Below, piece by piece: positions 1 through 64,000 of a stretch of DNA of 64,000 bases. The notes under the pieces were generated by a model. That model was not told the origin of the DNA, made no database searches, and saw only the letters and a list, made by a program, of their open reading frames with translations. Within the stretch, counting starts at the first letter, position 1; every line of letters starts with the position of its first letter. Both the position numbers and the translations under genes were made by a program. The stretch covers positions 384,001-448,000 of the forward strand of contig CAVVKJ010000005.1 in the NCBI GenBank assembly GCA_963748815.1, given 5' to 3'. Origin of the DNA: an uncultured Gemmatimonadales bacterium. GTDB lineage: Bacteria > Gemmatimonadota > Gemmatimonadetes > Gemmatimonadales > GWC2-71-9.

Positions 1-1
1 C

Positions 2-1225
2 CTGCCGCATCTCGAGAAGGGCGACACGCCGACGTGTGAGTCGGTGGAACCGGTTCGCCACGAGACGCAGCCGCCGGCCCGCTATACCGAAGCGACCCTG
101 GTGAAGGCGCTCGAGGCCGACGGCGTCGGCCGGCCGAGCACCTATGCCTCCATCATCGGGACGATCCTGGAGCGGAACTATGCCGTGCGACAGGGTCAGG
201 CGCTGGTGCCGACCTTCACCGCCTTTGCGGTCACGGGGATTCTCGAGGAGCACTTTCCGCACCTCGTGGACGAGAAGTTCACCGCCGGCATGGAAGATGT
301 GCTCGACGAAATTTCCGAGGGGAAGGCGGAGTGGCTGCCGTATCTTCGCCAGTTCTACCTCGGTCCCGACGGGCTCCGGCAGCAGGTGCTCCTCCACGAG
401 AAGCAGATCGATCCGACCGAAGCGCGTACTCTGCTGCTTGACGGACTCGACGCCAAGATCAAGATCGGGAAGTTTGGCCCGTACGTGGAGACCGGCCCGA
501 AGGGCGAGGAGCTCCGGGCCTCGCTGCCGAAGGACGTCGCCCCCGCTGACCTCGACCAGGCGCAGGTGGAGGAGATCCTGCGCCAGAAGGCCGAGGGTCC
601 CGACTCGCTCGGCATTCATCCCGAGACCGGCCAGAAGATCTTCCTGCTCTCCGGGCAGTACGGTCCGTACCTCCAGCTCGGCGAGGTGGTGGACGGGGAG
701 CCGAAGCCGAAGCGGGCAAGCCTCCCGAAGGGCGTCACGCCCGACCAGGTCACGATGCAGCAGGCGCTGGGGCTCCTGGCGTTGCCCAGACTGCTCGGCA
801 AGCACCCCGTGTCGGAGCGCTCGGTCCACGCCGGCCTCGGCCGGTTCGGCCCGTACGTGGTGCACGACCTCGGGAAGGACGGCAAGGAGTACCGGTCCAT
901 CAAGGGTGAGGACAGCGTCCTCACCATCACGCTCCCTCGAGCGCTCGAGCTCCTCGCGCAGCCGAAGCAGGGGCGGGGCCGCCGCGCTGCGCCGACCCCG
1001 ATTCGCATCCTCGGGCGGCACCCTGACGACGAGCAGCCGATCGGCCTCTACGACGGCCAGTACGGTCCCTACGTGAAGCACGACGACATCAGCGCCTCGC
1101 TGCCGCGGGGCAGCGATCCTGCCGCGTTCACCGCCGCCGAGGCGATCGAGCTGCTGGCTGCCAAGCGCGCGTCGGGCCCGCGGAAGAAGGGCGGCCGGAC
1201 CAAGAAGAAGGCGTCGTCAAAATGA
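2..1225 (+). CDS. topA: DNA topoisomerase I, C-terminal part (5' truncated by window)
   Basis: PPARYTEATLVKALE..GVGRPSTYASII motif; repeated GxFGPY C-terminal units; basic tail; directly upstream of trmFO. Confidence 0.95.
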   Translation: MPHLEKGDTPTCESVEPVRHETQPPARYTEATLVKALEADGVGRPSTYASIIGTILERNYAVRQGQALVPTFTAFAVTGILEEHFPHLVDEKFTAGMEDVLDEISEGKAEWLPYLRQFYLGPDGLRQQVLLHEKQIDPTEARTLLLDGLDAKIKIGKFGPYVETGPKGEELRASLPKDVAPADLDQAQVEEILRQKAEGPDSLGIHPETGQKIFLLSGQYGPYLQLGEVVDGEPKPKRASLPKGVTPDQVTMQQALGLLALPRLLGKHPVSERSVHAGLGRFGPYVVHDLGKDGKEYRSIKGEDSVLTITLPRALELLAQPKQGRGRRAAPTPIRILGRHPDDEQPIGLYDGQYGPYVKHDDISASLPRGSDPAAFTAAEAIELLAAKRASGPRKKGGRTKKKASSK

Positions 1226-2517
1226 CCGTCACCGTCCTCGGCGGCGGGCTGGCCGGCTCGGAAGCGGCCTGGGCCCTCGCCGAGCGCGGCGTCGCGGTCA
1301 CCCTCGTTGAAATGCGTCCGGTGGTGCGCACCGCCGCCCACCAGACCGACCAGCTCGCCGAACTCGTCTGCAGCAACACCTTCAAGAGCGTCGAAGTCGT
1401 CAACGCGCATGGACTGCTCAAGGCGGAGTTGCGCCTGCTCGGGTCGATGCTGCTCGAGTGCGCCGACGCCGCCCGGGTGCCCGGCGGGAGCGCGCTGGCG
1501 GTCGACCGCGAGGTCTTCGCCGCCGCCGTGCAGGCGCGTATCGAATCCCACCCCCGGATCACGGTCGTGCGCGCCGAGGCGGACGCGCTCCCGGACGCCG
1601 GCATCGTCGCGACGGGTCCGCTCACCTCCGAGAAGCTCGCCGCGGCCATCGCCGGCCGGCTCGGCGCCGAGGCGCTGGCGTTCTACGATGCCATCGCCCC
1701 GATCGTGTCGGCGGACTCGCTCGATCAGGACCGGCTGTATGCCCTGTCCCGATACGGGAAGGGCGCGGGCGACGACTACCTCAATGCGCCGATGACGCGC
1801 GACGAGTACGAGGCGTTCATTGACGCCCTCCTCGTCGCGGATCAGTTCACCGCCCACGAGTTCGACCAGGTGCCGTATTTCGAGGGGTGCATGCCGGTCG
1901 AGGAGGCGGCGCGCCGCGGGCGCGAGACGCTCCGCTTCGGACCGATGAAGCCGGTCGGGCTGCCCGATCCGCGCACCGGCCACGAGCCCCACGCCGTGGT
2001 GCAGCTCCGGCAAGAGGACCGCGCGGGTCAGATGTGGAACCTGGTCGGCTTCCAGACCCGGCTCCGCATCCCCGAGCAGCGGAAGGTGTTCACGACCATT
2101 CCCGGACTGGGTGACGCCGAGTTCCTTCGGTTCGGGAGCATCCACCGGAACAGCTACCTGAACAGCCCCGCCACGCTGGGAACGGGCCTCACCGCGCGCG
2201 ACAACGACCGGCTCTTCTTCGCGGGGCAGCTGACCGGGGTCGAGGGCTACACCGAGTCGCTCGGCACCGGGCTGTTGGCGGGGATCAACCTGGCACGGCG
2301 GCTCGAGGGGAAGCCGGCGGTGGTCCCGCCGCCCACCACGATGCTGGGAGGCCTCTACCGGTACCTGGCGGAGGCCGACCCGGCGCACTTCCAGCCGATG
2401 AACGCCAACTTCGGCCTGGTGGACCCGTTGCCGGGCAAGGTGAAGAAGCAGGACCGCAAGCCGAAGCAGGCCGAACGCGCGTTGGAAGCGATGGCCGTGT
2501 GGAGGTCGAGTCTCTGA
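1222..2517 (+). CDS. trmFO: FADH2-oxidizing tRNA (uracil-5)-methyltransferase
   Basis: GGGLAGSEAA, ELVCSN, FAGQLTGVEGY and FQPMNANFG motifs. Confidence 0.96.
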   Translation: MTVTVLGGGLAGSEAAWALAERGVAVTLVEMRPVVRTAAHQTDQLAELVCSNTFKSVEVVNAHGLLKAELRLLGSMLLECADAARVPGGSALAVDREVFAAAVQARIESHPRITVVRAEADALPDAGIVATGPLTSEKLAAAIAGRLGAEALAFYDAIAPIVSADSLDQDRLYALSRYGKGAGDDYLNAPMTRDEYEAFIDALLVADQFTAHEFDQVPYFEGCMPVEEAARRGRETLRFGPMKPVGLPDPRTGHEPHAVVQLRQEDRAGQMWNLVGFQTRLRIPEQRKVFTTIPGLGDAEFLRFGSIHRNSYLNSPATLGTGLTARDNDRLFFAGQLTGVEGYTESLGTGLLAGINLARRLEGKPAVVPPPTTMLGGLYRYLAEADPAHFQPMNANFGLVDPLPGKVKKQDRKPKQAERALEAMAVWRSSL

Positions 2518-3457
2518 TGCCTGACACCTCCCCGCTTCCCCGCTTCCCCGCTGACCCGCTGCTCCGCGAGTATCTCGAGCATCTCGAGAAGGAAACCCAA
2601 CACTCCCCGCACACCGTTTCCGCCTACGCCCGCGACCTCGGCGCCTTCGAGGAGTTCTGCGGCCGGCACTACGGTCGCGCCGGCGAGTGGGCCGCGGTGG
2701 ACCGGCTGGGCTTTCGCGGGTTTCTGGGCGAGCTGCAGCGACGCGGACTCTCCAAGCGGACGGCGGCGCGCGCCCTCTCGGCGGTGCGGAGCTTCTACCG
2801 GTACCTGCAGACCCAGCATGGCATCAGCGCGGCGGTGTCCCGGTCGGCCAAGGTGCCACGGCTCCCGAAACGGCTGCCGGGGCACCTGGAGCGGGGGCAG
2901 GTGGACGAACTGTTCGCCGCGCTCGAAGCGCGCGCGGCGGGGGACGACTTCGCCCCGCTGCGCGACCTGGCGATCCTGGAGCTCTTCTATTCGACGGGGA
3001 TGCGGCTCTCGGAGCTCCAGGGCCTCGACACCGGGCGCCATGGAGCTGCTCTCGGACCAGGTGAAGGTCCGCGGCAAGGGCCGGAAGGAGCGGATCATCC
3101 CCGTGGGTGATCGGGCGGTCCGGGCGCTCCGGCGCTATCTTCCCGTCCGCGAGGCCCTGGCCTCGCCCACGGCCGCCGATCGCCGCGCCCTGTTCGTGAG
3201 CACCCGCGGGAGGCGCCTGGCGGCGCGCAGCGTCCAGCGGATCGTGCACAAGGCGTTTGACAGCATCGGGGTGGACGGCTTGCGGACCCACTCGCTCCGC
3301 CACAGCTTCGCCACGCATCTGCTGGATGCCGGCGCGGACCTGCAGGGCGGTGCAGGAGATGCTCGGCCACGCGTCTCTGAGTACCACGCAGGTGTACACC
3401 CACACCAGCGTGGAGCGGTTGAAGAAGGTTTACCAGCAGGCACATCCGCGAGCGTGA
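2517..3457 (+). CDS. xerC: tyrosine recombinase XerC (two apparent frameshifts near 3035 and 3345)
   Basis: [41 protein letters not shown] and [18 protein letters not shown] spread over shifting frames; trmFO-xerC-hslVU context. Confidence 0.9.
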
Positions 3458-3459
3458 GC

Positions 3460-4002
3460 ATGACGACATTTCACGGCACGACCATCCTCACCGTCCGCAA
3501 GAACGGCCGCGTCGCGCTGGGCGGCGACGGGCAGGTGAGCGTCGGCGACACGGTCATGAAGGGCAAGGCCACCAAGGTCCGGACCCTCAAGGGCGGGAAG
3601 ATCCTGGCCGGCTTCGCCGGTTCGGTGGCCGATGCGCTGACGCTCTACGAAAAGTTCGAGGAGAAGCTCGAGCGCCATCCCGGCAACATGCCGCGCGCGG
3701 CCGTCGAACTCGCCAAGGACTGGCGGAGCGACCGGGTGCTTCGCCGGCTCGAGGCGCTCCTTGTGGTAGCCAATCTCGAGTACAGCTTCCTGTTGAGCGG
3801 CAGCGGCGAACTCATCGAGCCGGATGACGGCATCCTGGCGGTCGGCTCCGGCGGCAACTACGCCCTGGCCGCCGCGCGCGCGCTGTTGCCCGATGCGTCG
3901 CTGAGCGCGAAGGACACCGTGGAGCGTTCGCTGCGGGTCGCCGCGGAAATCTGTGTCTTCACCAACGATCACCTGACCGTCCTCGAGTTGGGCCCCTCGT
4001 GA
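3460..4002 (+). CDS. hslV: ATP-dependent protease subunit HslV
   Basis: HGTTIL N-terminal Thr nucleophile; GDGQV, AGFAG and GSGGNYA motifs. Confidence 0.96.
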
Positions 4003-5458
4003 CCACCCCGCCCGTCGACCCGAAGCACCCGCTCGCGCCCGTCGAGCCGCCGCCGCCGTGGCTGGAGGAACTCCCCCCCCGGAAGATCGTGGAGGAATTG
4101 AATCGCTTCATCGTCGGGCAGGACGCCGCGAAGAAGGCGGTGGCCATCGCCATCCGGAACCGGTGGCGCCGGAGCCAGGCCCCCGACGGCATCCGGGATG
4201 AAATCACCCCGTACAACATCATCATGATCGGTCCCACCGGCGTCGGAAAGACCGAGGTCGCCCGCCGCCTGGCGCGACTGGCCGGGGCACCGTTCGTGAA
4301 GGTGGAGGCGTCGAAGTTCACCGAGGTGGGGTACGTGGGTCGCGACGCCGAATCGATGGTGCGCGAGCTGGTGGACGCCGCCATCTCGATGGTGCGCACC
4401 GAGCGCGAGGACGAGGTCTGGCCCCAGGCGGAGCAGCGGGCCGACGAGCGGCTGCTGGACATCCTCCTCCCGCCGCCCGACCCGAAGCCGGCGCCGCGGC
4501 CCCGGAAAAGGTGTTCGTGGTCGGGCCGGGGGGAGCCACCCAGCCGGAGTCGGTGGACGCGGAGGCCAGCCGGCAGCGTTCCCGCGAGAAGCTCCGGCAG
4601 ATGCTGCTCGACGGCAAGCTCGATGACCGCGAGGTGGACCTCGAGATTTCGCCGCAGAACTACCCGATGCTCGACCTCCTCCAGCAGCCGACCGGGATGG
4701 AGGGATCGGAGATCAATTTCGTCGAGATGCTGCAGGACATGATGCCGAAGAAGAAGAAGCGCCGGACGGTGCGGGTGCCCGACGCGCGGCGCATCCTGAT
4801 CGACGAAGAGCTGAAGAAGATGGTGGACATGGACGATGTGGTGAACGAGGCGCTCGACCGCACCGAGAACCACGGCATCCTCTTCATCGACGAGATCGAC
4901 AAGATCGCCGGGGAGCGCTCGCAGGGCGGGGGACCGGACGTGAGCCGGGAAGGGGTCCAGCGGGACCTGCTGCCGATCGTCGAGGGCTCCACGGTCCAGA
5001 CGCGCTATGGCTACGTGCGGACCGACCACATCCTGTTCATCGCGGCCGGCGCGTTCCACGTCTCCAAGCCGTCGGACCTGATCCCGGAATTCCAGGGCCG
5101 GTTCCCGATCCGGGTGGAGCTCACGCCGCTGACCGAGGCCGATTTCGTCCGGATCATGACGGAGCCGGAGAACGCCATCGTCAAGCAGTACCAGGCGCTG
5201 GTGGCCGCCGAATCGGCCACCCTCGAGTTCACCGACGATGGTATCGCCGAGGTGGCGCGGATCGCCGCGCTGGCCAACGGGAAAATGGAGAATATCGGCG
5301 CCCGCCGGCTCCACACCGTCATGGCCACCCTGATGGAAGACCTGCTCTTCGACCTCCCCGAGACGACCGAGAAGCGCTTCGTGTACGACGGCGCCACGGT
5401 GCGGGACCGGCTGATGGCCATCGTCACGGACGACGATCTGCGCCGGTATATCCTGTAA
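3999..5458 (+). CDS. hslU: ATP-dependent protease ATPase subunit HslU (frameshift near 4505)
   Basis: [39 protein letters not shown] and ENIGARRL across two ORFs. Confidence 0.95.
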
Positions 5459-5508
5459 GCTCACCTCTGGACTGATGTTTCAGGGGGCATAGATTGCCCT
5501 CTTAGATC

Positions 5509-7943
5509 ATGAATCTCCTCACATCCCTGCAGGGTCCCCTGGCCGGACGGTACCGGCTCGAGCGCGAGCTCGGGCGCGGCGGCATGGCCATCGTGTTCCT
5601 CGCCGAAGACCTCAAGCACCACCGCCAGGTAGCCATCAAGGTGCTCCGGCCGGAACTCGCCGCCTCGGTCGGCCACGATCGGTTTCTCCGGGAAATCACC
5701 CTCGCCGCCGGGCTGCAGCATCCGCATATCCTCCCGCTCCACGACAGCGGCGCCATCGAGGGCGATGGGGAGACGCTGCTCTTCTACGTGATGCCCTTTG
5801 TTCAGGGCCAGTCGCTGCGGCAGCGGCTGGATGAACAGGAGCGGCTTCCCCTTGACGAAGCCCTCGCGATCGCCCGGGAGGTGCTGAGCGCCCTCGAGTG
5901 CGCGCACACGGCCGGGGTTGTTCACCGCGACATCAAGCCCGAGAACATTCTCCTGTCCGGTGGTCACGCCCTCGTCGCCGACTTCGGCATCGCGGTCGCC
6001 GCGCAATCGACCCCCGGAGACTCACGGCTCACCGACGTCGGCTCGGTCGTCGGGACCCCTGCCTACATGAGCCCTGAGCAGGCTGCCGGCGAGCGCGACA
6101 TCGACGCCCGCAGCGACCTTTATGCCTTCGGATGCGTCCTCTTCGAAATGCTCGCGGGCACGCCGCCGTTCACGGGGCACTCCCCCCAGGCGATCATGGT
6201 CAAGCGGTTGACCGAGGATGCGCCCTCGGTGCGGCGGCTGCGCGAGGATGTGCCCGACGAGGTCAACGCGGCGCTCCAGCGGGTGCTCTCGCGCGGGCCG
6301 GCCGATCGCTTCCCCACGGCGGCCGCTTTCGCGGCGGCGTTGCAGCCCGGGCACGTGGGCGGGGCGACACCGGTGCCAGGGCCGGGGGGCCGGCCGCGCA
6401 GCCGGACGGTGCTCCCCGTCATCGGGCTCGTGGCCGTCGTGGTCTTCGGAATCCTGTGGTTTCTCCGGGCGCCCGCACCGCCGGCATCCGGGTGGCGGCT
6501 GGCGCTGACCGACCTGACGGTGGCGAGCCCGGACGCCTCGACGAACTATCTCCGCAGCGGCATTCCGGAATACCTTGTCGCGGAGCTCCATCGGCTGCCT
6601 GGTCTCGACGTGATCCCGATGAGCCTCTCTCGGCGAGACTCGGCCGTTACTTCGCCTGTGGAGCTTGGCCGAAAGCTGGGCGCCACGGCGGTGCTCACCG
6701 GTACGCTCGCACATTTTGGCGGCGCGCTGACCATCAACGCCGAACTGGTCCGGGTGTCCGACAGCGAATTGCTATGGACCGGGCACTTCGAGTATCCCGA
6801 CACCGACTACGCCGGCGTGATCCCCGCCGTCGTGGCCGGCATCGCGGACTCCCTGCAACTGCAGCTGAGCGGGGGCGCCCGCCGCGACGCGATCGAACGA
6901 TCCACGGTCAATCCCGTCGTGCTGGACCTGCTGCTGCGCGCCGGTCACCGGTGGATGCAGGGCATCGCCGGCGCCAGCGGCGACTCGGCCACCGTCGATT
7001 CGGCCCGGGTCCTCTACGCGAGGGTGCTCGAGCGCTCGCCGCGAAACCCGCGGGCCATCGCCGGATTGGGGAACTACTACTACATCTCCTACATCCGGGG
7101 GTGGGGCGTGCCCGGGGGCCTCTCGGCGGACGAGGTGCACGCCCGCGCCGACTCGCTGACCGACCTCGTCCTGTCGCTCGACAGCACGGTCATCATCTCC
7201 TACAATCCGGTCGTGGTCTCCCGGCTCTACCTGGATGACGACTTCGACGGTGCCGGCAAGGCCGTCGACAAGATGCTCGCACTGGATTCCGGGTACGCGG
7301 AGGCCTACCGGTACCGCGGAATCATCCGTCAGGAGCTCCTCGGCGACCTGCAGGGGGGCATCGCGGACTTTGAGCACTCGGTCGACCTGGAACCCAGCGT
7401 GCAGCGTCTCAACAGCCTCGCAGCGGCGCTGATGGCCGCTCGGCGGTATCAGGAAGCGGCGGCGGTCCTCGAGCGCTCGATGATGTCCCGCCCGAGTGCT
7501 GGCGCGATGTCTCGCCTTGTCACTGTCTACGACAAGCTCGGGCGGCCCGCCGACGCTATCCGCGTCCGGCGACTCATGGATTCGACGGGTGCATCCGCCG
7601 CGCCCTACGAGGTCGCACTCGCTGCTCGGGACACCGCGGGCTATACGCGCGCCCACCGGGCAGAGCTCCGCCACGTCGGCGGACTCGCTGATCGCCCGGC
7701 TGGATCGAGGCCGATGTCGTTCCCGCGGAGCGATTCAACGTGGCGGAGCTCCGGATCGGTGCGCTCCTCTGCGAGCTGGGCGACTCGAAGAAGGCCATGG
7801 ACCTCGTCGAGAGCCTCTACCGGATCCGCCCCAAGCGCTTGCGTTGGATCGTCACCAATGTGGACCTCGGCTGCCTCCGCGATGACCCGCGGTACCTCCC
7901 CATGGTCACGGCTGCCGGCCTGGAGCGCTACCTGCGGAACTGA
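5509..7943 (+). CDS. Hanks-type Ser/Thr kinase with TM segment, TolB-N-like and TPR-like C-terminus (frameshift near 7680)
   Basis: LGRGGMA, VAIK, HRDIKPEN, DFG and GTPAYMSPEQ motifs; C-terminus LRDDPRY in ORF 7740..7943; the ORF-track fusion to argF is an artefact. Confidence 0.88.
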
Positions 7944-8040
7944 CGAGCCGGAGCATCGCCAGCTTGCCCCACCCCTCCCATTCGGGCTAAACTCCGTCCT
8001 GCCAATTTGGCTGTTTTCTCCTCCAGATTCCGGTTGGTCC

Positions 8041-8940
8041 ATGTCCAAGCGCGACTTCCTCTGCATCCCGGATTTCACCGCGGCCGAGCTGCTGTCCCTC
8101 CTGGACCTGGCGGCCCGAATGAAGTCCGGCGCGTATCAGGAGCGCCCGCTGACCGGCAAGACGCTGGCGATGATCTTCGCCAAGAGCTCGACCCGGACCC
8201 GCGTCTCCTTCGAGGTCGGTACCCTCCAGCTCGGGGGCCACGCGCTCTTCCTCTCGTCGCGCGACATCCAGCTGGGCCGGGGCGAGCCGATCCGGGACAC
8301 GGCACGCGTGCTCTCGCGGATGGTGGACGGCATCATGATCCGCACCTTCGCGCATGCGGATGTGGAGGAGCTGGCCCGGTTCGCCTCCGTGCCGGTCATC
8401 AACGGACTGACCGACCTGCTCCACCCCTGCCAGATCCTCGCCGACCTCCTGACCACCCTCGAGGCGTTCGGCACGCTCAAGGGGAAGACGGTGGCGTGGA
8501 TCGGCGACGGCAACAACATGTGCAACAGCTGGCTCCACGCCGCCGGAATCCTGGGTTTCGAGCTGCGCGTCGCCTGTCCCGAGGGCTACGAACCGGACCG
8601 CGCCATCTTCCAGCGGAACGCGACGTTGACCAAGCTGCTGGTGACGGTCGATCCCGACGAGGCGGCGGCGGGGGCGCACGTCGTCACGACCGACGTCTGG
8701 GCGTCCATGGGCCAGGAAAGCGAGGCGGCCCAGCGGGCGCAGGCGTTCAAGGGATATCTGGTGGACGAGGCGCTGATGCAGCGCGCCGACCCGGGCGCGA
8801 TCTTCCTGCACTGCCTCCCCGCGCACCGCGGGGAAGAGGTGACCGAGTCCGTGCTCGAAGGCCCGCAGTCGCGGGTGTGGGACGAGGCGGAGAACCGCCT
8901 CCACGTGCAGAAGGCCCTGATGGCGACGTTGATGGGGTAG
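8041..8940 (+). CDS. argF: ornithine carbamoyltransferase
   Basis: STRTRVSFE, HPCQ, DVWASMG and FLHCLP motifs. Confidence 0.96.
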   Translation: MSKRDFLCIPDFTAAELLSLLDLAARMKSGAYQERPLTGKTLAMIFAKSSTRTRVSFEVGTLQLGGHALFLSSRDIQLGRGEPIRDTARVLSRMVDGIMIRTFAHADVEELARFASVPVINGLTDLLHPCQILADLLTTLEAFGTLKGKTVAWIGDGNNMCNSWLHAAGILGFELRVACPEGYEPDRAIFQRNATLTKLLVTVDPDEAAAGAHVVTTDVWASMGQESEAAQRAQAFKGYLVDEALMQRADPGAIFLHCLPAHRGEEVTESVLEGPQSRVWDEAENRLHVQKALMATLMG

Positions 8941-8962
8941 GAGCCGTTACTCAACGCAGTTT

Positions 8963-9005
8963 TGTTGTTGCGAGGAGGCCCCGGTTGGGCCGACTAAGCA
9001 CTCTT
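8963..9005 (+). repeat. degenerate GTCATTGCGAG..GACGAAGCAATC-type palindromic repeat half
   Basis: TGTTGTTGCGAGGAGGCCCCGGTTGGGCCGACTAAGCACTCT with internal GGCC/GGCC hairpin; resemblance judged from memory. Confidence 0.4.
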
Positions 9006-9028
9006 GATTCTTCAACACTGGTCAGACC

Positions 9029-10138
9029 ATGAACGCACCACTCAAGCGCACCCCCCTCTACGACATCCACGTCGCCCTCGGCGCCAAGATGGTGCCGTTT
9101 GCCGGCTGGGAAATGCCGGTCCAGTATCCGCTCGGCATCCAGGCGGAGCACAAGGCCACCCGCACCGGGGCCGGGCTGTTCGACGTCTCCCACATGGGGG
9201 AATTCGAGGTGACCGGCCCGGACCGGAACGCCTTCGTCAACCGGCTCTGCTGTAACGACGTGGGCGTCCTCGCCGCGGGCGACGTGCAGTACTCGGCGCT
9301 CCTGACGCAGGAGGGCACCTTCGTCGACGACTGCACCGTGTATCGCTTCGAGGACAAGGTGATGCTCGTCGTGAACGCCGCGAACATCGACAAGGACTGG
9401 GCCCACGTGGTGGCGCAGAAGGGCGGAGCCAACGTCCGGCTCAAGAACATCTCGGACGACGTCGGGCTCCTCGCGCTCCAGGGCCCGACCGCCCAGGCGG
9501 TGCTCGCACCCGTCACCGACATCCCCCTCGACGACCTCGGCTACTACAAGTTCACCACCGGCAAGGTGGCGGGGGCGGACTGCTTCGTCAGCCGCACCGG
9601 CTACACCGGCGAGGACGGCTTCGAGATCTACTGCCGCATCCGCGACACCGAGACCATCTGGCGCGCGCTCGAAGGCCCGGGCCGCGCCCAGGCCATCGGA
9701 CTCGGGGCGCGCGACTCGCTGCGCCTCGAGGTGGCCTATCCCCTCTACGGCAACGACATCGACGACACCACCACGCCGCTCGAGGCCGGCCTCGCCTGGA
9801 TCGTGAAGCTCGACAAGGGATGCCCCTTCACCGGCAGCGACGCGCTCCGCGCCCAGAAGGGGCGCGGCGTCACCCGGCGGTTCGTCGGCTTCAAGCTGCT
9901 CGACCGCGGCATCCCGCGGCACGGCTTCCCCGTGTTCTACGACGGGTCGCAGGTGGATATCGTGCGCAGCGGTTGCATGAGCCCGTCGCTGGGAATTGCC
10001 ATCGGCACGACGTACCTGCCGGTGGCGGCGGCCACGCCGGGCACCCGGTTCGAGGTGGAGTCACGGGGCACGCGCATTCCCGCCGAGGTGATCAAGCGGC
10101 CGTTCTATACCGAAGGCACCGCCAGGAAGGCCAAGTAG
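9029..10138 (+). CDS. gcvT: glycine cleavage system aminomethyltransferase T
   Basis: LKRTPL, FAGWEMPVQY, FDVSHMG, SRTGYTGEDGFE and GLGARDSLRLE motifs. Confidence 0.96.
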   Translation: MNAPLKRTPLYDIHVALGAKMVPFAGWEMPVQYPLGIQAEHKATRTGAGLFDVSHMGEFEVTGPDRNAFVNRLCCNDVGVLAAGDVQYSALLTQEGTFVDDCTVYRFEDKVMLVVNAANIDKDWAHVVAQKGGANVRLKNISDDVGLLALQGPTAQAVLAPVTDIPLDDLGYYKFTTGKVAGADCFVSRTGYTGEDGFEIYCRIRDTETIWRALEGPGRAQAIGLGARDSLRLEVAYPLYGNDIDDTTTPLEAGLAWIVKLDKGCPFTGSDALRAQKGRGVTRRFVGFKLLDRGIPRHGFPVFYDGSQVDIVRSGCMSPSLGIAIGTTYLPVAAATPGTRFEVESRGTRIPAEVIKRPFYTEGTARKAK

Positions 10139-10168
10139 GGGCACGCCATGGCGTGCCCCCACTTGGCC
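10129..10168. repeat. GTAG-type REP-like palindrome
   Basis: GGCCAAGT-A-GGGGCACGCC-AT-GGCGTGCCCC-C-ACTTGGCC; near-perfect 40-bp inverted repeat containing GTAG plus a GC stem. Confidence 0.7.
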
Positions 10169-10185
10169 GCCTCGCGATTGTGCGC

Positions 10186-10680
10186 ATGCGCGTAGCCATC
10201 CTGACTATTTCCGATGCCTGCAGTCGCGGCGAACGCGCGGACGGCTCCGGCGAGGCGATCGCCGCCTGGGCCGCGGAGCGCCGCCATGAGGTGGCCGCGC
10301 GGTCCCTCGTGCCTGACGAGACCGGGCCGATTGCGCGCGCCCTCGCCGAGTGGGCCGACGGGGAGGTGGCGGATCTCATCGTGACCACCGGCGGCACTGG
10401 GCTGACGGCGCGCGACGTGACCCCCGAGGCCACCCGTGCGGTGCTCGAACGGGAGGCGCCGGGAATCGCCGAGGCGATTCGGGCGAGCGCCGTGCCGCGG
10501 TTTCCGCGCGCCGCGCTGTCCCGCGGGTTGGCTGGGGTGCGGCGCCGGTCGCTCATCGTCAACCTTCCCGGGAGCCCGGGCGGCGTGCGCGACGGCCTCG
10601 CCGTGCTGGACGGCATCGTGGCGCACGCGATCGACCTGGTCCGCGGCACCGACACCACCCACCCTGTGACGGAGGGCTGA
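10186..10680 (+). CDS. MogA/MoaB family molybdenum cofactor biosynthesis protein
   Basis: ILTISD, TTGGTG..RDVTPEA and NLPGSPGG motifs. Confidence 0.92.
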
Positions 10681-10685
10681 CGAGC

Positions 10686-12191
10686 ATGGCTGTGCAGATC
10701 CTCCTCACCATGGACGACCTCGAGACCGCAGTGCCCCTCAACGCCGCGCTCGAGAGCGCCGGCTTCGCGACGACGATGGTCTCGGCGATGGACGACGTCC
10801 GCTCCGTCTTTCGGCGCGAGGGCCCGGAGCTCCTCATCCTGACCGGCGCGGTGCACGAGTCGCCCGCCGTCGCCCTCGTCACGATGGCGCGCGAGGCCGA
10901 GGTGTCGACGCTCGCGCTCATCGAACCGACCGACTCCGAGCGGGCCGAGCGGGTCGCGCGCCTCGGCGTCACCGCGGTGATGAGCAAGCCGATCGTCCCC
11001 GACGACGTGGTCGGGGTCGCGGGGCGCCTCGTCGCACGGCGCCGTCTGCAGCAGCGGACCGGCATCAGCGGTGAGAGTGCCGCGGTGCAGGAAGTGCTCG
11101 TCAAGATCGAGCAGATGGCGCCGGTGTCGAGCACGGTGCTCGTCCAGGGCGAGTCGGGCACCGGGAAGGAACTGGTGGCGCGGGCCATCCACGATCTCTC
11201 GCCACGGGTGGGGAAGCCGTTCATCGCGGTGGACTGCGCCGCCATTCCCGACACGCTCCTGGAATCGGAACTGTTCGGGCACGAAAAGGGGGCGTTTACC
11301 GGCGCCGCCGAGCGGCGGCTCGGGCGGTTCGAGCTCGCCGACACCGGCACGATCTTCCTCGACGAAATCGGCGACATTCCCCCCTCCACGCAGGTCAAGC
11401 TGCTGCGGGTGCTGGAGAATCGCGCCTTCTTTCGCGTCGGCGGGACGCAGCCGATCAAGGTCGACGTGCGGGTGGTGGCCGCCACGAATCGCAACCTCCG
11501 CGATGCGGTGCAATTGGGTGAGTTCCGCGACGATTTGTATTACCGGCTCAGCGTGCTCAATATCTATCTTCCACCGCTCCGGGAGCGGCGGGAGGACATC
11601 CCCCTGCTGGTCCGGCGCTTCATCCGGGAGTTCGCCAAGGCCCACGACCGCCCCTTTCGGGGCATCGCGCCTGAGGCGCTGGAGCGGCTTGTTGCGGCAC
11701 CCTGGCCGGGGAACGTTCGCCAGCTCCGGAACCTGGTCGAATCGATGGTGGTGCTGGCCCCAGGGACCGAGATTCGCCCCAGCGACATCCCCCACGATGT
11801 GCTGGAAGGGGCGGGGTCCCTCCTGCCGGTGCGCCTCCCCCAGCCGGGGCGGGACGTTTCCGGTCAGGAATTGGAGTTTATCTTACGTAATATCATGGAC
11901 TTACGGCTCCAGATGGAGGAGCTCCGCCGCCGGATGGATTCGGGTCCCCAGCGGGTCCAGATCATCGACCTCGGGGATAGGCAGCCGGTGGCCGATCTGG
12001 CGGGAGACCTCAACGGGGAGGACCTCGGGGCCATCCTGTACCGGTCTGGCATGACAATGGCTGAGGTGGAGAAGAGGGCCATCGAGGCGGCCCTTGAGGA
12101 GCACCGCGGCAACCGTCGGAAAGCTGCGGAGGTCCTGGGGATCGGTGAGCGGACACTCTACCGGAAAATCAAGGCGTTCGAACTGGGCTAA
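10686..12191 (+). CDS. sigma54-dependent transcriptional activator with atypical receiver-like domain
   Basis: [46 protein letters not shown] and Fis-type HTH. Confidence 0.93.
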
Positions 12192-12227
12192 GTGGTTGTT
12201 TTCTTGATATTTGCGGGGTGTCACCTC

Positions 12228-12256
12228 TTGACAGTTCTCAGGTCCGGGCCAATATT
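12228..12256 (+). promoter_or_regulatory. sigma70-like promoter
   Basis: TTGACA-17 nt-AATATT upstream of GGAGG and the GTG at 12293. Confidence 0.5.
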
Positions 12257-12292
12257 GACGATGGCACGCTCCCCTAGGCCGTGGGGGAGGGC

Positions 12293-13987
12293 GTGATCTT
12301 TTCGATCGACTCCGAAGCCTGCGTGGCCTGTCTGGCCTGCGTCCGCGTCTGTCCGACGGAAGCGGTCGCCGTGGACGGGGAGCAGGTGCAGATCGTGGAT
12401 GAGGCGTGCATTGCGTGCGGCGAGTGTCTGCCGGCGTGCCCGCATCAGGCCATCCACGCGAGCGGAGAAATCGGTCGCGCGCTGACGGTCGCGGCTCGGG
12501 GCGACGGCATTCTGATCCTGAGTTCGGAAGCGACGGCGCACTTTTTCCCGGCTACGCCGGAGCAGGTGGTCAACGCCTGCTACGCGGCCGGGTTCCGCAC
12601 GGTGCATCGCGGGGTCATCGGCGATGAACTCGTGGCGGCGGAGTACTTGAGTCTCTGGCGTGACGAGGGGTGGGGCACGCTGATCCGGTCCACCGATCCG
12701 GTGGTGGTCGAGACGGTGCGCATCGATTACCCCGAGCTGGTGCCGTACCTGGCGCCGGTCACGATACCTGCGGTGGCGGAGGCGCGGTATCTTCGCGCGC
12801 AGCACGGGCAGGAGCTTCGCATCGTGTACGCCGGCGTCGCGGCGCCGCGGAACACGCCGGAGCTCGATGCCGCCGTCACCTTCGACGACCTCGAGCGGAT
12901 CTTTCAGTTGCGGGGCGTCTCGGTGCTCGCGCAGGCCGATTTCTTCGCGCGGATTCCCGAGGAACGGCGCCGGCACCTGAGCGCCGCGGGCGGCCTGCCG
13001 CTCGCCATGCTCGAGGAGGCGCGCCACGCGAGCCGCCGGTTCCGCACCATGCGGGGGCTCAAGCACCTGCCGGCGCTGGCCCAGGCGGTGGCGGTCGACC
13101 GGCTGGACCTGGGGTTCGTGGACCTGCTCTCCTTCGAGGGGGGGCTCGACCACCCGCTGCTCGGTCCGAAGGACCAGCTCTACTGGCGGCGCGCCCTCCT
13201 CGCGAGCGCGGAGCCGCCGCGGAGCCCGCGACCGGTGGTGGATGGAGCGGTGGTGGCGAGTATCGGGGCCACGTTCGACATCCGGCCCCGGCGGCTGGCG
13301 TCCGATCCGACCGCGGTGGCAGCCTTGCTCGACGCCATCGGTCCGGGGCCCAATGGGCGCCCTTGGGACTGCGGGGCCTGCGGCTTCACCACCTGCGCGC
13401 GGTTCGCGTCCGCGGCGGTGCTCGGCCGGGCGACGCTCCGCCAGTGCCCGCCGTACCAGGAGCGCCGCGCGGAAGAGGCCTCGCGCGAGGCGGCGGTGGA
13501 CCTGCTGACCGGACTCGCCACCTTCCGGGTGCTGCGCGACCGGCTGAGCCACGAGATTGAACGGAGCAAGCGCAGCGAGGAAGGGTTCGCGGTGCTGTTC
13601 ATCGACCTCGACCGCTTCAAGCTGCTGAACGACCGGTTCGGGCACGAGGCAGGCAACGAGGTCCTGAAGGCGGTGGCGGCGGAAATCCGGAGCGCAGTGC
13701 GCGCCTCCGACCTTGCCGCCCGCTACGGAGGCGACGAGTTCGTCGTCATCCTGACCCGCACCGACCTCCATGGCGCCCGCCGAGTGGCGGAGGCGCTTCG
13801 GGCCGGCATCGAAGGGGTCGGGCGCCGACTGGGGTACGAGGTCGGGGTCGTGACCGTTAGCATCGGGCTGGCCGAGTTCGACCCGGCGAGCCCCACCGAG
13901 GGCGACCTGCTGGTGACCGCCGATCGCGCCTTGTACCAGGCCAAGGCCACGGGCCGGAACGCCGTGGCCAACGAAGGGGCCGCCTGA
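12293..13987 (+). CDS. Fe-S diguanylate cyclase: 2x[4Fe-4S] ferredoxin + degenerate [FeFe]-hydrogenase-like domain + FeS domain + GGDEF
   Basis: CVACLACVRVCP, CIACGECLPACP, CGACGFTTC..C, DLDRFK, RASD and ARYGGDEF. Confidence 0.85.
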   Translation: MIFSIDSEACVACLACVRVCPTEAVAVDGEQVQIVDEACIACGECLPACPHQAIHASGEIGRALTVAARGDGILILSSEATAHFFPATPEQVVNACYAAGFRTVHRGVIGDELVAAEYLSLWRDEGWGTLIRSTDPVVVETVRIDYPELVPYLAPVTIPAVAEARYLRAQHGQELRIVYAGVAAPRNTPELDAAVTFDDLERIFQLRGVSVLAQADFFARIPEERRRHLSAAGGLPLAMLEEARHASRRFRTMRGLKHLPALAQAVAVDRLDLGFVDLLSFEGGLDHPLLGPKDQLYWRRALLASAEPPRSPRPVVDGAVVASIGATFDIRPRRLASDPTAVAALLDAIGPGPNGRPWDCGACGFTTCARFASAAVLGRATLRQCPPYQERRAEEASREAAVDLLTGLATFRVLRDRLSHEIERSKRSEEGFAVLFIDLDRFKLLNDRFGHEAGNEVLKAVAAEIRSAVRASDLAARYGGDEFVVILTRTDLHGARRVAEALRAGIEGVGRRLGYEVGVVTVSIGLAEFDPASPTEGDLLVTADRALYQAKATGRNAVANEGAA

Positions 13988-14031
13988 GGGCGGCCGCAGC
14001 CCCCACAGGCATTCAGCGACAGGACATCGAG

Positions 14032-14787
14032 ATGGCGTTCAATTCCGCGAGGCAGTCCGACGCCGGCTTCCAGGCCGCGCGCACCACGCCAAGTGGTGGG
14101 CACGGTGGTGAGGCGCCCGATCCCTGGGGCGTGCGCCGGGCGGAAAACCTCCTGACCACGCTCGAGGGGATTCTCTCCGCGCGGGTCGTCACCACGCCGC
14201 TCGGCGAGGTGAGCGAGGTGCACATCCTGGCCCAGTCGGGGCTCGCGCCGAAGCAGCTGGTGCGGAACATCGAGTCGGCGCTCCTGGCGCAGCTCGGCCT
14301 CCGGGTGGACCACCGCAAGATCAGCATCGCGCAGACGGCGGACGTCAAGCCGATCGAGGCGCTCGAAAAGGAGGCGGTGCGGAGCCAGGCGCTCCACCGG
14401 GCCATCCTCTTCGAGGACCTGACGGTGGCGCCGGGCAAGCGCGCGCACCGGATCACCATCAGCGTGAGCCTCAGCTTCCTCGGCCGGAAGGAAACGGCGG
14501 AAGAGGAGAGCAGTGACACGCCGCGGAGCCGGGTAGAGGCGGCGGCGCGGGCCACGGTCTTGGTGCTCGACCGGTTGCTGGAGGACTCGTCGGTGGCGCT
14601 CGAGGGGGCCAAGATCGTCCCCGCCTTCGACCGGGACTTCGTGTTCGTGGCGGTGCAGGGGCTGGGCGGGCGCGAGTCGCTCGTGCTGACCGGCAGCGCG
14701 CAGATCAAGGAAAGCGCCGAGCGGGCCGCGGTCTTTGCGGTGCTCGACGCAACCAACCGATGGACGGAACTCCGCCGACCGCGATAG
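14032..14787 (+). CDS. conserved hypothetical protein; C-terminal LeuA-allosteric-like fold
   Basis: host-like codon usage; EVHILA..PKQLVRNIESAL..DHRKISIAQ N-domain; C-domain of two beta3-alpha units ending AVLDATNR. Confidence 0.75.
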   Translation: MAFNSARQSDAGFQAARTTPSGGHGGEAPDPWGVRRAENLLTTLEGILSARVVTTPLGEVSEVHILAQSGLAPKQLVRNIESALLAQLGLRVDHRKISIAQTADVKPIEALEKEAVRSQALHRAILFEDLTVAPGKRAHRITISVSLSFLGRKETAEEESSDTPRSRVEAAARATVLVLDRLLEDSSVALEGAKIVPAFDRDFVFVAVQGLGGRESLVLTGSAQIKESAERAAVFAVLDATNRWTELRRPR

Positions 14788-14800
14788 GCGCGGGCGGCGA

Positions 14801-14950
14801 TTCTACCAACCCGAGCGGAGGGAACAGAGCGAGGTAGGGGGTCGAGTCTTCAAGAGGCAGCGGAGACTAGCGGACAACAGAGCGGAGCGTCTGGTAGGCC
14901 ATAGCGAGGCCGACCACTTCCCGAGTCACTGATGTACTCGAAGGGAGGTG
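14801..14950 (+). promoter_or_regulatory. putative structured cis-regulatory leader with repeats and an anti-SD hairpin
   Basis: six AGCG(G/A)(A/G)(G/C) units in predicted loops and junctions; CACTTCCC pairs with GGGAGGTG. Confidence 0.6.
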
Positions 14951-14956
14951 ACGCTC

Positions 14957-15037
14957 ATGTTGCAGATTACTTGGCTTGCCGCCGCTGTGAAGTTCGTGGC
15001 GAATCTGTTCCTGGCCGAAGGCCAGGACTGGGCCTAG
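14957..15037 (+). CDS. 26-aa peptide MLQITWLAAAVKFVANLFLAEGQDWA
   Basis: strong SD AAGGGAGGTGA just upstream of ATG; fills the gap before the HD-GYP gene; absent from the ORF track. Confidence 0.72.
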   Translation: MLQITWLAAAVKFVANLFLAEGQDWA

Positions 15038-15080
15038 TTAGGGCCTGATGCCTCGACCCCCCACCGAGCTGTTCCAATCC

Positions 15081-16484
15081 ATGAGATCACTCACCAAGAC
15101 CAATCTGTTCATCGCGTTCATGGCTTCTGTCGCCGTGGCGCTGGGCGTGTTGGCTTGGCAGCATCGGCAGCCCTCCCCGGGCATTTGGCCGCTTCTCAGC
15201 TTCATCTTCATGGCGTTTCTGGTGGAGCAGAGCACTACGGAGCTCAAGGTTTCCGCGCGCGGGTCGACCTCCTTCGTGATGCATATGTCCGCCGGTTTGA
15301 TTTTTGGTGGATTTTGGGGTGGGGTAGTCGCAGCTTCCTCAACGGCTCTTGGGCAACTGTCGATTGGTAACCCACCAGCAAAGACGCTGTTCAATATCGC
15401 CCAGCGCGCGGCATCTGTGCTTATCGCTGTTCTTGTCTATCGCCTGCTCGAAGGCGGCCTACCTCCTGCATACATGCAAGTCGTTGGAACTGTTGAGTCC
15501 TCGGCGATTCAGCGGGACTTCTTCCTATTCTTCGCATATGCCGCAACGTACTTCGTAGTGAATTCTATGGCGGTGAGTGGGGTTGTGGCGCTGAGCGCGG
15601 AGCGCTCATTCCGAGATGTGTGGAGCCTCAACACCCGCGGTGTCATCGGGTACGACCTCGGGGCCAGCGCCATCGCCCTGCTGCTGGCGTGGCTCTATAC
15701 CTGGTTCCAGGCCACTTGGGAGCTCGGCTCCATCGGTCTGGTCCTGGTGGTGATTCCGATTGTGGCGGTGCGGCATGTGTACGGGCTCTACCACCAGTTG
15801 CAGGAGAGCGGCCAGGAACTCCTCCAGGTGATGGTCAAGGCCATCGAGGCCCGCGACCCCTACACCTCCGGCCACTCCCTCCGGGTGAGCCAGCTTTCCC
15901 GGCTCATTGCGCTGGAAATGGGCCTCCAGATTCGCGACGTGGAACAGGTGCACACCGCCGCGCTGCTGCACGACGTCGGCAAGATTCACGAGGAGTTCGC
16001 GCCGCTGCTGCGGAAGGAAGACCGGCTGACCGCCGACGAAACGGCGCTGATGCAGACCCACTCCGCCCGGAGCGCCGAGCTGGTGGGGATCATCTCGAAG
16101 TTTCGCGGCTTCATCCAGGAGTCGGTGCGCCACCACCACGAGCGGTGGGACGGGAAGGGATACCCGGCCGGCCTCTCCGGGCACGAGATCCCGCTGGCCT
16201 CCCGGATCATCCTGGTGGCCGACACCATCGACGCCATGACCACCGACCGCCCCTACCGGAAGCGGCTCCCGCTCGAAGTCGTCATCGCGGAGCTCCAGAA
16301 GTGCCGCGGCGGGCAGTTCGACCCCGAGGTGGTGGAACATGTGGTATCGTCCGTCGCGGTGCGACGTCTGATCACCGTCGGTGTCGAATCGTCTCCGATG
16401 CCTGCCACTGTCACAGTCTCCGACCCCGGCGCCACTCGTGCTGGATGGGCGAAGAAGTCGTTCTGGAAGGGGCGGTCGGCCTAG
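15081..16484 (+). CDS. membrane-anchored HD-GYP c-di-GMP phosphodiesterase (MASE-like sensor); start may be 15048
   Basis: about 7 TM helices, then EARDPYTSGHS, LHDVGKI, HHERWDGKGYP and DAMTTDRPYRK. Confidence 0.92.
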   Translation: MRSLTKTNLFIAFMASVAVALGVLAWQHRQPSPGIWPLLSFIFMAFLVEQSTTELKVSARGSTSFVMHMSAGLIFGGFWGGVVAASSTALGQLSIGNPPAKTLFNIAQRAASVLIAVLVYRLLEGGLPPAYMQVVGTVESSAIQRDFFLFFAYAATYFVVNSMAVSGVVALSAERSFRDVWSLNTRGVIGYDLGASAIALLLAWLYTWFQATWELGSIGLVLVVIPIVAVRHVYGLYHQLQESGQELLQVMVKAIEARDPYTSGHSLRVSQLSRLIALEMGLQIRDVEQVHTAALLHDVGKIHEEFAPLLRKEDRLTADETALMQTHSARSAELVGIISKFRGFIQESVRHHHERWDGKGYPAGLSGHEIPLASRIILVADTIDAMTTDRPYRKRLPLEVVIAELQKCRGGQFDPEVVEHVVSSVAVRRLITVGVESSPMPATVTVSDPGATRAGWAKKSFWKGRSA

Positions 16485-16499
16485 CAGAGCCGAGACTTC

Positions 16500-19400
16500 T
16501 CAGATATCGAGCATCCCGAAAGCTCGCAGTTCATTTGCAGCTCCCAATGGGAGCTTAACCAGCCTCCTCCACATCTCCTCTCGTTCCCCCTCATCGGCAT
16601 CATTGGACTTGTGAATCGAGCCAGACCTTGGCGTTCAGGACCTCGGCCTGATCAATACTGTCTAGGGAATCTCTGGCGCGACAAGAGTGTCGCTAGGGCT
16701 AGTGCGCGCCTCTTCGATGGGGATGTCGCCGTTCGCGGCACTCTTGGCAAGCCATCGTGCGAAGGGACCAGCAAGAGAATCGGATTGAAGCTTCTCGCAT
16801 CTCCCCCGTCAGTGCCCCTATCGCGCTTTCCTGCGCCTCCCTGTTTCGTCCAAGTAAGGCGAGGACGTCGGCTGCGCGTAGCTGCCACAACTGGCGTACC
16901 CAACGTTGATCGACATGTTGAAGGGCTGCATTTCCTCGACGGAGTTCATCCAGGGCTTCCATTGTTTCACCACGAAGTGCATGGCCCTCTGCCAGGATGT
17001 AGTGGAGATTTTGATCAAGAATATCGATCTGTTGACTTCCACTTCTCGCCGGTGGCCCTGCTCGCCCATTGCAACTGGGCGTCCTGAATTGCCAAGTCGC
17101 GAATGGAACAGTGCAATGTTTGCAAGGAAAGAGCCGCAGCCGGCGCTCTTCGCCCATTTCACGCGCCGCAGCCACTCCACGCTCCCCGATAGCAAGCGCA
17201 ACTTCGTATTCGCCTAGGCTGCTATGGATAGCGCAACGCCCCAACAGTAGGGCGAGGTAGACTGAGTTCTTGATCTTGTTGGCCTCAAGGTCACCGATGA
17301 CCTCATCTATGACTTCAAGGCTGCGCGCTCGGTCGCCAGAGAAGTAGAGGCACAAGGCCTTGCCCAAGGGCGTATTCCCCCTTGTCCTCCAGGGAAAGTG
17401 CGCTGAACTCTTCGCTCTCAAGTTGCTTCCAGATGTCTGCGAGCAACGATCTGTCTCGGGTACTCCCGAAATAGTCTCGCTGCAATCCACAGTGCCCGAA
17501 GTCGCGTGTTGGGCTCTTCTGCCGATCTCGCTTCGCGGAGAAGATTCATTGCAATATCCCGACTCCGATCTGCCGTCCGGTCGTTTACTAGTTGTTCTGC
17601 GTAGAGCCGCAACACGTTTCGTCTTGTGAGAATCTCTGCGCGGGACGAGGCTCTGGACCGCGTCAAGCGACGCCATCGACTCCCGCATCCTCCCTTGTTC
17701 CTGGAGCGACTCTCCGAGCAGAAGGAGGGCTTCGCTCTTGTCCGGCTCCTTGAGCCGATCCATTGCCGTGGAGAGCCCACGCTCCGCCTCGTGCGGGGCC
17801 CCTCCGCGCATCGACTCCCGCGCCCCACGCAACAGATAGGGTGTCGCCTCATCGGGCCTCCCGGCGCGGATCAGGTGCCAGGCGATTTCCAGCCCCGGGA
17901 TCCGCCCGCCGTTCGCCTCGATGGCGAGCAGCCGGGAGACGACCTCGCCGTGCAGCGCCGTCCGCATCGGCTTGGGAATGCCGAGGTACGCATGCCCCCG
18001 CGTCAATTCGTTCACGAATTCGAGTCGCTCCTCCGTTTCGCGCAGCAACCGGGATGACCGGAGCGCCTCCATCGACTGACCCGTCGCGCCGAGCCCCAGG
18101 TCCACGATCTGGTACATCGGGAATTCGTTCAGTCTCGGCCCCAACACCGCCGCGAGCTGCAGCGCCAGACGTGCCGGTGCGTCGAGCCCCTCACAGATCC
18201 GGTCCAGCGCCATCCGGTAGGCATCTTCCGGGGGTGAGCGTTGACCCAACTCCTCGCGCATCGCCGGGACGGCGAGCGCGAGGCTGCCTTCGCCGCTGCT
18301 GATCCACTCGCTTACGAAGAGCTCGAGTGCGAGCGGATATCCCCCTGCGGCGCGGAGCATGGCGTCGCGCACCGATTTCCCCGGATCGGGACCGTCGGCG
18401 GTCAGCGTGTCGAGCATCTCGGCCGCCTCGTCCGGCGCCATTGGCGGCACCTCGAGGGAGACAAACCCGAGCCGGGTGTGGCTCTCGCGCAGGCGGGCGA
18501 TGTTCGGCGACTCGTTGGGACCCGTGGGCCGCGCGGCCAGCGCGATCATGACCCGCTCGGACTCGAACCGGCGGGCGAGAAGGTGGATCACGGACAGGCT
18601 GGCGTCGTCCGCCATGTGGAAGTCATCGACGACCAGCATCACCGGGGTCTCCTCGGCGATGGTCCGGAGCAGCGACTCCATCGCGTCGGTCACCCGAATG
18701 CGGAACGACTCCCCGTGGAGCTGCAGGGACGGGGGAAGGCTGGGGAATTGCTCCCGGAGCGCCGGAACCGCCTGGCTCAGGTCGGCCAACGACTGGGGAG
18801 AGGTGCCCAGCGCCTCGGGGCGCTCAAGCAGTCCGCGGACCAGCGCGCCGAGGGCGGCGTAGGGAATCTCCCGCTCCAACTCGTAGCACTGCACCCGGCT
18901 GGTGACGGCCCCGTCGAGGCTGACGGCCGTCATCAGCCGCTGCAGCAGGGTGCTCTTGCCGATGCCCGATTCGCCCAGGACCAGGGCGTGCGTGGGGACG
19001 CCGCGCGTGGTGCGCTCCCAGGCTTCGTACATCGTCTGGTACTCGGCGGTCCGACCGATGAAGGTGCGATCCCGCCATTGCTCGGTGGGGACGCGCGGGC
19101 GGTTGCCGTCGCCGCCCCCCTCGAGTGTCCCGCGGCGGAGGCGCCTCGCCATCGCCTCGAGCTGCTCGGAAGGCTCGGCGTGCAGTTCGGTATGGAGATC
19201 ATGCTTCCAGGTCTCGAACGCCTTGAGGGCGCCGATGCGGTCGCCGGCGAACGCCCGCGCTTCGATCCGTGCCCGGATCGCCGCTTCGCTCAGTGCATTG
19301 TGGCGCAGGGTCCGCTCGGCGAGTGGTTCGATGCCGGTGAAGTCTCCCGTCCGGCGGCAGTAGTCCATCTGGCGGACCAGTGCCGCCTCGATCGAGGGCC

Positions 19401-19836
19401 AGAGCCGGGCGCGCTGCTGGTCGCGCCAATGGTTGAAGCTGGGAGCGTCCGGGACGTCGAAGTCCTCGAGAAAGGCATCCACCTCGAGGGCAGGCAGAAG
19501 GTCCGTGGCCAGGACCTCCCCCCGTTGCAGCCGGTCCAGGTCACACTCCAGCTGGACCGTGGTGCGAATGGTGTAGGTGTCGCCGGGGAACGACTTGGGA
19601 CCCACCCGGTTCCGGAGTGCCCAGATGGCGGTCCCCATCGAATGGCGCGCCTCGTTCATCCCGGCGTTCGACCAAAGGAGGTCGGCAAGCCGCTCGCGAC
19701 GGATGGGAGCCCGCCCCTCCATGGTGAGATAGATCAGGAGCGCGAGCTGCTTTTGGGTCCTGAGGCGGATCGGGCTCCCGCTGGCGTCGAGGAGGGCGGG
19801 ATGACCCAGACAACGGAGGTATGCGGGCTTGCCCAT
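16500..19836 (-). CDS. SARP/BTAD + AAA ATPase (STAND) + TPR regulator; several frameshifts in the 3' third
   Basis: RRERLADLLW, FNHWRDQQR, GESGIGKS and VDDFHMAD motifs; TPR-like pieces continue in shifting frames to ..ELRAFGMLDI* at 16500. Confidence 0.8.
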
Positions 19837-20106
19837 CGAAGGCTCCGGTAGCGTGGTGCGGATACCATGGGGTCGCGGGCTCAACGGGGGATCAACGACG
19901 AGAGGATCAGGTGTTGAGAGATTGTAATGTTCCTCGCCTCCGCGATTTGTCCAGAGCCCTGCATCACGGTTCGCAAGCCTTTTCCCTGCAACGTGTTGCA
20001 CGTCACGGTACGGCCCCGATGTTGCGACTCTCTCCTTTGACTCGGTAGATTGCCCCGCCTTTGTGACCCCGCGCACTCCCCATTGCGCCTCAATCGGAGA
20101 TTCTCA

Positions 20107-20994
20107 ATGCGAAATACATCTCGCCTGCTGACCGGCGCCCTGCTGGCCACCACCATCGGCCTCGGCGCCTGCAGCGATTCGTCCGGCCCCAGCACCACCC
20201 CCCTCTCGGCTTCCAACGCCGCCGATGTCGGGGCCGCTGTGGCCAGCACCGCCGACCTGGCACTCGTCGGCATCGCCCCGACCATCCCCAATTTCGGGAC
20301 CGGATTCCCCCTCTTCTTCGCCAACGGTCGGTCAATTGGCGGCGGGATGACCTTCTCTCCCCCCGACTCGCTCCCCAACTGCCCCAGCGCCAGCAACCTG
20401 ACCGACACCGACGGTGACGGCGTGCCCGACAACGCCATGTGGACCTTCAGCGCCGCCGACTGCACCCAGACCGACATCGAGGGCAATCGGAGCGTGGTGA
20501 CCGGCACCGTGGTGCTCACCGATCCGGGCCTCACCGCCGGCTACGACCTGCAGCTCAACAGCCTGACCGGCCAGTACTACCAGAGCGGCGACACCAGCCC
20601 GGTCCTGCAGCTCATCATGGACGGCGACTGGTCGCTCCGCGGCACCAGCGAGACCATCGCCGCCGACCAGGACTACACCTACGTCCTGACCGTGCAGAAC
20701 GAGCGGGTGACGCTCGCCAACGACCTGGCCGTGGCCTTCAACGCCGCGAACGGCACCGCGATTTCCTGGGGCGTGCCGCTCCCCGACGGCACCATCAGCA
20801 TCGACGGCGCCTGGCGGGTGTCCTCGAGCCGAGAGACCCATGCGCTTACCCTGACCACCGTGACGCCGCTGTCGTACGACGCGGAGTGTGCGGGGATCAC
20901 GGCCGGCGTCATTGCGGCCCGCGGGACCGGCGGCACGGTGCGGGTCACCTGGACCGCCTGCGGCGTGCACACGGAGACGTTCACCGCCGATTGA
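20107..20994 (+). CDS. lipoprotein, beta-rich, unknown function
   Basis: signal peptide with LGAC lipobox; DTDGDGVPD Ca-binding-like motif. Confidence 0.8.
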   Translation: MRNTSRLLTGALLATTIGLGACSDSSGPSTTPLSASNAADVGAAVASTADLALVGIAPTIPNFGTGFPLFFANGRSIGGGMTFSPPDSLPNCPSASNLTDTDGDGVPDNAMWTFSAADCTQTDIEGNRSVVTGTVVLTDPGLTAGYDLQLNSLTGQYYQSGDTSPVLQLIMDGDWSLRGTSETIAADQDYTYVLTVQNERVTLANDLAVAFNAANGTAISWGVPLPDGTISIDGAWRVSSSRETHALTLTTVTPLSYDAECAGITAGVIAARGTGGTVRVTWTACGVHTETFTAD

Positions 20995-21014
20995 TCAAGT
21001 ACCCGGAAATGACC

Positions 21015-21056
21015 AAGGCCCGGCGGGAATCTCTCCCGACCGGGCCTTCGTTCTTC
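21015..21056. terminator. intrinsic terminator between convergent genes
   Basis: AAGGCCCGG-CGGGA/TCCCG-A-CCGGGCCTT stem followed by a T-rich tract. Confidence 0.65.
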
Positions 21057-21079
21057 CTGCTCCCGCTGCCGGGCAGCGC

Positions 21080-22097
21080 CTATCCCTGCTCCGATCCAGT
21101 CCTTCCGGTCCACCAGCTCCCTCACCACATCCTCGCTGGTCCGGTCCGCCGCCTCGGCGGCGAAATTGGTGACCACCCGGTGCCGCAGCACCGTCATCGC
21201 CACCGACCGCACGTCGTCGAGGTCCGCCATCGGGCGGCCCGCCAGCGCCGCGCGCGCCTTGGCACCGAGCACCAGGTACTGGGACGCGCGGGGGCCGGCC
21301 CCCCACTCGACATACTCCCGGATCAGCGCGGGGGCGCCCGGCTCGTTGGGCCGGGTCATCCGCGCCAGCGTCACCGCCGACTGGATCAGCTGCTTCGACA
21401 CCGGAATCCGCCGCACCAGCGCCTGCATGGCCAGGAGCTGCCTGCCGTCGAACACCGGCTCCAGCGCCGCCCCGCGGCTGCCGGTGGTCTGCTCGACGAT
21501 GGCCTCCTCCTCCGACTGCGACGGATACCCCACCCGCAGCTCGAACATGAAGCGGTCGAGCTGCGCCTCGGGGAGGGGGTAGGTCCCCTCCTGCTCGATC
21601 GGGTTCTGGGTGGCCAGCACGAAGAACGGCTCCGGCAGCGAGTAGGTCTGCCCACCCACCGTCACCTGGTGCTCCTGCATGGCCTGGAGCAGCGCGGCCT
21701 GGGTCTTCGGCGGGGTGCGGTTGATTTCGTCGGCCAGCACCACGTTGGCGAACACCGGGCCCTTCACGAACCGGAAGGCCCGCTTGCCGGTGGTGAGGTC
21801 CTCCTCGATGATTTCGGTGCCGGTGATGTCGCTCGGCATCAGGTCGGGGGTGAACTGCACCCGCTGGAAACTCAGCGCGAGGGCCTCGGCCACGGTGTGC
21901 ACCATCATCGTCTTGGCCAGCCCCGGCACGCCGATGAGGAGGGCGTGTCCCCCGGCCAGGATGGCGGCGAGGATGCCCTCCACGGCCTCCTCCTGCCCGA
22001 CGATGCGGCGCGCCACCTGCGCGCGGAGGCGGGTGGCGGCGGCGGCGAGTTGCCGGAGTTGTTCGACGTCGGAAGGGGGCGTGCTGGTGACGGTCAT
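21080..22097 (-). CDS. MoxR family AAA+ ATPase (stop probably shifted by a 1-nt indel near 21085)
   Basis: GVPGLAKT, RVQFTPDLMPSD, DEINRTPPKTQAALL and ATQNPIEQEGTYPLPEAQLDRF. Confidence 0.92.
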
Positions 22098-22156
22098 GTC
22101 CACTCGCGTTCAGGGTCTGGTGGCGCTACGGGCGGCGGGCCGGGAAAGTTGCACCG

Positions 22157-22606
22157 CTACTTGGCGGGCGCGTAGGCGTACTGCGAGGCGAGGCAAATCC
22201 ACTGCCCGTCCATGGTGCGCACCCAGGTGTCGGTCCAGACGACATGGACATGGAGGCTCGCCCCGTCACTGCCGGTGGTCATCAGGTTGGCTTCGCCGAG
22301 GTGGACGGCAGTCTGGCTGTAGACCAGGACCTTGTATTCGGGGTCGGGGACCGGCGCGAAGGTGGTGGTGCCGCGCTGGAGTTCCTTGAGGTACTTGCCC
22401 CGGTCCATCCGGCTGCCATCGGCGTTGGTCATGACGAAATCGGGCGACATGAAGGTCTCGACGGCCGACCAGTTGCCGAGGGAGATGGCCGTCCGCCACT
22501 GCACTTCCTTCTCGTGAATTCCCTTGCTGACGGCGGCGTCGGATTGCGCCGCCAGGGGGAGGCTGGCCAGGCAGAGCAGGAATGTCGCGCAGAGGGTGCG
22601 GAGCAT
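22157..22606 (-). CDS. secreted NTF2-like (DUF4440-type) protein
   Basis: signal peptide; SPDFV and WTDTWVR..GQW pattern. Confidence 0.75.
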   Translation of the reverse strand: MLRTLCATFLLCLASLPLAAQSDAAVSKGIHEKEVQWRTAISLGNWSAVETFMSPDFVMTNADGSRMDRGKYLKELQRGTTTFAPVPDPEYKVLVYSQTAVHLGEANLMTTGSDGASLHVHVVWTDTWVRTMDGQWICLASQYAYAPAK

Positions 22607-22742
22607 GGGTACCTCGTTCGGGGATGGCGGAATGTAATGAAACGGGGGGGTCGGGGGGCAGCGGGGCCGGGGGGCAGCGGGCCCAAGAGGTGAGGCAGAA
22701 ATTGCTTGCGCTTTTTTTCACAAGCCGCTAATTTCCCGCCCG

Positions 22743-23018
22743 ATGAAGGAGCCCACGGGGACTTCCCGCGAGGTCGGGGAGGGGTACAGGTACGTCTCCC
22801 TCGGCTTCACCTTTGCCGCCGGGATCATCTTCTTCATGGGGATGGGCTGGCTGCTGGACCGCTGGCTCGGCTGGACGCCGATCCTGACGGTGGCGGGGAC
22901 GCTCTTCGGGGCCGTGATGAGCTTCCTGAACGTGTACTGGAAGCTCCAGGCGGACGAACAGCGCTACCGCAAGGAGCACCCCCATCCAGGCGGCAAGGGT
23001 CCGGGGGCGCGCCCGTGA
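22743..23018 (+). CDS. AtpZ/AtpI family protein
   Basis: two TM helices with GWLLDRWLG; first gene of the atp cluster. Confidence 0.85.
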   Translation: MKEPTGTSREVGEGYRYVSLGFTFAAGIIFFMGMGWLLDRWLGWTPILTVAGTLFGAVMSFLNVYWKLQADEQRYRKEHPHPGGKGPGARP

Positions 23019-23356
23019 AGCAGCTGGCAGTCGGCCTGGGGCTGACGGCGGTGGTGACCGCCCTCCTGGTCTGGGGGTTTGGACCGGAGGCGTTCTTGCC
23101 CGGAGTGGCGTTCGGGGCCGTGGCGACCGCCATCCAGCTCATTGCCGGAGTGTTCCTGCGGCGGGCGGTCGGCCAGCCATTCGAGCAGCTCCTGAAGGCG
23201 TGGGGCATCGGCATGGGACTTCGGGTGCTCGGGATGTTCCTCTTCCTGGGCGCGGTGCTGGCTGACCGGACGTTGTTTCCGCCGCTCCCGACGGCACTGG
23301 CGTTCCTGGGGGTGCTGATTCCCCTGATGTTCTCGGACCTACGGACGATACGATGA
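23015..23356 (+). CDS. ATP synthase protein I-like membrane protein
   Basis: 4 TM helices; GTG overlaps the upstream stop; lies before atpB. Confidence 0.7.
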   Translation: MKQLAVGLGLTAVVTALLVWGFGPEAFLPGVAFGAVATAIQLIAGVFLRRAVGQPFEQLLKAWGIGMGLRVLGMFLFLGAVLADRTLFPPLPTALAFLGVLIPLMFSDLRTIR

Positions 23357-24213
23357 TGCTTGGTCAGGGCCCCGACATCGGCGAGATGGTGCTCCACCAC
23401 ACGGCGGACGCCTGGACGATCGATCTGTACCCGTTCGGCGCGATCCACCTGCCGCGCTGGGCCGATGTCCATCTGGGCGCGCTCACGCTCAACCTGTCCC
23501 CCACCAAGCACGTGGTGTACCTGGCGCTCTCGGCGCTGCTCGTCTTCCTGACGATGTGGCTCACCGGGCGCTCGCTGCGGCGCCAGCGAGCCGGCCAGCA
23601 CGCGCCGAAGGGGTTTGCCGCGGCGATGGAGGGGATGGTTCTCTTCGTCCGGGACGACATCGCCATCGCCAACATCGGCAAGGACGGCGCGAAGTTCGCC
23701 CCGCTGATCATGGCGCTCTTCTTCTTCATTCTCTACGCCAACCTGCTCGGTCTCGTCCCCTACGGCGCTTCGCCCACCGGCAACCTGGCGGTGACGGCGG
23801 CGCTCGCCCTCCTCGTGTTCGTGACGGTGGAAATCGGCGGGATGATGAAGCTCGGCACCAAGGGGTACCTGGGGACGATCTTCCCGCACGTGCCCGGGAT
23901 GCACGGGCCCGGCGCGGTGGCCTTTTCCCTGTTCATGGCGCCGGTCGAAATCCTCGGCAAGCTGGTCAAGCCCTTCGCCCTGGCGGTCCGTCTCTTCGGC
24001 AACATGACGGCAGGGCACTTCGTGATTCTCTCGCTCTTCGGCATCATCTTCCTCTTCGGCGAGATCCAGGGGTGGAACTGGGCCATCGGCGGCCTCACCG
24101 CCGTGCTGGTGGTGGGGGTGATGATGCTGGAACTGATCGTGGCGTTCCTGCAGGCGTATGTTTTCGCGCTGCTGTCCGCCGTGTTCATCGGGATGATGCA
24201 GGTCGAGCACTAG
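23353..24213 (+). CDS. atpB: ATP synthase Fo subunit a
   Basis: KPFALAVRLFGNMTAGH and VAFLQAYVF motifs. Confidence 0.96.
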   Translation: MMLGQGPDIGEMVLHHTADAWTIDLYPFGAIHLPRWADVHLGALTLNLSPTKHVVYLALSALLVFLTMWLTGRSLRRQRAGQHAPKGFAAAMEGMVLFVRDDIAIANIGKDGAKFAPLIMALFFFILYANLLGLVPYGASPTGNLAVTAALALLVFVTVEIGGMMKLGTKGYLGTIFPHVPGMHGPGAVAFSLFMAPVEILGKLVKPFALAVRLFGNMTAGHFVILSLFGIIFLFGEIQGWNWAIGGLTAVLVVGVMMLELIVAFLQAYVFALLSAVFIGMMQVEH

Positions 24214-24406
24214 CAGGCGCAGGGCCCCGACGGCGCGCGCTGCCGCCGCCGGGTTGACAGGTCGTCCGCCGATTGGCGGATGATGCGCCCGCTGGCCCCC
24301 TCGTGGGGCCGATGGCGGGCCGCCGTGAAGGACCGCGCTGGAGACGCGGTGCCGGACCGGGTGGCGCAACAACCAGACATCTCCACTCTTGAACAGGACT
24401 GACCAC

Positions 24407-24694
24407 ATGTTTCTCCTCAATCTCGTGCAGGACATGGCCCCGACCGGCGCCGACATGGTGGCCGCCGCGAAGAACTCCTACGCCCTCCTCGGCGCCGCCC
24501 TCGGCATCGGCCTCGCCATCATCGGCGCGGGCATCGGCCTCGGCCGCATCGGTGGCCAGGCGGCCGAAGCGATCGCGCGCCAGCCCGAGGCCGCCGGCGA
24601 GATCCGTGGCGCCGCGCTGCTGATCGCGGTGCTCCTCGAAGGCGCCACGATCATCGCGCTGGTGTTCGCCCTGCTCTTCAAGCTCATCGCGTAA
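24407..24694 (+). CDS. atpE: ATP synthase Fo subunit c
   Basis: GxGxGxG helix, ARQPE loop and LLEG carboxylate. Confidence 0.95.
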   Translation: MFLLNLVQDMAPTGADMVAAAKNSYALLGAALGIGLAIIGAGIGLGRIGGQAAEAIARQPEAAGEIRGAALLIAVLLEGATIIALVFALLFKLIA

Positions 24695-24703
24695 GGCGGC
24701 TCC

Positions 24704-25246
24704 ATGTATTCCGTGTTGCTCGCGTCATCCGAGGGCGCTGCCGGAGCCCCGATGTCACCCTTCGAGGTGAACTTCGGGCTCTTCTTCTGGACCTGGATCG
24801 TGTTCGGCATGCTCTTCTTCCTCCTGAAGAAGTATGCCTGGCCCGCCATCCTCACGGTGACCGAGCAGCGCGAGGAGACGATCCGTCGTCACCTGGCGGA
24901 AGCGGAGCAGGCGCACGAGAAGGCCGCGGCGTTGCTCGCCGAGCAGCAGAAGCTGCTCGGCGAGTCGCGCACGCAGGCGCAGTCCATCCTGGCGGAGGCG
25001 AAGACGGCCTCCGAGCGGGAGCGGGCGGCGGCGGTGCAGAAGACCCGCGACGAGCAGGACCAGCTCCTGGCCCGCGCCCGCCGCGAGATTGCTGCGGAAG
25101 GGGAGAAGGCCCGGCAGGAACTCCGCCGCGAGGCGGTGGACCTCTCGCTGGCCGCGGCGTCCAAGCTCATCGGTGAGCGGCTCAGCGCCGACGCCGACAA
25201 GAAGATCGTGATGGACTTCCTGAGCACGCTGGAGTCGACGCATTGA
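24704..25246 (+). CDS. atpF: ATP synthase Fo subunit b
   Basis: N-terminal TM helix, KYAWPAI and coiled coil. Confidence 0.94.
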   Translation: MYSVLLASSEGAAGAPMSPFEVNFGLFFWTWIVFGMLFFLLKKYAWPAILTVTEQREETIRRHLAEAEQAHEKAAALLAEQQKLLGESRTQAQSILAEAKTASERERAAAVQKTRDEQDQLLARARREIAAEGEKARQELRREAVDLSLAAASKLIGERLSADADKKIVMDFLSTLESTH

Positions 25247-25779
25247 GGCACGAAGCGATCGCCCGGAACTACGCCGAGGCGCTGTTCGCACTCGGTGAGC
25301 AGGAGGGGCAAACCGAGAAGTACGGCGACCTCCTCGGTGCCCTCGCCGTCGCGGTGGCCGGGACACCGCAGGTGCAGGCGGTCATGCTGTCGCCCCGGGT
25401 GCCGAAGAATGCCAAGGCCCAGTTGCTGGCCGACGCGCTCCCCGATGCGCCGAAGCCGTTCGTGCTCTTCCTGCAGGCGTTGGTCAAGCGGGGCCGGCAG
25501 GGGCTGCTGGCCGAGATCTACTCGGTGTACGGCGCGATGGTGGATGCCAAGCTCAACCGGGTGCGCGTCGTCGTGACGCTCGCGCATGCTGCCGACCGCG
25601 CGCTGGCCGACCAGATCGCCGCCGCCCTGACCAAGGCGCTCGGCAAGCAGGCGCTGGTGGGTTTCGCCACCGATCCCGCCATTCTCGGCGGCTCCGTGGT
25701 GCGCGTGGGCGACCGGGTGCACGACGGGTCGCTGCGCCGGAAGATGATCATGCTCCGGCGGCAATTGTTGAATCGCTAG
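25243..25779 (+). CDS. atpH: ATP synthase F1 subunit delta
   Basis: IARNYAEAL and DPAILGGSVVRVGDRVHDGS motifs. Confidence 0.94.
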   Translation: MRHEAIARNYAEALFALGEQEGQTEKYGDLLGALAVAVAGTPQVQAVMLSPRVPKNAKAQLLADALPDAPKPFVLFLQALVKRGRQGLLAEIYSVYGAMVDAKLNRVRVVVTLAHAADRALADQIAAALTKALGKQALVGFATDPAILGGSVVRVGDRVHDGSLRRKMIMLRRQLLNR

Positions 25780-25798
25780 CGTCCGGCGCACCGATGTC

Positions 25799-25833
25799 GA
25801 AACGGGTCCATCCGCGAGGGTGGGCCCGTTTTC
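25799..25833 (+). terminator. intrinsic terminator after atpH
   Basis: GAAACGGGTCCATC-CGCGA-GGGTGGGCCCGTTTTC. Confidence 0.7.
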
Positions 25834-25857
25834 TTGGGATCCCAGCGGAGCGTATGC

Positions 25858-26441
25858 CGGGGTGGGCGTATGCCCACCCCTAGCGCACAACGACGCAATT
25901 TCGGTTGGGGATGGACCTCGAATTGGTCGACTGTCGGGATCGGTGAATCTGCTCCTGATTCTGGACGTAGCTCCGAAGAGTGTCGTCGTCCCGTGGGTCC
26001 ACGCCGGCGGCGGAGTAGCCGCGCTGCCATTCGAAGGCAATGAGGCCTGGGTGAGTTCGGCGGACCCATGCCGTCGAGTTGGCCTTGAGCGCGTTGACGA
26101 GGGCGGAAATCGTGGTTTGGGGTGACAGCATCACGTAGAGGTGAACATGATCCACCCAGCCCCCGATGGCGATTGGGTGGGAGTGCAGCCGATGTGCGAT
26201 GCCTCCCAAGACCTCAAACACCCTTGGCCGGAGTCCTTCCGCCAGCCAGGGATGCCGCATCTTGGTGGCCCAGACAAGGTGGACTCCCACACGACACCGT
26301 GAACGCATGCCCATACCTCCGTCCCTGCAACCTCCTCCAAAACGACTCCACCCGCGTCATCCATTCATCCGCATCCGGTGCAGAATATCCCGCCTCGAAA
26401 TTGCGCCTGTCAGCGATAGGGGTGGGCATACGCCCACCCCG
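25858..26441. mobile_element. Y1 transposase unit bounded by inverted REP-like palindromes (REPtron/IS200-like)
   Basis: 25858-25882 is the exact reverse complement of 26417-26441 (TAGGGGTGGGCATACGCCCACCCCG). Confidence 0.75.
25880..26314 (-). CDS. tnpA: IS200/IS605-family (RAYT-like) HUH Y1 transposase
   Basis: HLVWATK.R, DHVH (HUH), LK..S, WQRGY and YVQNQ catalytic Tyr. Confidence 0.9.
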   Translation of the reverse strand: MGMRSRCRVGVHLVWATKMRHPWLAEGLRPRVFEVLGGIAHRLHSHPIAIGGWVDHVHLYVMLSPQTTISALVNALKANSTAWVRRTHPGLIAFEWQRGYSAAGVDPRDDDTLRSYVQNQEQIHRSRQSTNSRSIPNRNCVVVR

Positions 26442-26506
26442 TGGTCACGCCCACCCCGTGGTCACGCCCACCCCGTGGTCACGCCCACCCGTGGTCACGC
26501 CGACCC
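26441..26506 (+). repeat. 4x tandem 16-17 bp GTGGTCACGCCCACCCC
   Basis: copies at 26441, 26458, 26475 and 26491. Confidence 0.9.
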
Positions 26507-26611
26507 GGAGGCGATCCGCGCCCCGCTGTTCCTTCCACGCCATCGACTCCGACCCTGACCCCCTAGTAACTTTCCAGCGACCTCACTCGTCCCCGAATCC
26601 CGGACCCCACG

Positions 26612-29587
26612 ATGCTCATTCCTCTTTTTGCCCTGGCACTCGTGCAGCAGCAGGCCACCCCCGGCGCCGGTCCCACGCCGTACTGGCAGCAGTTCGTGGC
26701 CTACGAAATCGATGCCTCGCTGGATGAACCGAGTGGAGTTCTCTCGGGTCGCCAGCAGTTGATGTACCGGAACAACTCCCCGGACACCCTCCGGCAGATC
26801 AGCTTCCACCTCTACCTCAACGCCTTCCGACCCGGCAGCCGCTGGTCGGACGCCGATTCGCTCGAGAACACCCGCCGGTTCAACGATCTCACCGACCCCA
26901 ACTACGGGTTCAATCACGTCCGCAACGTGCGACTGATGGGGTACATCGTCGAACCGATCTATCCCTTTGCGCCCGACAGCACCGTCGTCCGGTTCATGCT
27001 GCCGAAGCCGCTGGCGCCGGGGGATTCACTCGTCGGCGAGATGGACTGGGACGCCCGACCGTCCATCCCCCCGCGGCGCCAGGGCCGGCGGGGCCGGGCC
27101 TTCGACTTCGCGCAGTGGTACCCCCGGGTGGTGACCTACGACCAGTTCGGGTGGGAAGAGCACCCGCTCTATCCTGCCGGGGAGTTCTACGGGGAATTCG
27201 GGACCTTCCTCCTGCGGCTCGACGTGGCCGAGGACCAGGTCATCGGCGCCACGGGGGTGCCGCTCTGCGGTGACCCCGGGTGGGCACGCGCCAACCAGCA
27301 GCCGAACCGGCGCATCGACTACGGGCGCGACTTCTACGGAGATCCCGCCGGCTTCAAGTGCGGCAGCAAGGCGCCGGCGCCCGGCCGGAAGGTCGTGACG
27401 TGGTACGCGGCGGACGTCCACCACTTTGCGATGTCGCTCAATCCGGAGTATCGCTACGAGGGAGGGCGGTGGGGCGGGGTGGCGGTCCACGTGCTCTACC
27501 AGCCTGGGGACGAGAAAAGCTGGGGCGGCGGGGTGGCCGTGCAGCGCACCGAGAAGGCGCTCGCCTGGCTGAACCAGACCTTCGGCGCCTTCCCCTGGCC
27601 GCAGGTTACCAACGTGCACCGCATCGAAGGGGGCGGCACCGAATTCCCGATGATGATCATGGACGGCTCCGCCTCCGAGGGGCTGATCGTCCACGAACTG
27701 GGCCACAACTACGTCATGGGCATCCTGGCCAACAACGAATGGCGCGAGGGGTGGCTCGACGAGGGGTTCACCTCCTACCAGGAGGGGCTCTATGCCGAGG
27801 CCAACGGCGGAAGCGCCGGCGTCGCGGGCACCGAACAGTTTCTCCTCGGCATGCAGCTCGACGGGTACGCCGAGCCGTACAGCATGGTGAGCAACGAGTA
27901 CCGGGACTTCTTCACCTACAGCGCCAGCATCTATTCCGGCGGCGAGCTCTTCCTGCGCCGTCTCCAGTACGTGGTCGGCGACTCCACCATGCAGGCGGTG
28001 CTCCGGCGCTATTACGAGCAGTGGAAACTGAAGCACGTGAACGAAGACCGGTTCCGGGCGGTCGCGGAGGAAACCTCGCGGCAGAGCCTCGGCGCGTTCT
28101 TTTCCCAGCAGCTGCACGGGGTGGACCTGACCGACTACGCCCTCGGCCGCACCAGTCGCACGCAGGCCCCCGATGGCGGCTGGGTGACGCGCGTCGAGGT
28201 CATTCGCAAGGCGCCCAGACAGATCCCGGTGGAAGTGCAGGTCACGGGAACGGCGGATACGGTCACCGTGCGTTCGGCGGGGGTGGCGGAGCGGGAATGG
28301 GTCGTGGTGCGGACTCGCACCGAGCCGACCGGCGTCACCCTCGACCCGCGGGTTCAGACCGGCGACTGGAACTTCCTGAACAACCACACGTCGTTCGGGC
28401 TCCTTTCCGACGGCGGCCGGACCGAGCCCTACCTCGACACCTATTTCTCGACCAGGACCGCGCGCGACCACCGGACCCTCGGCCTGGCGCCGGAGGCGTG
28501 GTACAACGACGCCGGCGGCGTGACGCTCGGCCTCCGCGGCCGATCGGACTACCTGGGGCGGTTCGACCAGAACGTGCTCTCCATTACCGGCGGCACCGGG
28601 TGGGGCGCCGACGACCCGGTCACCAACATCGATGTCTTTGCCCGGGTCAAGAATCCCACGGCGTTGCGCTCCCCCAACATGACCCAGGTCTTCGAGGGGT
28701 TCAGCATGGAAGGGCGCGCGGGTGCCACGGTCGTGCTGGAGAAGAAGCGGCGCGACCATCGGAGCTTTGGGCCTACGGTCACCAAGGGGCTCTCGCTTCG
28801 CTGGGTCGCCGTGACCGACACCGCCTTCCTCGATCCGGGGTACTACCAGGACGCCGGGACGGGCGAGGCCACGGTGTACGGTGGAGTCAGCACCCGTTCG
28901 GGCGCCTGGCAGCTCGGCGTCAACGCCTCGGTCGGCGGCGGCGTCATGTACGACAATGAGGGACCCGGCATGACCACCAACGACCGGTATGACACGCAGG
29001 GCTATTTCCGCGGGTCCCTGGTGGCCACGGCGCGGCGCGCCTTCGACAAGACCTCCCTGGCCTTCCGTGGCTACGCCGGCGCTGCGCTGGCCCACGATCC
29101 GGTGGTCAAGCAGCGGCAGATCTACCTGGCCGGCGCCGACCCCTACGAGCAGATCTACAACCCGTTCCTCCGTTCGGAGGGGGCGCTCCTGGTCCGTCCC
29201 GGGGTGTATTACCAGGCGCCTGGCGGTGCCAACCTGCGCGGATTCGACCCGCACATCAGCTCCCGGCAGGCGTACGGCGTCAACGCACAGATCGAGCGGA
29301 CGCTCGTTTCGCGCCGGGGCGCGAAGCTCTTCAGCACCGTCAGCCTCAGCCTCTGGGGTGACGCCGCCTGGGCCGACCCGCCGAGCGGCACGGAGGCGTA
29401 CGGCGCGCTGCGAGGGTTCTATGACGCCGGCCTCGGCGTGAGCGCGTCGCACCGCATCGGCCAGACCTCGTTCGTGACGCGGTTCGACATGCCCTTCTTC
29501 GTGAGCCAGGCGTCGCGGGCCCAGGATGCGGACCCGACCGAGCAGGTGGGGTTCCGGTGGCTGTTCAGCTTCGCGCCGGCCTTCTAG
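26612..29587 (+). CDS. M1 family metallopeptidase with C-terminal beta-barrel-like region
   Basis: signal peptide; GGTEFPM, HELGH..WLDEGF; amphipathic strands ending in Phe. Confidence 0.85.
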   Translation: MLIPLFALALVQQQATPGAGPTPYWQQFVAYEIDASLDEPSGVLSGRQQLMYRNNSPDTLRQISFHLYLNAFRPGSRWSDADSLENTRRFNDLTDPNYGFNHVRNVRLMGYIVEPIYPFAPDSTVVRFMLPKPLAPGDSLVGEMDWDARPSIPPRRQGRRGRAFDFAQWYPRVVTYDQFGWEEHPLYPAGEFYGEFGTFLLRLDVAEDQVIGATGVPLCGDPGWARANQQPNRRIDYGRDFYGDPAGFKCGSKAPAPGRKVVTWYAADVHHFAMSLNPEYRYEGGRWGGVAVHVLYQPGDEKSWGGGVAVQRTEKALAWLNQTFGAFPWPQVTNVHRIEGGGTEFPMMIMDGSASEGLIVHELGHNYVMGILANNEWREGWLDEGFTSYQEGLYAEANGGSAGVAGTEQFLLGMQLDGYAEPYSMVSNEYRDFFTYSASIYSGGELFLRRLQYVVGDSTMQAVLRRYYEQWKLKHVNEDRFRAVAEETSRQSLGAFFSQQLHGVDLTDYALGRTSRTQAPDGGWVTRVEVIRKAPRQIPVEVQVTGTADTVTVRSAGVAEREWVVVRTRTEPTGVTLDPRVQTGDWNFLNNHTSFGLLSDGGRTEPYLDTYFSTRTARDHRTLGLAPEAWYNDAGGVTLGLRGRSDYLGRFDQNVLSITGGTGWGADDPVTNIDVFARVKNPTALRSPNMTQVFEGFSMEGRAGATVVLEKKRRDHRSFGPTVTKGLSLRWVAVTDTAFLDPGYYQDAGTGEATVYGGVSTRSGAWQLGVNASVGGGVMYDNEGPGMTTNDRYDTQGYFRGSLVATARRAFDKTSLAFRGYAGAALAHDPVVKQRQIYLAGADPYEQIYNPFLRSEGALLVRPGVYYQAPGGANLRGFDPHISSRQAYGVNAQIERTLVSRRGAKLFSTVSLSLWGDAAWADPPSGTEAYGALRGFYDAGLGVSASHRIGQTSFVTRFDMPFFVSQASRAQDADPTEQVGFRWLFSFAPAF

Positions 29588-29619
29588 GGGAGAGGCCCGC
29601 ACCCCGCTAGACTTCCAGC

Positions 29620-30204
29620 ATGACGGGACCCTGGGATCGTGGCGACGGCGACCGGCGCGATTTCTTTCGCGGGCTGGTCGGCGATTGGATCGACGGCATC
29701 GTCAAGAAGACCGAGGAGACGGTGGTGCAGAAGCGCTACCACCGTCCGCCGGGCGCGCTGCCGGAAGTGGGATTTCTGACGGCCTGTACCCGCTGCGGCG
29801 ACTGTGGTTCCGTCTGCCCGCCGCACGCGATCCAGTTCGCGGCGCCCAGCGCCGGGCTGGCCGCCGGGACGCCGTTCTTCGATCCGCGCCTGCAGCCATG
29901 CATCGCCTGCCCCGACATGCCGTGCGCCGCGGCCTGTCCCACTGAGGCGCTCACGATCCCCGCCGCCGGCTGGGCCGGTGTCCACATGGGCCACCTGGAG
30001 CTGCTGCCTGAGCGCTGCATCACGTTCCAGGGATCCGAGTGCTCGGTCTGCGCCAAGGCCTGCCCTATCGGCCCGGAGGCGCTCGCCATCGATGACGCTG
30101 GGCACCCGGTGATCCGCGCCGAGGGGTGTGTGGGCTGCGGTGTGTGCGTGCGCGCCTGTGTGACGGCGCCATCGTCGTTCAAACTTCGACCCGTGGGGAC
30201 CTGA
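29620..30204 (+). CDS. NapG/MauM-type polyferredoxin
   Basis: RRDFF, RPPGAL and four Cys clusters (CTRCGDC..CP, CVGCGVC..C). Confidence 0.85.
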   Translation: MTGPWDRGDGDRRDFFRGLVGDWIDGIVKKTEETVVQKRYHRPPGALPEVGFLTACTRCGDCGSVCPPHAIQFAAPSAGLAAGTPFFDPRLQPCIACPDMPCAAACPTEALTIPAAGWAGVHMGHLELLPERCITFQGSECSVCAKACPIGPEALAIDDAGHPVIRAEGCVGCGVCVRACVTAPSSFKLRPVGT

Positions 30205-30558
30205 TGCCGGATGTGCCGTACCGAGTGGACAAGCCGTGGGGCTACGAGCTGATTTGGGCCCGCACCGACCGCTACGTGGGCAAGGTGCTGCACGTGAAGG
30301 CGGGCCACGTGCTGAGCCTGCAGTACCACAACAAGAAGGACGAGACGATGCACGTCCTCTCCGGCGAGCTCATTCTCCGCACCCGTCCCGGCGACGTGCT
30401 GGAAGACGCGCGCCTTCCGGGCCGGCGACTCGGTGCACATCCCCGCCGGCCTGGTGCACCAGATCGAGGCGGTGGTGGACAGCGACGTGCTCGAGGCGTC
30501 CACGCCGGAACTCGACGACCTGGTCCGCCTCTCGGACCGCTACGGGCGGAGCAGCTGA
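30204..30558 (+). CDS. cupin, mannose-6-P-isomerase type (frameshift near 30410)
   Basis: VDKPWGYE and LSLQYH..KDET, then HQIEA..EASTPELDDLVRLSDRYGR in another frame. Confidence 0.85.
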
Positions 30559-31536
30559 TGCAGGTCATCATCCCTCTGGCGGGGAAGGGAACGCGGTTGA
30601 GGCCCCATACCCACCTCGTCCCCAAGCCGATGCTGAAGGTGGCCGGGCGGCCGGTGATGGACTGGGTCATGGACCGGCTCGAGGGGCTCGACGGTGACGG
30701 AGCTGATCTTCATCACCGGCCACCTTAAGGAAGCGGTGGAGGCCTACTCGAAGGATCGGTACGGCATTCCCTGCCGGTACATCGAGCAGCAGGTCCAGGA
30801 CGGCACCGCGGGGGCCATCAACCTCGCGCGCCCCCACGTGACTGGTCCGGTGCTGATCATCTTCGTCGATACCGTCTTCGAGGCGGATCTCTCGCTCATC
30901 AACCGCACCGACGCCGACGGGATCATCTGGGCCAAGGAGGTCGAGGACTACCAGCGCTTCGGCGTGGTGGTGACCGACGCCGACGGTTTCATGACCCGGA
31001 TCGTTGAGAAGCCCTCCACGCCGATCTCGAAGCTGGCCAACATCGGGCTCTACTTCATCCGCGACGTGGCGTCGCTCTGGGCCGGCATCGACGACGTGCT
31101 GGCCGCGCCCGCCAACAAGGGGGAGTACTACCTGACCGACGCCTTCCAGCGGATGATCGAGAACGGCCGCCGCATCCTGGCCGCCGAGGTCGGCGGCTGG
31201 TACGACTGCGGGGCGCCGGGCACCCTGCTCGAGACCAACGGCATCCTGCTCGAGCAGGGCGCGGCGCGGCGCCGGGACTTTCCCGGCGTGGTCATCAGTG
31301 ACCCGGTCTACATCGAGGACGGCGTCACCATCGAGCGGAGCACCATCGGCCCCAACGTGTCGATCGAGGCGGGGACGCACATCACGGACAGCACCATCCG
31401 GAACACGATCATCGGCCGCGACGCCGTCATCGGCACCTCGTCCCTCGACGGTGCCCTCCTCGGCAACCGTGTGAAGGTGACCGGGCTCCGCGGGACCGCC
31501 AGTCTCGGCGACGACTGCGAGCTCAACGCGCGCTGA
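30558..31536 (+). CDS. sugar-phosphate nucleotidyltransferase (frameshift near 30690)
   Basis: LAGKGTRLRPHT..PKPML, EKP and GEYYLTDA motifs; left-handed beta-helix tail. Confidence 0.9.
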
Positions 31537-31588
31537 AACGGGCGCGCCGGCGCTTGACGCGCCCGCCCCGAAGCGAGAGACTACGACC

Positions 31589-32851
31589 ATGGAATCCAAG
31601 GACCTGATCTACGACTGGAACGCCCGGGACGCCGCCTTCGACTACACGCGGCGGCCGGTGGTGCTGAACGACGAGACCCTCCGCGACGGGCTGCAGAGCC
31701 CCTCCGTGATCGACCCGCCGATGGATGTGAAGATCCGTCTCCTGCATCTGATGGCCGATCTCGGCGTCCGGTCCGCGGACATCGGCCTGCCGGGCGCCGG
31801 CCCGCGCGCGGTGGCGCAGGTGCGGGCCCTCGCGAAGGAAATCGTCGAGCAGAAGCTTCCCATCGACATGAACTGCGCGGCTCGCACCGTCATTGCCGAC
31901 GTCGAGCCCATCGTGCGCGTGTCGGACGAGATCGGCGTCCCGATCGAGGCGGCCACCTTCATCGGCAGTTCCGCCATCCGGCAGTACACCGAGGACTGGA
32001 CCCTCGAGAAGATGGTGCGGGTGTCGGAAGAAGCGGTGACCTACGCCGTCCAGCACGGCCTCCCCGTCATGTATGTCACCGAAGACACGACCCGCGCCCG
32101 TCCCGAGACGCTGAAGGCGCTCTACGGCGTGGCGATTCGTTCAGGCGCCCGGCGCATCTGCCTGGCCGACACCGTGGGGTTTTCGACCCCGGCTGGCGTG
32201 CGGGCGCTGATCAAGTTCGTCCAGGAGGAGATCGTCATCCCCTCTGGCGAGGCGGTCAAGATCGACTGGCACGGGCATCGCGACCGGGGTCTCGGCATCG
32301 CCAACTGCCTCGCCGCCATCGAGGCGGGCGTCGACCGGGTGCACGGGACCGCCCTCGGCATCGGCGAGCGGGTCGGCAACGCCGAGATGGACCTCCTCAT
32401 CGTCAACCTCTATCTCCTCGGACTCCACACCGGCGATCTCTCCAAGCTGAGCGAATACTGCCGGCTGGCCTCGGAATCCACCGGCATCCCCGTGCCCGCG
32501 CAATACCCGGTCGTCGGGACGGACGCCTTCCGCACCGCCACCGGCGTCCACGCCGCCGCCATCATCAAGGCCCGCAAGAAGGGCGACGAGTGGCTGGCGG
32601 ACCGGGTGTACTCCTCCGTGCCGGCGGGCATCTTCGGCTTCCGGCAGCGGATCGAGATCTCGCCGGTGTCCGGCCTGTCCAACGTGAAGTGCTGGCTCGA
32701 GGAGCACGGCTACGATCCCGAGGACGCCCTCCTCTCCGACGCGCTGTTCGCGGCGGCCAAGCGCGCCGACCGCGTGCTCGATGACGCCGAATGCCAGCGA
32801 CTCATCGCGTCGGCCCGGGAGCGGAGCGTGGCTGATGCCATCCGTCACTGA
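31589..32851 (+). CDS. LeuA/homocitrate synthase family (DRE-TIM) enzyme without regulatory domain
   Basis: DETLRDGLQ, LADTVG, HGHRDRG and GIGERVGN motifs. Confidence 0.88.
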   Translation: MESKDLIYDWNARDAAFDYTRRPVVLNDETLRDGLQSPSVIDPPMDVKIRLLHLMADLGVRSADIGLPGAGPRAVAQVRALAKEIVEQKLPIDMNCAARTVIADVEPIVRVSDEIGVPIEAATFIGSSAIRQYTEDWTLEKMVRVSEEAVTYAVQHGLPVMYVTEDTTRARPETLKALYGVAIRSGARRICLADTVGFSTPAGVRALIKFVQEEIVIPSGEAVKIDWHGHRDRGLGIANCLAAIEAGVDRVHGTALGIGERVGNAEMDLLIVNLYLLGLHTGDLSKLSEYCRLASESTGIPVPAQYPVVGTDAFRTATGVHAAAIIKARKKGDEWLADRVYSSVPAGIFGFRQRIEISPVSGLSNVKCWLEEHGYDPEDALLSDALFAAAKRADRVLDDAECQRLIASARERSVADAIRH

Positions 32852-34424
32852 CCCGCTCGCACGCTCCTACCTCGATCTGCGCTGGAACTTCGACCCGGCG
32901 GCCGGGACCGCCGCCGGCGACGCCGGCTCCGACGCCCGCCTCGGCACCTTCGACGACGTGAGCGTCCGCCGGCAACTCGCCGCCTTCCGGGCCATGGCGG
33001 GAGCGGTCGAGGAGATGGAAATCGCGGGGCTGCAGGACGAGATCGACCGCACCGCACTCCTCGACGACATTCGCGTCTCCACCTTCCGCTTTCAGCACGA
33101 ACGCCCCCACGTCCACGACCCCGCCTTCTGGCTCTCCCATCTCTTCGGCGCCTACTACGGATTGATCGACCGGGCCGACGACGAGACGGAGCGCCGCGCG
33201 GCCGCGGCGCTCGCCCGGCTGCAGGCCACCCCGGAGTTTCTCTCGACCGCAGCGGCCACCCTGCGGAGTCCGCCGCCGGTCATGCTGGGCACCGCGCTGA
33301 CCATGATCGAGGGTGGCGCCGGCCTGCCGACGCTGCTGGCCGCCGAGTTCGGGCGTCGCGTACCCGCGATGCATGACACGCTCGCGGCGGCGGCCTACGA
33401 GGCCGCCGCCGCGCTGGCCCATTTCAAGACCACGCTCCGCACCGAGCTCCAGGCCAATCCGGCGGAGCTGTCCTTTGCCGTCGGCGAGGACGAATTCAAC
33501 CGGCGGCTCCATCACGAGCACGCGCTCCGGGCGACGGCTCCCGAACTCTGGCGCTACGGCCTGCGCCTGGTGGAGGACACCGCTGCCGAGATGCAGGCGG
33601 CAGCCCTGGCGCTCCGCCCGGGCGAACCGTGGGCGGAGACGGTGCGCCAGCTGCGCGCGGACGGACTGCACCTGTCGCTGCTCGAGGCCTACGCCGATGA
33701 AGTCGGTCGCGCGCGGGGCTTCGTGGCGGCGTCGGGCATGGTCGCCCTGCCGCCCTCAGAAATCCGGGTGGAGGCGACCCCGGCGTTCCTGCAGCATTTC
33801 CTGCCGGCGGTGTGGTGCGAGCCGCCCAGTCCGGCGGAACGGTCGCGTGGCGGGCGGCTCTTCGTGAGCGACGCGGACGACGGCGCGGCACACTCGCGGC
33901 ACGAAACCTGGGCGTGGGCCGCCGCCGAAGCCTGGCCGGGCCATTTCCTCCAGCGGGAAACCGCGGCGAGCCAGCCCTCGCTCGTGCGGCAGTACCTCTG
34001 GACGCCGCTGACGGTGCGCGGATGGGCGCTGTACGCCGAGGAACTGCTGGCGGCCGCGGGCTTCGCGAGCGGTCCCGAGGCGCAACTGATGGGTATCGTC
34101 CGGCGGCTTCGCGCGGCGGTTCGCGTCATCCTCGACGTCGGGTTGCACACCCGCGGCATGACGCCGACCGAAGGGGTCTCGTACGCGGTGGAGCACCTGG
34201 CGGTGGACCGCGAGGAGGCGATGGAAATGGTGCGCCGGGCCAGCGCGAGGCCGACCTACGCCCTCGCCGACGCGGTCGGGCGGCGGGAAATCCTGAAGCT
34301 GCGGGACAGCTGGCGCGCGCGCGTCGGACCCGACGCGCCGCTCCGGTCCTTTCACGACGCCCTCCTCTCCTATGGCGGGCTGCCGGTGTCACTCATTCGC
34401 TGGGGCATGGAACTCGACGACTGA
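32835..34424 (+). CDS. DUF885 family protein
   Basis: EAWPGHFLQ, GWALYAE, RVILDVGLH and FHDALL motifs. Confidence 0.85.
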   Translation: MPSVTDPLARSYLDLRWNFDPAAGTAAGDAGSDARLGTFDDVSVRRQLAAFRAMAGAVEEMEIAGLQDEIDRTALLDDIRVSTFRFQHERPHVHDPAFWLSHLFGAYYGLIDRADDETERRAAAALARLQATPEFLSTAAATLRSPPPVMLGTALTMIEGGAGLPTLLAAEFGRRVPAMHDTLAAAAYEAAAALAHFKTTLRTELQANPAELSFAVGEDEFNRRLHHEHALRATAPELWRYGLRLVEDTAAEMQAAALALRPGEPWAETVRQLRADGLHLSLLEAYADEVGRARGFVAASGMVALPPSEIRVEATPAFLQHFLPAVWCEPPSPAERSRGGRLFVSDADDGAAHSRHETWAWAAAEAWPGHFLQRETAASQPSLVRQYLWTPLTVRGWALYAEELLAAAGFASGPEAQLMGIVRRLRAAVRVILDVGLHTRGMTPTEGVSYAVEHLAVDREEAMEMVRRASARPTYALADAVGRREILKLRDSWRARVGPDAPLRSFHDALLSYGGLPVSLIRWGMELDD

Positions 34425-34442
34425 CCCGAACGAGGAGCGCGC

Positions 34443-35555
34443 GTGAGAATCACCGTCCTGACGTACGTCGAGGCCAGCGAACGCTCCACCGAATACGACG
34501 TGGTGGTGAACCAGGTGGCGCGGGCGCTGCGGCGCCAGGGCCACCAGGTGGCCATCCTCGGGGTCCACGCCGACGTAAAACGGGTCATCGCGGGCCTGCA
34601 GCGCCGCCGCCCCGACCTCGTCTTTAACATGGTGGAAATGTTCGCCGAGAACATCTTCGGCGACATCGCGATGGAAGGACTCCTCGACCTCCTCGGCCTC
34701 GAGTACACCGGCTGCGGTCCCGGCGAATCGTACCTCACCCAGGACAAGGCCCTCTCCAAGAAACTTCTCGCCTTCCACGGCATCCTTTATCCCCGGTTCG
34801 CCGTCTTTGCCCGCGACGCCGATTTCGAGACCGGCGGCAACCTCCGCATGCCGCTCTTCGTCAAGCCGCTCCGCACCGATGCCTCCATCGGCATCCATCG
34901 CAACTCCCTCGTGACCGACATGAAGACGCTGATGCGCCGCGTGGCGACGATCCACGACGACCTCAACGACTCCGCCCTGGCCGAGGAGTACATCGAGGGG
35001 CGGGAGTTCTACGTGGGCGTGCTGGGGAATCATGACCCGATCGCGCTGCCGCCCATCGAGCTGGATTTTTCGGGGCTCCCCGAAGGGGTGCCGCACGTGC
35101 TCGACAGCAAGGCGAAGTGGGACGAGAACAGCGCGGCCTACAAAGGGACCAAGTCGGTGCTCGCGGACCTGCCCGACGAGCTCCGCGCGAAGCTCCAGAA
35201 GGTCTCGGTCGACGCCTACCGGGCGCTCCGGGTCCGCGACTACGGTCGCGTCGACCTGCGGCTCACCGACACCGGCGACATCTATGTGCTGGAAGTGAAC
35301 GCGAGCTGCTACCTGGCCCGCGACAGCGAATTTGCCATGGCGGCGGGTGCGGCGGGGATTCCCTATCCCGCGCTGATCCAGCGGATTGTGGACCTGGCGA
35401 CCGACCGGTACCGGCGTGGGGCCGGGCTGCGGACGCGCACTGAAAGCCCCAAGAAGGCGCCGACCAACGGCAAGAAGAGCGGGGAAACGGGAAAGAAGCC
35501 GGCGGAGGAGGGGAAGAAGGGCGAGGAGAGTTCGAAGAAGGCCGCCGAAGACTAG
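34443..35555 (+). CDS. D-Ala-D-Ala-ligase-like ATP-grasp enzyme with K/E-rich tail
   Basis: QDKALSK, VKP..DASIGI, EEYIEGRE, YGRVDLR and LEVN motifs. Confidence 0.88.
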   Translation: MRITVLTYVEASERSTEYDVVVNQVARALRRQGHQVAILGVHADVKRVIAGLQRRRPDLVFNMVEMFAENIFGDIAMEGLLDLLGLEYTGCGPGESYLTQDKALSKKLLAFHGILYPRFAVFARDADFETGGNLRMPLFVKPLRTDASIGIHRNSLVTDMKTLMRRVATIHDDLNDSALAEEYIEGREFYVGVLGNHDPIALPPIELDFSGLPEGVPHVLDSKAKWDENSAAYKGTKSVLADLPDELRAKLQKVSVDAYRALRVRDYGRVDLRLTDTGDIYVLEVNASCYLARDSEFAMAAGAAGIPYPALIQRIVDLATDRYRRGAGLRTRTESPKKAPTNGKKSGETGKKPAEEGKKGEESSKKAAED

Positions 35556-36574
35556 CGGAGGTAGCCGCCCGAGTGGACGTAGTTCATGGCGAGCGACGTG
35601 ACGAGGGTCGTCAGGGCCACCGTGATGGCTGGCTCCTGCGACTCATGGTAGGACAGGTCGAGGCTCTGCGCCCTCGCCGCCAGATGATCGACGAGGACCC
35701 GGGTCCGATCGGGGAAATGCCCGGTCCATCGAAAGACGTTGCCGAGGAGCTCCGGCTCCAGGCGGCGGAGGAGCTGGGAGGCCGCCCTCGGCTGGAGCAA
35801 GGCCCCACGCTCGGGAAAGATGCTCTTCAGCATCATGTCGAGGTTGAGTCCGAGACGCGATTCCTGCGGCAACAGGTCGCGATAGAACTTGGCGAGGGAG
35901 TACTCGATTTCCCCGACATCCTCATCCAGTTCGTCGTCCACCACGACCGGTTCCCGGTCGAGCAGTAGCGCGAGCGTGCGCTCGCAGTACTCGAGCTTGG
36001 CCAGCGCCTCGGGCCTCGCGCCGTACTCGCCCCGCCAGTCCAGCCCCGGGGTGATGGAGACGGCAAAGGTCTCGGCCCAGTCCTCGTCCGGGTGCTTCTG
36101 GGCGTACCACCCCGGCAGGTGCCGGACGTGCTTCCGGCTGAAGGGAACGGGGCGATAGTCGTCCTCGTATGGCTCGCTCATCGAGCCGAACAGCTGCTCC
36201 CACTCCGGCTGGTCGTAGAGCCGGTAGGCGTAGTTCACCACATGGCCCATCTCGTGGCGCAGGTACCGGAGAATCTCCTCCCGGTCCTGTCCCTCCACGT
36301 GGCCGGCCCGTTCGGCATGCATCTCCTCGAGCTCTTCGTGGGCCAGGTAGAACGGAATGGCAATGGCCACCGTCTCGAACGGGACGCCCCACTCGGTGGA
36401 GAGGTAGAAGCGGGGGGATACCCGGCGCAGTCCCACGACCTCTAGCTCCTTGCGGAACTCCTCCACGACCGGCTCGAGCCGGGTCCCCTCGATGGTGAGC
36501 CCGAGGTCGCGAATGGGCATCGACCAGAGGGTCGATTCGCGGAAGGTGGTCGGGGGCGAGAGCGGGGCGGCCAT
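35552..36574 (-). CDS. putative zinc-binding metallopeptidase
   Basis: IAIPFYLAH, RHEMGH and YAQKHPDEDWAETFAV motifs. Confidence 0.85.
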   Translation of the reverse strand: MAAPLSPPTTFRESTLWSMPIRDLGLTIEGTRLEPVVEEFRKELEVVGLRRVSPRFYLSTEWGVPFETVAIAIPFYLAHEELEEMHAERAGHVEGQDREEILRYLRHEMGHVVNYAYRLYDQPEWEQLFGSMSEPYEDDYRPVPFSRKHVRHLPGWYAQKHPDEDWAETFAVSITPGLDWRGEYGARPEALAKLEYCERTLALLLDREPVVVDDELDEDVGEIEYSLAKFYRDLLPQESRLGLNLDMMLKSIFPERGALLQPRAASQLLRRLEPELLGNVFRWTGHFPDRTRVLVDHLAARAQSLDLSYHESQEPAITVALTTLVTSLAMNYVHSGGYLR

Positions 36575-36665
36575 GGGACAAAAATAGCCTCGCCCGGCAG
36601 GATGGGCAGGCGGCGGGCCACTTGAGGCGTACGCTTTTCCGTACATTTCTGAGATAAGTCATTTT

Positions 36666-37913
36666 ATGACAAATAGTTATGGAGCTGCTGAAGGCGGCCG
36701 ACAGCCTGCCCCGCAGCCCCACCGCCCCGCGGCCCCGCCGACGGCGCTGCCGCCGACCGTCAAAGGTCTCTCCCTCGTCTCGCTCTTCAACGACTTCGCG
36801 AGCGAGATGGTCTACCCCCTCCTCCCCGCCTTCATCACCTCGCTGGGCGGGGGACCTGCCCTCCTCGGGGCGCTCGACGGGGCCTCGGACCTCACCTCCG
36901 CCGTCCTCAAGTGGCTCAGTGGACGCTGGGCGGATCGGCCCGGCTGGCGGAAGCCCCTCATCCTGATCGGATACGGCACGGCCCTCTTCATTCGGCCGTT
37001 CATCGCCCTGGCCGGGGCGGCCTCCACCGTGCTCGGGTTCCGGGTCATCGACCGGGTGGGGAAGGGGCTGCGGACCCCGGCCCGCGATGCGATGATTGCC
37101 GACGCCACGCCCGCCCCGCTCCTCGGCCGGGCCTTCGGATTTCACCGCGGTGCCGATCACTTCGGCGCCGTGCTCGGATCGGTGGCCGCCTGGTTCCTGC
37201 TCAGCCGGGGGGTCGCGGTGCGCGACGTCATCGCCTGGACCTGGCTACCCGGTCTGGTCGTGATGCTGATCCTCTTCCGGGTGTTGCGAGATGCGCCGTC
37301 GGTCAAGCCGCGCGATCCTGTCGCGTCGACACCGGTCGACGCCACCGGGCGCGTCTTCTGGGGCCCGGTGCTGATGCTGGCGGCACTCACCCTCTTCCGG
37401 GTGCCGGAGGCGCTGCTTCTGTTCCGGCTCCAGGGACTCGGCGTTCCGGTGGCGACCATCCCGCTGGTCTGGGCCGGCCTCCACGTGGTGCGCAGTGCGG
37501 CGGCGTATCCTGGTGGATGGATGAGCGACACCCTCGGCACGCGGGGGACGGTGGCGGTGGGGGGGCTTGTCTTCGCGGCGGTGATGTACCTGATGGGCGG
37601 AGAGCTTACCGAGCTGGCCGGCGTGGCGGCGTTCCTGGCCCTCGGCATCGCGGGCGGGCTCCTGGAACCGGCGGAGCGATCACTCGTGGCCCAGCTGGCA
37701 CCGGTCCGCACCGGGCGCGGCTTTGGGGCCTACCACGGCGTGACCGGACTGGCGGCGCTTCCTGCCGGGCTGCTCTTCGGCCTGGTCTACCAGGGCGCCG
37801 GGGCGGGCGTCGCGCTTCGGGCGTCGGCGGCGTTGATGGCGGTCACGTCGCTGGGGTGGCTGGTCCTTCGTGCCCCCGGTCGGCGCCCTCCACCACCCCT
37901 CCCGACACGATGA
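36666..37913 (+). CDS. MFS transporter (start uncertain)
   Basis: SLFNDFASEM, GRWADR and DRVGKGLRTPARDA motifs; 12 TM pattern. Confidence 0.88.
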   Translation: MTNSYGAAEGGRQPAPQPHRPAAPPTALPPTVKGLSLVSLFNDFASEMVYPLLPAFITSLGGGPALLGALDGASDLTSAVLKWLSGRWADRPGWRKPLILIGYGTALFIRPFIALAGAASTVLGFRVIDRVGKGLRTPARDAMIADATPAPLLGRAFGFHRGADHFGAVLGSVAAWFLLSRGVAVRDVIAWTWLPGLVVMLILFRVLRDAPSVKPRDPVASTPVDATGRVFWGPVLMLAALTLFRVPEALLLFRLQGLGVPVATIPLVWAGLHVVRSAAAYPGGWMSDTLGTRGTVAVGGLVFAAVMYLMGGELTELAGVAAFLALGIAGGLLEPAERSLVAQLAPVRTGRGFGAYHGVTGLAALPAGLLFGLVYQGAGAGVALRASAALMAVTSLGWLVLRAPGRRPPPPLPTR

Positions 37914-38424
37914 AGGCCATCACGTCGCTGCTGTTGGCGGCGATCGGCGTCACCTGGTCCCGCGGAAAGAGCAGGACCTGCCCGGCAAAGTTGTAGGACT
38001 GCGGCAGGTAGACCGCGACCAGATCCGACAGGCCCAGGGAATCGAGCGACTCCCGCGTCAGAAATCCGAGGGCGCGGGCATTCCCGCCGGGGATGAGCTG
38101 CACTACCACGGGGCGGTCGAAGCGCTTCTTCTCCCCGACGAACGCCCCCAGGACTTCCTTCAGCGAATTGTAGAGGAACCGGACGAGCGGCACCCGCTCC
38201 ATCGCCTGTTCGACGAGCCCGAAGAGGGAACTCCAGAGGTAGGTGGTGGCCAGCCATCCGACCAGCGTGATCAGCACGATGGTCACCACGAATCCGACCC
38301 CGTCCCACGGCAAGCCGAGCCAGCTGTCCACCGCGCGGAAGATGCTCCAGCAGACGTAGAGCGTCAGGGCGATCGGCGTGGAGAGCAGCAGCCCGTTCAC
38401 GAAGTATCGGACCATGCGGTTCAT
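37843..38424 (-). CDS. DUF502 membrane protein
   Basis: YFVNGLL..PIALT and VYLPQSYNFAG motifs. Confidence 0.85.
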   Translation of the reverse strand: MNRMVRYFVNGLLLSTPIALTLYVCWSIFRAVDSWLGLPWDGVGFVVTIVLITLVGWLATTYLWSSLFGLVEQAMERVPLVRFLYNSLKEVLGAFVGEKKRFDRPVVVQLIPGGNARALGFLTRESLDSLGLSDLVAVYLPQSYNFAGQVLLFPRDQVTPIAANSSDVMAFIVSGGVVEGADRGHEGPATPAT

Positions 38425-38618
38425 CAGCAGCACCTTGTCGGGGAATCGCCGTAGCGGGCGGTGACGTACGCCGCATAGTACTCCCGTTCGCTGGGCACCG
38501 CTTCCCCGGGGTGGAAACGGCACCGGTGCTCGAGGTAGGCGGCATAGTCCGGCATTCCTGCGATGCGCCGGACCACGCGCAGCCCCTGCCGGAGGCACGC
38601 CCCGAATTCAGCTCGCAT
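38424..38618 (-). CDS. YbdD/YjiX family small protein
   Basis: GMPDY..Y..H..HP and C-terminal RCC; follows cstA. Confidence 0.9.
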   Translation of the reverse strand: MRAEFGACLRQGLRVVRRIAGMPDYAAYLEHRCRFHPGEAVPSEREYYAAYVTARYGDSPTRCC

Positions 38619-40641
38619 AGCTGGTCGCCACATACGGCGCCTCCCTGGTGGTGGCGGGCGTCGTCCCTCGCAGGATGCCGAGCCAGACCCGCGCCGAGGA
38701 AATGACCACGAGGACCACGACCGCCATGAACAGCGCCGCGACGGCGACGTTCAGGCGGTCGTTGAAGATCAATCGGGCTCCCGTGGCCGCATCCACCCCT
38801 CCGCTGGCCATCTGGGCGCTGGTGGCCGCCGCGTGCGCGAGGAATCCGAGCCGCGGATCGGCGGCAAAGATCTTTTGCCACCCCGCCGTCAGCGTGACCA
38901 CCAGCAGCCAGGCGAGCGGCAGGAGGGTGACCCAGGCGTATCGGGCCTTGCCCGAGCGCATCAGCACGGTGGTCCCGACCGCGAGCGCGATGGCGGCGAG
39001 CAGCTGATTGCTGATGCCGAAGAGCGGCCACAGCGTGTTGATCCCGCCGAGGGGGTCGTGCACACCCTGCAGCAGGAACCACCCCCACCCGGCGACGACG
39101 GCACCCGAGGCGAGCACGGTGCTCGGATACCACGACGTCCGTCCCATCGGCTCCCAGAGGTGGCCCGCCAGCTCCTGGAACATGAAGCGACCGACGCGGG
39201 TGCCGGTATCGACCGTGGTCAGGATGAACAGCGCCTCGAACATGATGGCGAAGTGGTACCAGAGGGCGGTCAGGTGGGCGCCGAAGACGCCGGCAAAGAT
39301 CTGCGCCATCCCCACGGCCAGCGAGGGCGCGCCGCCGGTGCGCGCGAGGAGGGTGGACTCACCCACCGAGGCGGCCAGCGCCTCCATCTGTCCTGGCGAG
39401 AGGACGAAACCCCAGCCCCGGATCGTCTCCGCGGCGGCGTCGAGCGATCCGCCGAGGGTGGCGAGGGGAGCGTTGATCGCGAAATAGACGCCCGGGTCGA
39501 GCACCGCGGCGGCGCAGAGCGCCATGACCGCCACGAACGACTCCATCAGCATGCCGCCGTAGCCGATGAGCGGGGCGTCGCCTTCGCGGCGCAGCATCTT
39601 GGGGGTGGTGCCGCTCGCCACCAGGGCGTGGAAGCCGCTGATGGCGCCGCAGGCGATGGTGATGAAGGCGAAGGGGAAGAGTTTCCCGGCAAAGATCGGC
39701 CCGGTGCCGTCGATGAACTGCGTGACCGCGGGAAGCTTGATCGGCGGGAGGACCACGAGGATCCCGATCGCCAGCAGGACGATGGTGCCGACCTTCATGA
39801 AGGTCGAGAGGTAGTCCCGCGGACAGAGGAGCATCCAGACCGGGAGCACGCTCGCCACGAAGCCGTAGGCGATGATGAGCCAGGCGATGGTGGTGCCGTT
39901 CATCGTGAAGAGCGGGGCGAGCACGGCGCTCTCCGCCACCAGGCGCCCGCCGATGAGCGCGGCCATCAGCAGCACGATGCCGACGGTCGTGGCCTCGAGG
40001 GTCCGGCCCGGTCGCCACACCTTCATCCAGAACCCCATCAGCAGCGCGATCGGCACGGTGCAGGCGATGGTGAACATCCCCCACGGGCTGTCGCGAAGGG
40101 CGTTGACCACGACCAGGGCGAGGACGGCGAGGAGGATGATCATGATGGCCAGGATGGCGACCATCGCCGCGAGGCCGGTGACGGGGCCGATTTCCTCCTT
40201 CGCCATCTGGCCGAGGGACTTGCCATCCCGACGCATGGAGGCGAAGAGGATGACGAAGTCCTGCACCGCGCCGCCCAGGACGACGCCGAAGACGATCCAG
40301 AGCATCCCGGGGAGGTACCCGAACTGGGCAGCGAGCACGGGGCCAACCAGCGGGCCGGCCCCGGCGATGGCGGCAAAGTGGTGGCCGAAAAGTACGCCTC
40401 GGGTTGTCGGCACAAAATCCCGGCCGTTGGTGAGGCGCTCCGCCGGGGTCGCCCGGGTCGGGTCGATCTCCAGGACCCGAGCCGCGAGGAACCGGGCGTA
40501 GAAGCGATAGCCGACGAGATAGGTGCCGACCGCGGCGAGCACCAGCCAGGCGGCGTTGATGGTCTCGCCACGGTGGAGCGCGAGGACCCCCCACGAGACC
40601 GCGCCGATGACGGACACGAGAATCCAGCCGATGGTTTGCAT
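38608..40641 (-). CDS. cstA: carbon starvation CstA family transporter
   Basis: FGHHFAAIAGAGPLVGPV, WMLLCPRDYLSTF and FITIACGAISGFH motifs. Confidence 0.95.
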   Translation of the reverse strand: MQTIGWILVSVIGAVSWGVLALHRGETINAAWLVLAAVGTYLVGYRFYARFLAARVLEIDPTRATPAERLTNGRDFVPTTRGVLFGHHFAAIAGAGPLVGPVLAAQFGYLPGMLWIVFGVVLGGAVQDFVILFASMRRDGKSLGQMAKEEIGPVTGLAAMVAILAIMIILLAVLALVVVNALRDSPWGMFTIACTVPIALLMGFWMKVWRPGRTLEATTVGIVLLMAALIGGRLVAESAVLAPLFTMNGTTIAWLIIAYGFVASVLPVWMLLCPRDYLSTFMKVGTIVLLAIGILVVLPPIKLPAVTQFIDGTGPIFAGKLFPFAFITIACGAISGFHALVASGTTPKMLRREGDAPLIGYGGMLMESFVAVMALCAAAVLDPGVYFAINAPLATLGGSLDAAAETIRGWGFVLSPGQMEALAASVGESTLLARTGGAPSLAVGMAQIFAGVFGAHLTALWYHFAIMFEALFILTTVDTGTRVGRFMFQELAGHLWEPMGRTSWYPSTVLASGAVVAGWGWFLLQGVHDPLGGINTLWPLFGISNQLLAAIALAVGTTVLMRSGKARYAWVTLLPLAWLLVVTLTAGWQKIFAADPRLGFLAHAAATSAQMASGGVDAATGARLIFNDRLNVAVAALFMAVVVLVVISSARVWLGILRGTTPATTREAPYVATSYAS

Positions 40642-40684
40642 TCTCACAAGATGTTGCCGAATCACGATTGCCGGAAGCACCTTC

Positions 40685-40726
40685 GCTTCCCCGCTTCCCC
40701 GCTTCCCCGCTTCCCCGCTTCCCCGC
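40685..40726 (+). repeat. 5x tandem GCTTCCCC
   Basis: read directly in the cstA/SDR divergent intergenic region. Confidence 0.9.
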
Positions 40727-40768
40727 CTGCTTGCCCTCTCCCGGATCGCGCCGTACCTTCGACAGTCT

Positions 40769-41638
40769 ATGCCGACTCCTCCTTCCGAGTACAAGGGCGG
40801 CCACTGGCAGGCGGCCTCCGGTCGCCGCAGCAGCGGCGCCGTGATGGAACAACCTGCCCCGCAGCCGGTCGCCGACACCGGCTTCCGGGGCAAGGTCGCC
40901 GTTGTGACCGGGGGAGCCACCGGCCTCGGCCGGGCCATCGCGCTCGAGTTCGGGCGGCAGGGATGTCACGTCGCCTTCTGCTTCGTGGATCTCCCCGGCC
41001 GGGACGTCACCGAGCAGGCGCTCCTCACGGAGACCGCCCTCCGCGCCATGGGGGTGGAAGTCTACGCCGCCAAGTGCGATGTCCGCGACGCCGCCGCGGT
41101 CGGTCGCTTCATCGCCGAAGTCCGCCGGGAGCTCGGCGGCTTGCACATCCTCGTCAACAACGCCGGCATCGCCATGGATGGTGCCCTCTGGCGCATGACC
41201 GACAAGGCGTGGAAGGACGTGCTGGAAACCAACATCACCGGCACCTTCCAGTGCATTCGTGCCGTGTCCCAGGGATTCCGGGAACAGCAGTATGGCAAGA
41301 TCGTCAATGTCAGCGCGCACCAGGCCGAGCGGCCGGGGTTCGGGGTGGCAAACTACGCCGCGAGCAAGGCGGGGGTCATCGGGCTGACCCGCGCGGCAGC
41401 GGTGGAACTCGGCCCCTCGAACGTGAACGTGAATGCCGTCGCGCCGGGCTTCATCCGGACGGAACGGATGGGCATGCTGCCCGACGACGTCATCGACCGG
41501 GCCAGGAAGCACTCGGTCCTGGGGCGGGTTGCCGAGCCAGCCGATGTGGCCAAGGTCATTGCCTTCCTCTGCTCCGACGACGCCCGCCATGTCACCGGTC
41601 AGGTCCTCGTCGTGGACGGCGGTCTTTCGCTCGAGTAG
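40769..41638 (+). CDS. FabG-like short-chain dehydrogenase (start may be 40844)
   Basis: TGGATGLG, NNAG, YAASK and PGFI motifs. Confidence 0.9.
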   Translation: MPTPPSEYKGGHWQAASGRRSSGAVMEQPAPQPVADTGFRGKVAVVTGGATGLGRAIALEFGRQGCHVAFCFVDLPGRDVTEQALLTETALRAMGVEVYAAKCDVRDAAAVGRFIAEVRRELGGLHILVNNAGIAMDGALWRMTDKAWKDVLETNITGTFQCIRAVSQGFREQQYGKIVNVSAHQAERPGFGVANYAASKAGVIGLTRAAAVELGPSNVNVNAVAPGFIRTERMGMLPDDVIDRARKHSVLGRVAEPADVAKVIAFLCSDDARHVTGQVLVVDGGLSLE

Positions 41639-41795
41639 GTCGCCCTCCCCCCACCCTCCGCATCCCATTAGATTTCCAAGGCTTACGGCCCTTCGCGCGG
41701 GTTGGCGACGGAGGGCATATCACGTTGTCCACTCGCGACTTACCAGAGGGCAGGCCTTCCCCGATGGGGGCGGCCGCCCGGACAAGGGAGTCTCC

Positions 41796-42482
41796 GTGTA
41801 TCGCATATCTCGTCTGCTGGTCCTGGTCGGCTTGGCCGCGTGCGCCGGAGGGAGCAAGGCGCCGGTCGGTCCCGATCCCGTCGAAGCGCAGGATGCCCAG
41901 GCTCCGAAGCCAAAGTCCCAGGTGAAGATGCCGCCCGCGATTCCGATGAACACCCTCGGCATCGCCGGGCAGGTGGTGGGCGTCCTCCCCGCCACGCTGG
42001 TCGTGGCGCGGGATTCCCTGGCCGGACAGCCGCCATTTGCCGATCGCGCCAGCAGCAACACCTGGGCGGACTCGATCATGGGCGAAATGATGATGATGCG
42101 GGCGCCCGACGTGAAGTGGAAACTCCCGGCGCAGATGCGCGCGGTGGCGCGGAGTGCGCCGGGCATGGCCGCCGATCCCGACTACCTGGGCCAGGCGGCG
42201 CTGCGGGACCCGACGATCACCAAGGTCCCCAACCCGATGATTTCCAATATCCGCAACCTCATGGCCATCGCCGGGGGGCGCTACGCCTTCGCGGCGGCGT
42301 CCCTCTCGTTCCAGCACGACAGCCTTGGGGCGGTCGAGGCGCGCGGCAATTTCGTGGGCATCGACACCCGCATGGGCGATGTCATCTTCCGGAGCTACAT
42401 CATCGCCTCGGGCGCGACGCCGGTCGCCGCGATGGACTCCGTGATGACGATTCTCTTTCCGTCCGTCACCGTCGAACCATGA
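41796..42482 (+). CDS. lipoprotein, unknown function
   Basis: SD AAGGGAG, GTG start and LAAC lipobox. Confidence 0.75.
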   Translation: MYRISRLLVLVGLAACAGGSKAPVGPDPVEAQDAQAPKPKSQVKMPPAIPMNTLGIAGQVVGVLPATLVVARDSLAGQPPFADRASSNTWADSIMGEMMMMRAPDVKWKLPAQMRAVARSAPGMAADPDYLGQAALRDPTITKVPNPMISNIRNLMAIAGGRYAFAAASLSFQHDSLGAVEARGNFVGIDTRMGDVIFRSYIIASGATPVAAMDSVMTILFPSVTVEP

Positions 42483-43495
42483 CCCACGCGGTCACATTGA
42501 TCCCGGGTGACGGGATCGGCCCGGAAATCACCGCCGCCACCAGGAAGGTGCTGGAGGCGACGGGCGTCCGGTTCGACTGGGAGGAGCAGGTCGCTGGCAT
42601 GGCGGCGGTCGATCGCGCCGGCGACCCGCTGCCGGACGCCACCGTGGAGAGCATCCGCCGCACGCAGCTGGCGCTGAAGGGTCCGCTCACCACGCCGGTC
42701 GGCACCGGCTTCCGCTCGGTCAACGTGGCGCTGCGGAAGGAATTCCAGCTCTACGCCAACGTGCGGCCGACCCGGAGCATCGCCGGCGTCGGGAAGTTTC
42801 CGAACGTGGACCTGGTGCTGGTGCGGGAGAACGTGGAGGGCCTCTACGTCGGCGTGGAGCATTTCGTCCCGGTGGGCGACGACCCGCGGGCGGTCGCGGA
42901 ATCGGTGGCCATCGTGACCCGCGCGGGCTGCGAGCGGATCATCCGCTACGCGTTCGAGTACGCGGTCCGGAAGGGACGGAAGAAGGTCACCGTCATCCAC
43001 AAGGCCAATATCCTCAAGATGGTGAGCGGGCTCTTCCTCGAGGTGGGGCGTCAGGTCGCGGCGGAGTTCGAGGGCCGGGTCGCCTTCAACGACCTCATCA
43101 TCGACAACGCCGCGATGCAGATGGTGCTCCGCCCCGAGCAGTTCGACGTCATGGTGACCACCAACATGTTCGGCGACATCCTGAGCGACCTGGCCGCCGG
43201 GCTGATCGGCGGACTCGGCCTGGCGCCGGGGGGCAACATCGGGGCGCACGCCGCGGTCTTCGAGGCGGTGCACGGCAGCGCGCCGGACATTGCCGGCAAG
43301 GGCGTCGCCAACCCCTCCGCCCTCATCCTCGCGGGCGCGATGATGCTTGATCATCTGGGCGAGGTCGGGGCGGGGGACCGGGTCCGGGCCGCGGTGGCCC
43401 GGGTCATCGAGCAGGACCTGGTGCGGACCCGCGATCTCGGCGGGACCGCCTCCACCACGGAGTTCGGCGATGCAGTTGTCCGGCGGATCGCCTGA
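42479..43495 (+). CDS. NAD-type isocitrate/isopropylmalate dehydrogenase family
   Basis: [23 protein letters not shown] and [12 protein letters not shown] motifs. Confidence 0.92.
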
Positions 43496-43766
43496 CGTTC
43501 CCTGCCTCACCTGCGGCAAGCGGATCTTCGGGCTCAAGTGGGGCACCGACTGTCCCGACTGTCACGCCGTCCGTGCATCGCGGGCCAACCGGATCGCCGG
43601 ACGGGTGGCGCTGGTGGCCACTGCGCTCATGGCGGCCTACGTCTGGTTCCGCGTGCCGGTCGAACCGGCGCTCGGCCGCATCTACGGCGCCATCGGCGTC
43701 GCGGCCACCTACATCCTGGTGCGTCGCATCGTGAGCCGCATTGCCATGGAGTACCTCCCGCGATGA
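43470..43766 (+). CDS. small zinc-ribbon membrane protein
   Basis: CLTC..CPDC followed by two TM helices; coupled to the next gene. Confidence 0.65.
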   Translation: MQLSGGSPDVPCLTCGKRIFGLKWGTDCPDCHAVRASRANRIAGRVALVATALMAAYVWFRVPVEPALGRIYGAIGVAATYILVRRIVSRIAMEYLPR

Positions 43767-45129
43767 CAAAACTCCTCAAGATCTCGGCGACGACGGCGTT
43801 GCTCCTTGCCGCCGCCCTCCCGCTCTCCGCCCAGACCGGGCTGACCATCTACAACTCGGGACGGGTGCTGGTTCGGCGCACCCTGCCGGTCGCCGTGCCG
43901 AAGGGCGCCTCGGAGCAGCGGGTGAACCTCGGCACCCTCGACCCCGCGACGATCTTCCCGCTTGATCCGGCGGTGAGCCTGCTGGCCGCCACGTATGACG
44001 GCGGCACCGATCAGGGGAGCACCCTGCGGCGCGCCGTGGGCCGGGAGCTGACGTTTGTGCGCGCGCCCGGCGATTCGGTGCGCGCCACCCTTCTCGCGGT
44101 CGATCCCGAGCGATTCCGGTACGCAGACGGCACCATCGGCTTCCAGGCGCCCGGCATGCCGCGCTTCCCGGCGGATGTGGTCATCGTGGAGCCGACGGTG
44201 AAGCTCTCGCTGACCAGCACCAAGGTCGCTGCCGTCGCTCGGGCTGGCGTACTTCACGAGTGGCGCCAGCTGGCAGGCGAGCTACCAGGTGATCCTCGAC
44301 GGGAAGGACGCGCGGGTGCCGGGCAACGCCGTGATTGCCGTCAAGCTCACTCAGACGTCGCGGACGCCGAGCTCCAGTTGCTCGCGGGCGATGTCGGATC
44401 GTGCAGCCGGAAGCAGGGCGGGGCGATGGCCCGGCGTCGCGATGCGGCGCCTGGCGTGGTGTATGAGGATGACCGCAACGGCGGAGCAACGCATTGGCGA
44501 GGCGCACCTCTATTCCATCCCCGGTCGTGTCGACGATCCGCCCGGGCGAGACATCTCGCTCGTGGCGCTCTTCGAGCCGACGACCGCCCCGGTGGCGAAG
44601 CGACTGGTGGTCCGGTCGGGCACTTCCGTACTGGGGTGGGCTGCCGCAGTACGGCGACGAGCAGGATGTACCAGTGGCGGTGACCTACGTCGTGACCAGG
44701 GCGCTCAAGACACCCTTCGGCGATACGCCGGTGCCCGGTGGCGCCGCGCGGATTTACCAGAAGGACGACGGCGGTCGCCTCCAGTTGATCGGGGAGTCCT
44801 CGCTCGATCACACCGCCGCCGGGCAGCCGATGGAACTCGACGCCGGCACCGCCTTCGACCTGACTGCGAAGCGGACGCAGACCACCTACTCGGTGACCCG
44901 CGACAAGAATGGCAAGTCCACCGCCACGGCGGACTATCGCGTCACCGTTGCGAACGCGACCGACTCCTCCGCGACGGTCGAGGTGTACGAGGAGCGCGGC
45001 GGCGACTGGTCGGTGCTGCAGAGCTCGGTGCCGGCGGATCGCGTGTCGAGTACACGGGTCCGGTTCAAGGTCGTGGTGCCCGCCAAGGGGGAATCCACCA
45101 TCACCTACCAGATCCGGGCCTCCTGGTGA
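43763..45129 (+). CDS. DUF4139-type secreted protein (multiple frameshifts 44230-44635)
   Basis: signal peptide and LTIYN; Y.TSG.SW.ASY, EAHLY and IGES.LDHT segments in shifting frames. Confidence 0.78.
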
Positions 45130-45986
45130 CCAGCGTCACCCTGGTCCACCTCTCCGACCTGCACTTCGGTCGCCCGGTGGAGCTGGCCCAGATCCGTGCG
45201 GTCGAGCGCCTGGTGCCAACGCTCGCGCCGGACGCCCTGGTGGTGTCCGGGGACATCAGCCAGCGGGGCCGCCACGGCGAATACCAGCGCGGCCTCGCCT
45301 TCCTCGAGGCGATCCAGGAGACGGCGCCGACCCTCCTCGTGCCCGGCAACCATGACGTGGAGTGGTGGAAGAGCCCCTTCGGATTGTTCGGCAGGGACGT
45401 GCTCTACCGGAAGTACCGGACCTACTTCGGGAACGAGCTCACGCCGGTGCTGCGGCTGCCCGGACTGGTGGTGGCGGGCGCGCTGTCGGCGCATGGCCTG
45501 AGCGTGGGGTCGATGACCTGGAACCAGCGTGACCTGACCGTGAAGGGCCACATCCCGACCTCCGAGACCGACCGGGTGGCGAAGCTCTTCGCCGCCGAAC
45601 CGCCGGAGGCGGTCAAGGTGGTGGTGATGCACCACAACGTCCTCCGGGGCGAGATCAGCGAGCGGATGGGCCTGGCGCATTGGCCCAGCGCCCAGCGGCG
45701 GCTCGACGCCACTGGTGCCGACGTGGTGCTCTGCGGGCACGATCACCAGGAGGGAGCCGGGCAGTTGCCGCGGGGGACCGTGGTCAGCACGGCGAGCACC
45801 CTGAGCGACCGGACCCGCGGCAAGCGTCCCTCGGTGTTCAACGTCATCCGCATCGATCCGGATGCCGTGCAGGTCGAGCATTGGCGCTGGGACCGCGCGG
45901 CGGATGAGTTCCGCGCGTCGGACAGTCATACTTTCGCCCGCGCAGGGGAGCGCCATGGGGTTGTGGGGGCAGGCCGCGTCGCCTGA
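45126..45986 (+). CDS. calcineurin-like metallophosphoesterase
   Basis: SDLH, GD, GNHD, HH and GHDH motifs. Confidence 0.9.
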   Translation: MTSVTLVHLSDLHFGRPVELAQIRAVERLVPTLAPDALVVSGDISQRGRHGEYQRGLAFLEAIQETAPTLLVPGNHDVEWWKSPFGLFGRDVLYRKYRTYFGNELTPVLRLPGLVVAGALSAHGLSVGSMTWNQRDLTVKGHIPTSETDRVAKLFAAEPPEAVKVVVMHHNVLRGEISERMGLAHWPSAQRRLDATGADVVLCGHDHQEGAGQLPRGTVVSTASTLSDRTRGKRPSVFNVIRIDPDAVQVEHWRWDRAADEFRASDSHTFARAGERHGVVGAGRVA

Positions 45987-46656
45987 GACCGCCGAGGCGG
46001 TGCTGCGCCGCCGGCTGGATGCGCTGGGGATGCCGCCGTTCCGGGGGTTCGCGACGCACACCAACCGGACGGTGCTGCTGAGTGTCACGTCCGAAGGGGT
46101 GCTCCGGATGCACCGTGGCTATGCCTGGGCGCCCGATCGGGTCCTCTCGGCCATCGTGAAGTACGTGCGGCCGGGGACCCGCCGCGCGACGCGTCGGAGC
46201 GCGGAACGGGAGTTCCTGACCTTCCCGGTGGAGGTCCATGCGCCCCCGGCCCGCCCCAGCCGCCGCGGGGTCGAACGGCCCCGAGCCGGCGACGACGCCG
46301 TCCTGGCCCGCCTGGTGGAGATGCACCAGCGGCTGAACGGCCAGCATTTCGACGGTGGGTTGCCGGCGATCCGCTTTCGGCTCTCGAGTCGGATGCGGAC
46401 CCGGCTCGGCGAACTGGCCGTGGATGCGCGGAGCGGCAAGCCGCTGGAGATCGCCGTGAGCCGGGCGCACCTGAAGCACGGGTGGGCAGAGGTGGAGCAG
46501 ACGGTGCTGCACGAGATGGTGCATCAGTGGCAGGCCGAGTCCGCGCTGCCGGTCGATCATGGAACTGTTTTCCGCCGGAAGGCGCGCGCGGTGGGCATCG
46601 AGCCCAGCGCGCGGCGTCACCTGGGCCACGGGGGCCCCCGGCGCACGATAGACTGA
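45955..46656 (+). CDS. SprT-like zinc metalloprotease
   Basis: SRMRTRLG, LHEMVH and HG..F motifs. Confidence 0.85.
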   Translation: MGLWGQAASPETAEAVLRRRLDALGMPPFRGFATHTNRTVLLSVTSEGVLRMHRGYAWAPDRVLSAIVKYVRPGTRRATRRSAEREFLTFPVEVHAPPARPSRRGVERPRAGDDAVLARLVEMHQRLNGQHFDGGLPAIRFRLSSRMRTRLGELAVDARSGKPLEIAVSRAHLKHGWAEVEQTVLHEMVHQWQAESALPVDHGTVFRRKARAVGIEPSARRHLGHGGPRRTID

Positions 46657-46687
46657 CCCTCAACAGGATCACCAGAGGCTCGTCCCA

Positions 46688-47872
46688 ATGGCGAACGCAT
46701 TTGCGGGAGTGGATTTCTACGACGTCGACAGCTTGCTCTCCGAGGAAGAGCGCGCGGTGCGGGACACCGTACGCGCCTGGGTCGAGGAGCACCTCATGCC
46801 GGTTATCGGCGATGCCTACATCGAAGGCAAGTTTCCGAAGCAGCTGATTCCCGGCATGGCGGAACTGGGTTTCTTCGGCGCCAACCTTCCCGAGGAGTAC
46901 GGCTGCGCCGGGCTCAACAACGTGTCGTATGGCCTCATCATGCAGGAGCTGGAACGGGGCGACAGCGGGATCCGGTCGTTTGCGTCGGTGCAGGGCGCTC
47001 TCGTCATGTACCCGATCTACGCGTTCGGCTCCGAGGAGCAGAAGACGCACTGGCTGCCCCGGCTCGCTTCCGGCAAGGACATCGGCTGCTTCGGCCTGAC
47101 CGAACCCGATTACGGCTCCAATCCCGGCGGGATGATTACCACCGCGAAGGAGACGAAGGACGGCTGGCTGCTGAACGGCGCCAAGATGTGGATCACCAAC
47201 GGTTCCCAGGCCACCGTCTCGATCATCTGGGCCAAGACCGGCGGCATCGACGACGTCAAGTCGATCCGCGGCTTCATCGTGCCCGCCAGCACCAAGGGGT
47301 ACACGGCCAGGGACCAGAAGGGGAAGCTGTCCCTCCGCGCCAGCGACACCAGCGAAATCGTGCTGCAGGACTGCCTCGTGCCGAAGGACGCCATCCTCCC
47401 CAAGTCGGGCGGCATCAAGAGCCCGCTGATGTGCCTGACGCAGGCGCGGTATGGCATCGCGTGGGGCGGCATCGGCGCGGCGATGGCCTGCTTCGACGAG
47501 GCGCTGAGCTACTCCAAGGAACGGATCATGTTCGGGAAGCCCATCGGGCAGACGCAGTTCCAGCAGTCCCGCCTGGCGGAGATGCTCACGGAAATCACCA
47601 AGGCGCAGCTGCTCACCCTGCAGCTTGGTCGCCTCAAGGATCGCGGCACCATGACGCCCGACCAGGTGTCGCTCGCCAAGCGCAACAACATCAACATGGC
47701 CTGCGAGGCGGCGCGCGAGGCGCGCCGCCTCCTCGGCGCAAACGGCATCCTGGCGGAATACCACTCGATGCGGCACATGGCCAACCTCGAGTCGGTCTAT
47801 ACCTACGAGGGGACGCACGACATGCACACCCTCATCCTCGGACAGGCCGTGACCGGCCTGCCGGCGTTCTAG
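46688..47872 (+). CDS. acyl-CoA dehydrogenase, glutaryl-CoA DH-like
   Basis: ELERGDSGIRS, FGLTEP..GS, KMWITN and TYEGT motifs. Confidence 0.92.
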   Translation: MANAFAGVDFYDVDSLLSEEERAVRDTVRAWVEEHLMPVIGDAYIEGKFPKQLIPGMAELGFFGANLPEEYGCAGLNNVSYGLIMQELERGDSGIRSFASVQGALVMYPIYAFGSEEQKTHWLPRLASGKDIGCFGLTEPDYGSNPGGMITTAKETKDGWLLNGAKMWITNGSQATVSIIWAKTGGIDDVKSIRGFIVPASTKGYTARDQKGKLSLRASDTSEIVLQDCLVPKDAILPKSGGIKSPLMCLTQARYGIAWGGIGAAMACFDEALSYSKERIMFGKPIGQTQFQQSRLAEMLTEITKAQLLTLQLGRLKDRGTMTPDQVSLAKRNNINMACEAAREARRLLGANGILAEYHSMRHMANLESVYTYEGTHDMHTLILGQAVTGLPAF

Positions 47873-47899
47873 CAACGAATTCGTACGCTGGGAGTTGAC

Positions 47900-48652
47900 G
47901 TGAAAATCGCCGTCTGCATCAAGCGGGTACCGGACATGGACCTGCGGTTTGCCATCGGGGCCGATGGCAAGGCGCTGGATCCCGCCGGCCTCAAGTACGA
48001 TATCGCCGACTTCGACGGGTATGCGGTCGAGGCGGGCCTGCGGCTGGTGGAAGCCCACGGCTCGGGTGACGTCATCGTCGTCTCGGTGGGCCCTACCGCC
48101 GTGCAGGAGACGCTGCGCAAGGCGCTCGGCATGGGCGCCCACGGCGCCATCCAGCTCGATGCCGCCGAGGTACCCTTCGACGGCATGGCCATCGCCGCTG
48201 CGCTGGCCGCCGAACTCAAGGAGGGCGGGTACGACCTGGTGCTGTTCGGTCGCATGGCCACCGACAGCGCCAACCAGACCGTCGGGCCGATGACCGCCCA
48301 CCTGATGGGCGTGCCCTGCGTCACCGCCATCTCGAAGCTCGAGGTCGCCGGAGGGCGCGGCACCGCCGAGCGCCAGCTGGAGGGTGCCGTCGAAACAGTG
48401 GAGTTTCCGCTGCCGGCCGTCGTGACGATCGACGAGGGGCTGGGCCGTCCGCGGCTCCCTTCGCTGAAGGGAATCATGGCCGCCAAGAAGAAGCCGCTCG
48501 AGGTCAAGCCGGCCCAGCTGGGCGCGGCCAGCCTGACCGTGGATGCCATCGCGCTGCCGCCCGACCGGCCGCCGGGGCGGATCATCGGCGAGGGCGCGGA
48601 CGCGGTGCCGGAACTCATCCGGCTTCTCCAGACCGAAGCGAAGGTGCTCTGA
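47900..48652 (+). CDS. etfB: electron transfer flavoprotein beta subunit
   Basis: VCIKRVPD and PRLPSLKGIMAAKKK motifs. Confidence 0.93.
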   Translation: MKIAVCIKRVPDMDLRFAIGADGKALDPAGLKYDIADFDGYAVEAGLRLVEAHGSGDVIVVSVGPTAVQETLRKALGMGAHGAIQLDAAEVPFDGMAIAAALAAELKEGGYDLVLFGRMATDSANQTVGPMTAHLMGVPCVTAISKLEVAGGRGTAERQLEGAVETVEFPLPAVVTIDEGLGRPRLPSLKGIMAAKKKPLEVKPAQLGAASLTVDAIALPPDRPPGRIIGEGADAVPELIRLLQTEAKVL

Positions 48653-49641
48653 TGGCCAACATGTTCGCATTCGCCGAAGCACGGGGCGGCGCGCTCCGCA
48701 AGGTCGCGCTGGAGGCGGTCAGCGCGGCCCGGCAGGCCGCCGATGCCACCGGCGGCGGCGAGGTGCACGCCCTCCTCATCGGCGCGCCGGGGATCGGCGC
48801 CCGGGCGGAAGCCCTGGGCCGTGCCGGCGCCGACGTCGTGATGGTCGTGGAGCACGCCGGCCTCGCGCGGTACAGCCCGGAGGTCTTTGCGGCGACGGCG
48901 GCTGCCCAGGTGAAGAGCGGCGGCTACCGCGGCGCGTTCTTCGCCGCCTCGGCCGAGGGGCGCGATCTCGCCCCGCGGGTGGCGGCGGCGCTCGGGGTCA
49001 GCATGGCATCGGACCTGACGAGCGTCGCCTTCGAGGGCGACGCGCTCATCGGGCAGCACCCGACCCACATCGGCAAGATCGTCACCACCGTGCGACTGAC
49101 CAGCACGCCGGCCGTCGTCACCCTGCGGCCGGGTGCGGTCCTTGCGACCGACGCCGACCGGACCGCCCGCCTGCAGCAGGCCGAGCCGGCGCTCGACCCG
49201 GCCGCGGCACGGGTCGTCGTCACGAAGCTGGGGGGGAGCGGCGACACCCAACTCGACCTCGCGGACGCGCCCGTGGTCGTGGCAGGCGGTCGAGGGTTGC
49301 GCGAGGCAGCCAATTTCGCGCTGGTCGAGGGGCTGGCCGCCGCGTTCGGCAACGCCGCCGTGGGCGCCACCCGCGCGGTGACGGACGACGGCTGGCGGGA
49401 CCCGTCCACCCAGATCGGGCAGACCGGCCGCATCGTGAGTCCGGACCTGTATGTCGCGGTGGGAATTTCCGGCGCCATCCAGCACCTGGCCGGGATGCGC
49501 ACCTCGAAGACCATCGTGGCCATCAACAAGGACAAGGACGCCCCGATCTTCAAGCTGGCCGACTACGGCATCGTGGGCGATCTCTTCGAGGTGGTGCCGG
49601 TGCTGACGGAGGCGGTGAAGAAGGCGCGCGCGGGCGGGTAA
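48652..49641 (+). CDS. etfA: electron transfer flavoprotein alpha subunit
   Basis: [18 protein letters not shown] and [11 protein letters not shown] motifs. Confidence 0.94.
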
Positions 49642-49712
49642 CCGGTTTTTCGCCGCGCCCCCTATATTGATGCATCAATTGCCGTCCGATCGGTACTCAA
49701 GGAGCCCCCGCC

Positions 49713-51369
49713 GTGTCCCCCATCCTGCCCAGCCGCCATCAGCGCGCCCTGCCGCTCGAGAAGCTCATTCTCGGTGAGGCACCGGGTGCGGAAGCGATCG
49801 AGATGGATGTGCTGTTCGTGGGGGCGGGGCCGGCCGGATTGGCGGGGGCCATCGAACTGGCCCGCCTCGCCAAGGCCGACCAGGAGGCCGGAGGCGGTCT
49901 CGGCGAACTGAACATCGGTGTGCTGGAGAAGGCGTCGGGACTCGGTGAGCACAACCTCTCCGGTGCGGTGGTCAACCCCCGCGCGTTCCGCGAGCTGTTT
50001 CCCGAACTGACCGACGCCGACTTTCCCTTCCGCCAGCGGGTCGACGCTGAGGCGGTCTACTTCCTGACCGAAGGCGCCGCCCGCCGCATTCCGACTCCGC
50101 CCACCATGCACAATACCGGCAACTACTCCGCCTCCATTTCGGAGATGGTTCGGTGGCTCGGTGCCAAGGCGGAGGAACTGGGCGTCAACGTCTTCACCGG
50201 GTTCCCGGTGGATGCGCTGCTCGTCAAGGACAAGGCGGTGCTGCGGGGTACGAACCACGCCGAGCGGCCTCAATCGCGACGGCACCCCCGGGGGCGACTA
50301 TGCGGAGCCGACCGACCTGACGGCGCGGGTCACCGTGCTGTCGGAGGGGACACGGGGCACGTTGTCGCAGGCGTGGTGCGAATGGCAGGGAGTCACCTCG
50401 CCCAATCCGCAGATCTTCGCGCTCGGCGTGAAGGAAGTGTGGAAGGTGGCGCGCCCCCTCGATCGGGTCATCCATACGATGGGGTGGCCGCTCCCCAGCG
50501 ACGTGTTCGGTGGGAGCTGGTGCTATCCGCAGGGGCCTGACCAGGTCTCGATCGGGCTGGTGGCGGGCCTCGACTACGGGAACGCGAAACTCGATGTACA
50601 CACCCTGCTGCAGCGGATGAAGCTCCATCCCCTCTTCCGTGACATCCTCGCCGGTGGCGAGCTCGTGGAGTGGGGTGCCAAGACCATTCCCGAGGGAGGC
50701 TTCCACGCCCTGCCCAGCCGGCGGGTCGGTGACGGGCTCGTGATCGTCGGCGACGCCGCGGGATACGTCGACGTGCCCTCGCTGAAGGGCGTCCACTATG
50801 CCATGCAGTCGGGGATCTACGCCGCCCGCGCCATTTTCGCCGCCTTGAAGCGAGGCGACACCTCCTCCGTGGCCCTTGCCGAATCCGACCGGCTGGTCGA
50901 CTCGAGCTACATCCGTGACGACCTCTACAAGACCCGGAACATGCGGCTCGCCTTCAAGGACGGCTTCCTGATGGGGGCCGCCAAGGCCGGGCTGATGACC
51001 CTGACCGGAGGGAGGTTCCCGGGAGGGCGCATCCCGATGCACGCCGACGCCGACGCGCCGAGAGGCGACGGGGACGCGACGACCCTGGTGCCGGACGGGG
51101 AGCTCACCTTCGGCAAGCTCGACGCGGTCTTCAAGTCGGGCAACGCGACCCGCGACACGATCCCGAGCCACCTGCTGGTGGGCCGCGACGTCAGCGCCGA
51201 GGTGGCGGACTTTTACGTCCACCTCTGTCCCGCGGGGGTGTACGAGCGCGACGGCGACGAGTTGCGTGTCAATCCGCCCAACTGCATCGACTGCAAGGCC
51301 ACCGATGTCCTTGGCCCGCGCTGGACCCCGCGCGAAGGCGGTAGCGGCCCCCGCTACCGGGTGATGTAG
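49713..51369 (+). CDS. ETF-ubiquinone oxidoreductase (frameshift near 50245)
   Basis: VGAGPAG, LSGA, WGAKTIPEGG and CPAGVY..NCIDCK motifs. Confidence 0.9.
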
Positions 51370-51372
51370 CGG

Positions 51373-52548
51373 ATGTCGGTGCGCAAGCGGGAATTCGCCG
51401 GGCTGGCCGCCAACGATTTCGCCCGGGAATCGGCTGGCGATCGGCTCTGGGCCGCCCCGGACCCGATGCTGATCGACGCCGGCGCCCACGGTGAACTGCT
51501 GGTGTCGAAGGTCCGCATCGCCCTGGTGTCGCTGGTGATGCTCATCCCGATCTACAACGTGATCGCGACGCCCTACCTCATCGAGGCGTGGGTCGGGTTG
51601 GTCGCGACGCTCGCGTCGCTGGTCTTCGCGGTGTTCGTGTGGGCGGTGGTGCGGCGGGGATTCTACCGACCGTGGCTGGGATTCCTCACCAGCGCGGTGG
51701 ACGTCACCTTCGTGACGGCGACGCTGGTGGCCTTCCTGGCCATGGGCACGCCGCACGTCGCGGTCAACAGCCGCATCATGTACAGCGTCTACTTCTTCTC
51801 GATCGGGGCGTCGAGCCTCCGCTACGACACCCGGATTTGCATCGTGACGGGCGCGCTGGCGGTGGTGCAGTACCTCGCGGTGGTCTGCGTGGCCATGGCC
51901 CTGTGGGATCTCAACGACCTCCGCTACGCCCCGTTCACCTACGGCATGGTCAGCTGGGGCGACCAGGTGGGACGGCTCATCCTCCTCGCCACGGCCGGCG
52001 TGCTTGCCACCGCCATCGTTGACCGTTCCCGCCAGCTCCGGCACCTCTCCGCGCTCGACCGCCTGACCGGCCTCCTGAACCGCGGGTATTTCGAAACCCG
52101 CTACCAGGCGGAGGTTGCGCGCGCCCGCCGGCACGGCCATCCGCTGGCCGTGGCCCTGCTCGACCTCGACCGGTACAAGAACTTCAACGACCGGTACGGC
52201 CACGCGAGCGGCGACGTGGCGCTGCGGGTCCTGGCCGATACCCTGCTGAAGGGGCTGCGGGCCAGCGACATCGTGGCGCGGTATGGCGGGGATGAGTTCG
52301 TGGTGCTCCTGCCCGAGACGAGTCCGCAGGCGGCCTACGAAAAACTGGAGCAGCTGCGGCTGGCAGTGGCGCGGGCCGAGTTCGCGATTCCGCGGCACGA
52401 CTTGACGGCCCAAATCACGCTGAGTGCGGGGATCGCCTGCCTTCCGGACGACGGGACCGACCCTGTCGAACTGCTGGAAGCCGCGGATCGGCGGCTCTTT
52501 GCCGCCAAGGACGGCGGCCGCAACCGGGTGGTGGGTCCGCAGGACTAG
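51373..52548 (+). CDS. membrane diguanylate cyclase
   Basis: about 6 TM helices; DRLTGLLNR, RASD I-site and GGDEF. Confidence 0.92.
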   Translation: MSVRKREFAGLAANDFARESAGDRLWAAPDPMLIDAGAHGELLVSKVRIALVSLVMLIPIYNVIATPYLIEAWVGLVATLASLVFAVFVWAVVRRGFYRPWLGFLTSAVDVTFVTATLVAFLAMGTPHVAVNSRIMYSVYFFSIGASSLRYDTRICIVTGALAVVQYLAVVCVAMALWDLNDLRYAPFTYGMVSWGDQVGRLILLATAGVLATAIVDRSRQLRHLSALDRLTGLLNRGYFETRYQAEVARARRHGHPLAVALLDLDRYKNFNDRYGHASGDVALRVLADTLLKGLRASDIVARYGGDEFVVLLPETSPQAAYEKLEQLRLAVARAEFAIPRHDLTAQITLSAGIACLPDDGTDPVELLEAADRRLFAAKDGGRNRVVGPQD

Positions 52549-53894
52549 GCGACCGCCTCCTCCTCCTCGCGGGCAATGCGCTGGCCCTCGCCGACGTCGA
52601 CCTTGGCCAGCAGCGCTCCACCGACCAGGAAGAACACCACCACCGAGAGCAGCGCCGCCCGACTCGAGCCGGTCATCAGGATCGCCACCGAGAACATCGC
52701 CGGCCCCAGGATCCCCGCGAACTTCTCGAACACCGCGAAGAAGCCGAAAAACTCTCCCGACAGATGCCGCGGTACCATGCTCGCAAAGAGCGAGCGGCTC
52801 AGCGCCTGCACCCCGCCCTGCACCATCCCCACCAGCACCGCGAGCAGGATGAAGTCCCGGTCGCTCTGCATGAAATAGCCCAGCACGCTGATGCCCAGGT
52901 ACGTGACCAGGCCGACGAAGATGGCCGGGCGGGTCCCCACCCGTTTGGCCAAGCCGCCGAAAAGATACGCGAACGGCACGCCGACGAACTGCACCAGCGC
53001 GATCGCCGCGATCATGGTGGTGCGGGTGATGCCGATCTCCGCGCCGTAGATGGCCGCCATCCGGATGATCGTGCCGACGCCGTCGTTGTAGATCAGGAAG
53101 GCCAGCAGGAGGAGGAAAGCCTGCCGGTACCCGCGCAGCTTGCGGAACGTATGTCCCAGGCGCCGGAAGGAGGCGCGCACCGCACCGAGCCGGGCCTCTT
53201 CCGCGTCGAGCGCGCGGCCGGGGGGCTCCGGGACGTGCCGGAAGAGGGGGATGCTGAAGCCGGCCCACCAGAGCGCGGTCAGGATGAAGGTGAGCCGTGT
53301 CGGCAGCGTCGCCTGGCTCGGCGTGAGGCCTTCGCCGGCGGGCAACCCGAACGCCCCCGGGGCCATCACGATGGCCAGGCAGAACAGCAGGAAGAGCCCA
53401 CCCCCCAGGTACCCGAGGGCGTACCCCGCCGTCGAGATCCGGTCCATCTCCTCGGGCGCGGCCACGTGCGGCAGGAGGGAGTCATAAAAGACGAAACTGC
53501 CGTTGACGCCGATGTTGGCCAGGATGAACAGCCCCGCGGCAAACATCCATTCGCCGCGCTGGATGAAGAACATCGCCGCCACCGCGCTCGCGCCGAAGAC
53601 CAGGAAGGCGGCCAGGAGCTTCTTCTTCGCGGCCGAGTGGTCGGCGATCGCTCCCAGGATCGGGGACAACACCGCGATGATGGTCAGCCCGATCGTCGTC
53701 GCGACGCTGAACCGCGACGTGGCCTCCGTCGGGGACATGCCGTTGGCGGCGACCGCGGTGAAGAAGATCGGGAAAATGGCGGTCACGATGACGACGTACA
53801 TCGCCGAGTTGGCCCAGTCGTACAGCATCCAGGCGCGGACCGCCGGCCGGTCGAGCGAAAGCCGCCCTGCCATGCGGCCGAGGAGCCCGCTCAT
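52545..53894 (-). CDS. MFS transporter, UMF1/Atg22-like
   Basis: WMLYDWANSA, YNDG, QALSRS and EFFGF motifs. Confidence 0.9.
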   Translation of the reverse strand: MSGLLGRMAGRLSLDRPAVRAWMLYDWANSAMYVVIVTAIFPIFFTAVAANGMSPTEATSRFSVATTIGLTIIAVLSPILGAIADHSAAKKKLLAAFLVFGASAVAAMFFIQRGEWMFAAGLFILANIGVNGSFVFYDSLLPHVAAPEEMDRISTAGYALGYLGGGLFLLFCLAIVMAPGAFGLPAGEGLTPSQATLPTRLTFILTALWWAGFSIPLFRHVPEPPGRALDAEEARLGAVRASFRRLGHTFRKLRGYRQAFLLLLAFLIYNDGVGTIIRMAAIYGAEIGITRTTMIAAIALVQFVGVPFAYLFGGLAKRVGTRPAIFVGLVTYLGISVLGYFMQSDRDFILLAVLVGMVQGGVQALSRSLFASMVPRHLSGEFFGFFAVFEKFAGILGPAMFSVAILMTGSSRAALLSVVVFFLVGGALLAKVDVGEGQRIAREEEEAVA

Positions 53895-54685
53895 TGGGCA
53901 TCCCGGGGCTTGGCGAATCCGGTGGCGACGCGAGCGGCGAGGGCACGGGGTGCGGCGCGGGTGAGCCAAGCCGCCGCCCGGGCGACCGGGCCGGACATGA
54001 CGTGGCTCCGGTTCCGGACATAGCCGCGGAGCCCCGCTCGGGCCACCGCGTGCGCCTGCTGCATGAGGAGCCGCGGGGGCGGGGATTCCAGCCGCGCGGC
54101 CGCAAACCAGCCGGTCACCACCGGCCCCGGGCAGAGACAGGTGCAGCGCACGCCCGTCCCGCGGAGCTCCACGTGGAGCGCCTCGCTCCATCCCAGCACG
54201 TAGGCCTTGCTGCCGCCGTAGGTCGAGAGCCAGGGGAGACCCTGGAAGGCACCGATACTCGCCACGTTGAGGAGCCCGCCCCGGCGCCGGGCCACCATGC
54301 CCGGCAACAGCCGCAGCGCGAGTTCGGTCGCGGCGCGGACGTTAAGGTCCACGACCCGCAGTTGCGCATCCACCGGCGTGTCGTGGCCTCGGCCGACCAG
54401 CCCGATGCCGGCGTTGTTGACCAGGTGGTCGACGGCGAGCCCGCGCGCCTCGATGTCGCCTACCAGCGCGGCCACCGCGCCGGGCGCGGTCAGGTCGAGC
54501 CGCAGGATCTCCACGCTCGCGCCCTGCTGTCGCGCACGGCCCGCCACCCTCTCGAGCCGCTCCGTGCGGCGCGCGGTCAGGAGGAGGCGCGCGCCCGTGG
54601 GGGCCAGCAGTTCCGCGAACGCCTCGCCGAGGCCGCCGGACGCGCCGGTGATGAGTACCGTGGTCCCGTCGAAGAGCTGGCGCAC
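53891..54685 (-). CDS. short-chain dehydrogenase (DltE-like)
   Basis: TGASGGLG, NNAG, YGGSK and CPGPV motifs. Confidence 0.88.
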   Translation of the reverse strand: MRQLFDGTTVLITGASGGLGEAFAELLAPTGARLLLTARRTERLERVAGRARQQGASVEILRLDLTAPGAVAALVGDIEARGLAVDHLVNNAGIGLVGRGHDTPVDAQLRVVDLNVRAATELALRLLPGMVARRRGGLLNVASIGAFQGLPWLSTYGGSKAYVLGWSEALHVELRGTGVRCTCLCPGPVVTGWFAAARLESPPPRLLMQQAHAVARAGLRGYVRNRSHVMSGPVARAAAWLTRAAPRALAARVATGFAKPRDAQ

Positions 54686-55617
54686 TACGGCGCCCCCTGC
54701 GCCGCCCGGGTCTTCCGCATCGACAGGACGACCGAGCCACCAAGGATCCCGACGATGACGCCGAGCGAAACGCCGATCGGCACGTGAAGGAGGCCGTTGA
54801 ACACCATCTTGCACCCGACGAACACCAGGATGGCGGCGACGCCGGGCTTCAGGTACTCGAACCGGTCCATCATTCCCGCCAGGACGAAGAACAGTGCCCT
54901 GAGCCCGAGGATGGCGAAGACGTTCGAGCTGTACACGATGAACGGGTCGCGGGTGATGGCGAAGATGGCGGGGATGCTGTCGATCGCGAAGACCAGGTCC
55001 GACCACTCGACCACCAGCAGGACGATCACCAGCGGGGTGGCCATCCACCGTCCGCGGATGTCGAGCGTGAAGAACTTCTGGCCGTCGTAGGCGTCCACCA
55101 TCGGGATGAACCGCCGCGCCAGCCGGACCAGCGGGTTCCGTTCCGGCTCGATGCGGTCGCCCGAGCCGCGGAACATCCGGATGCCGGTGAGGATGAGGAT
55201 GCCGCCGAAGAGGTAGATGATCCAGGTGAACTGCTGGAGGAGCAGCGCGCCCAGGCCGATCATGATGGCGCGCATCAGGAGCGCCCCGAGGATGCCCCAC
55301 TTGAGGATCCGCGGCTGCAGTTCGGCCGGCACCGCGAAATACTGGAAGATGAGCAGAAAGACGAACAGGTTGTCCACGCTGAGCGAGAGCTCGATCACGT
55401 AGCCGGTGTAGTACTCGAGCGCCGGGCGCGTCCCTTCCCGGGCCCAGAGGAACACGCCGAACAGCAGCGCCAGCGCCACGAGGCCCGCGCTCCAGCTCAG
55501 CGCCTCCCGGAACGAGAGCACGTGCGACTTCCGGTTCAGCACCCCGAGGTCGAGGACCAGGAGCCCCAGGACGAGCACGCTGAACCCGATCCAGACGGCC
55601 GGCGGATGGACGCCCAT
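54685..55617 (-). CDS. TerC/Alx family membrane protein
   Basis: SLSVDNLFVF, DLVFAIDSIPA and SNVFAILGLR motifs. Confidence 0.93.
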   Translation of the reverse strand: MGVHPPAVWIGFSVLVLGLLVLDLGVLNRKSHVLSFREALSWSAGLVALALLFGVFLWAREGTRPALEYYTGYVIELSLSVDNLFVFLLIFQYFAVPAELQPRILKWGILGALLMRAIMIGLGALLLQQFTWIIYLFGGILILTGIRMFRGSGDRIEPERNPLVRLARRFIPMVDAYDGQKFFTLDIRGRWMATPLVIVLLVVEWSDLVFAIDSIPAIFAITRDPFIVYSSNVFAILGLRALFFVLAGMMDRFEYLKPGVAAILVFVGCKMVFNGLLHVPIGVSLGVIVGILGGSVVLSMRKTRAAQGAP

Positions 55618-56868
55618 TCAGAATCCCGGGTCGGTGGTGTGGACCGGATCGTCCAGAAGGATGGCCTGCAAGTGGCTTCCCTTCGGTGTCTCGTGTTGGC
55701 CCTCCGGCACCAGGAGGAGGGCGTTGGCCCGCACCATCGAGGTCAGGATGCCGGAGCCCTGGGGACCCGTCAGGCGGGCCTCCGGCCCGGTCGTCGTTTC
55801 GGTCACGATGGCCCGGAGGAAGTGCTGCAGCGTCGGTCGGAGGGAAATCGCCTCCGCCATCCGTACCGGGGTGACGCGGCGAAAGGGCCGGGCGTGACCG
55901 GCCATCGCGCGGATGGCGGGACGGACGAACAACTCGAAGGTCACCATGGCGCTCACCGGATTCCCCGGCAGGCCGATCCAGGGAACTCCGAAGACCCGCC
56001 CGAACCCGACCGGTGCGCCCGGCCGCATCCGCAGCTTCCAGAAATCGATCGACCCGCCCGATTCCTCCACCGCGCCGCGCAAGTGGTCGTGCTCTCCGAC
56101 GCTGATGCCCGCCGTGGTGACGAGGAGGTCACACTCCGGCGCCCGCGCGAGGTGATCCCGCACGCTCTCCGGCGTGTCGCGTGCGATCCCGAAGTTCAGG
56201 GGTTCCCCGCCGGCGAGGCGAACCAGGGCGTGCAGTGTGTGGCTGTTCGAACTCGCGATCTTCCGCCCGCTCAGGATCGCGTCGGGCTGATCGACATCCA
56301 CGATTTCGTCGCCGCCGCCGAGGATGCCGACCCGCGGCCGGCGGAACACCAGCGGATGGGCCATGGCCACGGACGCCAGCACTCCCAGTTCCGCGGCGCC
56401 CAGTTCGGTGCCGGCGTCGAGCACGGTGACGCCCTTCCGGATGTCCTCGCCCGCCAGCCGGATGTTCACCCCGGCGTCGCGGTCGCTGAAAATGTGGACT
56501 GTGTCGCGGCCGAGATCGGTGTCTTCCTGGCGAATGACACCGTCGGCGCCGTCCGGGAGCGGCGCGCCGGTGAAGATCCGGGCGCACTCACCCGGCTGGA
56601 GCGAGCGGGCGGGAAAATGGCCGGCGGGAATCTGCTCGATGACGCGCAGGCGCACCGGGCGCTCCGCCGTCGCCCCTCGCACGTCCGCGGTCCGGGTGGC
56701 ATACCCGTCCATCGCGGAGTTGGTCCATGCCGGGAGGTCGAGCGGACTGATGACCGGTTCGGCGAGCACGCTGCCGAGCGCGGAGTCGAGCGGGATGCGA
56801 AGGGTCGGCTGGCGGGGGACGGCGGCCAGGATGCGGAGGGCGGCCTCCCGTGCGGCGAGCGGGGTCAC
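55618..56868 (-). CDS. moeA: molybdopterin molybdotransferase
   Basis: SAMDGYA, IFTGAP, GDE and LPGNPVS motifs. Confidence 0.93.
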   Translation of the reverse strand: MTPLAAREAALRILAAVPRQPTLRIPLDSALGSVLAEPVISPLDLPAWTNSAMDGYATRTADVRGATAERPVRLRVIEQIPAGHFPARSLQPGECARIFTGAPLPDGADGVIRQEDTDLGRDTVHIFSDRDAGVNIRLAGEDIRKGVTVLDAGTELGAAELGVLASVAMAHPLVFRRPRVGILGGGDEIVDVDQPDAILSGRKIASSNSHTLHALVRLAGGEPLNFGIARDTPESVRDHLARAPECDLLVTTAGISVGEHDHLRGAVEESGGSIDFWKLRMRPGAPVGFGRVFGVPWIGLPGNPVSAMVTFELFVRPAIRAMAGHARPFRRVTPVRMAEAISLRPTLQHFLRAIVTETTTGPEARLTGPQGSGILTSMVRANALLLVPEGQHETPKGSHLQAILLDDPVHTTDPGF

Positions 56869-57395
56869 GGCCCGATGATCCGGGCCCCGTCCCATCCAAT
56901 GTTGGCCAGGAACTGCAGCCACATCGTGTCGCGGAAGCGGAGCACCCGGCAGTCGGCTTCCAGGTCCTCGTCGGTCACGATCGCCAGCCACTGGTCGGCG
57001 GCATCCGAGGTCGCGTCGAAGAGCGGCTCCTTGGCAGCCACACCACGGAACACCTCGATTTTTGGCAGGGGATGGCTGGTGAACCCCTCCACGAGAACGA
57101 TGTCGGCGCCGTCGAGGTAGCGCCGGGCAAGGGTGATCGGGTCCTGGTCGTCGGGAGACCGCTCGAACAGTACCCGGACGTCGGGGGAGGCGATGAGCAC
57201 CCGTTCGGCCCGGCCCTCGTGAAAGTGCCGGTAGCTGTCCGTGCCGGGGCTATCGGCGTCGGCAGGGTGGCTGGCGTGCTTGATGGTCATGACCCGCTTG
57301 CCGCGCCGCACGTATTCGGCGGCCAGCGCCACGGCGAGGGTGGTCTTGCCAGCGTTCTTGCGGCCTACAATTGAGAGGATGCGAGTCGCCGCCAC
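56865..57395 (-). CDS. mobB: molybdopterin-guanine dinucleotide biosynthesis protein B
   Basis: GRKNAGKTT, IKH, GTDS and LVEGF motifs. Confidence 0.9.
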   Translation of the reverse strand: MAATRILSIVGRKNAGKTTLAVALAAEYVRRGKRVMTIKHASHPADADSPGTDSYRHFHEGRAERVLIASPDVRVLFERSPDDQDPITLARRYLDGADIVLVEGFTSHPLPKIEVFRGVAAKEPLFDATSDAADQWLAIVTDEDLEADCRVLRFRDTMWLQFLANIGWDGARIIGP

Positions 57396-57976
57396 AGCGC
57401 GTCCGCCTGGGTGAGGTCGTCCTGGGAGTTCACGTTGAAAAAGAGGGTGGAGGGGTCGCCGAACTCGGCGACCGCCTCTGCAGGGAGGATACAGGTTCTG
57501 ACGGCGGAGTGGAAGGCGACGGCCCGAAGGTCGTCCGACGCGATGGCGTCCTCGATGGCTCGCCGGCATGCCGGCCCATAGCCAGCGCACATCGGTTCGA
57601 CGCCGCGCCGCCCTCCGCTCGCGGGCAGCACGGCATCGGCGCCGCCCAGTCCGTCCGCCAGGCGGCGAATCAGCGCCGCGGGGACGAACGGCATGTCCCA
57701 CGCGACGCAGACGACCGGTGTCGGATTGTGGCTCACCGCGGTGAGAATTCCGCCGAGGGCGCCGGCGCCGGGGTGGACATCGGGAAGCACCGGGAGGTCG
57801 GGACGCCAGCGCTGGGCGTCGGGATCGTTGGCGATCAGGGAGGGGAGGGTGCCGAAAGCGTCGAGAAACGACTGGACCAGGCGATCGAGAATCCTGATGC
57901 CGCCCACCAGCTCGAGCCCCTTGGGGCGGCCTCCGAACCGGGAGGCGGCGCCCCCGGCGAGGATGGCGCCGCGCAC
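57365..57976 (-). CDS. mobA: molybdenum cofactor guanylyltransferase
   Basis: ILAGG..SRFGG.PK, DMPF and FFNVN motifs. Confidence 0.9.
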   Translation of the reverse strand: MRGAILAGGAASRFGGRPKGLELVGGIRILDRLVQSFLDAFGTLPSLIANDPDAQRWRPDLPVLPDVHPGAGALGGILTAVSHNPTPVVCVAWDMPFVPAALIRRLADGLGGADAVLPASGGRRGVEPMCAGYGPACRRAIEDAIASDDLRAVAFHSAVRTCILPAEAVAEFGDPSTLFFNVNSQDDLTQADALWRRLASSQL

Positions 57977-57992
57977 ACCGCCGGCGACCGGC

Positions 57993-58793
57993 TCAGTAGC
58001 GATGGCCGCGCTTCTTCTCAAGCACGATATCCGCGCCGATCAGGACGCTCCAGAGGTTCGTCCACTTGTTCACGATTTCCGGCGCGTCGCTCCCCGGCTC
58101 GGTGGGGCCGTTCACCGTGGCGATCTGCACCAGGTTGTCCCGGACCTCGGCGCGCACTTGCCACCCTTTTCCGAGGACGGCGGAGAAGCCCCCGCCAAAC
58201 ACGAACCCCGCCGTGATCCGCGTGCTGGAGGGGTCGTCATAGATGACAAACTGGAAGATTTCCTGGGTGTCGGGGTCCACGACCGTCCCCGCCGTGGCGA
58301 TGGTGCTGAGGTTGCTGAAGAGGAGGCCGACCTGCCCCCGGATGTAGGGCGAGATGGGCTGGTCGGCCGCGGCACGGAACACCGGGCCCACGCTCAGCAG
58401 TACGGCGGAGCTCGATTTCGTGGCGCCGTCGATGCTGCCGCACACCTCCTTCGTTCGGTCGCTCGGAGTCGGGGAGGAGGTCTGGCAGGCGTCCTCCAGT
58501 CCGACGCCGGTGAAGAACACCTCCCCGACGAATCCCAGCGACGGCTTGGGAAAGTACATCCCGGAGAAGAGTACGCCGATGCCGCCGGTGATGTTGCGGT
58601 CGAGATCGATCAGATCGAAGCCGGTGCCCGGTACCAGGATGGGCTGGTCCTCGACGGTCCAGAGATCGGTGCCGCCGGTGTAGGTCAGACCCATTGTGAA
58701 GACCAGGCGCGCCTCGTCCTCCGTCTTCTGGGCGGACGCCGGCTGGGCGAGGACCAGCGCCCCTGTCACGGCCAGTACGAGCGGTGTTCGCAT
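57993..58793 (-). CDS. outer-membrane beta-barrel protein
   Basis: signal peptide; SPYIRGQVG, RAEVRD and amphipathic strands. Confidence 0.7.
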   Translation of the reverse strand: MRTPLVLAVTGALVLAQPASAQKTEDEARLVFTMGLTYTGGTDLWTVEDQPILVPGTGFDLIDLDRNITGGIGVLFSGMYFPKPSLGFVGEVFFTGVGLEDACQTSSPTPSDRTKEVCGSIDGATKSSSAVLLSVGPVFRAAADQPISPYIRGQVGLLFSNLSTIATAGTVVDPDTQEIFQFVIYDDPSSTRITAGFVFGGGFSAVLGKGWQVRAEVRDNLVQIATVNGPTEPGSDAPEIVNKWTNLWSVLIGADIVLEKKRGHRY

Positions 58794-59209
58794 CACACCC
58801 CCAACGAATTGTGATCGACGGCCAGGCATCGGTCCATCACGACCGCGATGCCCGCCTCGCGCAGCCGCCGCGCGGTTTCCGCGTCCTCGACCCCGAGTTG
58901 CATCCAGACCAGCCGAGGCCGGACCTCCAGCAGGTCGTCGAGCAGGGCCGGGACGAACTCGGACCGCCGAAAGACATTGACGATGTCAATGGGGCCGGTC
59001 GTGGCCGCCGACCGGAGGTTGGCGTGGACGGCTTCTCCCAAGGTGACGCCGCCCGCGGGGTGCACTGGCACAATCTCGTATCCCTGGCGCTGCAGGTACG
59101 CCGACACGGTGTGACTGGCCCGGTGCGGCTTCCGGCTCAGCCCCACCACGGCGATGCGTCGGGCGGAGCGCAGGATCGCCCGGAGCTCGTCGTCGTCCGG
59201 CGCGGTCAC
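58793..59209 (-). CDS. CoA-binding protein (YccU-like)
   Basis: IAVVGLS..P.R.S, DIVNVFR, WMQLG and MDRC motifs. Confidence 0.9.
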   Translation of the reverse strand: MTAPDDDELRAILRSARRIAVVGLSRKPHRASHTVSAYLQRQGYEIVPVHPAGGVTLGEAVHANLRSAATTGPIDIVNVFRRSEFVPALLDDLLEVRPRLVWMQLGVEDAETARRLREAGIAVVMDRCLAVDHNSLGV

Positions 59210-59982
59210 GGGGCCGGCTCGGGGCGGTGGAGTTGGGGCGTCCCGCTCACCGCGCGCCCCACCAGGACCATCCCGGACCGGCGGGCGACCTCGACGGCGA
59301 GCGTGGACGGCACCGAGGGAGTCGCGATCCAGGCGAGCTCGGCGCGGGCCGCCTTGAACGCGAGCTCCGCGGAGATCCGCCCGGTCACCAGGAGGCCGAG
59401 GCCTTCCACGGGACGGCGGGCGAGCAGCGCCGCCCCGAGGACCTTGTCCACCGCGTTGTGCCGGCCGATGTCCTCGGCGTGGTGGAGGAGGGCGGTCCCG
59501 TCGGTCAACGCCGCGGCGTGGACGCCCCCGGTTTCGTCGTAGCGCGCGCCGCGCGCGAAGAGTTCCTTGAACCGCTCCCGCATGAGGCTGGCGGCGGGAG
59601 GGAGGCCGCGAAGCGGCTCCGTCGGGACCGAGGCGGGGTCGGCGAGGAAGGTCGAGACGGCGCCGCACCCTGAGGCCAGCACCGGGCGGCGCCGCTCGGC
59701 GGCGACGGCGGCCAGGCGCACCTCCGGTATCTCCGCCCAGAATCCCAGGTCGGTGGCGCACGGGCGCAGGTGGACCTCGTCGACGGTGGTGATGTACCCC
59801 TCGCCGAAGAGCCAGCCCAGCACCAGCTCCTCCAGCAACTCCGGGGTGCACATCCAGGTCACGGTCGGGACGTGGTTGACCTCGAGCCAGACGGGTACCT
59901 CTTCCACGGCCGCGGGGGCCGGCCCGCGGCCCCGTCGCCCGCGCAGCGGCGGCTGGTCAGTCGATTCCGGTGCAGTCGGCAT
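59206..59982 (-). CDS. fdhD: formate dehydrogenase accessory sulfurtransferase
   Basis: SGCG, TGGVHAA, EDIGRHNAVDK and GRIS motifs. Confidence 0.92.
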   Translation of the reverse strand: MPTAPESTDQPPLRGRRGRGPAPAAVEEVPVWLEVNHVPTVTWMCTPELLEELVLGWLFGEGYITTVDEVHLRPCATDLGFWAEIPEVRLAAVAAERRRPVLASGCGAVSTFLADPASVPTEPLRGLPPAASLMRERFKELFARGARYDETGGVHAAALTDGTALLHHAEDIGRHNAVDKVLGAALLARRPVEGLGLLVTGRISAELAFKAARAELAWIATPSVPSTLAVEVARRSGMVLVGRAVSGTPQLHRPEPAP

Positions 59983-60379
59983 GGAGCGTCTCATCCTCCG
60001 CCACGCGCACCCGCGTGAGGGTGACACCCGCGGGGAGTCGAGAATCGATGCGGGCAAAGAGCCAACAGGCCAGCGCCTCGCAGGTGGGGAGCGTCACGCC
60101 GGCGGCGAAGTCGGGCAGGTCCCGGTCAATATGCCTGCCGTCGAGCGGCTTGACGACCTCGTCCCCGAGGATGCGGTCGAGCAAGGGAAGGTCGATGACG
60201 GCGCCGGCCGCAAGGTCGAGAGGCCCGGCGACGGTGACAGCGCAGCGATAGTGATGGTCGTGGCCGGCGGGGTCGGCGAGCGCGCCGAAGGCGGTGTGAT
60301 TCTGGGCGGGGGTCCAGTCAGGTCGCCAATAGCGGTGCCAGGCGTGGAAGCCGACCGTGCGTGTGAGCGAAACCGGCAT
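59957..60379 (-). CDS. queD: 6-carboxytetrahydropterin synthase / PTPS family
   Basis: F.A.H, HDHHY, PTCE and V.E motifs. Confidence 0.75.
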   Translation of the reverse strand: MPVSLTRTVGFHAWHRYWRPDWTPAQNHTAFGALADPAGHDHHYRCAVTVAGPLDLAAGAVIDLPLLDRILGDEVVKPLDGRHIDRDLPDFAAGVTLPTCEALACWLFARIDSRLPAGVTLTRVRVAEDETLHADCTGID

Positions 60380-60394
60380 CGGCCCCTCCCCTCG

Positions 60395-61067
60395 TTAGAA
60401 CGAGTACCCGAAGCCGACCTGGTACCAGACGTTCGAGAGGTAGTTGTTGATCGCGTACGATTCGATGATGCCCGTGATCTCGTCGTAATACGGCGGCGGG
60501 TAGGCCAGGCGCCAGAACGCCCCGCGAATCTCCGCGCGGATGAACGAACGGGGGTTGACGAAGAAGCGGGTGCCGGCGAAGGGCACCCAGTAGAAGCGGC
60601 CGCCGAAATCGTAGGCGTCCGGGCCGTCGGGTGAGTCGCTCCGCCAGGCGTAGCCGAGACCGCCGCCGATGTACGGGGCGAATCCATGCCAGGTCTTGCC
60701 CCCGGTGATCGTGTACTGCACGTCGGTTTCGAACATCCAGACGGGCGACGGCAGGCTGCCGCTGACGGCGAGGTTGCCCTCCGTGTTCCGGATGACGCGC
60801 GCCCCATCCAGGTCGGCGTACTGCACCGCGAAGGAGAGCTCCAACGGTCCGCTGACGGCGATCCCGAATCGTCCGCCATAGGCAGGGCCGTCGTGCGGGC
60901 CGAGGCCGAGCCGGCCACCGGTGCCCCCGATGTAACCGAAGAGGGCGGTGAGGGACATCTTTTTCGTGATGTCCCGGTAGGGCGACTTGCTGGGCGGGTA
61001 GCCGACCTGCGCGGCCGCCGGCTGGGCGATCGCGAGCAGGCAGACGAGTGCGAGATACGTGGCGCAT
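60395..61067 (-). CDS. outer-membrane beta-barrel protein (probable indel near start)
   Basis: signal-peptide-like N-terminus; APYIGGGLG and C-terminal GFGYSF. Confidence 0.7.
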
Positions 61068-61071
61068 GCGT

Positions 61072-62628
61072 TCAGGGCTCCCGGAGGTCGCGGCCCGTCA
61101 TCTCGGGCGGCGGCGTGATGCCGAGCAGGCGCAGTACCGTCGGACCGACGTCGCGGAGCGCGCCTCCACCTCGGAGGTGGCTCGCACCGGCACGGACTGC
61201 CACCAGCGGCACAGGGTTCGTCGTGTGGGCGGTGTGCGGGCCGCCGGTGTCTGGGTCCACCATCATCTCGCAATTGCCGTGATCGGCGGTGATCAGCACC
61301 GTCGCCCCCGTCGCCTCCGCGGCGCGGAGCACCCGCCCGAGGCATCGGTCGACGGTCTCCACCGCCTCGACCACCGCCGGCATGACCCCGGTGTGGCCGA
61401 CCATGTCGGCGTTGGCGTAGTTGCACAGCACGAAGTCGTGCTCGGGCGCGCCGATGGCGCCGCACAGGACATCGGTGATGCCGTCGGCGCTCATGGCTGG
61501 CGCAAGATCATACGTGGCCACCTTCTGCGACGGCACCAGGATGCGTTCCTCTCCGCGGTACGGCACCTCGACCCCGCCATTGAAAAAGTAGGTCACGTGC
61601 GGGTACTTCTCGGTCTCCGCCGTCCGCAGCTGGGTTCGCCCGGCGTCGGCCAGGACCTCCGCCACGATCCGCGCCATAGAGAACGGCGGAAACGCCGTTG
61701 GGAACGGGAAGGTCTGGTCGTACTGCGTCATGGTGACCAGGCCGGCCAGGGCCGGGCGCACACCGGTCTCGAAGCCGTCGAACCCCTCGATGGCCAGCGC
61801 CCGGCAGATCTGTCGCATCCGGTCGCTGCGATAGTTGAAGCAGAAGACGCCGTCGCCGCTGCGAATGGGTCCCGCCGGCGCGCCGCCCCGCTCGAGGATG
61901 ATCGGCTGGACGAATTCGTCTGTTTCACCGCGACCGTAGGCGTCACGCACCGCCTGGACCGGGTCGCTTGCCGTCCGCCCCACTCCCCGCACCATCGCCT
62001 CGTAGGCGAGCCGGGTGCGATCCCATCGCTGATCCCGGTCCATCGCGAAGTAGCGCCCGGTGAGCGAACCGATGCGCGCCCGCGGGCCCGCGATCCGCTG
62101 GAGGTCGCCCTGCAGGCGCTGGACGACGTCGGCGGCGGATTTCGGCGGGGAATCCCGCCCGTCGAGGAATCCGTGGACGACAATGCCGGGCACGTCGAGG
62201 CGGACGCCGAGTTCCACCGCCGCCAGCAGGTGGGCATCGATCGCGTGGACGCCGCCCGCGCCGAGCAGTCCAAGGAGGTGCAGGGTGCCGCCGCGCTCGC
62301 GCAGCCGTTCACACAGCTCAACCAGCGGCTCAAGCCCAAAGAACTCGCCGGACTGGATGCTCGCGGAGATCCGAACCAGGTCCTGGGGCACCACCCGCCC
62401 GGCGCCCAGGTTCAAGTGGCCGACCTCGCTGTTGCCCATCTGCCCTTCAGGAAGGCCGACGGCGAGGCCGCTGGCGTCGAGCAGGGTCCGGGGTTCGCTG
62501 TCCCACAGCCGGTGCCAGACGGGGGTCCGGGCGAGCTCGATGGCGTTTCCGTCGCGCTCCGGCCGGTAGCCCCACCCGTCCAGCACCACGAGAACCACCT
62601 GGCGCGCCGGGACGCTGGCGTTTGACAT
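61072..62628 (-). CDS. gpmI: 2,3-bisphosphoglycerate-independent phosphoglycerate mutase
   Basis: LDGWG, GQMGNSEVGH, AETEKYPHVT, DMVGH and ADHGN motifs. Confidence 0.96.
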   Translation of the reverse strand: MSNASVPARQVVLVVLDGWGYRPERDGNAIELARTPVWHRLWDSEPRTLLDASGLAVGLPEGQMGNSEVGHLNLGAGRVVPQDLVRISASIQSGEFFGLEPLVELCERLRERGGTLHLLGLLGAGGVHAIDAHLLAAVELGVRLDVPGIVVHGFLDGRDSPPKSAADVVQRLQGDLQRIAGPRARIGSLTGRYFAMDRDQRWDRTRLAYEAMVRGVGRTASDPVQAVRDAYGRGETDEFVQPIILERGGAPAGPIRSGDGVFCFNYRSDRMRQICRALAIEGFDGFETGVRPALAGLVTMTQYDQTFPFPTAFPPFSMARIVAEVLADAGRTQLRTAETEKYPHVTYFFNGGVEVPYRGEERILVPSQKVATYDLAPAMSADGITDVLCGAIGAPEHDFVLCNYANADMVGHTGVMPAVVEAVETVDRCLGRVLRAAEATGATVLITADHGNCEMMVDPDTGGPHTAHTTNPVPLVAVRAGASHLRGGGALRDVGPTVLRLLGITPPPEMTGRDLREP

Positions 62629-62650
62629 GCCTCTCCGCTGTTTCTACAAT
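62622..62650 (+). promoter_or_regulatory. sigma70-like promoter
   Basis: TTGACA-17 nt-TACAAT, 8 nt before the GTG at 62659; -35 overlaps the gpmI start on the other strand. Confidence 0.6.
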
Positions 62651-62658
62651 GCTGGACA

Positions 62659-63699
62659 GTGACTTACACCGCGCCGCAATCTAGTCCCGCCCTCCGCCGC
62701 CTACCAGTCTGGGCGACTCTGACGACGCTCTGCCTCGCCGTCGTCCCGACATTGCTTCCCGCCCAGTCGCGCGTGACGCAGGCCACCTCGTTCCGGAAGG
62801 ACCCGGCCGGCACCGTGTTGGCCACCCTCCAGGCGGGAGAAGTCGTCAAGACCGGCAAGGCGCAGGGGGACTGGACCGCCGTGACGCTGGAGGGGTGGGT
62901 GTTCACCAAGTCCACCAGCGCCACCTCGCGCGACGGGTTTGACGTCGCCATCATCCCGGCCAACGGGGAGAACCTCCGGGCTGGCCCCAACGGGAGGATC
63001 CTGGCTCGGCTGGAGGCGGGGGCGCTCCTCAACAAGGTGGGCACCAAGGGGGGGTGGACCCAGGTGAGCCGCGCCGGCTGGGTCAGTACCAAGGCGCTCG
63101 CGAGCGGCTCGGCGCCGGCGCGGACCGCCGTTGCGGCGCCGGACAGCGGGGCCGCGGTGGCTACGACGGGCGGCGACCTCCCCGATCGCGTGGCGACGCT
63201 CAGGTCCACGGCGCTGACGCTGACACCCGATGGGCCGCCGATGGCCACCCTTGAATCGGGGGCGTCCGGGCAGGTCATCGGGAAGAGTGGCGAGTGGGTC
63301 CAGGTCCAGCTGCAGGGGTGGGTGCGCGAGGCCGACCTGTCCGAGCCCGCCAGCGCGGCGATTCCCGGGGTGACCGTCGCCCAGGTCCGGGCGGACCCGT
63401 CCCGGTACGTGGGCCAGCTGCTGGAGTGGCGGGTGCAGTTCATCAGCATCCAGACCGCCGATGAACTGCGCCCCGAGATTCCGAACGGCGCCAGATACCT
63501 GCTGACCCGGGGGCCCCTGCCCGAGCCGGGGTTTGTGTACGTGGTCGTGACGGCCGCCCAGCTCCCGACCTTCCAGGCCGCCCCGCCGCTGCAGGAGTTC
63601 ACCGTGCGCGGGCGGCTCCGGGCCACGCAGACGCGTTACCTGCCGACCCCCGTACTGGAGCTTGTCCAGGTGATGGATCCCAAGGGAGGGACGCCGTGA
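62659..63699 (+). CDS. secreted multi-SH3b protein with OB-like C-terminus
   Basis: signal peptide; repeats of R..P.G..LA.L..G..W..V...GWV. Confidence 0.75.
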   Translation: MTYTAPQSSPALRRLPVWATLTTLCLAVVPTLLPAQSRVTQATSFRKDPAGTVLATLQAGEVVKTGKAQGDWTAVTLEGWVFTKSTSATSRDGFDVAIIPANGENLRAGPNGRILARLEAGALLNKVGTKGGWTQVSRAGWVSTKALASGSAPARTAVAAPDSGAAVATTGGDLPDRVATLRSTALTLTPDGPPMATLESGASGQVIGKSGEWVQVQLQGWVREADLSEPASAAIPGVTVAQVRADPSRYVGQLLEWRVQFISIQTADELRPEIPNGARYLLTRGPLPEPGFVYVVVTAAQLPTFQAAPPLQEFTVRGRLRATQTRYLPTPVLELVQVMDPKGGTP

Positions 63700-64000
63700 A
63701 CGACGCGCTGAAGCAGCGAATCCAGCGAAAGCTCGAGACCCTGAGCGACGAGCGGGGCTACCAGATCCTCGATTACGTCGAGTTCCTCGAGAGCAAGTTC
63801 GCGGAGCGAGCCACCCCCACCGGCATCTTCGCCAGGATCACCGAGACGGTCGAAGACACGATGCGCGCCGGCAAGCTGCCGATCCAGGCCATCAGCGGGA
63901 CGATGGGCGTGATGGACAGCGCCGCCAAGGTGATGAAGGGGTTCGCGGCCGCGGGAAAGACGGTGGTCGACGAAGCGATGCGGGCCTCCGAGGGGCAGCC
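63696..64000 (+). CDS. hypothetical protein (3' truncated by window)
   Basis: SD GGGAGG; GTG overlaps the upstream stop; MNDALKQRIQRKLETLSDERGYQILDYVEFLESK.. stays open to the window end. Confidence 0.75.
   Translation, partial: MNDALKQRIQRKLETLSDERGYQILDYVEFLESKFAERATPTGIFARITETVEDTMRAGKLPIQAISGTMGVMDSAAKVMKGFAAAGKTVVDEAMRASEGQ

Follow-up and report, generated by a model that had tools for sequence, protein, structure and literature searches.

A conserved gene run with a structured leader RNA, a micropeptide and a MASE9-HD-GYP enzyme in Gemmatimonadales: a candidate unit for post-transcriptional control of c-di-GMP degradation

The gene run and its conserved core

The locus belongs to an uncultured Gemmatimonadales bacterium (genome 86% complete) and lies on contig CAVVKJ010000005.1 of assembly GCA_963748815.1. 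The window, meaning the whole 64,000-nucleotide stretch of DNA that was analysed, corresponds to forward-strand positions 384,001-448,000, and the features below are numbered within it.

12228..12256, forward strand: sigma-70-like promoter TTGACA-17-AATATT 5' of the run, a weak consensus match (1 observed against 0.7 expected by shuffling)
12281..13987, forward: Fe-S / degenerate hydrogenase-like sensor GGDEF protein, putative cyclase, accessory to the core (domain matches)
14032..14787, forward: hypothetical protein (hyp), proposed binder of the leader words (two-domain predicted model)
14814, 14828, 14859, 14869, 14881 and 14903, forward (span 14814..14907): six AGCG(G/A) words (sequence)
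14817..14852, forward: 5' arm of long-range helix P0, starting in an SD-like GGAGGG with no start codon behind it
14885..14956, forward: three-way junction (covariation)
14885-14891/14950-14956, forward: P1 of the junction (covariation)
about 14893-14916, forward: P2 hairpin of the junction, loop NUAGCGR (covariation)
14917-14921/14945-14949, forward: P3 of the junction, burying the peptide SD (covariation)
14957..15037, forward: micropeptide gene, 26 aa, hydrophobic/amphipathic body and (A/S)EG(Q)xW(x) tail (SD, codon pattern, conservation)
15046..15080, forward: 3' arm of P0, ending just ahead of the HD-GYP start
15081..16484, forward: MASE9-HD-GYP, predicted phosphodiesterase, local SD absent (Pfam, motifs)
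16500..19836, reverse: convergent wHTH-BTAD-AAA_16-TPR (STAND) regulator, 3' end approximate (domain matches)

An earlier sequence-only reading presented this stretch as a six-part signalling system, and as a description it stands in part: the genes are present, while several details had to be corrected. The first gene encodes Fer4, Fe_hyd_lg_C-like, FeS and GGDEF domains as proposed, with intact GGDEF and RxxD motifs. It carries the GG(D/E)EF motif of a canonical diguanylate cyclase, but in all 76 motif matches the guanine-reading (Watson-Crick) residue is Asn, neither the Asp of canonical enzymes nor the Ser/Thr of Hypr (cGAMP) enzymes; section 12 of PMC6456294, which gives these two types, does not discuss Asn. 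The gene accompanies 17 of 18 loci of family f1, none of the 21 loci of families f2 and f3, and neither of two Bacillota records. At the other end, the BTAD-ATPase-TPR regulator does converge on the run, beginning at 19836, with a hypervariable TPR tail that is interrupted by several frameshifts in the assembly. Its linkage is restricted to part of the phylum. Neither Bacillota record has it, and it is also lacking at four module loci of another class. On this distribution the Fe-S cyclase and the STAND regulator appear to be lineage-specific additions, and the six parts reduce to a conserved core of four: hyp, structured leader, Trp-ended micropeptide and MASE9-HD-GYP. No description of this four-part unit was found in the literature searched.

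The proposal had been staked on conservation among homologs of the gene order, the repeats and the small ORF. All three are conserved, the repeats being short and the ORF W-ended. Leader and ORF occur in 38 of 40 loci, HD-GYP in all 48 loci with room for it, and the strict leader pattern in 58 of 64. The module extends across Gemmatimonadota, to the Bacillota records of Natranaerobius and Subdoligranulum in identical order, and to metagenome contigs, where the distant loci retain HD-GYP in 48 of 54 cases and the peptide in 47 of 69; among the Gemmatimonadales sampled it appears near-universal. Leader and hyp are closely linked, 64 of 65 leader-model matches at E<1e-6 lying within about 1 kb 3' of a full-length hyp gene and the last at a contig start, in a sample that included no negative-control peptide-MASE9 locus known to lack hyp. 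Where hyp is transcribed divergently the AGCGR leaders are kept (3 of 3 loci), one genome (G128) has two hyp genes and two leader motifs, and no MASE9 match came from five complete genomes in which hyp is absent. The module is absent at five hyp paralog loci, which counts against the reading preferred below.

The leader RNA and the upstream protein

The leader had been called repeat-rich, and repeats do exist as the six 5-nt AGCG(G/A) words, the last of them within the P2 loop, whereas long repeats are absent. Across 38 leaders the words average 4.6 per 150 nt, against a genome background of 0.47; in 51 distant loci they average 3.5, against 0.37 after shuffling. That the leader is structured is borne out by the leader-peptide stretch, which folds above chance (z -4.15; 0/100 shuffles), and by covariation in the junction (91% of cells paired; double changes in 11 of 20 pairs; 0/500 shuffles); P1 is nearly constant, with 5 of 7 pairs invariant, and this too counts against the preferred reading. 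The leader, a covarying RNA motif, is absent from Rfam: neither the window nor 12 further loci gave a match there at E<=1.

The main feature of the leader, missing from the earlier description, is the helix P0 round the peptide gene. Cognate P0 arms (n=82) pair at -31.2 kcal/mol, against -20.0 for non-cognate arms and -22.4 for a control window; their G-rich/C-rich polarity is flipped in 11 of the 82, and of 50 distant loci 35 have a P0 with z<-2. Covariation shows an mRNA fold in which P1 and P3 bury the peptide SD and spacer and P0 closes leader and peptide gene beside the HD-GYP start. Because the HD-GYP start of family f1 has no SD of its own and an SD-like word lies immediately 5' of P0, P0 may assemble a split ribosome site. 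In phage T4 genes 25 and 38 a helix likewise brings a far SD near the AUG: a short hairpin is looped out, which cuts the distance from 27 to 11 nt and from 22 to 5 nt (PMC3014915). The putative loop-out here would instead take up about 230-260 nt, including a whole gene, and leave about 15 nt. In favour of such a site, the distal SD reaches -7 kcal/mol or lower in 42 of 59 loci, and a local SD was found in 6 of 59. Against it, the median residual spacing of 15 nt exceeds the T4 values of 5 and 11 nt, distal and local SD strengths are only weakly anticorrelated (rho -0.24, p 0.04, n=74), and the distal SD of the window is itself paired within the lowest-energy fold.

Fold-back-inhibited toxin mRNAs, such as timPR, resemble the leader-peptide mRNA in architecture. 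Here, too, pairing of 5' and 3' parts closes an mRNA whose hydrophobic peptide has a sequestered SD, and the locus could be a micro-gene like those of type I toxins, its neighbours being passengers; RNA contigs from relatives span just the leader-peptide stretch and fit this weakly. We regard it as extremely improbable, given a gene that is single-copy and tied across phyla to hyp and MASE9-HD-GYP, a leader-peptide stretch with no Rfam antitoxin or toxin-leader match, and peptides of which only 26 of 81 reach transmembrane-level hydrophobicity.

Hyp has no match in Pfam or NCBIfam, and its model divides into two domains (pLDDT 94.5), as had been suggested. The C-terminal domain is predicted to be of the LeuA/CMS-allosteric type (Z 9.5, rmsd 3.0, 109 aligned; Foldseek E 5e-7) and has the (beta-beta-beta-alpha)2 fold of that family, with no match in sequence searches of Pfam and PDB; hyp probably dimerises through it. 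Domains of the LeuA/CMS type bind an amino acid where two subunits meet. The N-terminal domain (alpha-beta-beta-alpha-beta, conserved PKQxVRNxESAL) matches only common folds, at Z 7-9, among them the CDF C-terminal domain, the acyl-CoA ligase cap, EscJ and BolA-like proteins. Its lack of net basic charge counts against an RNA-binding role; compared with type II KH domains, the alpha/beta topology is compatible, the uS3 matches are weak and the GxxG loop is absent from the consensus. We infer that hyp binds the AGCG(G/A) words and senses a metabolite. CsrA/RsmA and TRAP are repeat-binding translational regulators, with the words ANGGA and (G/U)AG. The leader likewise places several short words near a ribosome site, some in hairpin loops, but its word is AGCG(G/A) and the motif occurs once per locus rather than across a regulon; CsrA was not found in the 86%-complete host genome.

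The micropeptide and its candidate membrane sensor

The 26-aa ORF noted earlier has a strong SD and a codon-position bias. Differences at third, first and second positions number 493, 295 and 152 (pairwise among 11 related loci, equal ORF lengths only), and protein-level constraint appears to extend along the whole ORF. Tryptophan is among the last three residues in 76 of 85 peptides. A different possibility is that the ORF acts purely in cis, its product incidental, with translation unwinding P0 or stalling at Trp, much as in Salmonella mgtQ-mgtB, where a small intergenic ORF overlaps alternative stems and governs how the membrane-protein gene after it is translated (PMC8092293). The geometry suits this, since the 3' arm of P0 begins inside a ribosome footprint of the peptide stop and runs up to the HD-GYP start, the local SD of f2/f3 loci is the G-rich 3' arm itself, and the peptides range in length from 14 to 34 aa. 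Against it stand the constraint on the ORF, whose hydrophobic body and tail motif are conserved, the presence of one Trp codon close to the stop instead of a run of them, and the co-variation given below; unlike mgtQ-mgtB, the ORF is also enclosed by one long covarying helix, with its SD buried in a junction that bears candidate protein words. We consider a purely cis-acting ORF unlikely.

The downstream gene is the membrane HD-GYP proposed earlier, with MASE9 (PF20972, 33.5 bits against a cut-off of 24.3) and HD_5 (E 1.5e-34) matches and unbroken HD-GYP motifs; HD, HHExxxGxGYP and RxxR motifs, of RPYR type, are all intact in 61 of 67 domains. Its start is probably 15081 rather than 15048, because the ATG at 15048 reads ACG in loci L005 and L010-L012. 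It shares the domain pair, eight membrane segments and a short intramembrane hairpin with the known MASE9-HD-GYP enzymes Thermotoga maritima TM1467 and Streptomyces venezuelae HdgA, for which an intramembrane site of ligand binding was proposed (Galperin and Chou, bioRxiv 10.1101/2021.11.05.467447). The main text of that work does not contain the word 'peptide', and its MASE9 passages name no ligand, leader, hyp protein or fold; the present locus adds a conserved micropeptide, an RNA leader, an upstream protein and a predicted S-component-like fold.

MASE9 is predicted to have the six-helix fold of ECF S-components. The top 14 structural matches of a model of one ortholog (L078) are all S-components, at Z 10.1-13.4 and rmsd 2.8-4.1 over 152-188 aligned residues, with MreD following at Z 8.0, although Foldseek is weak (E 0.03) and a helical-bundle Z near 13 may reflect a common arrangement. 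The domain shares with FolT1, RibU, ThiT, BioY and NikM/CbiM a six-helix core and L1 hairpin (PMC4820897), and in the model its conserved residues lie on helices and loops lining the substrate pocket, clustering at L1/L3/L5. Identity is 8-15%, and MASE9 differs in its extra first and last helices, HD-GYP fusion and lack of an ECF module. Positive charge falls on L1/L3/L5 (1.8/2.5/2.9 K+R per loop, against 0/0.5 for L2/L4), so that the pocket loops appear to be cytoplasmic, inverted relative to S-components, in which the corresponding loops face outside (FolT1; PMC4820897). Apparently not outward-facing, and not a stand-alone transporter subunit, MASE9 may work like an S-component binding pocket, yet would not be a member of that family.

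The peptide had been expected to act on the membrane phosphodiesterase and/or the TPR regulator and to co-vary with its sensor, and the first of these targets gains support. Among 34 related loci the partial Mantel correlation of peptide with MASE9 is 0.43, and 0.36 after TPR, while the adjacent leader gives a non-significant 0.07. The p-values are overstated because the loci are related, and recombinational co-transfer could supply part of the signal because the peptide gene adjoins the MASE9 start; column-level covariation gave no clean pointing at the pocket. With these qualifications the peptide seems to track MASE9 more than the TPR tail, for which r is 0.16 after MASE9, under the leader-TPR control of 0.20. 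We therefore think it very improbable that the peptide is a ligand of the STAND TPR tail, in the manner of RRNPP proteins or MalT, with HD-GYP a co-regulated output: identical peptides accompany TPR tails only 44-47% identical, the module exists without STAND in the loci named above, and flanking synteny (ntrC-like, moxR) is conserved as well. Arguments for such a receptor are the convergent STAND gene (42 of 43 loci in one count, 26 of 28 in another), a tail more variable than any other part, with 46% identity at loci whose hyp keeps 95% or more, and a tail profile that matches Rap and NprR among generic TPR proteins.

Both putative sensor domains had been credited with foreign composition, and GC is indeed 0.55-0.59 over MASE9 and the TPR tail. 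Values of 0.59 or less occur in only 2.3% of 300-nt windows across the genome, and three further BTAD-ATPase loci of the host stay within 0.63-0.77. In the closest pair, dS across MASE9, HD, AAA and TPR is 5- to 12-fold above that of hyp. The low GC marks a block of raised synonymous divergence, which we read as allele exchange.

Such a block is also what a secreted, processed pheromone sensed externally by MASE9 would leave in an allelic cassette, and the earlier circuit was indeed pheromone-like. The leader-plus-core look of the peptide, with variable residues beside its Trp, agrees with this, as do the genes that follow HD-GYP elsewhere, a B12 radical-SAM gene at each of four loci from another class and DUF5317 in both Bacillota records. 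We nevertheless judge it quite improbable: the conserved run has no peptidase or exporter gene, AgrB (PF04647) and DUF5317 were not found in the 86%-complete host genome, some peptides have merely 14-16 aa, the pocket loops look cytoplasmic, and dN/dS of the sensor parts is at most 0.10 wherever computable. MgrB-PhoQ and SafA are small-protein modulators of membrane sensors, and agr and comQXP are allelic pheromone loci. The present locus resembles the former in pairing a tiny hydrophobic protein with a membrane sensor and the latter in its strain-variable signal/sensor block; it differs from all of them in that the receptor candidate is an HD-GYP with c-di-GMP phosphodiesterase output, where agr-type systems use a histidine kinase, control would be at translation, and no AgrB-type processor was found.

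A proposed mechanism and its meaning

The earlier circuit interpretation survives in part. We give an even chance to a four-part post-transcriptional unit of c-di-GMP degradation in which hyp controls whether a peptide that partners MASE9 inside the cell is translated. With the mRNA folded as described, hyp on the AGCG(G/A) words would decide whether the junction opens, and a small ligand at its LeuA-type domain may tune this. Because the 3' arm of P0 starts within about 15 nt of the peptide stop, ribosomes on the peptide gene would reach it, tying peptide and HD-GYP synthesis. From fold, topology and co-variation, the peptide would anchor in or on the inner membrane, its C-terminal Trp-x tail binding the S-component-like pocket from the cytoplasm and setting phosphodiesterase activity; it probably supplies the missing input of MASE9-HD-GYP from within the cell and not as a pheromone. 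Strains would exchange peptide, MASE9 and adjoining DNA as matched alleles. A fuller version, possible but doubtful, is a cross-phylum class in which a ligand-sensing hyp reads AGCG(G/A), P0 loops out the whole micropeptide gene and lends a distant SD to the next gene, the terminal Trp is the endogenous ligand of an inverted, transporter-derived S-component pocket and peptide-pocket alleles are swapped; if so, peptide and phosphodiesterase would be made alternately.

Signalling in the Gemmatimonadales has, to our knowledge, been little studied. The locus defines, besides its RNA motif, a candidate RNA-binding family with an allosteric domain and, in P0, a possible long-range split ribosome site. 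MASE9, a widespread sensor with no known input, would gain a predicted fold, a cytoplasmic side, a set of candidate pocket residues and, from the neighbouring gene, a candidate ligand.

A conserved module around a family-less protein

The window covers G000:C5:384001-448000 of a 69%-GC genome with relatives in the Gemmatimonadales. The module is flanked there by a sigma-54 activator gene on one side and a moxR/atp region on the other, and the genes named in the sequence-only reading are all borne out:

12281-13987, forward: cyclase with ferredoxin, hydrogenase-like, FeS and GGDEF parts
14032-14787, forward: protein without a family, here called hyp
14957-15037, forward: micropeptide ORF of 26 codons with a strong Shine-Dalgarno (SD) sequence ahead
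15081-16484, forward: MASE9-HD-GYP gene, 15081 being the probable translation start
from 19836, reverse: BTAD-AAA-TPR (STAND) gene, convergent on the MASE9-HD-GYP gene

The leader described there as repeat-rich does contain repeats, but these are six 5-nt AGCG(G/A) words. The STAND tail shows several frame changes in the window; most orthologs have an uninterrupted tail of ~380 aa, and the breaks, concentrated in a minority of assemblies and often accompanied by a broken MASE9, are probably assembly errors. A Ser/Thr kinase ORF fused in one frame to argF (5509-8940; window 7641-8940) looks like another frameshift artefact of assembly. Divergent from STAND lies a lipoprotein-like gene of no family (20098-20994), a possible STAND target; it shows 56-80% identity across the genus and a patchy distribution outside it.

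Hyp, the structured leader, the Trp-ended peptide and MASE9-HD-GYP form a real and conserved four-part module. Leader and ORF are present in 38/40 fetched loci, one miss being due to a contig end and the other to a short paralog. Eight loci duplicating earlier genomes were removed before counting. Among 80 further loci, all from close relatives, those with sufficient flank have HD-GYP in 48/48, STAND in 42/43, the cyclase in 72/72 and the leader in 58/64. Across the Gemmatimonadales locus families the cyclase occurs in 17/18 f1 loci vs 0/21 f2/f3 loci, 18 of those 21 having the activator gene immediately upstream, and it is present again in some other orders. Four loci from another class of the phylum have hyp, leader, peptide and MASE9-HD-GYP without cyclase or STAND, and records from Natranaerobius and Subdoligranulum combine hyp, an AGCGG leader, peptide, closing helix and HD-GYP with DUF5317. 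A set of 80 distant loci from metagenomes, spanning 33-71% GC, has HD-GYP following in 48/54 and a peptide passing a strict filter in 47/69, while AGCG(G/A) words average 3.5 vs 0.37 after shuffling, with at least two words in 49/51. The hyp profile matches 119/151 genomes of the phylum, some through a short paralog alone, and five hyp paralog loci are without the module. The profile tally and that of the covariance model take in the unpublished genomes G030 (source of locus L027), G097 and G132, on which no conclusion depends.

Scanning genome contigs returned Gemmatimonadales-type loci only, the initial scan of metagenomes, queried with one Bacillota protein, had no matches, and plasmid searches with MASE9 yielded nothing new. 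The Atlas supplied no names, and PADLOC returned generic HD/ATPase matches only. A second peptide-like match on contig C8 was rejected, as it sits within a long ORF. No description of the module was found in the literature searched, including the accessible parts of PMC1950547 and PMC8092293, most subscription papers lying outside that search.

Other features accompany some distant loci. A B12-binding radical SAM gene stands close behind HD-GYP in all four loci of the other class (L153-L156; e.g. L154:3713-5056) and is a candidate peptide- or Trp-modifying enzyme. Several distant loci (L187, L204, L232 and others) have a tandem MASE9-HD-GYP pair behind a single peptide, and 4/8 distant loci tested (L174, L182, L202, L225) have, upstream of hyp, cspA-type matches that score below the gathering threshold.

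The leader RNA and its possible reach into translation

The inner part of the leader is a three-way junction in which P1 and P3 jointly pair the peptide SD and spacer and the P2 loop displays NUAGCGR. Rfam holds no family matching the leader. RNAalifold found no consensus for alignment A4, which spans the order, because the inner part of f2 folds differently; 37 f1/f3 loci were used instead to build the model R1. Across these, 91% of cells are paired and 11/20 pairs show double changes, exceeding 500/500 shuffles and every slid control, with P1 on its own almost invariant. As a covariance model this gave 65 matches at E<1e-6 in 64/150 genomes, 64 of which follow a full-length hyp gene within ~1 kb, in some cases with an intervening gene; the genome with two modules has two RNA motifs. 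R1 finds 2/31 f2 genomes, both weakly and off the locus, and leaves Bacillota leaders at E ~0.2 or unscored, so that its misses are not absences. The AGCG(G/A) words are kept in 3/3 loci with hyp divergently transcribed from the peptide, which fits a putative trans-acting partner. In L021-L023, L027 and L047 a gene with its own promoter-like site sits just behind hyp, ahead of the leader, which then lies ~0.8 kb further on; the gene resembles one for an excisionase-type HTH and receiver protein.

A long-range helix, P0, encloses leader and peptide gene, pairing a segment ~100-150 nt before the peptide start with one beginning shortly after its stop. Cognate arms (n=82) pair at -31.2 kcal/mol, compared with -20.0 when the arms are non-cognate and -22.4 in a control window; whole windows give z<-2 in 52/82, and G-rich and C-rich arms trade sides in 11 of the 82 loci. 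The HD-GYP start is without a local SD in 53/59 loci, and an SD-like word with no start codon behind it lies ~5 nt 5' of P0 in 42/59 vs 27% of random windows. By analogy with T4 genes 25 and 38, described in the accessible part of PMC3014915, this suggests that the start may be served by a split ribosome site. Against it stand a residual spacing of ~15 nt, a weak anticorrelation between distal and local SD (rho -0.24, n=74) and pairing of the distal word in the best fold of the window. A simpler alternative, which also suits f2/f3, is that P0 occludes the HD-GYP start and ribosomes finishing the peptide relieve the occlusion. That the ORF acts in cis only, as part of the leader, we consider an unlikely reading, albeit one of some weight.

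RNA contigs of relatives span hyp-leader-peptide and leader-peptide-HD-GYP; the RNA runs contain just 5-15% of the words, and missing cover over the TPR tail is uninformative. Two RNA studies contain short contigs from relatives that are confined to the leader-peptide stretch (window 14804-15063) and end in adapter sequence near both P0 ends (X4 from 14804, X3 at 15063), with depths of 144 and 563 vs 2-8 for most listed pieces, although contig depth cannot rank parts. These contigs hint weakly at a stand-alone RNA, closed by the helix, at 14804-15063.

Allele exchange and the candidate partners of the peptide

The foreign composition claimed for both sensor domains is real and locus-specific, but it does not represent two separate inserts, as dS is raised from MASE9 through TPR. 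In nine pairs with hyp at least 95% identical, identity is 95% for HD, 83% for AAA, 68% for MASE9 and 46% for TPR, and dS in the closest pair is 0.09 for hyp vs 0.86 for MASE9, 0.48 for HD, 0.51 for AAA and 1.11 for TPR. Judged by sequence comparison, this stretch is an allele-exchange block with maxima in the two sensor domains. No positive selection was evident, closest-pair dN/dS being at most 0.10 where finite, with dS saturating.

The peptides are 14-34 aa long, with Trp among the final three residues in 76/85, transmembrane hydrophobicity in 26/81 and amphipathic character in 54/81; a toxin-like gene is a very improbable reading. Mantel tests on the closest 34 of 40 complete loci (six distant loci excluded) give peptide~MASE9 r 0.43 after control for hyp, HD, AAA, their third positions and the leader, and 0.36 after TPR too, while peptide~TPR is 0.30 after the same controls and 0.16 after MASE9. 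The leader tracks TPR (0.20) and not MASE9 (0.07); kinship and physical linkage inflate all these figures. A peptide serving as TPR ligand is accordingly given little credence. Frameshifted or truncated ORFs were removed before counts (MASE9 n=67, TPR n=48), and L029, wrongly cut in alignment A3, was excluded from later use. Mutual information between the peptide tail and MASE9 columns (54 related rows) was too noisy.

The MASE9 model (ortholog L078, pLDDT 93.7) has ECF S-components as all of its top 14 structural matches, although Foldseek reaches no better than E 0.03. The predicted pocket is lined by S65, F68, K104, N108, Q111, N164, W184, Y194 and D195 (L078 numbering). Its basic loops are L1, L3 and L5, the reverse of the orientation in FolT1 (accessible part of PMC4820897), and therefore the pocket would open to the cytoplasm. 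Such a pocket would fit an unsecreted peptide ending in an aromatic residue; it is also in line with 10.1101/2021.11.05.467447 (accessible part), where intramembrane ligand binding by MASE9 is proposed. AgrB, DUF5317 and CsrA were not found in this 86%-complete genome. The pheromone role proposed earlier for the peptide seems quite unlikely.

Hyp, the signal enzymes and the favoured reading

The predicted model of hyp (pLDDT 94.5, pTM 0.67) has a C-domain matching the LeuA/CMS allosteric domain, with weaker dsRBD rows, and an N-domain matching common alpha/beta folds only, on which K48, R52, N53, E55, S56, D67 and R69 (numbered from window 14110) form a conserved face. From fold and linkage, hyp is a candidate metabolite sensor and RNA binder. 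A stand-alone 136-aa paralog of its LeuA-type domain lies outside the window (G000:C5:566401-566808) and is matched in most relatives.

The HD-GYP domain retains RPYR, which we take to mark the c-di-GMP type. The cyclase, read earlier as making c-di-GMP, keeps GGDEF and RxxD, but has Asn at the guanine-reading position in 76/76; since this replaces the Asp of canonical enzymes and the Ser/Thr of Hypr (PMC6456294, accessible part), that product is not assured. The best reading of the module, to which we give about even confidence, is that a hyp-gated, RNA-coupled micropeptide acts on MASE9 from inside the cell.

Follow-up and report, generated by a model that had tools for sequence, protein, structure and literature searches.

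The leader of a 26-codon gene in the window (a 64,000-nt stretch of DNA from an uncultured Gemmatimonadales bacterium) is a real, conserved and folded RNA with repeated AGCG words, which hides the ribosome start of the encoded peptide and wraps the whole peptide gene. The RNA domain is larger than the initial annotation of this DNA saw, and its core fold is different. We put at about 0.5 the probability that the element is a cis-acting mRNA control domain. The odds seem similarly even that the AGCG words are single-stranded sites for a protein, probably the product of the upstream gene, which would control translation of the peptide.

All parts of the cassette lie on the plus strand. It starts with a gene for a 251-aa protein (14032–14787), which belongs to no Pfam or NCBIfam family and is the candidate reader of the AGCG words, and continues with the AGCG leader, the micropeptide gene (14957–15037) and a gene for a MASE9/HD-GYP membrane phosphodiesterase (15081–16484). 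Directly upstream, 12281–13987 (plus strand) encodes a protein with ferredoxin, degenerate [FeFe]-hydrogenase-like, Fe-S and GGDEF parts, so that a cyclase gene and a phosphodiesterase gene flank the cassette. No promoter-like site was found in a scan of the region, and a simple scan for terminator-like sites, which is weak in GC-rich DNA, gave none in 13900–16800. A GC content lower than that of the flanks is apparent in the MASE9-coding part (15100–15600) and after the HD-GYP gene (16500–17700), and a large minus-strand BTAD/AAA gene (16699–20076) seems to be split into separate frames where it ends on the 3′ side.

The relatives of the window locus are labelled Gemmatimonadales. Among 110 loci with the upstream gene, 97 show the leader core and the start codon; alignment A1 holds 82 loci, after removal of 16 duplicates and of 12 loci that matched no pattern. 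Eight of these 12 end within 470 nt, one (L076) has lost the 5′ part of its leader, and two (L107 and L110) were picked up with less strict patterns; no leader was seen in L105. The same plan recurs in most of 20 further regions from other families or second copies. Of 151 genomes from the phylum, 105 have the full-length upstream gene (counted at E < 1e-40), and an RNA model of the leader matches 74 of 150 genomes, 72 of which bear the gene; in 71 of these 72 the leader lies at most about 900 nt downstream of it. Only two of 46 genomes without the full gene give a leader match, G009 at a contig start and G102 at a borderline E of 0.009, and there is no match in 32 of 104 gene-bearing genomes, to which contig ends and divergence may contribute. 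A genome has one leader, always within this cassette; in G132 the leader is duplicated along with the upstream gene. Any member of an operon would show such co-occurrence, and related genomes do not count as independent cases. Genomes G030 (L107), G101 (L114, L231) and G136 are unpublished and enter as single tally rows, on which the conclusions do not depend.

Beyond the phylum, two named Bacillota records share the gene order, the AGCG words, the copy in a hairpin loop and the long-range helix P0, and scanning metagenomes with Bacillota-like homologues yielded 80 loci; with the two records added and four duplicates removed, 78 were examined. Where 1,500 nt of downstream DNA were available, an HD-GYP gene follows in 46 of 47 Bacillota-like loci and at least two AGCG words occur in the first 200 nt in 45 of 47; the sole locus without HD-GYP also has no AGCG. 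The Gemmatimonadales model is weak on these leaders (14 matches in 60 loci, best E 0.015) and the leader helices differ in detail, so the link between the groups rests on gene order, word and layout. As far as these features tell, it is the same module in two distant bacterial groups, even in AT-rich DNA.

The six AGCG(G/A)(A/G)(G/C) 7-mers that had been read from the window leader are all present, at 14814, 14828, 14859, 14869, 14881 and 14903, and there is a seventh, overlapping AGCG at 14886. At least six copies of this pattern were reached in none of 20,000 dinucleotide shuffles of 14788–14960, a test that is post hoc. The fairer statistic, the highest count of any word, gives P values of about 0.085 for 4-mers, 0.24 for 5-mers, 0.012 for 6-mers and 0.023 for 7-mers, so that the window leader alone is only modestly unusual. 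This is the sole place on both strands of the 3.16-Mb genome where at least four AGCG(G/A)A words lie within 110 nt. It is conservation, not single-sequence statistics, that decides that the repeats are real. Among 72 peptide-aligned leaders, AGCG is retained in 71 at 14859, in 68 at 14869 (a single-stranded linker, 14869–14875), in 72 and 71 at 14881 and 14886 (the tandem AGCG-G-AGCG, 14881–14891) and in all 72 at 14903, while the first two repeats (14814–14834) are genus-specific, with AGCG in only 9 leaders at 14814 and in only 8 at 14828. The repeats, presented earlier as six equivalent units, are thus four that are conserved across Gemmatimonadales, together with the overlapping copy at 14886. 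Gemmatimonadales leaders carry 4.3 AGCG(G/A) each against 0.74 after shuffling (n = 92), and Bacillota-like leaders 2.75 against 0.40 (n = 56); among the latter 56, all with an identified peptide, four have no AGCG(G/A) and 55 have AGCG at least twice.

The invariant letters are AGCG, followed by G or A; GGA is missing from the loop copy. The number of words per leader varies from 2 to 6 and the spacings between them are 5, 10–12, 14–17 and 22 nt; all copies have the same orientation, two lie 10 nt apart in Gemmatimonadales, and the tandem is also found in Bacillota-like leaders. Of the small loops in which several repeats had been placed, one conserved AGCG-bearing loop, of 7 nt (14903), is seen; words also lie in linkers and beside helices. 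The last AGCG falls within a hairpin loop in 87 of 92 Gemmatimonadales and 39 of 56 Bacillota-like leaders. All 19 leaders with less than 40% GC retain AGCG (mean 2.7 copies, against a background of 0.23 per 150 nt) and none of them contains CGCT, which indicates that AGCG is not retained for the sake of pairing within the leader and speaks against the idea that the repeats are there to pair with CGCT. Variable number and spacing, and one copy in a hairpin loop, support the view that the repeats behave like recognition words. In the leaders of L170, L171 and L172 the tandem reads AGCGT-AGCGT rather than AGCG(G/A) and the loop copy is absent, a variant that would be useful for specificity tests; the leaders of L057, L061, L027 and L070 have additional AGCG copies in the variable loop of the 5′ hairpin. 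Elsewhere in the window, five AGCG(G/A)(A/G)(G/C) words 8 nt apart lie on the minus strand at about 23282–23310, in the region of the ATP synthase a-subunit, and are probably coding-sequence repeats.

The consensus fold of the leader is a three-way junction. P1 pairs 14885–14891, a strand that includes the second tandem AGCG (14886), with 14950–14956; P2 (14893–14915) displays the AGCG at 14903 in its loop (14901–14907); and in P3 (14916–14949) the anti-SD strand 14916–14922 pairs with the SD strand 14943–14949. A 5′ hairpin with a variable loop (14846–14867), at whose loop 3′ end repeat 3 (14859) is placed, precedes the junction. Junction and 5′ hairpin together are paired in 93.9% of alignment cells, with 13 of 28 pairs changed on both sides; none of 500 shuffles reaches this score and slid controls pair 42–50%, a comparison that flatters the fold because the structure was drawn from these same, related sequences. 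Changes on both sides occur in 6 of 8 pairs of P2 (96.3% paired), 4 of 7 pairs of P3 (90.4%) and 2 of 6 pairs of the 5′ hairpin (87.9%), whereas just one of 7 pairs of P1 (99.8%) covaries, P1 being nearly invariant and therefore little tested. An automatic consensus fold of 11 cross-phylum leaders recovered P2 alone (5 pairs, all with double changes) and misaligned P1, and the junction is loosely kept between phyla.

Every helix drawn in the initial annotation exists as complementary letters in the window sequence, with unequal conservation among the 72 homologues. The SD-sequestering hairpin is borne out (its SD helix is paired in 89% of cells and covaries as P3), as is the GGCC/GGCC hairpin around ATAGCGA, paired in 99% of cells and covarying; AGTCT/AGACT is paired in 81% and CAGA/TCTG in 65%, and CTACC/GGTAG (28%), GGTCG/CGACC (47%) and CCC/GGG (50%) are not conserved. 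The leader RNA itself is conserved and covarying, as had been suggested, but P1 at the start codon and the long-range P0 had been missed. Searches of Rfam 15, including the c-di-GMP-I and c-di-GMP-II riboswitches, gave no match in the 64-kb window, none at E ≤ 10 for 14700–15100 and none in 10 homologous loci, which places the leader in no Rfam family. Beyond locus position 3726 of L076 the 5′ part of the leader, with three repeats and the 5′ strand of P1, is lost while P2, the SD and the peptide are kept; this is either a natural deletion or an assembly error.

P0 joins 14833–14846 with 15052–15065, past the peptide stop, and encloses the repeats and the whole 26-codon gene. Its 5′ arm occupies 14821–14846 (core 14833–14846, extension 14821–14827), and its 3′ arm (15052–15075) ends 5 nt short of the HD-GYP start. 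Over 72 sequences P0 is 89.2% paired, with double changes in 11 of 13 pairs, against 36–70% in slid controls, and a locus's own 3′ arm gives better pairing than an arm from another locus in 81 of 92 Gemmatimonadales and 50 of 56 Bacillota-like loci. G-rich and C-rich arms exchange sides between families. G-U pairs are common in P0; as mismatches are common too, P0 was ruled out as a DNA inverted repeat or inversion site. Folding of the full domain gave at least six confident long-range pairs in 76 of 82 Gemmatimonadales loci, four of the other six having a wrongly chosen start, and P0 is predicted in 34 of 36 Bacillota-like loci; the 296-nt domain of the window has a folding z of −4.2. In both groups the peptide stop and the HD-GYP start are separated by a median of 39–44 nt, with the 3′ arm of P0 located in between. 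Folding predicts a small hairpin across the peptide stop codon (15031–15046 in the window) in 66 of 92 Gemmatimonadales and 30 of 56 Bacillota-like loci, counts that have no shuffle control.

The micropeptide gene runs from an ATG at 14957 to a stop at 15037. Between nearest pairs, 233 substitutions fall on the third codon position against 133 and 98 on the others, and 163 against 69 and 39 in the other group; judged by this third-position bias, the ORF is coding. The window peptide has a Trp near its C-terminus; a Trp lies at most four residues from the peptide end in 83 of 88 sequences, and an aromatic residue does so in 84 of 88 and 50 of 54. The peptide has no family match. A Rap-Phr signal peptide was considered and rejected: TIGR04429 scored 16.4 and 13 bits against a cut-off of 25 in two of seven peptides, the window peptide gave no match, and the pairing also fails by neighbour, which is MASE9/HD-GYP instead of a TPR receptor. 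In L221 the peptide at this position is longer (38 aa) and rich in proline, and differs from the usual form with its aromatic end.

Directly 5′ of the ATG lie a strong SD (14944–14951) and the 3′ strand of P1, which together fill 14944–14956. The SD is complementary to the 16S 3′ end found on contig C10, whose anti-SD is normal, and strong SDs are rare in genome G000 (38 of 369 likely genes). The predicted opening cost of the peptide start, 14.9, is equalled by 8 of 44 ordinary SD-led starts; it lies in the upper range, and by this estimate the SD is only moderately closed for a GC-rich genome. Holding the AGCG words unpaired lowers the computed cost from 14.5 to 9.5 kcal/mol in Gemmatimonadales (12.3 with random sites; n = 92), and by more than 2 kcal/mol in 80 of 92 of these leaders against 14 of 55 in the other group. 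In Bacillota-like leaders (n = 55) the cost goes from 10.0 to 9.3 with AGCG open and to 9.4 with random sites, so there is no effect beyond random and the direction of control is not general.

The structure of the upstream protein was predicted with a pLDDT of 94 as a small alpha/beta N-domain followed by a C-domain resembling the LeuA/CMS regulatory domain. The C-domain fold is like that of LeuA/citramalate synthase (PDB 3fig, 3f6g; Z 9.0, rmsd 3.1, 108 aligned residues), but identity is 12–17% and the upstream protein has no catalytic domain. Residues H33, K43, R47, D62 and S67 of the N-domain are kept in 56 of 56 sequences across phyla. The top fold matches of the N-domain are acyl-CoA ligase C-domains, metal-transporter CTDs, ring-building motifs and BolA, none of them RNA-binding; these are generic alpha/beta folds at Z 7–9, the few dsRBD rows for the whole model have poor rmsd, and the absence of an RNA-binding fold among the top rows does not exclude one. 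From gene position and the conserved basic residues we infer that the protein may bind RNA. Pfam searches with 73 members of the family gave weak sub-cut-off matches alone (ZT_dimer in 6, LeuA_dimer in 4), a PDB sequence search with A4 gave one match at E 0.21, and the ESM Atlas returned only ‘hypothetical protein’ clusters. The source names of homologues include Clostridia, Armatimonadetes and Atribacterota; no relative was found in viral contigs, and among plasmids the upstream gene occurs in just two records and the MASE9 query in one. A protein of about 150 aa that matches the LeuA-like C-domain alone is encoded at G000:C5:566518-566784 and in most relatives, also in genomes without the full gene, and in L143 such a C-domain-only gene has no leader after it. 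One lineage (L101:2245-2910, also L102, L103, L107 and L144) has a gene between the upstream gene and the leader which, by reading, was named HTH-like and receiver-like; in L101–L103 the leader remains with the peptide.

The downstream protein matches MASE9 (E 5e-8, 33.5 bits against a cut-off of 24.3) and HD_5 (E 1.5e-34, 119.6 bits against 27.2). Its ORF is open from 15048, and the likely start, 15081, was judged from homologues. There is no SD before the HD-GYP start in 75 of 82 Gemmatimonadales loci, which is ordinary in G000, where few genes have a strong SD; in 32 of 36 Bacillota-like loci the HD-GYP gene has an SD of its own. A split SD, in which a purine run 5′ of P0 would serve the HD-GYP start across the base of the helix, was discarded as a general explanation, as a strong SD-like flank is seen in just 13 of the 76 Gemmatimonadales loci and 3 of the 34 others. 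A predicted complex of peptide and MASE9 from the homologue L071 scored 0.50 (best of three controls 0.00); runs agreed in at least 69% of contacts and the partner pLDDT was at least 60. A score of 0.60 or under is found for only 5 of 78 solved complexes and for every one of the 4 mismatches (of 180) that passed. This model weakly supports a contact between the peptide and the MASE9 domain. MASE9-HD-GYP proteins of the same type are TM1467 and Streptomyces HdgA (10.1101/2021.11.05.467447; PMC6205966). In the parts seen of the former source, a MASE9 ligand was suggested to bind within the membrane and its nature was left open, and the word ‘peptide’ is absent from the main text; the parts seen of PMC6205966 do not mention an upstream small ORF or leader. 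Membrane genes follow HD-GYP in some records: DUF5317 is annotated, in two pieces, in the Natranaerobius record (L146:6229-6736), and L145:6348-6911 is similar. DUF5317 (PF17248) was not found in G000 (86% complete), while the Thermus and Thermotoga controls gave matches.

For the favoured reading, a cis-acting control domain, it counts that P2, P3 and P0 covary above shuffle and slide controls. Comparison of homologues shows P0 closing a domain of about 250 nt, with the 5′ end of the leader paired to the stretch after the peptide stop; inside it, aligned leaders show 2–6 AGCG(G/A) words, placed in linkers, next to helices and once in a hairpin loop, and the P1-P2-P3 junction, as drawn from the alignment, holds the strong SD of the peptide and the bases adjoining its start codon. 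An oligomeric protein, most likely the upstream gene product, would bind several AGCG words together and so alter access to the peptide SD. Since one AGCG belongs to the 5′ strand of P1, binding in Gemmatimonadales would favour opening. The hydrophobic peptide could then act on the MASE9 membrane domain of the adjoining HD-GYP enzyme, and ribosomes finishing the peptide may loosen P0 beside the HD-GYP start; the net output would be control of c-di-GMP breakdown.

Several other explanations were weighed. It is unlikely, in our estimate, that the P0-closed domain is a separate, abundant and stable RNA, acting both as peptide mRNA and as a sponge that titrates an AGCG-binding protein. The pairing of its 5′ and 3′ ends and the variation in repeat number from 2 to 6 would fit, and in two of four RNA runs, from two studies, contig depth is 563 over 14919–15063 and 144 over 14804–15010 against 2–8 for the organism-like contigs on the neighbouring genes; both of the deep contigs end in letters that we take to be sequencing adapter. 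However, these are contigs, not reads, which give no level, ends or strand and hence are a lead only; the runs were selected for containing part of this stretch, and the two contigs stop at different places. The other two runs are flat, their contigs continuing into the neighbouring genes, and nothing follows from those RNA-run bins over the HD-GYP gene that have no cover. The lack of promoter-like and terminator-like sites and the single occurrence per genome, always within the cassette, also speak against a separate RNA. Somewhat more improbable is a riboswitch, in which the AGCG words would engage in tertiary contacts or form a pocket that binds a small ligand, for example a cyclic dinucleotide, and the SD would open without a protein. 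The overlap of the three-way junction with the SD, the unpaired bases that do not vary and the c-di-GMP gene context would suit it, but no Rfam riboswitch matches the window or the homologous loci, and a variable number and spacing of words together with a junction loosely kept between phyla is unlike an aptamer.

The chances are equally low that coupling works without a dedicated protein, P0 melting by ribosomes setting the ratio of peptide to HD-GYP and a general factor (a nuclease or ribosomal component) reading AGCG. The place of the P0 3′ arm between the peptide stop and the HD-GYP start in both groups and the frequent hairpin over the stop favour such coupling; it leaves unexplained why one upstream gene is kept across phyla and why the words cluster nowhere else in the genome, and it is weakly supported because SDs are scarce genome-wide and most Bacillota-like HD-GYP genes have their own. 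Very improbable are DNA operator repeats for a transcription factor, overlaid on the RNA structure: the uniform direction of the copies, the pair 10 nt apart and the HTH-like/receiver gene inserted in some genomes could be read that way, but the spacings of 5–22 nt, which include 5-nt tandems, argue against a fixed-phase DNA site, and a covarying hairpin that includes G-U pairs carries one copy in its loop. A CsrA/RsmA target or GGA sponge, the alternative named in the initial annotation, is scarcely credible. GGA occurs within four repeats, but the invariant letters stop at AGCG, the loop copy has no GGA, and CsrA (PF02599) was matched in 10 of 61 relatives, in 3 of 14 controls and in none of the 17 genomes of this genus, whose leaders are well conserved.

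To our knowledge, only a few bacterial regulators recognise RNA sequence-specifically at repeated sites, namely TRAP, HutP, ANTAR and CsrA. In TRAP, HutP and ANTAR leaders a short repeated word is read by a protein, which changes a helix over a control site, and the likeness here is a repeated short leader word, presumably read by an oligomeric protein. The trp leader bound by TRAP has about 9–11 (G/U)AG triplets with 2-nt spacers, whereas here the word is AGCG, in 2–6 copies spaced by 5–22 nt; in HutP and ANTAR antitermination leaders an intrinsic terminator overlaps the binding site, and no terminator-like site was found here; ANTAR target RNA has two tandem hairpins with like hexanucleotide loops, and the present leader has only one conserved AGCG-bearing small loop, of 7 nt. 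The neighbouring protein has no known family and the RNA no Rfam match, unlike those systems; ANTAR (PF03861) gave nothing in G000, although the control genomes also gave no match. CsrA/RsmA targets carry ANGGA words in loops, and the CsrB/RsmZ sponges resemble the element in their repeated words, some in hairpin loops, and possibly in abundance, but here the word is not ANGGA, CsrA was not found in most carriers, and a conserved coding ORF lies inside the RNA. Leader-peptide and coupling devices, and the 5′-3′ paired type I toxin mRNAs hok and aapA, share a small ORF with a sequestered SD and pairing across the ORF; here no single-amino-acid run was seen in the peptides, and the downstream gene consistently encodes a MASE9/HD-GYP enzyme. 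That the element works like TRAP, HutP, ANTAR or CsrA targets is an analogy, and the defining features of those systems fail where tested. The multivalent protein-binding attenuator proposed at the outset keeps its conserved leader and SD helix and loses its terminator-type part; protein binding is what we infer. The element was not found in the literature searched, with subscription papers largely outside its scope; the motif tables of PMC5737381 and PMC11109978 could hold this RNA. The term ‘HD-GYP’ is absent from the main texts of PMC11109978 and PMC8632094 as far as these were seen, and one short supplement of the latter gave no match.

A helix around a whole ORF, kept by compensatory changes across phyla, is unusual. 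The analysis names a word (AGCG), a candidate reader without a family and a testable output, and it offers a candidate ligand for MASE9; cultured carriers exist (the Natranaerobius and Subdoligranulum records), which makes gel shifts and reporters directly feasible. The fullest version of the proposal, doubtful but conceivable, is that an undescribed, sequence-specific RNA-binding family with a LeuA-like sensor reads AGCG in a closed RNA domain, which would also accumulate as a stable species of its own, and in this way controls production of the peptide, which would be the missing intramembrane ligand of MASE9 sensors on c-di-GMP phosphodiesterases. If true, this would be a self-contained signalling circuit spread over several phyla.

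Follow-up and report, generated by a model that had tools for sequence, protein, structure and literature searches.

The Phr/CSF pentapeptides act with Rap, and the SHP/ComS peptides with Rgg/ComR, through soluble TPR-protein receptors. The window (the whole 64,000-nucleotide stretch of DNA analyzed here) contains a 26-codon gene that resembles these systems in being a tiny precursor gene beside that of its putative receptor, with a hydrophobic leader, a short variable C-terminal product and probable sensing on the cytoplasmic side, but has no sequence family in common with them; here the receptor would be a membrane one-component c-di-GMP enzyme, the peptide gene lies upstream of it, and the arrangement occurs in diderms. 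No RRNPP/TPR receptor is encoded beside the peptide gene, the neighbors of which encode an unnamed protein and a MASE9-HD-GYP phosphodiesterase. The amphipathic leader recalls those of ComX and AgrD, and a Trp near the C-terminus is a feature of ComX as well. The alignments contain neither the conserved Cys, Ser or Thr ring residue nor the acidic C-terminal extension of AgrD, no AgrB was matched in this 86%-complete genome, and no ComQ prenyltransferase is encoded by the flanking genes, in agreement with the original prediction that no peptide-modifying enzyme is visible nearby; such an enzyme seems not to be needed, since a signal-peptidase-like motif suits most members of the family. MgrB of the MgrB-PhoQ pair and SafA are likewise short hydrophobic proteins tied to signaling, without a family match to the peptide, and the same is true of the riboswitch-controlled small proteins of C. 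difficile (PMC13724677), a report whose main text mentions neither MASE nor tryptophan and has HD-GYP in one reference only.

The downstream protein belongs to the MASE9-HD-GYP family (PF20972), which includes TM1467 of T. maritima and HdgA of S. venezuelae. MASE9 is described in the main text of the preprint that defined it as a domain of eight predicted helices with conserved aromatic and Asn/Ser residues, with which the downstream protein agrees, and as predicted to bind its ligand within the membrane; that main text names no ligand and has 0 occurrences of the word "peptide", and a supplementary MASE9 figure may bear on topology (bioRxiv 10.1101/2021.11.05.467447). An hdgA mutant had no developmental phenotype, and its authors proposed that an activating signal was missing (PMC6205966). 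ECF S-components bind their ligands on the outer side of the membrane, an orientation retained by 5TMR kinases, and both the S-components and the 5TMR-LYT kinases BtsS and YpdA share with MASE9 a six-helix core and an extra N-terminal helix (PMC11109136, the main text of which mentions neither MASE nor HD-GYP). MASE9, in contrast, has an eighth helix and a core predicted to lie upside down with its pocket loops in the cytoplasm, and the known ligands of receptors that have the S-component fold are vitamins, metals and pyruvate, not a gene-encoded peptide. No description of a peptide-MASE9 system was found in the literature searched, from which subscription journals were largely absent.

The peptide gene and its conservation

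The peptide gene (14957..15037, plus strand) extends from an ATG at 14957 to a TAG at 15035-15037 and encodes MLQITWLAAAVKFVANLFLAEGQDWA, with a hydrophobic helix at approximately residues 2-20, a small-X-small motif (A20-E21-G22) and the tail QDWA. Its Shine-Dalgarno (SD) site, AAGGGAGGTGA (14941-14951, plus strand), ends 5 nt 5' of the ATG and is predicted to pair with 14915-14922. The existence, position and SD site of the ORF are as originally predicted; the C-terminal Trp is present in the tail but is the penultimate residue, not strictly the terminal one. The stop codon had been placed just before the HD-GYP gene, which holds for the longest open frame of that gene (from 15048) but not for its likely start at 15081, preferred because the orthologs mostly lack an ATG at 15048; they start 40-45 nt past the peptide stop. 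A small hairpin spans the stop codon (15031-15045, plus strand), with compensatory variants in close relatives.

The gene is present in one copy in the whole genome. As a description alone it is within chance, because 16 ORFs of the same genome combine an SD site, 17-45 amino acids, hydrophobicity and a Trp in the last four residues; the case therefore stands on conservation, which exceeds chance. The downstream protein was matched in 42 of 61 related genomes, and 29 of the best 30 ortholog loci retrieved from them were scored by a fixed rule (SD site, 17-45 amino acids, hydrophobic, Trp within the last four residues). The ORF is present at 27 of the 29, which bears out the small-ORF check proposed with the original prediction; one of the two missed loci has no upstream DNA and the other has an ORF running 4 codons beyond the usual stop. 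The second check proposed, for synonymous-biased change, was equally favorable: over 13 ungapped relatives the dN/dS of the peptide, from pairwise counts over kin as for all such values here, is 0.22, whereas the shifted frames give 1.28 and 2.49 and the opposite strand 0.86, and the variable columns are distributed 13/8/22 by codon position. The corresponding values are 0.27 in Deinococcota, 0.18 in Thermotogota and 0.34 in Bacillota, giving a range of 0.18-0.34 in the four computable phyla versus 0.7-2.5 in shifted frames; a second Bacillota set is saturated for substitutions (pN/pS 0.37). The 26-codon ORF is genuine and is selected at the protein level.

The peptide fits no Pfam or NCBIfam family; in a scan of 85 members the best E was 0.012, and no family was matched by more than 4 of them. 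A profile of the family, of a shortness that limits power, found 2 matches among 1.84 billion representatives, both of them family members, and an Atlas search with a 35-aa member gave no usable match. By exact look-up, 3 of 10 peptides are present, in entries that are unnamed or "hypothetical". One 58-aa protein (P0005) resembles two family peptides fused in one frame.

The MASE9 sensor and its linkage to the peptide

The MASE9-HD-GYP phosphodiesterase (15081..16484, plus strand) has the HD, HHE, GYP and RP motifs, and matches PF20972 with 33.5 bits (cut-off 24.3) and HD_5 with an E-value of 1.5e-34. A diguanylate cyclase that combines 4Fe-4S domains with an [FeFe]-hydrogenase-like core (12281-13987, plus strand) is encoded two genes upstream of the peptide on the same strand, and a convergent BTAD/STAND-type regulator (16699-20076, minus strand) follows the enzyme; at two other loci (L021 and L034) a similar convergent region of atypical composition comes after the enzyme gene.

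An AlphaFold2 model of MASE9 (139 sequences; pLDDT 94.5) superimposes on RibU with a Z of 14.7 and an rmsd of 2.8 over 159 aligned residues. In the VIA comparison the top 14 chains are all ECF-transporter membrane subunits (Z 14.7-11.0, the next row being 8.2), and the best Foldseek matches are also ECF S-components, with weak E-values. MASE9 is therefore predicted to have the ligand-binding S-component fold, with its six-helix core and one more helix at each end, as judged from a predicted model in a class of helical bundles that may score high by chance. Both termini of MASE9 are rich in Lys and Arg, as are the pocket-side loops (mean K+R 1.6, 2.8 and 2.4, versus 0.7, 0.04, 0.8 and 0.3 in the alternate loops of the 139 sequences), because of which the positive-inside rule predicts an inverted core with cytoplasmic pocket loops. 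F104, N105, N161 and Y206 are nearly invariant, and the first three of these sit with Q108 (86%) in the cytoplasmic half of the domain.

PF20972 is present in 74 of the 151 genomes sampled from the phylum of the window, and in 85/201 genomes of an Actinomycetota-centered set (two of the 85, G314 and G282, are unpublished and contributed no loci), 71/201 of a Bacillota set, 37/81 of a Thermus set and 29/61 of a Pseudothermotoga set; Thermus and Thermotoga carry MASE9 in a control set as well. The best loci of each search (about 30) were read, and after removal of 14 duplicates and 6 loci with less than 200 nt upstream, 163 MASE9-HD-GYP loci remained. A peptide that satisfies the fixed rule is found upstream of 126 of these 163 genes, near-identical kin being retained in the counts, in five phyla (45/55, 12/19, 22/30, 28/29 and 19/27 per set, others 0/3), versus 0/163 on the reverse strand and 0/50 upstream of HD-GYP genes without MASE9. 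The linkage is thus to the MASE9 membrane sensor in particular and not to HD-GYP enzymes at large. Under relaxed rules 153 of the 163 loci have a peptide by eye, 27 of the 37 fixed-rule misses being members with a longer tail, with a terminal Phe or Ile instead of Trp, or with no SD site, and none was seen at the other ten (L050, L094, L101, L116, L161, L198, L203, L229, L240 and L257). Among 25 other MASE9 loci, several of them truncated or unclassified, 6 have the peptide, one of them the locus of a MASE9 histidine kinase (L168); it is mostly absent where the output domains are GGDEF/EAL. Tandem copies are present at L040, L041, L155, L164, L258 and L264. The peptide is probably the partner of MASE9, a specificity that the original prediction missed together with the spread over five phyla and the structured RNA around the ORF.

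Several of these loci have further features. A second MASE9-like gene lies directly 3' of the MASE9-HD-GYP gene at L160, L162, L170-L174, L181, L187, L199 and L207. The Chloroflexota locus L050 has, upstream of 2500, another kind of signal-peptide-like ORF, with Trp and two Cys at its end. In Thermotogota, the peptides of L258-L263 have a basic extension after the Trp; these loci lack AGCGGA repeats, and their enzyme gene is preceded by a -10-like box.

All members of the peptide family have a hydrophobic helix, preceded by a basic start in four phyla (mean N-region charge +1.8 to +3.0) but not in Gemmatimonadota (+0.18), where the peptides, that of the window among them, are weak Sec substrates because the basic N-region is missing. 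A small-X-small, signal-peptidase-like motif, common by composition in such Ala/Gly-rich peptides, is located 4-5 residues from the end in 116 of 128 distinct peptides and leaves a Trp tail. Its position is sharp in Gemmatimonadota (31/44 at tail length 4, no other length being reached by more than 13) and Thermotogota (18/20 at length 5) and unspecific in Deinococcota, in which 26/26 fit tail lengths of 6, 8 and 10 too. Cleavage after A-E-G would release QDWA from the peptide of the window. The residues flanking the Trp vary most among close kin.

Tail distance tracks MASE9 distance when HD-GYP and the upstream protein are removed (partial r 0.28 and 0.37; n = 28 and 19), and leader distance does so when the catalytic domain and the upstream neighbor are removed (0.39 and 0.30; n = 28 and 19), in Mantel-type tests that overstate significance on kin and in which the faster evolution of MASE9 than of the controls may inflate the correlation; the tail does not track the upstream protein (0.09 and -0.31). 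Overall, the covariation of the peptide is stronger with MASE9 than with either the catalytic domain or the upstream gene. In a set of 61 disjoint pairs, the tail correlates with each half of MASE9 (rho 0.48 and 0.39). Confinement of the tail covariation to the cytoplasmic half seemed significant in 4 of 5 groups and was rejected, as it did not exceed random column splits (41 of 300). Conservation in Deinococcota is stronger for the leader than for the catalytic domain (0.24 versus 0.33). At three MASE9 loci that have no peptide (L098, L100 and L101) the preceding gene encodes a subtilase with an aromatic repeat tail, WASAS or SGFVLG, its identity confirmed by Pfam at two of the three, which suggests that aromatic peptides may also be supplied by such tails. 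Subtilases with these tails are encoded upstream of MASE9 enzymes at L278 (147-2015, minus strand), L280 and L279 (822-3008, plus strand), and those of L278 and L280 have a twice-repeated Trp-containing motif near the N-terminus.

RNA around the ORF, the upstream protein and expression

On the plus strand, AGCG(G/A)(A/G) repeats (14814..14908), which are candidate protein-binding sites and include the only cluster in the genome of four AGCG(G/A)A words within 80 nt, run into a conserved three-way junction (14885..14956) composed of 14885-14890 paired with 14951-14956, a hairpin at 14897-14911, and a hairpin at 14915-14950 that contains the SD site. A long-range stem encloses the peptide ORF, its 5' arm at 14837..14846 and its 3' arm at 15052..15061, 20-29 nt before the likely MASE9 start, and 8 of its 10 pairs have changed on both sides. 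The strand 14835-15066 folds better than 200/200 shuffles (z -3.9). Among 25 aligned loci, related to one another and fitted to a structure derived from the window, 88% of cells are paired and both sides have changed in 21 of the 33 pairs, a covariation that exceeds 500/500 shuffles and every slid control. The predicted unpaired probability of the SD site is 0.20 over 40 Gemmatimonadota loci. Cognate stem arms pair better than non-cognate arms in Gemmatimonadota, Bacillota, Thermotogota and Actinomycetota, with hardly any difference in Deinococcota. The RNA pattern is present in 47 of 151 genomes, almost always once per genome; of 8 matches seemingly without an adjacent MASE9, 3 have MASE9 downstream, 4 are at a contig end and 1 is a chance match without a peptide, and no orphan RNA/peptide module was seen among these 8. 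Rfam contains no credible match. Two regulatory readings were rejected: CsrA, as a binder of the repeats, was not found in the 86%-complete genome, and a sigma-54 site in an upstream motif, as read from the sequence, would have GG-N9-GC spacing. Neither a sigma-70 site nor a terminator was found in 14700-15200.

Deinococcota differ in lacking the enclosing stem and mostly also the repeats. They have a terminator-like hairpin 3' of the peptide at 20 of 24 loci and a -10-like box 5' of the enzyme start at 21 of 26, the latter by a pattern written after these gaps had been viewed. Because the Deinococcota peptide persists (28/29 loci) without the stem, the constant unit consists of the peptide and MASE9, the RNA being a lineage-specific layer of control.

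The unnamed 251-aa protein encoded upstream (14032..14787, plus strand) has an alpha/beta N-terminal domain predicted to resemble KH or ring-building folds and a C-terminal domain predicted to resemble the amino-acid-binding regulatory domain of LeuA. It is adjacent mainly in Gemmatimonadota and Bacillota and is accessory; our guess is that it binds the AGCG repeats. The Atlas contains only unnamed clusters for this protein. Its iterated profile drifted to receiver-like ORFs at several loci, the rows of which were excluded from alignment A2, and a second match of the profile in the genome is not trusted.

Contigs of relatives from 4/4 RNA libraries cover the module wholly or partly. In two libraries the module contig has a depth of 563 and 144, versus 3-8 for its neighbors, which hints at expression of the module, contig depth being unable to rank genes (an unrelated contig is 149 deep in one run) and DNA being possibly present. 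One such contig ends at 15063, the end of the stem.

Possible modes of action of the peptide

The original prediction offered two functions, a precursor of an exported signal or a membrane microprotein regulating the phosphodiesterase; both stay viable and jointly take most of the weight. The reading that we prefer, at a probability of about 0.45, is that MASE9 senses a 4-5-residue Trp signal of which the peptide is the precursor. The helix would direct this precursor to the membrane, cleavage of the signal-peptidase type after A-E-G would liberate the tail, predicted to be QDWA here, and binding of the tail in the MASE9 pocket would modulate the c-di-GMP phosphodiesterase fused to it. A pocket that faces the cytoplasm, as predicted, would require the tail to be re-imported by an oligopeptide permease, in the manner of Phr, or to arrive from the membrane; three oligopeptide-type binding proteins score above the cut-off in the genome, which shows re-import to be possible. 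In the lineage of the window, the folded RNA would ration synthesis of the peptide by concealing the ribosome site, and the upstream protein might control this. The variable residues around the Trp count for the signal reading, because signals that bear pherotypes show the same. The linkage to MASE9, the predicted S-component fold, the position of the small-X-small motif, the covariation of the tail with MASE9, the tandem copies and the subtilase repeat tails count for it as well. Against it are the weak Sec fit in Gemmatimonadota, the need for re-import imposed by an inward pocket, the frequency of the small-X-small motif in Ala/Gly-rich peptides, the members that end in Phe or Ile, and the covariation of the leader with MASE9. 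On this last point, given also the conservation of the Deinococcota leader, a peptide that binds uncut fits better: as a membrane microprotein subunit in the manner of MgrB or SafA, its helix would pack on MASE9 and its Trp tail would plug the inward-facing pocket, the signal being whatever governs peptide synthesis. Such a subunit is consistent with the tight control that the RNA would exert on translation in three phyla, and the uncharged N-terminus in Gemmatimonadota could be N-out/C-in or on the inner leaflet, but the basic MKK starts of four phyla predict N-in/C-out with the tail outside, the protease-like motif is fixed at a fixed distance from the end, and the subtilase repeat tails appear to provide free aromatic peptides instead; we consider the uncut subunit the main rival, less likely than the processed signal.

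The remaining readings give the peptide sequence a lesser part or another one. Translation of the ORF might chiefly open the enclosing stem and so switch synthesis of the enzyme, the peptide itself being secondary; the covarying stem ends shortly before the MASE9 start, its structure agrees in Gemmatimonadota, Bacillota and Thermotogota, and an SD site precedes only 6 of the 42 MASE9 starts in Gemmatimonadota (median gap 39 nt). A pure leader switch is nonetheless unlikely, because in Deinococcota the terminator-like hairpin and -10-like box usually separate the two genes, and neither protein-level selection, tandem copies nor covariation with the sensor would be expected of it; coupling may be a second layer in the lineage of the window, where so few MASE9 starts have an SD site. 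A different target for the peptide, as a type I toxin-like membrane peptide or the ligand of another receptor with MASE9 merely co-regulated, is very improbable: the hydrophobic peptide, hidden SD site and paired mRNA ends do resemble type I toxin mRNAs, but the RNA pattern is nearly always single-copy, with no orphan module seen, and the covariation is specific to MASE9. It is scarcely conceivable that the ORF is untranslated and the RNA alone matters, as the predicted pairing of the SD site might suggest, given the dN/dS values in four phyla.

Extended across the phyla, the signal reading becomes more tentative: short, species-variable Trp peptides, made from micro-genes or protease repeat tails, and rationed in the lineage of the window by an undescribed, end-paired RNA, would be read by an inverted S-component pocket fused to c-di-GMP enzymes or kinases. 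Few membrane c-di-GMP enzymes have a known signal, and the orphan MASE9 family, present in 35-49% of sampled genomes in each of five phyla, gains a specific candidate ligand that is cheap to synthesize, with Thermus and Thermotoga as tractable hosts that carry MASE9. If this reading is true, the peptides would constitute a new signaling family mostly missed by annotation pipelines, the S-component fold would prove able to sense peptides while inverted, and Gemmatimonadota, Bacillota, Actinomycetota, Deinococcota and Thermotogota would possess quorum-type sensing that leads directly to c-di-GMP.
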